DNA of 29,398 bases, taken from a virus. Taxonomy: Duplodnaviria > Caudoviricetes. Made by a program: the position numbers and the translations under genes. Shown here one piece after another: positions 1 to 29,398 of this stretch (position 1 is its first letter; the number at the start of each line of letters is the position of its first letter). The stretch lies in IMG/VR virus record IMGVR_UViG_3300042511_000202, positions 1 to 29,398 of that record, one strand, 5' to 3'. Below the pieces are notes generated by a model that was given only the letters and a program-made list of their open reading frames with translations, did not search any database and was not told the DNA's origin.

Positions 1-1004
1 CTCCATACGTCATTCTCTTGTGCCCATTTCAATCCTTCAATAATACTCTTTACACCAGGGTAGAATTTACCTTTATGTTGAAAACCATGATAGGCATCAT
101 CCATATCAGAATCATTTAATGTATAAATCAATGGGTCCATGTAGTTAGTGCTATCACAAACAATAAACTTAGGGAACAAGATTTCATATTCACTATGATC
201 AAATCCTAACACTTCTTTATCAGAAACAAATAAAGCTCTATGGTATAAATATGCTTGAATGTAACTTCTTCTATACAGATAGTATTCTTCATAGAAGTTC
301 TCTACAGACCAAGTGCATTTAAGATCATACACCTGTATTGTTAATTCATTATGATCAATAACAATTTTATCCATCATAGATTTAAACTCATGACCATCTA
401 CAACATATCCTTCTATCTGGAACTGATGAATAACTTGGTAACGAGAACTATCTACAAGATTAACAATCTTAGCAGTAGTAGAGTTTGTTCTAAGCGATTC
501 TACAATCCTCTCAGCATACTCAATGTCTCTAGTTGTAACAACTGTCAACCCTTTACTCTTAACCTCTCTCATCTCCTTATAGAAAGTTTCTGCTTCACTA
601 CCAACAAACTTACCAAGAACAGCCTCAAACTTAATTTTGAATCCTGAATCATTATAAGCATCTTTTGCAATGTCTTCAAACTTTCTGGTGATTTCTCCCA
701 TGTCATCTATAGCTTCTACAGTATTTCTGTATAAAGATTCTACAAATGCCAACATTAATCCTGTTGGTGGAGATGTGCATACAGATAGATAAAACCTACC
801 CTCAAACTCATGTGGTTCTAACAATAGAGTTTCTACCATTCTACCCATGTTTGCTGCTGCATTCTCTTTCTCTTCTACTTTCTCTCTAAGGACATATCTT
901 TTATGATATTTCTTTCTGTCCTGAGAAAAGTCTTTCAATGAACTACTGCTGTCCATAATAACAGCCCTATACATTGCTTCTGTTTTTGCTACTCCTTTTA
1001 TCAT
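1..1004 (-). CDS. PD-(D/E)XK exonuclease, Exo VIII/RecE (DUF3799)-like; 3' end runs off the window
   Basis: Not in the ORF track because it has no stop in the window. Manual translation from ATG at 1004: MIKGVAKTEAMYRAVIMDSSSSLKDF...MGRMVETLLLEP...FKSMMDKIVIDH...VYDLKCT...YIQAYLY, which shows the S-S-L-K, GxxVxxLLLEP, D...DxK and Y-x-Q-x-x-x-Y motifs of this family. Confidence 0.8.
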   Translation of the reverse strand, partial: MIKGVAKTEAMYRAVIMDSSSSLKDFSQDRKKYHKRYVLREKVEEKENAAANMGRMVETLLLEPHEFEGRFYLSVCTSPPTGLMLAFVESLYRNTVEAIDDMGEITRKFEDIAKDAYNDSGFKIKFEAVLGKFVGSEAETFYKEMREVKSKGLTVVTTRDIEYAERIVESLRTNSTTAKIVNLVDSSRYQVIHQFQIEGYVVDGHEFKSMMDKIVIDHNELTIQVYDLKCTWSVENFYEEYYLYRRSYIQAYLYHRALFVSDKEVLGFDHSEYEILFPKFIVCDSTNYMDPLIYTLNDSDMDDAYHGFQHKGKFYPGVKSIIEGLKWAQENDVW

Positions 1005-1008
1005 AATA

Positions 1009-1251
1009 TTATAAATTATCTTGAGCTTTAGATTTAAATGCATCAATGATTTGTGGTATTAGTGCTCTAACTTCTCTAGGAACCCTAGCAAAGAACCAAC
1101 GAACATCTATTTCATATTCATTACCATTCATGTCTACACCTTTAGGATGTATCAACCAGAAGTTGTGTTCTTTACCATCATGTGTTACCTTTCCTTCATG
1201 CCATATCTCATAGAATGAAGGGTCTTTATTAATTTCAATTTGATTTGCCAT
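1009..1251 (-). CDS. hypothetical protein (80 aa)
   Basis: ORF packed tightly between neighbours, A-rich start context; no motif recognised. Confidence 0.7.
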   Translation of the reverse strand: MANQIEINKDPSFYEIWHEGKVTHDGKEHNFWLIHPKGVDMNGNEYEIDVRWFFARVPREVRALIPQIIDAFKSKAQDNL

Positions 1252-1253
1252 AA

Positions 1254-1646
1254 TTATTTTCTTTCGTTTTGTGTTTTAATATTGTGACATGCTTCGCAAA
1301 GCACTTGTAAATTATCTGTTTCACAGAATAATCTTTCGACAAAAGCTGGTAAATCAGCTGCACAGTTTAACGAACCTGCTGGATGTATATGGTCAACATT
1401 AATTAACTTCTCCATGAACCAATTCTTACATTCGTTACATTGATATTCAAACTTCTGTCTTTTATTTGTTCCCTTATATGGCCTTTTAGCTTCTAATTTA
1501 CATTGTGTAATTGGTTTCCACCATCTACTCTTTTGTCTAAGACCACTTCTAATAAATGACCAAAAAGCACTTTCACTCATTGTACCAGCATTTCTATTTT
1601 TAACAACTCTAGATTTCTTTACTACTGGTTTCTTTTTTACTACCAT
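1254..1646 (-). CDS. HNH endonuclease with zinc-binding Cys pairs
   Basis: YQCNEC...VDHIHP...NLQVLCEACHNIKT. Start moved to ATG 1646 (MVVKKKP) because the track's TTG at 1670 lies inside the promoter/hairpin. Confidence 0.85.
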   Translation of the reverse strand: MVVKKKPVVKKSRVVKNRNAGTMSESAFWSFIRSGLRQKSRWWKPITQCKLEAKRPYKGTNKRQKFEYQCNECKNWFMEKLINVDHIHPAGSLNCAADLPAFVERLFCETDNLQVLCEACHNIKTQNERK

Positions 1647-1660
1647 AATTATATAATTAA

Positions 1661-1698
1661 TTCGTCCCAAAGATAATAAATCTCTGGGACGAAATAAA
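1661..1698 (-). promoter_or_regulatory. 14-bp hairpin overlapping a Bacteroidota-type promoter (TATCTTTG)
   Basis: Minus strand TTCGTCCCAGAGAT-TTATT-ATCTTTGGGACGAA (one G.U pair). -7 box TATCTTTG at 1668-1675; TTTA 19 nt upstream. Confidence 0.55.
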
Positions 1699-3291
1699 CT
1701 AATCTATAATTGTGATACGGTCAGACAGCTCATTCTTCATATCTTGCAATGAACGAGTGATTGTTTCTATTTCAACACTTGATATTGCAGGCAGATTAAA
1801 CTGATACTTAGAACTCTCTATAGAAAATCCAAGAGTTGCATTAGTTTCAAGATCTGCTAATTCACGAATAGCGTAAGCATCGTCAATCTCTAATGTATCA
1901 AAATCTCCATCATGTAATAACTGTGTAACCTCATCACGATTAACAGTCATGATAGGAAGATATTCATAACATCTACCTTTCTTCTCACCAATACCAACCA
2001 CTTTCATAGGATTGATAATAACAAGCATAGCTTGATCACCACATCCTACATAGTTAATCTCATCAGCAGTGAAGTGTAAACCAGCAGCAGCACAATCTTG
2101 TGTAGACCAGTTACATTCATCTTGTGGCATATTAACAAGTTTACCAACACGAATATCAAATGTCTTGGTCCAATCATCTGTATATCTATTCTCAGCCATA
2201 TTTGGAAGATCAAGATATAATGCTGTTAATGTACCAAGGTCTTTACCATGATTTACACGGATGGTTCGTATATATTGACGTTTTTCCACTTTTCCTGTTC
2301 CATCACATTCAATACAATGTTCTGATTCATCACCATAATCTTCTTCATATTCATCATAATCGTTCCAAATCTCACCTTCACCTTCACAATGATAACATTC
2401 TGTAGTTGTATGAACTTCAGTTCTGGTTAAATGATCTGTATGTACAAGTTTGTATTCACCATTTTCTAAGAACACATGATAGTTGTCTGGAGATTTCTTC
2501 CATACAGCTTTCACCTTAGTGTAACTATTACTTACAAAGTCTACAAGTTCAGCACCACCATGATTTACTGTAACAACATTACGAAGAGCAACAAAGAATC
2601 CTTGTTTAGTAATTCTAAAGCTATTCTCTGTTAAGAAACGATATAACTCATGAGCTACTTCAGCTCTTGGATTCAAGCAGCACCACATAAAGAATCTCTT
2701 CAATGCTACATACTCTTCATCTACATTAAGTCTATCAACTAATGGTTCTTTAGAAAATCCTCCATAATATTCATTTCTATCAATGATATCTAAGAATTTC
2801 TCAACTAATAATTCTGGTAGAGTTCTGTTGATACCAGCAAGATATACAGAATCATCTCTCACTTCAAAATCACTAATAGTAGCAAGTTTATCAATTCCTT
2901 CTATAAGAAATGCAAGCTTATTTTTTTCTTCATCCTTTCTAGCTTTTTCTTTTACTACTTCAGGAGTACTAATAACACTGAATATTTCAGATTCATTAAT
3001 GGCACCTCTTACTTTTTGAAAGTCTGTCACTGTAGCATTTGGCTTGCTAAGAATTGATCCATCAGTTAGTATAACAGTTAATACATCATTAACTAATTTT
3101 ACATTTAGATATGGTTTAGGAATAATTTTAATTCCCATTTCCATTTCTTCTGGTAACTCACCTGCTTTCTCAAGCTTTATAGCCATGTCTTGCAACAAGT
3201 TTAGGTTTATAAGTTTTTGTTCCTGAACTTTTAACTCTTCTAATTCTTTTTCTTTTGCTGATTTAAACCAGTTTAAACTAAATTGTCCCAT
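1699..3291 (-). CDS. rIIB: RIIB-like protein with an inserted DnaJ-type zinc finger
   Basis: ELYRFL...ITKQGFFVALRNV, YTDDWTKTF...VGKLVNMP...CAAAGLHF, VIINPMKVV...KGRCYEY match the rIIB pattern; lies directly downstream of an rIIA-like gene. Confidence 0.8.
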   Translation of the reverse strand: MGQFSLNWFKSAKEKELEELKVQEQKLINLNLLQDMAIKLEKAGELPEEMEMGIKIIPKPYLNVKLVNDVLTVILTDGSILSKPNATVTDFQKVRGAINESEIFSVISTPEVVKEKARKDEEKNKLAFLIEGIDKLATISDFEVRDDSVYLAGINRTLPELLVEKFLDIIDRNEYYGGFSKEPLVDRLNVDEEYVALKRFFMWCCLNPRAEVAHELYRFLTENSFRITKQGFFVALRNVVTVNHGGAELVDFVSNSYTKVKAVWKKSPDNYHVFLENGEYKLVHTDHLTRTEVHTTTECYHCEGEGEIWNDYDEYEEDYGDESEHCIECDGTGKVEKRQYIRTIRVNHGKDLGTLTALYLDLPNMAENRYTDDWTKTFDIRVGKLVNMPQDECNWSTQDCAAAGLHFTADEINYVGCGDQAMLVIINPMKVVGIGEKKGRCYEYLPIMTVNRDEVTQLLHDGDFDTLEIDDAYAIRELADLETNATLGFSIESSKYQFNLPAISSVEIETITRSLQDMKNELSDRITIID

Positions 3292-3324
3292 GTTTTCTTT
3301 TGTTTTTTATTTTGTTGATTAATT

Positions 3325-3354
3325 TAATAAAGGAGGAGCCACCTAGCCCCTCCT
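3325..3354 (-). terminator. probable intrinsic terminator between rIIA and rIIB
   Basis: Minus strand AGGAGGGGC-TAGGTG-GCTCCTCCT followed by TTATT. Confidence 0.55.
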
Positions 3355-3362
3355 GATTGTTT

Positions 3363-5690
3363 TTAGTCTTGAGTTAATAACTCTTCAACTGTGTCTTCTG
3401 TTAATTCATTCTCTAATGGAAGATCTTCATTAAGAGATAGTTTGTAATTAGATAGGTTAACTCTCTGCTCGTAATACTTACAAAGATCAACAATAACACT
3501 TATCATTTTTGTATCTCCACTATAAGCATAATTATTAATCTTGTTAAATAATGTTTGTAAGAATGGTAATCTATCTAATATAGTTTTCACTTCTAAGTAG
3601 ATAGTATACATTTCAACATCATATAAGTTATTAGCTTCTGCTATTTCAAGCATTGCTTCGTATAAAGCATGTGAGGCATCTTGATGATGTGTTCTTCTAT
3701 ATACATCTAATTTTTCAATTTTATTATATAAATCAGATGACACCTTATCCATCATAATACGTTTCTCAAATACATCTCTATTAAGAGTTTTTAACTCATG
3801 TATTAACCTTGATGTTACCACTTGTTTAAATAACTTATTATCACCTTTCATAAACTTTTCTAATGACATCCAATTATGGACATTTACTTTCTTTAAATTA
3901 ACTAACTCTCTATCTGAAAACTGTACAAACCTAATTCTTTTTGAATCAGTTGCACCAAAAAGTTTATCCATTTGATCAACATCATTTACTCCACCATAAA
4001 CACATAGCCCTGGAGTTTTATGAATATTTTCTAAAGAATAAGTTGTTGGTTCCCATTTACAATTCCTACCATTCATATATCTTAGTAGTTGAGTGGCTTG
4101 CTTACCAATGATTTCTCCTTTAAGTTTAGGAGCTCTACCAACATAAGTTGAACCATTAGAGCTAACTCTTAATTTTTTTCTACTATCAATAAATGATTGA
4201 GGAATAGTAATTGTGTCAACATTAATAAATCTATCAGTTATAGAGTTAATTACAGACTGAAATTCTGTAATTCTTTGTCTCCATTCATTTTTAGGATAGT
4301 GAGAAAGTTCTAATTGACTAGTGTATGTATCATAACTAAATAGAGTAGTTGTCCAAGGAGAACCTAATCTCATAGATCTATCTTTCTTAATAAGAAGAGT
4401 TGGTACAGTAGAATTACTAATAAATTTAATATAATCTTTCATAAGACCAGTAAGTTTTTCAGTATAGATATAACATTTTGAGCTTCTTAAATTCTTAATC
4501 TGAAACTCATAGCAATATCTATCTTTCATCGTATTAGTTTTCCCTTTATGAAATTTAACATTCACCTTATAGTCTCTTAACCAATTTTCTCTATTCTCAC
4601 AAATCTTCTTAAAGTTTAATAACTTAACATCTTTGAATGTAGGTGTAGTTGGTTGGATGCTACTATGATCAATTAATGTTTTAATTGAATGAATAACTCC
4701 ATCATTAGTTATATCTACATTTCTAGTTGAATTGTTGTAAAATTCTATAACATCATAAATATCATCAGTTTGTGAGTTTATGTTATTGTATTTATTTACA
4801 AATAAATCAGCTACAGTTTTAATTTTTGATAAGATGATGTCAATAGCTTCTTTAGTATATCTAATTGATTCTCTGTTAGGAGTTGGAAACAATCCATCAC
4901 TTAAAGAAAATCTAAGAGCTACAGGAAATCTAATTGCTGCTATTTTCAACTTATCAAAATCAATAGGATAATAAACATTATCCAAAGAGATGTGCATGTA
5001 TTGAGTAGTAACAAGATCAGAAAATTGATAGTCAGTATTTCTATAGATTTTAAAATTATTAGTAATAATATCAGTTGATACATCAAAGTAAACACTTTCA
5101 AAATATGCAAGTTGTTCCTGAATCTTCTCAATGAATATATTACGATCACTAAAATTTACTGGTATGATAATTTTTACACCATTATCCTCTGTTGTTGGTG
5201 TTTCATAAAGAAGATCGATAGTATTAGTATCTTCTCCTTCATACATCATATACTTACGTTCAACACCATCTTTTCTACATGTAAAATAGAAACTAGAGCT
5301 ATATGCTAATGGAGCCTTAAAACCTAAGCCCATCATACCTAACTCTGTATTGCTATTACGCTTTGTAGATTTACCATACTTACTAATAATGTTACGCACA
5401 TCATCAGCATCTAAACCAATACCAAAATCTTCTACACAAAACTCATAGTTGTATGTACTGTTTTCTTTAAATGATACAATGATGGGTTTGTCAACACCAG
5501 CTCTTCTGTGACTATCTAGTGCATTAGATGCGCACTCTCTGATAGTAGAGCCTATTGAATCTGAATATAGATTCTTACTTAACATCTGCATCAAAATCTG
5601 TGCAGAATCTAAGTCTAATGACATGCCAATTGAATCTTGGCTAACTCCTTCTTGTAATACTGTCGCTTCTGTTTGTTTTTCTAAAATCAT
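3363..5690 (-). CDS. rIIA: RIIA-like protein with N-terminal GHKL (Hsp90-like) ATPase domain
   Basis: LYSD...IRECASNALDSH, EDFGIGL, YGKSTKRNSN...GMMGLGFKAP and NGVKI are the GHKL N/G1/G2 boxes in rIIA form; PNRESIRY motif; paired with rIIB. Confidence 0.85.
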   Translation of the reverse strand: MILEKQTEATVLQEGVSQDSIGMSLDLDSAQILMQMLSKNLYSDSIGSTIRECASNALDSHRRAGVDKPIIVSFKENSTYNYEFCVEDFGIGLDADDVRNIISKYGKSTKRNSNTELGMMGLGFKAPLAYSSSFYFTCRKDGVERKYMMYEGEDTNTIDLLYETPTTEDNGVKIIIPVNFSDRNIFIEKIQEQLAYFESVYFDVSTDIITNNFKIYRNTDYQFSDLVTTQYMHISLDNVYYPIDFDKLKIAAIRFPVALRFSLSDGLFPTPNRESIRYTKEAIDIILSKIKTVADLFVNKYNNINSQTDDIYDVIEFYNNSTRNVDITNDGVIHSIKTLIDHSSIQPTTPTFKDVKLLNFKKICENRENWLRDYKVNVKFHKGKTNTMKDRYCYEFQIKNLRSSKCYIYTEKLTGLMKDYIKFISNSTVPTLLIKKDRSMRLGSPWTTTLFSYDTYTSQLELSHYPKNEWRQRITEFQSVINSITDRFINVDTITIPQSFIDSRKKLRVSSNGSTYVGRAPKLKGEIIGKQATQLLRYMNGRNCKWEPTTYSLENIHKTPGLCVYGGVNDVDQMDKLFGATDSKRIRFVQFSDRELVNLKKVNVHNWMSLEKFMKGDNKLFKQVVTSRLIHELKTLNRDVFEKRIMMDKVSSDLYNKIEKLDVYRRTHHQDASHALYEAMLEIAEANNLYDVEMYTIYLEVKTILDRLPFLQTLFNKINNYAYSGDTKMISVIVDLCKYYEQRVNLSNYKLSLNEDLPLENELTEDTVEELLTQD

Positions 5691-5701
5691 AATTTCTAAG
5701 T

Positions 5702-6013
5702 TTAATTTTTCTTTGCTAATAATACTTGTCTGTAATCTAAATCTATGTATTGTGTGAAGTTGTGATCATCTGGACCAAATCCCCATTCCTTACGATCATA
5801 ACTATGTGTATGACCATTATGTACATAAGTTTGAGTTTTATTAATTCTAATTGTTGAACACTTTACAGATTTATATAAGGGTCTACCTGTATGATAATGT
5901 TTTTTACCACTTAATCTTGGCTTTACCAACACTCTTAAGTATTTAAAATACGATTGGCAAGAGATGACAATTTCATCTCCTGCTTCTAAATCTTCTATTT
6001 TTACTAATTCCAT
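5702..6013 (-). CDS. hypothetical protein (103 aa)
   Basis: ORF in operon context; N-terminal IEDLEAGDEI resembles an SH3/KOW-like start. Confidence 0.7.
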   Translation of the reverse strand: MELVKIEDLEAGDEIVISCQSYFKYLRVLVKPRLSGKKHYHTGRPLYKSVKCSTIRINKTQTYVHNGHTHSYDRKEWGFGPDDHNFTQYIDLDYRQVLLAKKN

Positions 6014-6023
6014 AATTTAATTT

Positions 6024-6740
6024 TTAAAAAGGACATGTGTCCAACCAATCAATTTCATAATCATTGTTTTGTTTAAGAATATTGCTCACTGCCTTGAATG
6101 CTCCTTCAGAATCCCAATCTCCATTTCTATAAGAAGCTGATGCTGGATGACTAATAGGAAAATGCCAAGTGAATGGTGCTGCATATCTTTCAAACTTAGC
6201 TGCTTCTTTACCTAGATAAATAACTGGCACACCTAGTGTACTAATTATTTCTTTGAAGACATAAGATGTGAAAGGTTCCCAAATTTCCAAATGGCTTCCT
6301 GCTTTATTCATTTCTGTTGTAAGGGCTGCATTCATCATGAGAACACCTTGTGCTGTCAAATGTCTAACATCTGCAGGCTTGGCTGCTCCTAAACATACAC
6401 CATTATAAAGCTCACGTTCTATAGCGTCATAGAATTGATCTAATGTAGGCTGTTTATGTTTTGTTATAGAACAACCCATTAGTAACCCATCAGCTATTGG
6501 TTCATAATTTTTAAATGTATGATAGGGACACATACCCAATATTACTAACTTAACATCAGTGAGAGGAGTTTCAAAGAAACATCTGTAAACATGTTGAGAA
6601 AGAGGAGCAATTTTCTTGCCCCTCTGACTTTCTGATTTTAAATATTTATAGATGTCATTGCACTCATTACTCTCAATAAATGGCTTAATTTTAGCATGCC
6701 AGCTCTCGTGAAAGTGTTCTTTAAATTTTTCGAAATCCAT
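6024..6740 (-). CDS. ung: family-1 uracil-DNA glycosylase, variant catalytic motif
   Basis: VKLVILGMCPY (canonical GQDPY), QGVLMMNAALT, GSH..IWEPFT, SHPAS (canonical HPS). Start placed at ATG 6740 (MDFEKF). Confidence 0.85.
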   Translation of the reverse strand: MDFEKFKEHFHESWHAKIKPFIESNECNDIYKYLKSESQRGKKIAPLSQHVYRCFFETPLTDVKLVILGMCPYHTFKNYEPIADGLLMGCSITKHKQPTLDQFYDAIERELYNGVCLGAAKPADVRHLTAQGVLMMNAALTTEMNKAGSHLEIWEPFTSYVFKEIISTLGVPVIYLGKEAAKFERYAAPFTWHFPISHPASASYRNGDWDSEGAFKAVSNILKQNNDYEIDWLDTCPF

Positions 6741-6745
6741 AATTT

Positions 6746-6961
6746 TTAATTTATACAAATTGCATTATAATCTCCATCAAACCATGGATCTAAGTTCCTA
6801 TCCTGACTAAGATCATCTATTCTCATTAATGATGGTGGCATTCCAACTTTCTGGAATTCATTACCTTCATCATCATGTGAATATATCACTTCGAACTCAG
6901 CAATCTTAGGATTATCTTTAATCATAGTTATAAGGTTGTCTAAATACTCTTGTAGTTTCAT
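6746..6961 (-). CDS. hypothetical protein (71 aa)
   Basis: ORF with YSHDDEGNEF motif; start overlaps the stop of the upstream small ORF. Confidence 0.7.
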   Translation of the reverse strand: MKLQEYLDNLITMIKDNPKIAEFEVIYSHDDEGNEFQKVGMPPSLMRIDDLSQDRNLDPWFDGDYNAICIN

Positions 6962-7131
6962 ACTTCTTCTATTAGTTGTCTAATTGATTCTTTACATAAT
7001 TGTATTTCATGAGCAGGAGAACCACCTTCTTCTATCTCATCTTGACATAGCGATACAAAGTCCCATATCTCATCAAACTTATCTGGGTGTTGATTTTTTA
7101 ATCCTCTTGCCCATTGTACTAATTCGTTCAT
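6958..7131 (-). CDS. hypothetical protein (57 aa)
   Basis: Manual translation MNELVQWARGLKNQHPDKFDEIWDFVSLCQDEIEEGGSPAHEIQLCKESIRQLIEEV; ATGA overlaps at both ends. Confidence 0.7.
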   Translation of the reverse strand: MNELVQWARGLKNQHPDKFDEIWDFVSLCQDEIEEGGSPAHEIQLCKESIRQLIEEV

Positions 7132-7919
7132 ACTAATTCAAATAAGTCTAATTGTTTTCTATTACCTGGACTATTAAATTCAAACTGTGCTTGTGGTTGT
7201 ACAAGAATGCCTGCTTCATTAACAAAGAAACTATGTGCTTTAATGTGATCGTCCATCCAAAATCTAGGATTAACTTCTTTCATAGAATAGGTTGTGTATT
7301 GATACAGTTCCCATAATGAATCTTTAGCACCATAATCGTGTGTTGGTAATGTAAGCTCTTTCTTAATAGTAGTTAATTGATTTGTATTAATCAACTCATC
7401 TTCAATTAACATCTTACCAATAAGTTCTGCTTTTCTAGTATTAGTAATTTGAATATCTTTCATTGCATCACGTTCCCTTTGCATTCTTTCAAAAGCATCA
7501 CCTGCTGATTTAATATAATCAGTGATTGCAGCTGGTGTAAATGTTTGCACTTGACCAACATGCTTCTTCTTGAAGGCACCATAATCACCACTAACACAAC
7601 CATTCTGACAAATAAATATACGAGCTCCAATAGCAAACTTTAATGTAAGCGTTTTATTGTAGCTATTCTGCCAACCAATTTGTAATTGCATATCTCTATC
7701 ATTTACATTACTAATCGTGAATCTACCATTTGCAATTTGACCATTAGATGAAGAAGTGTAAACCTCTTTGTCTAATTCAAATCCTGCACCATGTATGGAA
7801 TTCAACGTTAGGTCCATTAGTTGTTCATGACTTACTGGTTTGTAAGTCTTAGTTTGTTGTGGTACAGTTGCACTAATTAATGTTTGCTTTGCTGTAACAT
7901 AAGTTTTCTTGTTATCCAT
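7128..7919 (-). CDS. DUF932-like protein
   Basis: YKPVSH...WQNSYNKT...FAIGARIFICQNG...KKKH...SLWELYQ..T pattern typical of DUF932/DUF945-like phage proteins. Confidence 0.7.
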   Translation of the reverse strand: MDNKKTYVTAKQTLISATVPQQTKTYKPVSHEQLMDLTLNSIHGAGFELDKEVYTSSSNGQIANGRFTISNVNDRDMQLQIGWQNSYNKTLTLKFAIGARIFICQNGCVSGDYGAFKKKHVGQVQTFTPAAITDYIKSAGDAFERMQRERDAMKDIQITNTRKAELIGKMLIEDELINTNQLTTIKKELTLPTHDYGAKDSLWELYQYTTYSMKEVNPRFWMDDHIKAHSFFVNEAGILVQPQAQFEFNSPGNRKQLDLFELV

Positions 7920-8070
7920 GTTCTTGTGAAATTAATATACGTTTATTAAAAAATGTTGTTAATAAGCTTTCTAAATTTTCTATCCCTATACATTCCACTT
8001 CATCTTCTTCAGTGGTAGATAGCCATTCAGTGTTATTCTGAATCTCTTTGATTAATTCTTCTACACTCAT
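7912..8070 (-). CDS. hypothetical protein (52 aa)
   Basis: Manual translation MSVEELIKEIQNNTEWLSTTEEDEVECIGIENLESLLTTFFNKRILISQEHG; fills the gap exactly. Confidence 0.65.
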   Translation of the reverse strand: MSVEELIKEIQNNTEWLSTTEEDEVECIGIENLESLLTTFFNKRILISQEHG

Positions 8071-8072
8071 GA

Positions 8073-8225
8073 TTATAATTGTTGTTTTAAGACACTAACT
8101 TCATCAGTTAAATCATCAATTTCATTTTCTAGATCTTTTATTACATCTAGTAATTGATCTATCACTGAGTCTACTTCTGATCTAAGAGAATCAATACTTC
8201 TTTCTAAATTTCTTGATATGCTCAT
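8073..8225 (-). CDS. small acidic coiled-coil protein (50 aa)
   Basis: MSISRNLERSIDSLRSEVDSVIDQLLDVIKDLENEIDDLTDEVSVLKQQL, heptad pattern; ATGA overlap with upstream ORF. Confidence 0.65.
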   Translation of the reverse strand: MSISRNLERSIDSLRSEVDSVIDQLLDVIKDLENEIDDLTDEVSVLKQQL

Positions 8226-8431
8226 ATCTCTGTTGTTTTAATTAATTGAATTGTGTTTAATTCTCCATAGTATTCATCAGCGTGGTCCCATTCTACAGCT
8301 TCATCAATCTCTGTATTGGACATTCTTCCTAGTTTCTCAATTGCTTCTTTTCTTGTGTTAGCTTTGATTTCTAAGGTTCCTATATATGTTCCTCTCAACT
8401 CTTGTGAAAGTTCTAATGCAAATATTTTCAT
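8222..8431 (-). CDS. hypothetical protein (69 aa)
   Basis: ORF coupled to the primase stop (ATGA); contains EIKANTRKEAIEK. Confidence 0.7.
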   Translation of the reverse strand: MKIFALELSQELRGTYIGTLEIKANTRKEAIEKLGRMSNTEIDEAVEWDHADEYYGELNTIQLIKTTEI

Positions 8432-9438
8432 ATAAATTTTTCTTGTTTTAAATACTTTTCTATTACTTCCATTCCATGTGCACGAGCTAAATCAGCCCAA
8501 TCCTTAATACCTTCCTTTAGATAAATCTTAGGAACATTACAATAACCAAAGTCAAACAGTTTAGTTATCTGTTGACTATTCTTAACACCAGTTACATCAG
8601 AGTCAAAAGATAATATTTGCTCTCTTGAATTAGCTTTAAGAAAGTTTACATTCTCTTGAGAGAAACATGCTATACCTTCATTCTGAACAGCACAACTACA
8701 TGGAAACACTTTCTTCATCACCATATAATCTTTCTTACTCTTATTGATGAATAGTCTATCACAGTTGATAACATCCTTCATACCATCCATAGCTGTAATA
8801 GGAACATTGTTAGGCATCCATTTAGCTTTCTTATTAGTGGCATGTGGTCTATATATCTTCCACTTATCACCATATAGATAACCAAACCTAAGATCAGTTT
8901 CCTTTAGTAAAAATTTCTCTTTGTTCATAAATACACTCTTGATAGAATATATGTTATTGGCTTTAAGATCATCTTCACTCTGGTGATATTGGTTCCAATA
9001 TTCTAACTCTTCATTGGTGAAGTTTCTAGTTACACATTGAATAATAGAATATCTTTTGGGAATGTCAATAGGCTGTTCATATTCAGTTACTATTTGTTTA
9101 TAATCTATTGTTGGTTTTGTATCAACTATTCCCAATCCAAAATCACGATCAATCATTACAAGAACATCAGATAATGTTTTTAGATTATATAGCATCTGTA
9201 CAAAAGCAAAACAGCTTCCTCTTTTACTAGTGTCACCAAAATCTATAAATGTTAGTTCACCAAATCTGTTACCAATGATTAATGATTCTGTCCTTTCAGT
9301 TCTGAATGGAGAATATGTAGCTTTATTAAGTTTCCATGACTTATCAGGCATATAATACCTAAATATATCATAGGGACTAATCATGTTAAGAACGTCATCT
9401 ATTGATATTGTTAATTTTTTCTTACCTTGTATAGCCAT
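8428..9438 (-). CDS. DNA primase, crAss-like TOPRIM type
   Basis: N-terminal SPFR.E...FIDFG...GSCFAFV (degenerate zinc-binding domain), KIYRP, INKSKKDYM, SFDSDVTG (DxD), KDWAD. Confidence 0.8.
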   Translation of the reverse strand: MAIQGKKKLTISIDDVLNMISPYDIFRYYMPDKSWKLNKATYSPFRTERTESLIIGNRFGELTFIDFGDTSKRGSCFAFVQMLYNLKTLSDVLVMIDRDFGLGIVDTKPTIDYKQIVTEYEQPIDIPKRYSIIQCVTRNFTNEELEYWNQYHQSEDDLKANNIYSIKSVFMNKEKFLLKETDLRFGYLYGDKWKIYRPHATNKKAKWMPNNVPITAMDGMKDVINCDRLFINKSKKDYMVMKKVFPCSCAVQNEGIACFSQENVNFLKANSREQILSFDSDVTGVKNSQQITKLFDFGYCNVPKIYLKEGIKDWADLARAHGMEVIEKYLKQEKFI

Positions 9439-9450
9439 AATTTTAATGAA

Positions 9451-9481
9451 TAAAAAAGCCCCTAACCTTTCAGCAGGGGCT
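9451..9481 (-). terminator. intrinsic terminator
   Basis: Minus strand AGCCCCT-GCTGAAAGGTT-AGGGGCT-TTTTTA. Confidence 0.75.
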
Positions 9482-9497
9482 CTTTAGTATTTAATTA

Positions 9498-10370
9498 CTA
9501 ATAGTCAGCACCATCATCTGAAAGTACAGCATCTGAAGAAACTAAATTATCATCAGCATTGTATTCTTTAATGTCTGTAAGAGTGAAATAGTCTTTAGAA
9601 CCATATTCTCCTGTTACATTAACTACAAACTTCTCATGAGGCTTTAAGTCTTTTGCTTTCTTACTACGTAAACCATCTAACACTTTGTCATTCTTATAGT
9701 CTACAAGTCTGAATTGTCTTAGAGAAAATGCAGGTAAGAATGCTTTTGTATACATGTTTTGATATTCTTTAATCTCGTCATCTTTGATAACAGTCTTAAT
9801 AGTAGCAAGAGCTACAATATTTGTAGACCATTCACCATTGATTTGAGATTTAAGATCATTCAAGTTACCTCTCATCATCTTCTTCCAGTCAACTTGTAAC
9901 GTAGTGTCAGCATCTCTATAATCAAGATTACCTAACCATGTTTTCAAGAAACCATAAAAATCATCTTCTCCAATAAATGCTGGACGATATTCTCTTTTAG
10001 AGAACCATTCTGGCAAATTATTAGGATCATCAGCCCATGATGTAGTTCCTACAGCGTTAATATACTGCTTCTTAGTTTGATCTTTGTTCTCTTTAACCTT
10101 ATCTTCTAAGAAGAATGTAGCTTTGAATTTATCTCCTGTCTTAACTTGTTCTAACCAAATATCAACACGTAAATTTGTGTTACCATCTTGACTCTTACCA
10201 AGATAATCCAAGGCTTTAGAATCTTCTTTCAATTCCATACCTAAGATTTCTTTATACTCTTCTGCATCAGGATTAATAGCAACTACATTTGCCTCAAATA
10301 AACCTACTTTTTTGCTAAAGCTTGAATCATTACTACTAGATTCTCTTTTCTTTCCACCTATTGAACTCAT
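9498..10370 (-). CDS. probable single-stranded DNA-binding / recombination protein
   Basis: Sits between the AAA ATPase and primase; acidic tail ending in an aromatic residue (SDDGADY); followed by a terminator. Function is inferred from context. Confidence 0.5.
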   Translation of the reverse strand: MSSIGGKKRESSSNDSSFSKKVGLFEANVVAINPDAEEYKEILGMELKEDSKALDYLGKSQDGNTNLRVDIWLEQVKTGDKFKATFFLEDKVKENKDQTKKQYINAVGTTSWADDPNNLPEWFSKREYRPAFIGEDDFYGFLKTWLGNLDYRDADTTLQVDWKKMMRGNLNDLKSQINGEWSTNIVALATIKTVIKDDEIKEYQNMYTKAFLPAFSLRQFRLVDYKNDKVLDGLRSKKAKDLKPHEKFVVNVTGEYGSKDYFTLTDIKEYNADDNLVSSDAVLSDDGADY

Positions 10371-10392
10371 TGTTTTCTAATTTAAATTGTTT

Positions 10393-10683
10393 TTATTTAT
10401 TGAATAATTTGTTATATTTCTGTATTGAAGATTCTGGATTGTTAACATAATCATTAACTTCTCCCATTGCTTCTGCTGTTGAAGCAAATGCTATTTCTTT
10501 ACATCCTATTCTAACTATGCATCCTAAACTTAAGAATCTAATAGAGATTTCATAATCTCTTAAATAGTCTTGTGTTGGACGAACCTCTCTCTTTTGAATA
10601 TCTATAGATTCTACTGGCATTGTTACTTCATAAACACTTCTTTGTTCCTCTGCTACTGGTTGATTTTGATCGTAGTCTCTCAT
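10393..10683 (-). CDS. hypothetical protein (96 aa)
   Basis: ORF in operon; GCIVRIGCKEIAF motif. Confidence 0.7.
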   Translation of the reverse strand: MRDYDQNQPVAEEQRSVYEVTMPVESIDIQKREVRPTQDYLRDYEISIRFLSLGCIVRIGCKEIAFASTAEAMGEVNDYVNNPESSIQKYNKLFNK

Positions 10684-10687
10684 AATT

Positions 10688-11359
10688 TTATTTGTAATAT
10701 TCGTTAATACTATTTATAACTGATTGTAGATTATTTGGGATTTTTGTTTCTGCAAACATTCCATCTGGACTCTTTGCTGGAAACTTCTTAAAGCGATTAG
10801 TTATAAAACTATACTCTGCTGTACCATCTTTCTTCTCTTCTACAAGAGTGTACAAACATACAGTTAATAAACCCTCAAGCAAAACCTGATTGTCAATTAA
10901 CTTACCTGCAGTTTTGATTTTGTAACCAACAATCTCATTACCATCTTCGATAGTTTCTGGATGAGTGAAGTAGAATACTGTTAGATCATCTCTAAGCATT
11001 CTTGCTGTTCTGAAAAGATCAACCATATCTCTAGCCATAAGACTAAATTTAGTATAACCTGTCTCAGTAGCTTTTGCTACCATGTTAAAACCCATAATGT
11101 AATTTGAATCCTCAATTACAATAGTTTTAATGTGTGTTGCTTTCTCAGAAATAGTTTTCAACAAACGAGTGATTTCATTTGCATCATCTAATTCTTTGTA
11201 ATTTTTGTTTTCTGCATTATACAATTTCTCTGATCCTTTGAAAGGTAATTCTTTCTTAGCTACATTAATGATGTAGGTTGTAGTTGGATCTAAGTGTTTA
11301 ATGCTTGTTGATTTTCCTGTGCCTGTTGCACCAACAATTCCAATTAATTTGCTTGCCAT
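10688..11359 (-). CDS. P-loop ATPase (AAA_24 / Sak4-like)
   Basis: Walker A GATGTGKST, Walker B IVIED, FTHPE, AKSPDGMF. Confidence 0.8.
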   Translation of the reverse strand: MASKLIGIVGATGTGKSTSIKHLDPTTTYIINVAKKELPFKGSEKLYNAENKNYKELDDANEITRLLKTISEKATHIKTIVIEDSNYIMGFNMVAKATETGYTKFSLMARDMVDLFRTARMLRDDLTVFYFTHPETIEDGNEIVGYKIKTAGKLIDNQVLLEGLLTVCLYTLVEEKKDGTAEYSFITNRFKKFPAKSPDGMFAETKIPNNLQSVINSINEYYK

Positions 11360-11387
11360 GTTTTAATTATTTAATTTATTTAGTTAT

Positions 11388-11395
11388 TAAAGATA
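11388..11395 (-). promoter_or_regulatory. possible -7 promoter element (TATCTTTA)
   Basis: One mismatch to TAnnTTTG in the intergenic gap upstream of the ATPase; GTG 19 nt upstream. Confidence 0.4.
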
Positions 11396-11411
11396 CGAAT
11401 AATTATTTTAA

Positions 11412-12488
11412 TTACACATATTTTATTTTTGTTTTATCAAAGAACTCTAACGCTTTCTTTAGCCAATTAAGTTCTACTTCTTCATAAGATGTAATAATGT
11501 AAATGTGCGCTTTCTTATCAGGAGTATCATACTCCATTGCCATACATCTATTAATCTTTTGAGCTAAGTTTTCTCCATTGCTATCAAAATAGTTAATGAT
11601 CACTCTGTTCAGAGGTTTGTATGTAACCCCTGTGTTACCAATCTTCACAACAGCTAAATGGTTCCCTTTTCCTTCAGTGAAGTCTTGAAATACATCTTTT
11701 TCACTAGACTTACTATGATAGGAAGGTATGCCCAGAGCATCTGCTATAGCTGTTATACCACAAAATACAAGAATACGTTCATCTAAATGTTTAACTAAAA
11801 TTTCCTTTGTCTTATTCAATTTAGCTATACTATTCTGAATAATTCTCATTCTTGCCAAACGTAAGAACATTGTGTTACCACCTGATCTTTGCATATTGTT
11901 AATAACCCAACCATAACTGTCAAACATCTGCTTCTCTGTCTTCTTTTTGGTTTTGTATTGTATAAGTGTTTTATTATCCAGTGCCACTCTAACCACTGTA
12001 ATTTCATAATCTGCAATAACACCTTCTTCTATAGCTTGTGCTATTGGATAGTGTGCTGATACTTCTAAAGCTAGTTCTTCATCTAGAGTTTGTTCTGTCT
12101 GACCTGATAAAGTTCCTGTTAAACCAAGAACACATCTATTACCAATAAAGAGTTCTTGACAAACTTCTATCTGTGCTGCTGATAGTAAATGTATTTCATC
12201 AATGATGATGATGTCATACTTATTACCAACTAACTTCTTTAATGATAGATGTGTAGAATAAGTCACCTTATCATCTTTGTACTTCAGTGCTTTAAAATCA
12301 TCCTTCCATGAATCTTTAATCTTATTATCTGGATAAGCAATAAGAATGCTCTTAGGCTTAATAGCCTTTAGTATATTAATACTAGTTCTTATCTTACCAA
12401 ATCTTGGACACAAATTCAATATGGAGTATCTATCACTGTTCACCCAATTGTTGGCAAACTGTGCTTGCCTTTCATCTCTTAAACTCAT
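11412..12488 (-). CDS. superfamily 2 helicase-like protein with degenerate motifs
   Basis: LRDERQ (Q motif), LCPRFGKI (Walker A-like), IIIDEIH, LGLTGT, ILVFC, GNTGVT, QKINR. Confidence 0.75.
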   Translation of the reverse strand: MSLRDERQAQFANNWVNSDRYSILNLCPRFGKIRTSINILKAIKPKSILIAYPDNKIKDSWKDDFKALKYKDDKVTYSTHLSLKKLVGNKYDIIIIDEIHLLSAAQIEVCQELFIGNRCVLGLTGTLSGQTEQTLDEELALEVSAHYPIAQAIEEGVIADYEITVVRVALDNKTLIQYKTKKKTEKQMFDSYGWVINNMQRSGGNTMFLRLARMRIIQNSIAKLNKTKEILVKHLDERILVFCGITAIADALGIPSYHSKSSEKDVFQDFTEGKGNHLAVVKIGNTGVTYKPLNRVIINYFDSNGENLAQKINRCMAMEYDTPDKKAHIYIITSYEEVELNWLKKALEFFDKTKIKYV

Positions 12489-12730
12489 ACAAATCTTATT
12501 AATTTACCAGTTTTATCAAATAATTTAGTGATGTCAAACTTCTGTTCATAATAATGACATGCAGCTTCAAAAGCTTGATTCATCATTCCTGACAATTGTA
12601 AATACATCATGAATTGCTCAGGTTGTAAAAAAGGTTTATGCTTTGCTGCATCAAACTTTTCTTTGTACATTTCATACATAACTGCTGCTTGGTTATGTTG
12701 TACAGCATGGAAATATTGTTCTTTATCCAT
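12485..12730 (-). CDS. hypothetical protein (81 aa)
   Basis: Translationally coupled on both sides. Confidence 0.7.
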   Translation of the reverse strand: MDKEQYFHAVQHNQAAVMYEMYKEKFDAAKHKPFLQPEQFMMYLQLSGMMNQAFEAACHYYEQKFDITKLFDKTGKLIRFV

Positions 12731-13797
12731 TATTGTTCTCTTAAGAAATAACTTTTATTAGTAACAGAACTATAGTCAGCATCAGACATATCTTTAACTT
12801 TAGGTAGTTCTTTGAATATACCAAGTTGACCAAGGAAACCAAGACCTATTCTAACATCATCCTCACCATAGCTATTCTTAATCAATCTAAGCGATCTAAA
12901 ATACTTTGCACCATAACTATCCTTTAACTGATCAAGCTTATATCCTGAAGGATCTGGTACTTTATATCTCATAGGATCAAACAACGCAAGCACTACATCA
13001 GCATCATTCTGTGTAGATGATGATTCTGCAAAGTCTTCTAGTTGTGGTTCCACATCACCATTCTTGATTCTCATTGGATTAGATATAGATCTATTGAACT
13101 GACTTACAACTACAGGAGTGTAACCAAAGAAATCTCTGGCATATCTCAATTCATCACTCATCTTATCAATAGCTTCTTTCTTAGTAGGTTGAGCTTGTGT
13201 AGTTTTTAATAGACCAATATGATCAATAACAACAATAGTTATAGTGTTCTCATCATTGGGAACATAAATCTTGTTATACTCATCAAGCTGTTCTATCTTA
13301 CCATTCTCTAAAGCATGTGCTTTAAGTTCTTTGGCAATACCTACAGGATTCTCTGGACCATCAATGATTGTAATAACTTCAGTCATCTTATTGATGTAGT
13401 CTTCATAGCTCAAGAACAATTGATATTCTTCTGGAGACATCTTCTCTGTCCAACCTAATAACTTAGGAACACTAATGGTGATAGCATGATCAAGAAAGAT
13501 CTTTCTAGCAACCCACTTAGCAAGCTTGTATGTTCTACTTCTCTCCATAGAGCGATAGATAATTCTTAGTTTGATATTACTCTTGTTTTCTTTAGAGATG
13601 TACCAATCAAATGGATTAAGAACAAAAGCATCATCAATGAAACTTGTCTTACCAGAACCAGTGTTACCACCTACCAAGAAATACATACTCTTACGAATAC
13701 CAATATATCTATTCAATCTGTTGAAACCCATAGGGATTCCATTGTTCTTATCTGATAGACCTTGTTCTACCTCTTTTGCTAAATGTTCAAAACTCAT
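12730..13797 (-). CDS. DnaB-like replicative helicase (RecA-fold domain only)
   Basis: GIPMGF..LN, GGNTGSGKT, SME, VVIDHIGL, VVSQFNR, DFAESS...DADVV, KNSYG. Confidence 0.85.
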   Translation of the reverse strand: MSFEHLAKEVEQGLSDKNNGIPMGFNRLNRYIGIRKSMYFLVGGNTGSGKTSFIDDAFVLNPFDWYISKENKSNIKLRIIYRSMERSRTYKLAKWVARKIFLDHAITISVPKLLGWTEKMSPEEYQLFLSYEDYINKMTEVITIIDGPENPVGIAKELKAHALENGKIEQLDEYNKIYVPNDENTITIVVIDHIGLLKTTQAQPTKKEAIDKMSDELRYARDFFGYTPVVVSQFNRSISNPMRIKNGDVEPQLEDFAESSSTQNDADVVLALFDPMRYKVPDPSGYKLDQLKDSYGAKYFRSLRLIKNSYGEDDVRIGLGFLGQLGIFKELPKVKDMSDADYSSVTNKSYFLREQ

Positions 13798-13798
13798 A

Positions 13799-14059
13799 TT
13801 AAAATATTTTTTCTATGTTTATTTCTTCAAGAACTAATTCTGATGCATACATATTAAATTTATTTAATACATTTTTATTGTCTTTAAAATAGTAATGAAG
13901 AGTTATTCTTTTATTACCTTTTACTGGAACCCTTACATCAAACCAATATTCTTGTGTTGGTTTTTTATATCCAACAACTTCTATCCATGAATCTTCTTCA
14001 ATTATAAAACCTTGTTTTTCATAGGTTTCTTTGAGTGTGTCATACAATGTCTGTTTCAT
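13799..14059 (-). CDS. hypothetical protein (86 aa)
   Basis: Coupled ORF in a run of small genes. Confidence 0.65.
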   Translation of the reverse strand: MKQTLYDTLKETYEKQGFIIEEDSWIEVVGYKKPTQEYWFDVRVPVKGNKRITLHYYFKDNKNVLNKFNMYASELVLEEINIEKIF

Positions 14060-14322
14060 AATTCTTTATTTTTTTCTTCTTCTAAATATTTTCTACAATC
14101 TCCTATGGTGTATATACCCTGAGCAGAGTTATCTAATGGATAAACTTTTGTATCATCAGGTAGATGACTTGCTAAATCTAAAATCCAACGATTATAACTA
14201 CCTCTAAAAAATACTGCTGTAAAACAATAATCTTCATCTATGTATGGATAAATTTCTCCATTTTCATCAAAGATTTTATTCTTATCTAATCCATATTTTA
14301 ATATTCCAAATGTTGTGCTCAT
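14056..14322 (-). CDS. hypothetical protein (88 aa)
   Basis: Coupled ORF; LPDDTKVYPLDNSAQGIYTIGD motif. Confidence 0.65.
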   Translation of the reverse strand: MSTTFGILKYGLDKNKIFDENGEIYPYIDEDYCFTAVFFRGSYNRWILDLASHLPDDTKVYPLDNSAQGIYTIGDCRKYLEEEKNKEL

Positions 14323-14603
14323 AATCCTTTCTCTTCTTTATTTTTTTCTTCTTTATACATTTCTAATAGTTCTTCAATTAAAAATTCATCATCGTATTTG
14401 CTTTTAGCATATAATATATCACCGTAACTATTTTTGTTTAGTTCTCTATACTTAGTACACCACTCTGCAAAATCAATAGCAAAATCCTCTGCTATATAGA
14501 CACATATTTCAACCTGATTAGTTTCCATCTTTGTATTATTGTCACCACGATTTGGATAAACTAACATATTTATATTTTCAAATCTTTCTTCTAATGTTTT
14601 CAT
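14319..14603 (-). CDS. hypothetical protein (94 aa)
   Basis: Coupled ORF; IAEDFAIDFAEWC...ELLEMYKEEK. Confidence 0.65.
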   Translation of the reverse strand: MKTLEERFENINMLVYPNRGDNNTKMETNQVEICVYIAEDFAIDFAEWCTKYRELNKNSYGDILYAKSKYDDEFLIEELLEMYKEEKNKEEKGL

Positions 14604-14818
14604 AACTTTTTTATTTCAGTTTTAACTTCATCCCAATAACTATCTCTATTAACTCCTAATTTCATTTTCTTCCAACCAACTGCTTTCATTATCTCATTAA
14701 CTGCTACCAATGCACATTGTTTAGCATCATATAAATCGTTTGTTTCCCAATCGCTATCTGTATGAATTATAAACTTATCAACTAACTCTTTTGCTTTTTC
14801 TTTTGGTGATAACATCAT
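14600..14818 (-). CDS. hypothetical protein (72 aa)
   Basis: SPKEKAKELVDKF...AKQCALVAVNEI...YWDEVKTEI; coupled on both sides. Confidence 0.7.
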   Translation of the reverse strand: MMLSPKEKAKELVDKFIIHTDSDWETNDLYDAKQCALVAVNEIMKAVGWKKMKLGVNRDSYWDEVKTEIKKL

Positions 14819-15444
14819 ATATCTGTACCTCCTGATATTATTTGTTCTTCTTTAATTGTTTCACCTTCTTTGATTAGTTCAATGAATGGTTCAAATGTAC
14901 GTTGATTTAGATATGTAAAACTGTTTTGCATATATGTAAGTTTGTTGGTCTTTGTCTTGATAGAATTTTCTTTCTTCTGTAACACTTCAAACTCTAATGC
15001 TTCTATAATTTCATCAATTGTATAATCTCCTTCCTCAAGGATTTTATCAATCTTAGCTTTACATTCTTCTTTTTTCACTCTAATGGTTCTAGTTCCTGAG
15101 AACTTCTTATTCTTATAAGTGAAAGTGTCTGTACCAGGATAGGTTTCCCACCAACGTTGAAACTCAGTATCAATCTTTTTCTTTTTTACAAGATCAACTT
15201 CTTTTACATCCTCTAATTTGAGGAAGTCTAATACAGCTTTACCTGATAGTGTCACTTGATTCCACTCAGTGATCAAACCTTTTCTAATAAGGTTCTGACA
15301 CATAGCTTCAAGTTTTGGTGATGATTTGCAATAAAAAATTACATCAATACCTTTCTCAGCTAGAAGTAATAAAAATATTATATCTAATGAATAACCATTT
15401 TTAATGATTTTATCAAAATGGTAAGTTGTTAATTCTAGTTTCAT
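14815..15444 (-). CDS. putative replication initiator / replisome organiser
   Basis: N-terminal winged-helix-like segment (NLIRKGLI...LSGKA), then FQRWWETYP (FxxFWxxYP-type motif) and YMQNSFTYLNQRTFE; upstream of the DnaB-like helicase. Confidence 0.55.
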   Translation of the reverse strand: MKLELTTYHFDKIIKNGYSLDIIFLLLLAEKGIDVIFYCKSSPKLEAMCQNLIRKGLITEWNQVTLSGKAVLDFLKLEDVKEVDLVKKKKIDTEFQRWWETYPGTDTFTYKNKKFSGTRTIRVKKEECKAKIDKILEEGDYTIDEIIEALEFEVLQKKENSIKTKTNKLTYMQNSFTYLNQRTFEPFIELIKEGETIKEEQIISGGTDI

Positions 15445-15613
15445 ATTCCTCCTTTTTAATTATGCGTTGATCATCTACAATTATTTGTGCTGGTTTTCTA
15501 ATACTCTCGTAGTATTCTTGTTCCATGTTCCATTGGTTCTCCATTTTGTACATGAGATCTTTCTCATAGTCTCTTTCCCAATCTTCTAATAACCATTCTT
15601 TAGTCCTGCTCAT
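15413..15613 (-). CDS. hypothetical protein (66 aa)
   Basis: Overlaps both neighbours in the usual compact fashion. Confidence 0.6.
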   Translation of the reverse strand: MSRTKEWLLEDWERDYEKDLMYKMENQWNMEQEYYESIRKPAQIIVDDQRIIKKEEYETRINNLPF

Positions 15614-15911
15614 TTAATTTTTCTTTAACTATTTCAATTAATTTCTTTAAACATTCAAGTTCTGCTTTTTCGTAAGTATTTACCATATCAACAAATTCCC
15701 AACCTATTTTGGATACATAAGATACATATTTGTTTTTTATAGTAGGCTCTATTTTATAATGTAAATCATACTTCTCTCTAAACCATCTCAAAACCAAAGC
15801 CTGTTCTGAAATTCTTTCAGCACTATTTAATGGTAAGTCATCTAATTCTTCTATTGTAGTAGCAGAATAATGTATGTAACCAAGTTTTTTTAATTCTTTA
15901 AATATTTCCAT
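15600..15911 (-). CDS. hypothetical protein
   Basis: QALVLRWFREKYDL...TYEKAELECLKKLIEIV. Start moved to ATG 15911 because the track's TTG lies in the terminator tail. Confidence 0.7.
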   Translation of the reverse strand: MEIFKELKKLGYIHYSATTIEELDDLPLNSAERISEQALVLRWFREKYDLHYKIEPTIKNKYVSYVSKIGWEFVDMVNTYEKAELECLKKLIEIVKEKLNEQD

Positions 15912-15933
15912 TGTTTCTTTAATTAATGTAAAC

Positions 15934-15958
15934 AAAAAAGCCCCTAACTAAAGGGGCT
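15934..15958 (-). terminator. intrinsic terminator
   Basis: Minus strand AGCCCCT-TTAGTT-AGGGGCT-TTTTT; same stem as the terminator at 9457-9481. Confidence 0.75.
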
Positions 15959-15982
15959 ATAAATATAATAATAATTCTTTAA

Positions 15983-16234
15983 TTAGTCAACAATTTTTAG
16001 TCCAAACTGAAGGTCAAACCATGAGAAATTATTTTCAGCTCTACTCTTATTACACTTAAAAACCTTCTTTATAAGGGGAACAGCATATGCTTTGAATTCA
16101 TCATGTTGTGCTTTTGTCATTGACCATTCTTTAATCCATTCAGGATTAGCTACTGCCTCCTGAAATGTTTTACCAATCATGTTGAACTGATACTTTATCA
16201 ATTCATCACTAATGTTTAATCTGTTAATCTTCAT
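15983..16234 (-). CDS. hypothetical protein (83 aa)
   Basis: ORF ending FSWFDLQFGLKIVD, followed by a terminator. Confidence 0.7.
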   Translation of the reverse strand: MKINRLNISDELIKYQFNMIGKTFQEAVANPEWIKEWSMTKAQHDEFKAYAVPLIKKVFKCNKSRAENNFSWFDLQFGLKIVD

Positions 16235-16235
16235 T

Positions 16236-16427
16236 TTAAAAATCTTTTTTATTGCGTTTCCAATCTAACCAAAATCCTATACCAACAATAACGTTCATAC
16301 CAAAAGATGCTATAATTTCTATTATGTCATCATATACATTTGTTGTTAAATGTACATGACCAACCATCCAGAAAGGAATAGAAAGATTACTTGCTATCCA
16401 TATAATTAAGAATCTTATAAACTTCAT
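16236..16427 (-). CDS. small two-helix membrane protein (63 aa)
   Basis: Two hydrophobic stretches; start coupled to the polymerase stop. Confidence 0.65.
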   Translation of the reverse strand: MKFIRFLIIWIASNLSIPFWMVGHVHLTTNVYDDIIEIIASFGMNVIVGIGFWLDWKRNKKDF

Positions 16428-18391
16428 TAGAACATTGATATTTGGTTAGGTATAACAACCACTCTATTTCTTCTGCCTTCAAGCTTTATCTTACTAACTA
16501 TTCTATTAGCCTTCTCAATGTAATAATCATAATTGATATTACTCATTGGATGACCTTTAGTTAAATAGTTACATACATGACAAACCCATTCACCAGCTTC
16601 CACTTGAGAGACTTCAGCAGCATTAGTATCACAGTCTTCATTCTTTATCTTCCATAACTTCTCACCCACATTAGATACATAATATCTTATCAGTTTGTTG
16701 TACACTGTTCTTCCTGATTTACTAGAACCTTCATAGTGAAAGCTTCTGCTTGCTTTTTGACGAAGAGCGAAATCATATATGTTTTTATGATTCTGAATAG
16801 TAGTCTCAACAGGTACACCATGAACAAACCACTGCTCAAGAGCAATTGGGACCACACGTGCAGACTTGTTCTTATGTAGTTCAAAATCTGTAAGGAAGTC
16901 ACCTTTCTTTTTAATCTTACCATTGGTCATTATTGCTAAATAGTCATTCACTGTACTGAAAATGATTTTTTGATAATCTGTACGTTCTAATTCAAACTGT
17001 GTTAGTTCACACCACCACTTATTAATCTCAAACATCTTGTTAACGTGTGTCTTCTGTATTTTAACAGTGACACCATCTGTATTAGCAGAGATGACATGTA
17101 TGCCAGCTAATTCATATGCTTCAACTAACATCATTAAGCTCAACTCACCAGTGATGGTGGTAAACATAGTTAATAGTCTATCATATATCCAGCTTTGCAT
17201 ATCACTACTCTTACCATAAACACTATTGACAGCAAGCTTTAAAGCTCCTACAATACCAGCAATCTTTCTATCACTCTTAGCTAATGGTTTAAGCTCTAGT
17301 CTTTTCTCAAACATCTGTTTGTAACCTCTAAGAAACTCTTTACCTAAATGAGCAGGATATTTCTCACTGTTAATAATGATGGCAGGATAGTAACTAGACA
17401 CATCCCAATCAATAATCAAATACTCATCATCAGCTTCAAATATCTTAGGTTTATTCTCTGTATGCAAACCACCTTTCATGAATGAATAAACATTATCATA
17501 AAAGTTAATGGACTCTTTGAATTCATCAGCTATTCCTAGCTTAAGTTTTTTTATACGAGTTAAGAACTCTTTTAACTGTGGTGTTGTAAATGTAACAAAA
17601 TCAGCAATACAATTCTTTACAACAATCTCTTTACGAAAAGTTGCTTTCTTTGGTAATTCATTGTATTGTATATTCTTCTCTTGGCAATAAAACTTCTTAA
17701 TCATCTCATCACCAATCTTACTATCAGAATAGTTAAGACATGGTATACCGAATTCCTCCTGTATATCAAGTCTCAACTGTATCTGATTGTTCTGTTTGTA
17801 TAATGGATGCTCACAATCACCTGTGGTAACCTTATAGAATTCATAAGTTGCCATAACATCATTCTTACAATAGTCTCTGGTTAGCTTACACTCTTCAGCA
17901 GTCATATTGATTTTAGTATGATGTATTGGCATCTCTTCAATATTAATAAGATCCATCTCAAACTCTAACCTTTTTAATGATACCATACGATTTTTATTAT
18001 CGTAATGATTTATCTTAAATAAGTCTAACTGTTTTAATGATAGTTCATACTCTCTATATTCTGGGAAGACATCATAATTAGCATCATGAATAACATCAGC
18101 AGCTTTCTGTGCAATCTTAGCACATATCTCTAATGATGATAGTTCATTCCACTTATCATGATTTCTAAGAACCCATTCAACCACCTGGCTATCAAAGCGC
18201 AGATTGTTGTAACCAACCCAATAGCAGTCATCATATGATTCAGTGAACCTTACAAAGGCATCTAGTTGGTTAACATACGCACTAACTTCGAATTCATAAT
18301 ACTTTCTACCATCAGGGTAATATACACCAACAAGAAACATTTCTTGCATGGTTTCAATGTCGAAAATGACAACTTCTAAGTTATACTCCAT
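16427..18391 (-). CDS. polB: family B DNA polymerase with 3'-5' exonuclease
   Basis: ExoI FDIET, ExoII GYNNLRFD, ExoIII YCKNDV; polymerase motifs DWDVSSYYP, KLAVNSVYG, ANTDG. Start placed at ATG 18391 (MEYNLEVVIFDIET), 654 aa. Confidence 0.93.
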   Translation of the reverse strand: MEYNLEVVIFDIETMQEMFLVGVYYPDGRKYYEFEVSAYVNQLDAFVRFTESYDDCYWVGYNNLRFDSQVVEWVLRNHDKWNELSSLEICAKIAQKAADVIHDANYDVFPEYREYELSLKQLDLFKINHYDNKNRMVSLKRLEFEMDLINIEEMPIHHTKINMTAEECKLTRDYCKNDVMATYEFYKVTTGDCEHPLYKQNNQIQLRLDIQEEFGIPCLNYSDSKIGDEMIKKFYCQEKNIQYNELPKKATFRKEIVVKNCIADFVTFTTPQLKEFLTRIKKLKLGIADEFKESINFYDNVYSFMKGGLHTENKPKIFEADDEYLIIDWDVSSYYPAIIINSEKYPAHLGKEFLRGYKQMFEKRLELKPLAKSDRKIAGIVGALKLAVNSVYGKSSDMQSWIYDRLLTMFTTITGELSLMMLVEAYELAGIHVISANTDGVTVKIQKTHVNKMFEINKWWCELTQFELERTDYQKIIFSTVNDYLAIMTNGKIKKKGDFLTDFELHKNKSARVVPIALEQWFVHGVPVETTIQNHKNIYDFALRQKASRSFHYEGSSKSGRTVYNKLIRYYVSNVGEKLWKIKNEDCDTNAAEVSQVEAGEWVCHVCNYLTKGHPMSNINYDYYIEKANRIVSKIKLEGRRNRVVVIPNQISMF

Positions 18392-19106
18392 GTAATTTAA
18401 AATAATTATTTCTATAATGACTTTTACAAAACCCTTTTGCAAAATGTTTCTCACTACACTTACTACAAAATTTCTTTTCTTTTATAATAATAGGAAGATC
18501 TACAATATCTTTTTTTCTAGTTAAATATAAAGTTGAATCTTTATAAAGATAAGTAAAGAAATTACTATGAGAACTACTTCTAATGTATACTTGATATGCG
18601 CTTTCTTCATGATCAATATATCTTTTTGAAGGAGTAGTGTATTCTACATTAAGTGAATCTAAGAGTTTTATAAACTCTTTCATAAAATTATTACTAGAAG
18701 TAAAGTTTGTATTGAAGCAGCTATTTCTTCTACTTACATGTCCATCACCATCAAAGCAACCTCTAATAAAATGATTCATTAATTCTTCTGGAACTTCTGT
18801 TGGAAATTGTAAAGTTAAAGATTTATTAGGAGTACATCCTAACTTAGTTAAATCTGCACACATTTTTTTACTTGGTAGTATAAGTTTAGAATATTTCTCT
18901 CTATCAATATATAACTTACCTGTGTATCCAATACAATCAGCAAATTTTTTTAATATGTAAGCATCTTCATTAGCTAAAGTTATTTGTACTCTATTTCTAG
19001 CAGTGTAAACATTACCATCAGCAAATAATAGTCCTAAGAAATAAGCTTTTTCTTCACTATCAATCAATTCAAAGTAATCATCATCAAAGTTGTTTATTCG
19101 TTTCAT
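18381..19106 (-). mobile_element. free-standing double-motif LAGLIDADG homing endonuclease gene
   Basis: AYFLGLLFADG and HFIRGCFDGDG motifs, LGCTPNKS, YLTRK; own promoter; 3' end overlaps the polB start by 11 nt. Confidence 0.85.
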
Positions 19107-19157
19107 AAGTTTATAATTTATGAAACAAATATATGTAATATAATTGAAACTATCAAA
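19100..19157 (-). promoter_or_regulatory. Bacteroidota-type promoter plus start-codon-sequestering hairpin
   Basis: TTTG (19154-19157), 20-nt spacer, TATATTTG (19126-19133); inverted repeat GTTTCATAA/TTATGAAAC at 19118-19126 and 19100-19108 contains the ATG. Confidence 0.75.
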
Positions 19158-19206
19158 TAAGTTTAATAAGATTACTATGAGATGATATTGGTACTTTTAT
19201 TTGTTT

Positions 19207-19392
19207 CTATTTAAATGTTTCTTTATAGTATTGTTCTCCATTTTCAGCGTTAGCACCCCAAGTTGCAGCATCAATAATCTGTTGTTTCTCCTTTTGTTTT
19301 GCTTTTTCTTTTAATTCATCAATATACTTTTGTTGTAATGTTATTGATGGATTTAATTGTTCAACCAACCATTCTATTGCTGTCTTTTCCAT
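19207..19392 (-). CDS. hypothetical protein (61 aa)
   Basis: KTAIEWL...AKQKEKQQIIDA...EQYYKETFK. Confidence 0.7.
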   Translation of the reverse strand: MEKTAIEWLVEQLNPSITLQQKYIDELKEKAKQKEKQQIIDAATWGANAENGEQYYKETFK

Positions 19393-19425
19393 TTGTCTTT
19401 AAATATATAACTACTTCATTCATAA

Positions 19426-19602
19426 CTATCTATCGTTTAATATTTTAAATGTTCTTAATGCTGTCATTAGACCTTGTGTGTATTGTTTAGCTAATTCTAT
19501 AGCAATCTTATCATCTTTGCCTAACTCGTTAATTTCTGCTTTCATTATATCAATCTTCAATTGCATTGAGTTGATAAATTTATCTACATTACTTTCTCTC
19601 AT
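19426..19602 (-). CDS. hypothetical protein (58 aa)
   Basis: Manual translation MRESNVDKFINSMQLKIDIMKAEINELGKDDKIAIELAKQYTQGLMTALRTFKILNDR. Confidence 0.6.
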   Translation of the reverse strand: MRESNVDKFINSMQLKIDIMKAEINELGKDDKIAIELAKQYTQGLMTALRTFKILNDR

Positions 19603-19735
19603 CTGGATTAGAGTTATAAGTTCCTACATTATTGAACTCAACCTTCACTGGTTGATATTCAATGTTAATTTTAATCACCTCTTTGAGGTTCTTTGGTTGT
19701 GGTTTTTCCACAAACTTTAATAAAAACTTTATCAT
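19589..19735 (-). CDS. hypothetical protein (48 aa)
   Basis: Manual translation MIKFLLKFVEKPQPKNLKEVIKINIEYQPVKVEFNNVGTYNSNPDERK; fills the gap. Confidence 0.5.
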   Translation of the reverse strand: MIKFLLKFVEKPQPKNLKEVIKINIEYQPVKVEFNNVGTYNSNPDERK

Positions 19736-19747
19736 TGCCTTCTTGGT

Positions 19748-19954
19748 TTAAGTTTTAATGTTGTTCTTTTCTTTAATATAACTAAGTACGTACGGAAGAG
19801 TCTTCCAGGCTACAATAGTATTCATATGTGCACAGAACTCAACTTCTTTTACTAATTGTTCAAATGCTATTTTATACTTCTGTGCTTTAACAAGCTGAAT
19901 CTGTAACTCTTGGTTAGCAGACTCAGCATTAATTTCCCTGATTGTATTATCCAT
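19748..19954 (-). CDS. hypothetical protein (68 aa)
   Basis: Coupled to the upstream hydrolase gene. Confidence 0.65.
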   Translation of the reverse strand: MDNTIREINAESANQELQIQLVKAQKYKIAFEQLVKEVEFCAHMNTIVAWKTLPYVLSYIKEKNNIKT

Positions 19955-20495
19955 TGTTTAAGATTTTTAATAGTTTATTAAAATAATTTGGATCCTCAGC
20001 ATAATTTTGTCTAAGATACTGCAAATACTCATCTCTTGTAGTTATATCTGATAAGTATCTACACTGGTATAGAGCATAATCAAGAACTGATTCTCTCCAT
20101 GTATCATAATAAGCATGACCAAACTGTTCTCCCTTATTAGTGGATGATCTTTTCATTGCTTGCTTCATGCCAAATAGATTGTTGTTCTCTCTAAATATAT
20201 TAGAGGTGAAACCACCTGTTTCTAATTGTGCTTGAGCATAAACAACATCAGCAAACTTTACGTTCAACTGTTCAAGATATGATTTAAGACTATCTGTTTT
20301 AAATGGGTCCATAGTGTTAATAACTATTACCTTCTCTTTAGCTGATAGTGTTTCAATCGGTTGGTATTTACCAGCGAAATAACCTAATGCAAATCCAATC
20401 ACCATAGAGACTACAAGTCCTACAACAATCATATAAGCAAGTGAAACTATTTTCTTTTCAAAACGTAATTCTTTTTCATTATATTTATAATACAT
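19947..20495 (-). CDS. GH73 / glucosaminidase-family peptidoglycan hydrolase with N-terminal membrane anchor
   Basis: AQAQLETG (catalytic E), NNLFGMK, YAEDPNY (YATD-like); hydrophobic helix at about residues 16-42. Confidence 0.82.
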   Translation of the reverse strand: MYYKYNEKELRFEKKIVSLAYMIVVGLVVSMVIGFALGYFAGKYQPIETLSAKEKVIVINTMDPFKTDSLKSYLEQLNVKFADVVYAQAQLETGGFTSNIFRENNNLFGMKQAMKRSSTNKGEQFGHAYYDTWRESVLDYALYQCRYLSDITTRDEYLQYLRQNYAEDPNYFNKLLKILNNG

Positions 20496-20513
20496 AATTT
20501 CATTGTTTAAATA

Positions 20514-20855
20514 TTAGTCCTCAAATTCTGTTTTATTTTTGTCTTCTTGTTCTGCTTCTAATTCCCAGTCTTCTCTACGATTCTTCTTAAACTCATCAGC
20601 TTCATATTGTTGTTCTTCATCATGTTCTTCATCAAATTCATCAGCTTCTAATGTATCATAAACTTCTTGCCAATAGTTTTCATTTTCTGGTGTATCTTGC
20701 CACAAAAATCCAAAAGCTACAGCTTCTGATAGTTTATTACAAGTAGCATCTGCTGTATTCCAATCAAGTGTTGATTGTTTTTCACAATTTGCTAGAGCCT
20801 CAGTTTTGTATGGTTCAGGAAGTTCCTCATACCATTCTCTAATTGTTTTTTCCAT
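20514..20855 (-). CDS. hypothetical protein with acidic tail (113 aa)
   Basis: KTIREWYEELPEPY...FLWQDTPENENYW, highly acidic C-terminus. Confidence 0.7.
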   Translation of the reverse strand: MEKTIREWYEELPEPYKTEALANCEKQSTLDWNTADATCNKLSEAVAFGFLWQDTPENENYWQEVYDTLEADEFDEEHDEEQQYEADEFKKNRREDWELEAEQEDKNKTEFED

Positions 20856-21033
20856 GTCTTTCTTGATTTTTTTTATGTTCTAAATTATTCCAATAATGGT
20901 CACATTTTTTTGCAACTTCATCATATTTAAAATCAGCATAGCTTTGTCTAAATGGACTAGGTGTTGCTGTAAATCTGTAGCATGAGTCCTTAAGAGGACA
21001 GGTGTTGCTACTACACATTGAGATATCAGGCAC
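20839..21033 (-). CDS. small Cys-rich protein (64 aa)
   Basis: PDISMC...CPLKDSCYRF...QSY..F...CDHYW; GTG start overlapping the upstream stop. Confidence 0.7.
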   Translation of the reverse strand: MPDISMCSSNTCPLKDSCYRFTATPSPFRQSYADFKYDEVAKKCDHYWNNLEHKKNQERHGKNN

Positions 21034-21145
21034 TGAAATGTGTCATTACGTAAACTGCAATTAACCACAATATAGCAATAGCACATATCGTTATTGTCAG
21101 AGTGCTATCTGCAATTTGTTCTGGTTTTTTTCCTTGATTTTTCAT
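21026..21145 (-). CDS. small single-pass membrane protein (39 aa)
   Basis: Manual translation MKNQGKKPEQIADSTLTITICAIAILWLIAVYVMTHFSA; overlaps neighbours at both ends. Confidence 0.65.
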   Translation of the reverse strand: MKNQGKKPEQIADSTLTITICAIAILWLIAVYVMTHFSA

Positions 21146-21522
21146 AAATCTCTATTATTATATTTAAAAACATATTCTAAATATTCAAAGCCTTTTCCAT
21201 ATTTGATAACTTTTCCACTTTTAGTTGTTATTTCAGTTACGTCTTCTTTAAAATCAACATATGAAACATCTTCTAATTTTAAAATACAAGTGTCAGATTT
21301 AATCAACCCATGTTTTAAAGTGTTTAACGCTTGAGTTAACTTTTGAACTTCTTTAGTTTTTTCATTCCAGTGTCTAACAGTATACCAACTAATACAGCTA
21401 TCATCAGTTTCTGTACTTTTATCAAAAAACTTTCGTGCATATGATTTAGCAGTTGAAGGTTTTAACCCTGCACATTTAGCACAAAGATTTATTAATTCTG
21501 ATTTTAATTCCCATTTGTTCAT
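21142..21522 (-). CDS. hypothetical protein (126 aa)
   Basis: ORF in operon context. Confidence 0.65.
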   Translation of the reverse strand: MNKWELKSELINLCAKCAGLKPSTAKSYARKFFDKSTETDDSCISWYTVRHWNEKTKEVQKLTQALNTLKHGLIKSDTCILKLEDVSYVDFKEDVTEITTKSGKVIKYGKGFEYLEYVFKYNNRDL

Positions 21523-21524
21523 AA

Positions 21525-21857
21525 TTATTTCTTTTTAAATTGTTCGATTATTTTTTTAGATAACTCCCATTCTTCTAAATTATCTGGATGTTGACTATTG
21601 TTTTCATACCAATAAAGCTCAAACATTTTATTTAATAAACCTATTTCTTTCTCACTATACTTTCTTTCTTGTTGCCATTTAGCACCATTAATAAAACATT
21701 TCTCGTACCTATTGTAAGGGTCATCTTCTGCATATCTTTCAGCAGCTTCTTTTATTTCTTGTTCTTTCATGAGCTTTTCTAATTTTTCTTCAGTGTTTTT
21801 TCTAACAATTTCATTTCCATATTTAAATATCCATTTGCTTATAATGTTATCTTCCAT
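21525..21857 (-). CDS. hypothetical protein (110 aa)
   Basis: EAAERYA...FINGAKWQQERKYSE...IEQFKKK. Confidence 0.7.
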   Translation of the reverse strand: MEDNIISKWIFKYGNEIVRKNTEEKLEKLMKEQEIKEAAERYAEDDPYNRYEKCFINGAKWQQERKYSEKEIGLLNKMFELYWYENNSQHPDNLEEWELSKKIIEQFKKK

Positions 21858-21874
21858 AACTTTTAATTATTTAG

Positions 21875-21959
21875 TAGTCAGGACAGGATTCGAACCTGTG
21901 AATAAGTGAGCCATCTATGAGATGTCTTACCTTGTGTTAAACCACTCCGCCACCTGACT
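21875..21959 (-). ncRNA. tRNA-like element 1 (85 nt) with non-canonical extended anticodon arm
   Basis: Acceptor AGTCAGG/CCTGACT plus discriminator A; D-loop GAGTGGTTTAA; T arm ACAGG-TTCGAAT-CCTGT; 34-nt middle GGTAAG..CAT-CTCATAG-ATG..CTTATT; no encoded CCA. Confidence 0.75.
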
Positions 21960-21964
21960 AATTA

Positions 21965-22072
21965 TTAATGTGTCAGCATTCTTATTACAACACCTAACAA
22001 TACCGAGTATATTATTGCGGTAATTGCAAAACCAACCATTATACCATCAAAATACGTTTTTTCTTTTTTCAT
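21965..22072 (-). CDS. small single-pass membrane protein (35 aa) between the tRNA-like elements
   Basis: Manual translation MKKEKTYFDGIMVGFAITAIIYSVLLGVVIRMLTH. Confidence 0.65.
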   Translation of the reverse strand: MKKEKTYFDGIMVGFAITAIIYSVLLGVVIRMLTH

Positions 22073-22085
22073 AACCTTTATTTTG

Positions 22086-22202
22086 TAGTCAGAACAAGAT
22101 TCGAACCTGTGTTTACACTTTACTTGTATTAGTTGTGTCCGATAGATTGGGTATCAATACATTTCCCGCACCACCTGCTCTTAACCACTGAGCTACCTGA
22201 CT
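22086..22202 (-). ncRNA. tRNA-like element 2 (117 nt) with 66-nt replaced middle
   Basis: Acceptor AGTCAGG/TCTGACT plus A; perfect D arm GCTC-AGTGGTTAA-GAGC; T arm ACAGG-TTCGAAT-CTTGT; no canonical anticodon stem-loop; no CCA. Confidence 0.75.
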
Positions 22203-22209
22203 ATTTTTG

Positions 22210-22256
22210 TTGACTAGGAAGGAATCGAACCATACCTATCTACCAATTCATAGTTA
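22210..22256 (-). pseudogene. degenerate tRNA-like remnant lacking an anticodon arm
   Basis: AATTGGTAGA (D-loop-like) then GGTTCGATTCC (T-loop) and CTAGTCAA; stems pair poorly. Confidence 0.35.
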
Positions 22257-22317
22257 TTTGTTTATCTTCAAGCAAGTGATTTTAGTATCTTAAAAGTAAC
22301 TTTTTCTAAAGTACTAA

Positions 22318-22383
22318 ATAGTGTATGATAAATCATTCATTACAAGCTAAATGGTATATAGTGCATGATTTATCATTCATTAC
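22318..22383. repeat. 26-bp imperfect direct repeat (x2, 40-bp period) with palindromic core
   Basis: ATAGTGTATGATAAATCATTCATTAC and ATAGTGCATGATTTATCATTCATTAC (23/26 identical); core ATGAT-WW-ATCAT. Confidence 0.7.
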
Positions 22384-22387
22384 TTCT

Positions 22388-22504
22388 TTATTTCATGAAT
22401 TTATTTACCACTCCTTCAAATAATTTATGAATTACATATATAGGTTGACCGATAATGTTTACACCTATCTGATAGGTTACTAATTTAACTTTACTATTTT
22501 TCAT
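22388..22504 (-). CDS. possible leaderless small protein (38 aa)
   Basis: MKNSKVKLVTYQIGVNIIGQPIYVIHKLFEGVVNKFMK; ATG is 5 nt after a TATATTTG box. Confidence 0.45.
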   Translation of the reverse strand: MKNSKVKLVTYQIGVNIIGQPIYVIHKLFEGVVNKFMK

Positions 22505-22527
22505 GTCTACAAATATATGTAATTCAT
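22427..22527. repeat. 15-bp perfect inverted repeat enclosing a 15-bp palindrome
   Basis: ATGAATTACATATAT (22427-22441) / ATATATGTAATTCAT (22513-22527); ACCTATC-T-GATAGGT at 22463-22477. Confidence 0.65.
22510..22517 (-). promoter_or_regulatory. -7 promoter element TATATTTG upstream of the tRNA-like cluster
   Basis: Exact TAnnTTTG; the 15-mer ATTACATATATTTGT is identical to the promoter at 19125-19139. Confidence 0.6.
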
Positions 22528-22535
22528 TTAATTAA

Positions 22536-22880
22536 TTAAAACTTGGTGTTTAACAAGTTGGTTGCATAATCAATAGATGCAACAATGCTATCTAATTGAT
22601 CTTGTGCATCATTTAATTCTTCTTGAGCTGTAATGATATTACTGTAGTAATATTGTTGATTACTAATTAACACTGTAGGATAAATCTTTTTCTCAAGATT
22701 CTCCTTAGCTGTTTCTACATTAACTTCTGCATTAACAAGACTGCCTTCTAATGCACTCAATTGTCCTTTAATACTTGCTCTACCTAATCTTTCATTCTTT
22801 AATGCCACTGCTGTGTCTGTGTCACCTGTGATGAATGCAATTGTTGCTGCTACAAATCTACTTAATTCTGACTTTACCAT
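22536..22880 (-). CDS. coiled-coil hypothetical protein (114 aa)
   Basis: Heptad-rich, Ala/Leu/Glu-rich sequence. Confidence 0.7.
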   Translation of the reverse strand: MVKSELSRFVAATIAFITGDTDTAVALKNERLGRASIKGQLSALEGSLVNAEVNVETAKENLEKKIYPTVLISNQQYYYSNIITAQEELNDAQDQLDSIVASIDYATNLLNTKF

Positions 22881-22916
22881 GATTTTTAATTTTAATTGTT
22901 TGATTTATTTATTTAT

Positions 22917-24281
22917 TTATTTGATTACTAATTTAATACTTTTTTTGTTACGCTTTGTTATTATTGATTTTTGATGTACAAGACTACCTCTTGATTTATA
23001 TAATTCTACATAACTACTTGATATATGAAAATCCTTACCAGAAATAGCATCCACTGACATATAAAATTCCTGACGAGGAATGAAATCCTTTCCTATACTC
23101 ATTGAAGCTGATATAGTTGCAGGAAGTGATACAAGTGTTGCAAATTGACCGTTTTTAAATAAACATCCTTCACTTGAATGTGCCCATATATTTTGTTCAT
23201 GAATTCGATATGTATAATCATCTTGCATTAAAGTCACCTCATGAGAATTACCAACACCTATGTATTTACAACCAATAGGAAATCTCCTTTTACATTCTTC
23301 TTGCATCTCAATCATATACTTTAAATCAGAATCTTTAGATGAAATGTCTGAATTGTATATATTAGTTACACCTTCGTGAAAACGTTGTGATTCATCTAAT
23401 GTTGCTAAACGCCAAGTTGTTGGTCTAGTAGAGTTGGTATTATATTTGTAATACAAACATTTTTTTGATGAGTCTTCTAACACTACAAACATGTCACCAT
23501 CGTCTCTTTCTCCATGCATTGCTTCTAAACTAACAACAATATCTCCTATTTCACAAAAACCTAATACTAAATCTTTCTCTTCAACCCATCCTTTAGGCAT
23601 TAATTCACAATCTCCATTGACAAGTCTATCTCTATCAAAGGTACCATAACCTTTTAAGTTAAGTGCATCTGCAGCATCTTCTGTATCTTCTAAAACAACA
23701 TAACAATCACCTTGCTCAGCGCAATGTGAAACTGTTCTATTAAATCTGATTGTTCTACCTACTAATGATTCTTGTTTAGCAGGAACTTGTGTAACAGGAG
23801 CTTTTTGTATTTCATTGATGGCTAAATAGTATCTATCATTACCCTTATAATATTCAACAGGCTCACCTTCATGATCGTACCAATAATCAGAACCATTATC
23901 ACCATGATGTCCACCTCTCCAACCTTCAACCATGCAACGTAATCCATCTTTTGAAAATCCTATAATTGTGCCAACTTTAGAAGAATTAACATGACCACAA
24001 ACAACATCTCCTATTTTAAATTGATGTTTTAATGTAACTTCTTGATCATATTCTAAGAATTCACGTTCTAACATTGAGAAATCCCAACCATGTCTGGATG
24101 TAACTTCTATTTTATAACAGTCATGAGATTCATTATAATAGTTAACCTCTGTTATAGTTCCTACAAATCCTCCTTGATTATCTCCTCCATAATAATATCC
24201 TGTGCTCCTATCTTTATGATGACAGTCATTACTGCTTTTATAAGTGACCTTGTCACCTACATTAAATCTTTGTTTATTCAT
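22917..24281 (-). CDS. multi-module protein with tandem SH3/KOW-like units (454 aa)
   Basis: Repeated module starts FNVGDKV, FKIGDVV, LVGRTI, CEIGDIV, FPIGCKY; WRLAT motif. Confidence 0.65.
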   Translation of the reverse strand: MNKQRFNVGDKVTYKSSNDCHHKDRSTGYYYGGDNQGGFVGTITEVNYYNESHDCYKIEVTSRHGWDFSMLEREFLEYDQEVTLKHQFKIGDVVCGHVNSSKVGTIIGFSKDGLRCMVEGWRGGHHGDNGSDYWYDHEGEPVEYYKGNDRYYLAINEIQKAPVTQVPAKQESLVGRTIRFNRTVSHCAEQGDCYVVLEDTEDAADALNLKGYGTFDRDRLVNGDCELMPKGWVEEKDLVLGFCEIGDIVVSLEAMHGERDDGDMFVVLEDSSKKCLYYKYNTNSTRPTTWRLATLDESQRFHEGVTNIYNSDISSKDSDLKYMIEMQEECKRRFPIGCKYIGVGNSHEVTLMQDDYTYRIHEQNIWAHSSEGCLFKNGQFATLVSLPATISASMSIGKDFIPRQEFYMSVDAISGKDFHISSSYVELYKSRGSLVHQKSIITKRNKKSIKLVIK

Positions 24282-24284
24282 AAT

Positions 24285-24500
24285 TTATTTTTTTAGTGTA
24301 TGTGCTTTTTCATAATGAGCTATTTGATAATCTAATATCTCATCAATTCTTTTGTTGATTCTATTTAATCTAATGAATTGATCTAATGTTGATATATCAT
24401 CAATGATTGATTCTTTTTCTATAAATAGATTGATACATGCATAAGCATTACCTTTATACTTTCTTCTAATCTCTGGGTATTTAAATTTGCCTCTGTACAT
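24285..24500 (-). CDS. hypothetical protein (71 aa)
   Basis: Start moved to ATG 24500 (MYRGKFKYPE); the track's extension runs through a terminator. Confidence 0.6.
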   Translation of the reverse strand: MYRGKFKYPEIRRKYKGNAYACINLFIEKESIIDDISTLDQFIRLNRINKRIDEILDYQIAHYEKAHTLKK

Positions 24501-24510
24501 TTCTTTAAAT

Positions 24511-24545
24511 AAAAAAACCAGATAGAAACTTAATTCTACCTGGTT
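24511..24545 (-). terminator. intrinsic terminator downstream of tmRNA
   Basis: Minus strand AACCAGGTAGAA-TTAAAG-TTCTATCTGGTT-TTTTT. Confidence 0.8.
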
Positions 24546-24579
24546 AATAAACACTAATCATCAATCAATCATAATTGAG

Positions 24580-25021
24580 TGGAGGTGGGGGAATTCGAAT
24601 CCCCGTCCAAACATGTCAGACATAAAACAATTGTACAAGCTTTAATCTAGTAGTATGACGTTTGCTCGTTTATAGCATGTAAACACACCTCAACTCACGG
24701 TTCTCTACTTGATTAGTAAAAGGCTCAACTGGTTAGGTTGAAATCCACCAAAAGGTTCGTTTAAAGTCTATACCCATAACTGTCTTCGTGCATTTGTTTA
24801 AGGTACAAATCTAAACCTTAACACTATGCTGCTAATTCGAACTCAACAGTATTAGATACCATTGCGATTGCATCATTGAAAGTCATTGCTCCTAGAGAAA
24901 CAACTTTCGCTTCGTTATTGTTGCCTGTTATAGCTTGAATGTACATTTTATAGTGGTATACCATTCATCCCACTGCTTGTTGCTTTACTCTTTAATCATC
25001 CTGTCTATTCCTGTCACCCCC
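24580..25021 (-). ncRNA. ssrA: tmRNA (442 nt to discriminator)
   Basis: 5' GGGGGTG-ACAGGAATAGAC; 3' GAC-GGGGA-TTCGAAT-TCCCC-CACCTCC-A; acceptor stem with the G3.U alanine determinant; CAAGC/GCTTG helix; internal tag frame after ATAACA ending LAA-stop; own promoter and terminator. Confidence 0.93.
24824..24925 (-). other. tmRNA tag reading frame GNNNEAKVVSLGAMTFNDAIAMVSNTVEFELAA
   Basis: Resume context ATAACA-GGC; 33 codons plus TAG; C-terminal LAA degron. Confidence 0.8.
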
Positions 25022-25031
25022 ATATAGAATA

Positions 25032-25061
25032 CAAATATAACTATTTGTGTCCTACTTGCAA
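25032..25061 (-). promoter_or_regulatory. promoter of tmRNA
   Basis: TTG (25059-25061), 19-nt spacer, TATATTTG (25032-25039), 10 nt before the mature 5' end. Confidence 0.75.
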
Positions 25062-25214
25062 TAAATATTTCTCATATTCAGCACTTGGCCTATATGAGTA
25101 TTTCTTATTATGATTGTTTAATACAACTGTACCATTGTTTCTTTTTCTTTTCTCTGGTACTAATTGTTTAGCACTGCATTCTTTGTTGTTTGTTGAAAAT
25201 TCTAATACTAACAT
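25041..25214 (-). CDS. small basic hypothetical protein (57 aa)
   Basis: MLVLEFSTNNKECSAKQLVPEKRKRNNGTVVLNNHNKKYSYRPSAEYEKYLLQVGHK; preceded by the recurring AAACTTAGAAATT-ATG start motif. Confidence 0.65.
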   Translation of the reverse strand: MLVLEFSTNNKECSAKQLVPEKRKRNNGTVVLNNHNKKYSYRPSAEYEKYLLQVGHK

Positions 25215-25226
25215 AATTTCTAAGTT

Positions 25227-25442
25227 TTAAATTTGAAATCCTTCTGGATATTTAGTTGCTAATGGAACATATTCATTTGATGCTGTCTTTTTACAAGATC
25301 GGCATTCCATGCCTGGAATAACTTTTTCGTGAAAATATTGATCATCATAACCACTAGATTTGTATGAATGTCCACAATGTTCACATTCGTATTGTGCTTC
25401 AAAATCTCTTCTAGATTGAGAAATAATTTCTTTAATATACAT
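25227..25442 (-). CDS. zinc-ribbon protein (71 aa)
   Basis: RRDF.A.YECEHCG...GYDD.YFH..VIP.MECRSC; two CxxC pairs. Confidence 0.75.
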   Translation of the reverse strand: MYIKEIISQSRRDFEAQYECEHCGHSYKSSGYDDQYFHEKVIPGMECRSCKKTASNEYVPLATKYPEGFQI

Positions 25443-25453
25443 AATTTCTAAGT

Positions 25454-25996
25454 TTAATCATTAAATAATTGTCTATCATTATCTTCATAGCCACAGTTGT
25501 TACAGCTAATGTCTCCTGATGAATTGTAATATAAATCATCTGATCCACAGTTCTCACATGTATCATCTTCATCTTCATCAACATATGAATCAATAAAGCT
25601 TAATATTGCTTTACCTTCAGCTAATACAACAATGTCTGGATAATCTTCATCCACTTCAACATCTACATAACCACCATAATGATTGAGAATAGTGTTAATC
25701 TCTTTCAGTGTAATGTCATGTAAATCTTCTGTGTCTGGTCCCTCATCAAACCAACCTATTTGTTCTGGTTGTACCATTGGTTCTGTTGCATTGTATTCAT
25801 TATGCATAACATACAGTTCCACTGGATGACCATTAATAGATATGAACTCATCTTTATCTTTTGGTAATTTAGTAAGAGCAAATATTTCTACTTGCTCTAT
25901 ACTTTTGCCAACATAATGTCTTCTTACGAATAACATAGAGAGTTCTAGTTCTAATGGTCTGTAACTTTTAAATACTAATTCTCCTGTTAGTGTCAT
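25454..25996 (-). CDS. hypothetical protein with C-terminal zinc ribbon (180 aa)
   Basis: PEQIGWFDEG motif; CENCGS...CNNCG at the C-terminus. Confidence 0.7.
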   Translation of the reverse strand: MTLTGELVFKSYRPLELELSMLFVRRHYVGKSIEQVEIFALTKLPKDKDEFISINGHPVELYVMHNEYNATEPMVQPEQIGWFDEGPDTEDLHDITLKEINTILNHYGGYVDVEVDEDYPDIVVLAEGKAILSFIDSYVDEDEDDTCENCGSDDLYYNSSGDISCNNCGYEDNDRQLFND

Positions 25997-25998
25997 GA

Positions 25999-26106
25999 TT
26001 ACATTTCTCCTCTTACTGTTTTATATAATATAATAAAACCCAAGATTACAGCTAATGATAACACTAATGTGAATGCTGATAATAACACCACTTCTATTGT
26101 GCTCAT
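25999..26106 (-). CDS. small single-pass membrane protein (35 aa)
   Basis: MSTIEVVLLSAFTLVLSLAVILGFIIIYKTVRGEM; fills the gap with 2-nt spacing on each side. Confidence 0.6.
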   Translation of the reverse strand: MSTIEVVLLSAFTLVLSLAVILGFIILYKTVRGEM

Positions 26107-26108
26107 AA

Positions 26109-26255
26109 CTAATAACCTATATAGTCTAACATTACTGCATCAGCATCAACAAGAACTATTCCTGCTATCACTGTGCATGTGAATAAGATTTTGAATTTCT
26201 TAGCAACTTCCTTGAAGTCATAGAATTCATGAATTGATAATTGAATTGTTTTCAT
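26109..26255 (-). CDS. hypothetical protein (48 aa)
   Basis: Start moved to ATG 26255 (MKTIQLSIHEF) to avoid overlap with the ParB-like gene. Confidence 0.6.
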   Translation of the reverse strand: MKTIQLSIHEFYDFKEVAKKFKILFTCTVIAGIVLVDADAVMLDYIGY

Positions 26256-26259
26256 TGTT

Positions 26260-27045
26260 TTATTTTGATAGTTTTCTAAACATGTCTGATAATTTTTGTT
26301 GTTCCTGAGTGGCAAGAATGAATTGCTTTTTGTTATCCTCAAGATTTTTTAGAAATGATTTATGATTATAATTACATCCTTCTGTTCTTCTAAAATTAAC
26401 ATATTCAGAACAAACATAACGATTCTCAAATCTATTCATTCTTGGAATAAACTTCAAAACATCTGTAATACCATTTACTATAGATAGATTTGACTCTTCA
26501 TCTTGAATAACAAATTCTCCATTTTTGATAGTTTTAGTTATATCACCTGCACTACTAACTCTTCCATTAGATAGAATACCAGCAAGGATACTAATTTCTA
26601 TATCATATATCTGAAAGTATTTATTCAGCTTTATATAATCAGGTTTCAATGAAGCCCATGCTACTACATAATCTTGCATAGTCCATGATTTAGATGATGA
26701 GTTTAATAATGCAATCTTCTCTACTAGATCTTGCTTATCTTTAACATCAATTACTACATAAGGAATTTCCCAACCAAGTCTCAACAATGCATTAAATAAA
26801 TGCTGACCATCTAATATATAATGTCCTTTTGTACCATTAAGAAAGTCAATCTCACATACTATAACAGGTCTAACATTACCCATTTTCATAAGTGAATTAC
26901 ATAACTTTGTTACTTGTGAAGGATTAATTGGTCTATTGATACCAGCTAAATAACTTAATTTAACTTTAGATGATTCAGTAATCCATCCTAATTTCTTTAA
27001 TAAGAATTGTAAACGATTCTTTAATTCTGCTAATTTTTTGTTCAT
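26260..27045 (-). CDS. ParB/Srx-like N-terminal domain protein
   Basis: INRPINPSQVTKL...PVIV...ILDGQHLFNA...LN...KSW. Confidence 0.75.
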   Translation of the reverse strand: MNKKLAELKNRLQFLLKKLGWITESSKVKLSYLAGINRPINPSQVTKLCNSLMKMGNVRPVIVCEIDFLNGTKGHYILDGQHLFNALLRLGWEIPYVVIDVKDKQDLVEKIALLNSSSKSWTMQDYVVAWASLKPDYIKLNKYFQIYDIEISILAGILSNGRVSSAGDITKTIKNGEFVIQDEESNLSIVNGITDVLKFIPRMNRFENRYVCSEYVNFRRTEGCNYNHKSFLKNLEDNKKQFILATQEQQKLSDMFRKLSK

Positions 27046-27074
27046 GATTTCTAAGTGTTTAATTGATTTCTAGT

Positions 27075-27212
27075 TTATTTCTTAAAATAGCATTTTGAAT
27101 GACTATTTGAATAGGTTCTTGAACTACATGAGCTTAATGCTGATAATAGTCCCATTGCAAGTATAAATAATATTATATACATGCTTAAATTTCTTTCTGT
27201 GTTTTCTGACAT
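27075..27212 (-). CDS. very small putative lipoprotein (45 aa)
   Basis: MSENTERNLSMYIILFILAMGLLSALSS-CSSRTYSNSHSKCYFKK; hydrophobic core then lipobox LSSC. Confidence 0.65.
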   Translation of the reverse strand: MSENTERNLSMYIILFILAMGLLSALSSCSSRTYSNSHSKCYFKK

Positions 27213-27230
27213 GATTTCTTTGTTTAATAA

Positions 27231-27404
27231 TTAGTCCCAATTAGAATCGTATGGATATATATCATCATTCATTGCTTGATTTTCTTCTATCTCAGCAATA
27301 AGCTCGACTATATTTAATAGATGACCAAGTGTAAGAACATGTCCTTCACCATTCTTTTTTATTGATTTAGTTAATACATTAATTAATATGGTTGTTGTAT
27401 CCAT
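27231..27404 (-). CDS. hypothetical protein (57 aa)
   Basis: MDTTTILINVLTKSIKKNGEGHVLTLGHLLNIVELIAEIEENQAMNDDIYPYDSNWD; TAGAAATC-ATG start motif. Confidence 0.65.
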   Translation of the reverse strand: MDTTTILINVLTKSIKKNGEGHVLTLGHLLNIVELIAEIEENQAMNDDIYPYDSNWD

Positions 27405-27424
27405 GATTTCTATGATTAAATTGT

Positions 27425-27470
27425 GAGAGCAGTTTTATAGACATGCTTAGGTCCAGCCCTTGGCAGAGCA
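27425..27470 (-). ncRNA. intergenic hairpin plus compact H-type pseudoknot
   Basis: GCTCT-GCCA-AGGGC, then GGAC-CTAAGCAT-GTCT-ATAAAAC-TGCT with loop AGCA pairing to downstream TGCT; GC-rich island in an AT-rich spacer. Confidence 0.5.
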
Positions 27471-27476
27471 ATATTA

Positions 27477-27701
27477 TTATCTTGTCACTCTATCTAAATG
27501 AAATTGATGTTTAACATAATATTCTCTAGCTGGAAATATTGCTATCCACCAGCCAATAAGAATGGAATATATACATTGCCATCCATCATTATGGAGAACA
27601 TTTAAATAGTTATATCCAAAGATAAAACCAACGAATGATAGCATCATAAAGACGCTAATAAATGAAGCTATATATATAGCTATAAGGATTAATACTTTCA
27701 T
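27477..27701 (-). CDS. two-helix membrane protein (74 aa)
   Basis: Two hydrophobic segments. Confidence 0.7.
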   Translation of the reverse strand: MKVLILIAIYIASFISVFMMLSFVGFIFGYNYLNVLHNDGWQCIYSILIGWWIAIFPAREYYVKHQFHLDRVTR

Positions 27702-27724
27702 AATTTGATTGATTGATTAAATTG

Positions 27725-27913
27725 TTAGTGTTCAATGTGTTTATATTTCTTACCATTAGTTTTACCAGCTTTAATTCTTCTGGCTAAACGAGAGTTTTCA
27801 CCTACGTAACTTAAATATGTACCATTAACAACATTTAATTCTTTAGGTATAGATGCAATCTGACTCTCAAATGTCTCATTGAGAGTTAATTCTTTTGTGA
27901 TTTTCTGTTTCAT
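27725..27913 (-). CDS. small basic hypothetical protein (62 aa)
   Basis: First ORF after the long non-coding leader; TAGAAAACAT-ATG start motif. Confidence 0.65.
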   Translation of the reverse strand: MKQKITKELTLNETFESQIASIPKELNVVNGTYLSYVGENSRLARRIKAGKTNGKKYKHIEH

Positions 27914-28011
27914 ATGTTTTCTATGTTTAAATTGATTTGTGTTTTACACCTAAAACTTTGATATACTATATTGTTTTAAAACAATCTTTAATAGCTTCAA
28001 AGAAACTGGTG

Positions 28012-28036
28012 CCCTCAACAACTTGGGAAGTTATTA
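28012..28036 (-). ncRNA. collapsed twister-like core (unit C)
   Basis: T-AATA-AC-TTCCCAA-GT-TGTT-GAGGG: keeps TCCCAAG, GAGGG and P2/T2-like pairing; lacks P4, P5 and a correctly placed UAA. Confidence 0.45.
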
Positions 28037-28080
28037 AGTTTTTTATGATGTCTAGCCATCCTGTTATACTAGAATTAATT

Positions 28081-28307
28081 CCCTCTGTATTCAGTTGTAA
28101 CAAGGCTACATATTACCTTGCTTAGGGATTAATGTTTACATTACAACTGCTCACCCTTGGGAGACTAATTACTGACCTTTTACTTACCACCTCAGTGCTG
28201 TTCAATTGGTAATCAGTGTAGTTTCACATCTTAACATATTTGTTTTTGTGTACCAACTTTCGTTGTTAATTAAGAAGTCTTTATATCTACGTGAGAATGA
28301 TACATTA
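28081..28307 (-). ncRNA. twister-ribozyme-like unit A (227 nt)
   Basis: TAA-TGTA-TC-ATT-CTCAC-[128 nt]-TCCCAA-GG-GTGAG-CAGTTGTAA-[40 nt]-TTACAACTG-AA-TACA-GAGGG. Confidence 0.6.
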
Positions 28308-28483
28308 CCCTCTGTATTCAATTGTAATAGTAGGAACTTTGTTTTATGGTCCATGTTGTGCACACATTTTCCAACCTTACTTCTTGTTACCACAGTGTTG
28401 TAAGTTATTCAGCGATATGCCTATTTACCTATTCTGTAGTATATTACAATTGCTAGTCCTTGGGAAACTAGAATGATACATTA
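28308..28483 (-). ncRNA. twister-ribozyme-like unit B (176 nt)
   Basis: TAA-TGTA-TC-ATT-CTAGT-T-TCCCAA-GG-ACTAG-CAATTGTAATA-[112 nt]-TATTACAATTG-AA-TACA-GAGGG; matches the twister order UAA/P2/T2/P4/UCCCAA/T2/P4/P5/P2/GAGGG. Confidence 0.7.
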
Positions 28484-28519
28484 AGATGTTCTGTTAACCC
28501 ACAGTCCATTAAACAAGGG

Positions 28520-28541
28520 ATTTCTAACAACCGTTAGAAAT
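28520..28541. other. perfect 9-bp hairpin at the predicted transcript 5' end
   Basis: ATTTCTAAC-AACC-GTTAGAAAT, flanked by direct repeats ATTAAACAA (28508-28516, 28546-28554). Confidence 0.55.
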
Positions 28542-28551
28542 GTGTATTAAA

Positions 28552-28580
28552 CAAATGTAATAAAAAGGATACTTCAACAA
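28552..28580 (-). promoter_or_regulatory. probable promoter driving the ribozyme-like leader
   Basis: TTG (28578-28580), 18-nt spacer, TACATTTG (28552-28559), in non-coding DNA. Confidence 0.5.
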
Positions 28581-28664
28581 TGTATATTATGTCTATTCCT
28601 ACCTTTCTTTTATGTGTTACCTATTCAGGTATTACAAATGTTTGTATTAAGCGAGAACAAGTCT

Positions 28665-28859
28665 CTAATTAAATAGTTCATCAATACTAACACCAGACAA
28701 GACATATAAATCTCGTTCTATATCCATTAATAAACATTCATATAAATCATAAGAAACAAGATCATTATTATATGCTTCTATAAGACTATACTTCCTATTA
28801 ATAAGAAGTTCTATTGCAAATCTAGTAGTTTGTTCTATCATTCTTTCTCTTGGACTCAT
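28665..28859 (-). CDS. hypothetical protein (64 aa)
   Basis: TAGAAAGCA-ATG start context; protein-like composition. Confidence 0.6.
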   Translation of the reverse strand: MSPRERMIEQTTRFAIELLINRKYSLIEAYNNDLVSYDLYECLLMDIERDLYVLSGVSIDELFN

Positions 28860-29032
28860 TGCTTTCTATGTATTAATGCTATATAAATGTATTGAATACC
28901 ATATTCAACACTTGTTGTATTAGACACCTTTATAGCTTGAGGGTCTATTCATCATCATTTAAACGCACAAAAAGTTTATTTCATAGCCGTAAAAACTTTT
29001 TATTCCTTATATATATGTAGAGTTTTTGATTA

Positions 29033-29055
29033 CCCACCCAATAAAACTCCCACCC
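29033..29055 (-). other. G-quadruplex-forming motif
   Basis: GGG-T-GGG-AGTTTTATT-GGG-T-GGG on the minus strand, intergenic. Confidence 0.5.
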
Positions 29056-29065
29056 TATATATAAT

Positions 29066-29090
29066 AACAATAGCAAGCCCTGTTAAGGGC
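29066..29090 (-). terminator. possible terminator
   Basis: GCCCT-TAAC-AGGGC followed by an interrupted U-rich tail, 18 nt after a stop codon. Confidence 0.45.
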
Positions 29091-29108
29091 CCACTATTAT
29101 GTTTGTTA

Positions 29109-29398
29109 TTATAATGCAATAAGGTCTTCGAAGTTGATTGCTCTGCTTGCAAGTTCTCTCTTTAGCATTTCGTCTGTAACAGTAGTACGTGTGCTACTCA
29201 TGTCTGTTGCACCTGTGAAGCTAATAGAATAAAGAACAAGAGGAATCATTTCTCCTGTTTCTGGGTCTGCCACCATAATAGGTTCGCCAAAATTAGGACT
29301 GTTTTCATTACGCTCTACTTGAGGTAATTCTAAAATTGGTAAAGAACCAAGTTCAGCAAGTCTTTCTTTAAGCTCTGCTGTTGTAGATGATTCACGCA
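29109..29398 (-). CDS. hypothetical protein, 5' end outside the window
   Basis: Open frame ...RESSTTAELKERLAELGSLPILELPQVERNENSPNFGEPIMVADPETGEMIPLVLYSISFTGATDMSSTRTTVTDEMLKRELASRAINFEDLIAL-stop. Confidence 0.7.
   Translation of the reverse strand, partial: RESSTTAELKERLAELGSLPILELPQVERNENSPNFGEPIMVADPETGEMIPLVLYSISFTGATDMSSTRTTVTDEMLKRELASRAINFEDLIAL

Follow-up and report, generated by a model that had tools for sequence, protein, structure and literature searches.

A head-to-tail pair of twister-like, putatively self-cleaving RNAs in the early region of a likely crAss-like phage

The stretch of DNA analysed here (the window) is a virus record of 29,398 bases whose long open reading frames (ORFs) lie nearly all on the minus strand. 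Its gene content comprises a DNA polymerase, helicases, a primase, rIIA/rIIB and a ParB-like gene, for whose ORF a PDB search gave no match. The primase and a helicase best matched crAss-like phages (27-31% identity); the top matches of the DNA polymerase were other phages and are not diagnostic for the crAss-like group. Judged by this content, the window is likely the early region of a crAss-like phage, an assignment that is not formal. A near-identical twin record (L012/L018/L050/L213/L302) was left out as independent evidence. Rfam scans placed a tmRNA at 25021-24577 (-) and tRNA-like matches at 22202-22086 and 21959-21875 (-), one of these matches having a 61-nt inner region; ARAGORN found none. 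A terminator-like hairpin lies at 29100-29067 (-), and similar ones were seen 5' of units in L020, L033 and L146. The features of the region studied are collected in Table 1.

Table 1. Features of the minus-strand region with the two abutting units, listed in the direction of transcription of that strand
Feature	Span	Strand	Details
Upstream ORF	28665..28859	-	64 aa; no PHROG match
TAnnTTTG match, putative promoter	28552..28559	-	chance frequency in the window
Conserved P0-like module	28484..28540	-	hairpin, UCCC-bearing linker, second hairpin
Unit B, twister-type RNA, type-P1 order	28308..28483	-	136-nt P5 domain
Unit B, predicted cut			U28483/A28482; candidate general acid A28482, candidate general base G28312
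Unit B, stem P2	28313..28480	-	UGUA 28480-28477 with UACA 28316-28313; 4/4 pairs
Unit B, P4/L4	28453..28471	-	P4: 28471-28467 with 28457-28453
Unit B, L4			extra U28466, UCCCAA 28465-28460, GG 28459-28458
Unit B, T2			UC 28476-28475 with GG 28459-28458
Unit B, T1			CCC 28464-28462 with GGG 28310-28308, plus A28461.A28311
Unit B, P5 domain	28319..28452	-	10-bp basal stem bearing two variable arms
Unit A, twister-type RNA with L4 arm	28081..28307	-	
Unit A, predicted cut			U28307/A28306, right after GAGGG of B; candidate general base G28085
Unit A, P2			28304-28301 with 28089-28086; 4/4 UGUA/UACA pairs
Unit A, P4			28295-28291 with 28154-28150
Unit A, L4 insert	28163..28290	-	128 nt, at the place of the single U in B; arm 1 28290-28218 (conserved internal loop), arm 2 28217-28164, one residual C
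Unit A, P5 domain	28092..28149	-	9-bp basal stem
Element C, circularly permuted (P3-like) twister-like RNA	27938..28044	-	no clear P4
Element C, predicted cut			U27946/A27945, 32 nt before the AUG at 27913
First downstream ORF	27725..27913	-	62 aa; no PHROG match

The initial annotation had described two units, B and A, lying back to back on the minus strand, and this observation is confirmed, with a spacer of 0 nt between them. The covariation that it had read from the pair also held: P4 changes from CUAGU/ACUAG in B to CUCAC/GUGAG in A, with three compensatory changes in a row, and P5, whose stem has 10 bp in B as against 9 bp in A, shows one such change. The pseudoknots of B are putative and were assigned after the description of twister in PMC5408937. 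The weakness of P1 was borne out as well, since B pairs as ACAU/AUGU in the family register (4/6, both pairs adjacent to the site being mismatched) and A at 2/6 positions, but the word atypical did not fit, because weak P1 is a trait of the whole family. The window has exactly two exact copies of the 12-mer TAATGTATCATT and also of the 11-mer AATACAGAGGG, in both cases within the two units; when up to 2 mismatches were allowed, the counts were near chance (18 vs. 14.1 expected for TAATGTATCATT and 10 vs. 8.4 for AATACAGAGGG). A structure descriptor gave 2 matches in the window itself, as compared to 0 over 300 windows simulated with a first-order Markov model. The covariance model R1, built from 30 homologs with the window excluded, recovered both units (B with 52.2 bits, E 1.5e-11; of A its 3' part, with 39.2 bits, E 3.4e-8), and the sole further match in the window at E<1 was the antisense of the P5 of A. 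Free folding of the region gave z = -1.34 and did not recover the core of A, so that folding energy by itself speaks neither for nor against the fold.

Pattern scans in three collections gave 133 distinct full units, 117 of them non-redundant, in viral and metagenome contigs. When P2 and P4 were left free and the 3' strand was not sought, 35/35 loci (28 distinct 37-nt keys, one of them from the twin record of the window) had five of five P4 pairs, and the same 35 all carried their own 4/4 P2 complement followed by GAGGG, 12-167 nt downstream. A scan with T2 left free listed 121 matches, among which 44 had 5/5 P4 pairs, every one of these with YC/GG as T2; the remaining 77 matches listed look mostly like chance. 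In an alignment of 33 units, 91.7% of cells were paired as compared to 74.6% after shuffling (0/500) and 33-48% in slid controls; as these units had been selected for pairing, the percentage is biased upward, and the pair types are less so. Two-sided change occurred in two of the four columns of P2, in 5/5 columns of P4 (99.4% paired) and in 9/9 columns of the basal stem of P5 (97% paired). The twister-type fold proposed in the initial annotation is thus supported by the homologs, with P2, P4 and P5 covarying and with the catalytic G and the GAGGG strand present, unsought, in 35/35 loci. Its expectation that P2, T1 and T2 would covary among homologs was borne out for P2; T2 varied on one side only, and T1 is complementary as CCC/GGG but invariant in 33/33 units and hence without covariation, T1 being at least partly fixed in every collection scan.

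Among the 117 units T2 was CC/GG in 75, UC/GG in 40 and CC/GA in 2, and the pair closing P4 was C-G in 63, U-A in 25, A-U in 24, G-C in 2, U-G in 2 and C-C in 1. An extra U was present in L4 of 89/117 units, and a P5 region (12-257 nt) in every unit. P1 was paired in 60.6% of cells of the alignment, its six positions reaching 0.43-0.63 vs. 0.38-0.60 in shuffled units, and in 370/702 cells over the family. At N-1 most units have U; 12 viral loci carry C or A there. Invariance of A+1 and A+2 is by construction, because both were fixed in every scan. In a collection of species genomes the compact pattern hit 9 loci (L309-L317), 8 of them with a full unit; all are metagenome-assembled and are assigned to unrelated taxa; they may be phage sequences that ended up in bins. 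In 6/117 units the AUU joiner is replaced by AUAA or ACAA; units of this subtype (L045/L206, L052, L029, L223, L033 and L040) often occur in pairs. GAGGG is partly or wholly lost in downstream copies in L229 (614-731), in L437 and in the second unit of L060; second copies can therefore decay, and these three are probably dead. L261 holds on its minus strand (~900-729) a look-alike with P2, P4 and P5 and without UAA, UCCCAA or GAGGG, which has GAGAG pairing with an upstream CUCUC. In L011 a GOLLD-like RNA (1703-1254 (-), 91.8 bits, gathering score 150) ends ~28 nt before a compact unit, and a tmRNA lies downstream.

The 128-nt insert that the initial annotation had reported inside the P4 loop of A is present and could be placed, but it is a conserved arm of the family and not an oddity of this unit. 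A scan for inserts gave 75 loci, which reduced to 26 non-redundant full units bearing inserts of 108-290 nt; L057 was dropped from this count as a mis-parse across a tRNA-like stretch (~701-1056, where a 5' half that lacks its P4 partner strand is followed by that stretch). A two-arm architecture was found in 26/26 of these units, each column of the arms being paired in 24-26/26 and an internal loop being conserved, so the insert of A is the same family domain. The P5 of A is 88% identical to the P5 of a unit with a compact L4 in L225, which points to shuffling of arms. Core, P5 arm and L4 arm would then be exchangeable modules, reshuffled via recombination in the conserved core.

Two conserved elements beside the pair, the module upstream of B and element C, had been overlooked in the initial annotation. 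The upstream module stands at a fixed distance of 33-34 nt from the unit start in 5 distinct loci, which comprise the twin record of the window and L033, L146, L154 and L312. Its UCCCUU can pair with the GAGGG strand of B in the predicted fold, so that it might damp cleavage. Element C occurs in at least 119 viral loci and is very conserved in gut and aquatic crAss-like phages. Its P2 covaries and is paired 4/4 in 104/105 distinct listed copies having the 3' half (6 more are without it), with five pair types among the matches listed and the last two bases of one strand fixed by the pattern; Rfam gave no match for it. If element C cuts, the message of the next gene would begin 32 nt before its AUG. 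In gut relatives, hatchet ribozymes and RAGATH-7 lie near element C, in unannotated early regions of gut Suoliviridae (L002 1829-1952, L003 2827-2955 and L001 1784-1997); L001 also has a weak HDV-like match at 2168-2261.

The promoter that had been placed at 28552, at the head of a supposed leader, was not confirmed. The motif TAnnTTTG is indeed there, but it occurs 45 times in the window vs. 45.2 expected, and it is not kept at this position in the four homologs that share the upstream module. Sigma-70-like promoters showed no excess in the window (5 vs. 9.6), and the early genes of the crAss-like phage phi14:2 showed no shared upstream motif (bioRxiv 10.1101/2020.03.07.982082). Because the motif is at chance level and the early genes of phi14:2 are without a common one, the term leader is unproven; from its layout the stretch may be a 5' leader or may lie between genes within a longer transcript, since a same-strand ORF of 64 codons ends at 28665. 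Searches with blastn against annotated phages matched element C alone when the region was used (15 records) and nothing meaningful when a compact unit was used; no cultured host model was thus found. In three RNA runs, only short fragments of relatives were found over 28174-27994 (shares 0.04-0.07); no reads covered unit B, and no read across a joint turned up in this thin coverage.

The twister class was reportedly described by Roth et al. in 2014. With its type-P1 form with auxiliary P0/P5 (RF03160) the present family shares the order UAA-P2-T2-P4/L4(UCCCAA)-P5-P2'-GAGGG with core letters matching the Rfam consensus, a 4-bp P2, a 2-bp T2, a putative T1 of three C-G pairs plus A.A, the bases A+1, A+2 and the general-base G, and a loosely held N-1. 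In contrast, T2 is YC/GG in the family and GC/GC in the class; the family has a 5-bp P4 with a freely varying closing pair (G-C in 2/117), whereas in twister a closing G-C is essentially invariant beside a U.A pair and L4 has 8 nt (PMC5408937). The family L4 carries on its 5' side an extra U or a two-arm domain of 108-290 nt, P5 is always present, P1 is barely above chance, P3 is absent, Rfam gives no score, and head-to-tail pairs with 0-4 nt between units are formed. No twister match was obtained with Rfam in the window or at 8 homolog loci; an 82-nt member alone was unmatched at E<10, and five loci with members of 52-59 nt at E<5, while the canonical type-P5 twister of L181, scanned alongside these last, scored 48 bits. 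Natural compact members were used for this scoring, instead of the units of the window with their inserts trimmed. The Rfam score, the GC of T2 and the P4-closing G-C of the class being wanting, we treat the family as a twister-like variant and not as a filed member of the class; its sequence suggests that it would act in the manner of a type-P1 twister with P5. Rfam does not list the family. The 2,690 published twisters, or those already assayed, may include some of its members.

Read across the B/A junction, the sequence runs P2'-GAGGG-UAA-P2-T2-P4, which is the P5-permuted order of the type-P5 twister (RF02684). The gap between GAGGG and UAA is 0 nt here as compared to 24 nt, with a P1 hairpin, in L181, and the flanking halves of B and A are complete, so that P1-type units stand in tandem, as is required by a duplication model of permutation (PMC10085705). 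The type-P5 twister of L181 (799-861) shares the CC-AUU joiner with this phage family. The T-variant twisters of Schistosoma and the mini-twister (PMC8501958 and PMC5408937) likewise have a defective or missing P1 and lie at element borders, but the Schistosoma variants stand at the head of a retrotransposon that encodes its own reverse transcriptase, whereas the phage units have a different core and stand in records without a reverse transcriptase (0/5). Structured RNAs likewise stand in arrays between small early genes in the ribozyme clusters of crAss-like phages (hatchet RF02678, RAGATH-7 RF03159) and in the case of the early intergenic RNAs of phi14:2; these belong to other RNA classes. 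The literature searched, with passages of PMC6765202, PMC10085705, PMC13725137 and 10.64898/2026.03.07.710320, describes neither the family nor abutting twister pairs.

Taken on sequence grounds, B and A are rather probably a phage variant of the twister self-cleaving ribozyme, set head to tail and chopping an early transcript. The initial annotation had left open a self-cleaving array or a structural family derived from twister, and the evidence leans toward cleavage. Most likely both units would self-cleave between U and A, and B would be freed as a linear RNA of 176 nt. B would fold and cut first (28483/28482), while A is still being transcribed, and A would cut (28307/28306) once its 3' strand exists. 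As the cut of A would fall one base past the last G of B, the RNA released would be the 176-nt B, linear, with a 5'-OH and a 2',3'-cyclic phosphate and with both ends tied into the fold; the next piece would be A plus most of element C (361 nt if C cuts too). A long early transcript would in this manner be split into separately stable, exactly trimmed RNAs. Early intergenic RNAs that are abundant and stable have been described in phi14:2 (bioRxiv 2020.03.07.982082). About 94% of tested natural twisters cleave, and twister tolerates P1 defects, G.U in the 2-bp pseudoknot, any N-1 base and P5 hairpins (PMC11662667); it still cleaves without P1 (PMC5408937). A P0 element lowered twister cleavage (0.40 vs. 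0.85; PMC11662667). Counted against cleavage were the missing Rfam match, the identity of T2, the P4 closing pair, the extra base or arm of L4, the P0-like module 5' of B, the pseudoknot-free folding of the pair given below and the decay of second copies.

Abutment of units was not confined to the window. Scans for junctions in the viral and metagenome collections permitted spacers of 0-30 nt and required U at N-1 and AUU in the second unit. The viral scan returned 43 loci, namely 2 real pairs (spacers 0 and 1), 1 type-P5 twister and 40 chance loci, which were rejected as being without UCCCAAG; the metagenome scan returned 18, with 7 real pairs (spacers 1, 1, 1, 1, 1, 2 and 4) and 11 without a unit. 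With one more pair from L314 (spacer 3), there were ten distinct junctions with a spacer of 0-4 nt and none at 5-30 nt, other neighbouring units being 38-407 nt apart (14 cases); L293 was dropped from the spacer list owing to an overlapping parse (gap -215). A scan for the exact junction gave 5 loci, of which one was the twin of the window and 4, lacking UCCCAAG, were chance matches. Two or more units were present in 14/104 distinct locus sets of the unit scans. P4 differed between partners in 10/10 pairs and there were seven different spacers, which implies several origins or much reshuffling. Under a uniform range of 0-30 nt the chance would be 1e-8 for ten junctions and 3e-6 for seven spacer types, the junctions possibly sharing ancestry. 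In all these pairs the joint lies where the cut is predicted. This recurrent end-to-end packing is a new trait. In L261 the look-alike is followed after 5 nt by a full unit, and that unit after 2 nt by element C.

The packing could have arisen without any benefit. As a neutral by-product of DNA deletion in an array kept compact by selective pressure, the short UA-rich tail of one unit would meet the UAA start of the next, and the excised RNA would be jobless even where the units cleave; we regard this as possible, although on balance unlikely. The spacer plus U does resemble an ordinary 3' tail (TA in the first six bases of 82/110 ordinary tails), other types of module abut too, at the 2 and 5 nt of L261, and the predicted excised pieces are without common size or frame (110-181 nt, 1/10 a multiple of three). 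Nor is P1 raised at the junctions, being paired in 32/60 cells in the upstream units of abutting pairs vs. 370/702 over the family. What does not fit deletion is the distribution of spacers, since a continuum would be expected, yet they are 0-4 nt (10 junctions) or at least 38 nt (14). The figures for P1 also led us to reject selection of the upstream P1 for pairing with the next cut site, and the sizes of the pieces to reject coding circles of the Zetavirus kind.

An unlikely reading, less probable than deletion, is that the units are structural RNAs derived from twister which cleave very slowly or not at all and serve as a nuclease block or as a scaffold displaying the P5 and L4 arms. The departures from the canonical core in T2, the P4 closing pair and the extra L4 base agree with it, as do the missing Rfam scores of the members, the occurrence of decayed copies, the look-alike of L261 that is without catalytic letters and lies 5 nt 5' of a unit, and the large arms, which are conserved and would be unneeded for cleavage alone. 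Set against these, the G and the A of GAGGG were present in 35/35 loci although neither was sought, N-1 varies as it does in active twisters, and the joints coincide with the predicted cut site. In one contig a 10-letter loose end one base past a GAGGG is presumably adapter-like material from the library; a contig end after GAGGG was not used as a sign of cleavage, as contigs cannot show ends.

Folding of the tandem was calculated with ViennaRNA, whose values omit pseudoknots, which favour the in-register fold. Because the two P2 strands are identical, the 3' strand of B can pair with the 5' strand of A (the junction, in P5-permuted register), or the 5' half of B with the 3' end of A (an outer hybrid). 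In these calculations P2 and P4 of A stayed at or below 0.04 and P2 of nascent B at or below 0.22; the hairpin across the junction, between the 3' P2 strand of B and the 5' P2 strand of A, reached 0.86 after the cut of B, and the outer P2 0.64 in one construct; the cross-paired junction P5 was 10/10. The in-register fold had an energy of -83.5, as compared to -88.5 with P2 swapped and -109.7 at the free minimum. The pair might accordingly be a folding switch or trap in which the identical strands cross-pair and a single cut is made per transcript, an explanation that the junction hairpin, the outer P2 and the junction P5 suit but that we hold to be quite improbable. The P5 of B itself was at least 0.98 in all constructs, P2 returned to 0.74 in excised B, the pseudoknots outside the calculation favour the in-register fold, and no permuted member of this subfamily was found among the 61 junction-scan loci. 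We take it from helix geometry that with 0-1 nt between GAGGG and U a permuted active site probably cannot close.

Tandem ribozymes that bound a small RNA are known from retrozymes and totiviruses (PMC13725137); here too, two predicted self-cleaving motifs 110-181 nt apart could release a small RNA with ligatable ends. The present case differs in that it concerns a DNA phage, the piece released would be the body of a ribozyme, the copies are unlike and the sizes are, but for 1/10, no multiples of three. Of the features of the retrozyme kind, near-identical tandem copies were seen in none of the pairs, and RtcB and RVT_1 in none of the 5 phage records inspected. Beyond self-cleavage as such, the units might be ribozyme-bounded RNA cassettes, the cut of one unit setting the exact 3' end of the preceding one; the RNAs of 110-181 nt would be functional, whether linear or closed by host RtcB, and new joints would arise by RNA ligation and copying back into DNA. 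We give this extended proposal little credence. RNA-level joining by itself, with cleaved units ligated into circles or multimers and the joints copied back to DNA, is the least probable explanation: both sides of every joint are borders defined by RNA, tandem ribozymes yield small circles in retrozymes and are proposed to do so in totiviruses (PMC13725137), and the control genome of Bacteroides thetaiotaomicron has RtcB and a reverse transcriptase, but RtcB and RVT_1 were each found in 0/5 unit-bearing phage records (3 of them at least 98% complete), and the two units of a pair are in no case copies of one another (P4 differs in 10/10), unlike in a multimer derived from a circle.

The role of most self-cleaving ribozymes of bacteria and phages is an open question, according to PMC6765202, and the locus is a sharp test, with two predicted cuts 176 nt apart and a product that is the ribozyme body itself. 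If the cassette proposal were true, DNA phages would possess a self-excising, self-shuffling array of small RNAs, and the abutting pairs would be a living intermediate of the circular permutation of twister. If the family does not cleave, a ribozyme fold would have been widely reused for another job. If it does, as we favour, the consensus of twister would be widened to a T2 other than GC, a free P4 closing pair and L4 arms of up to 290 nt, and more than 100 phage RNAs missed by Rfam would become ribozymes.
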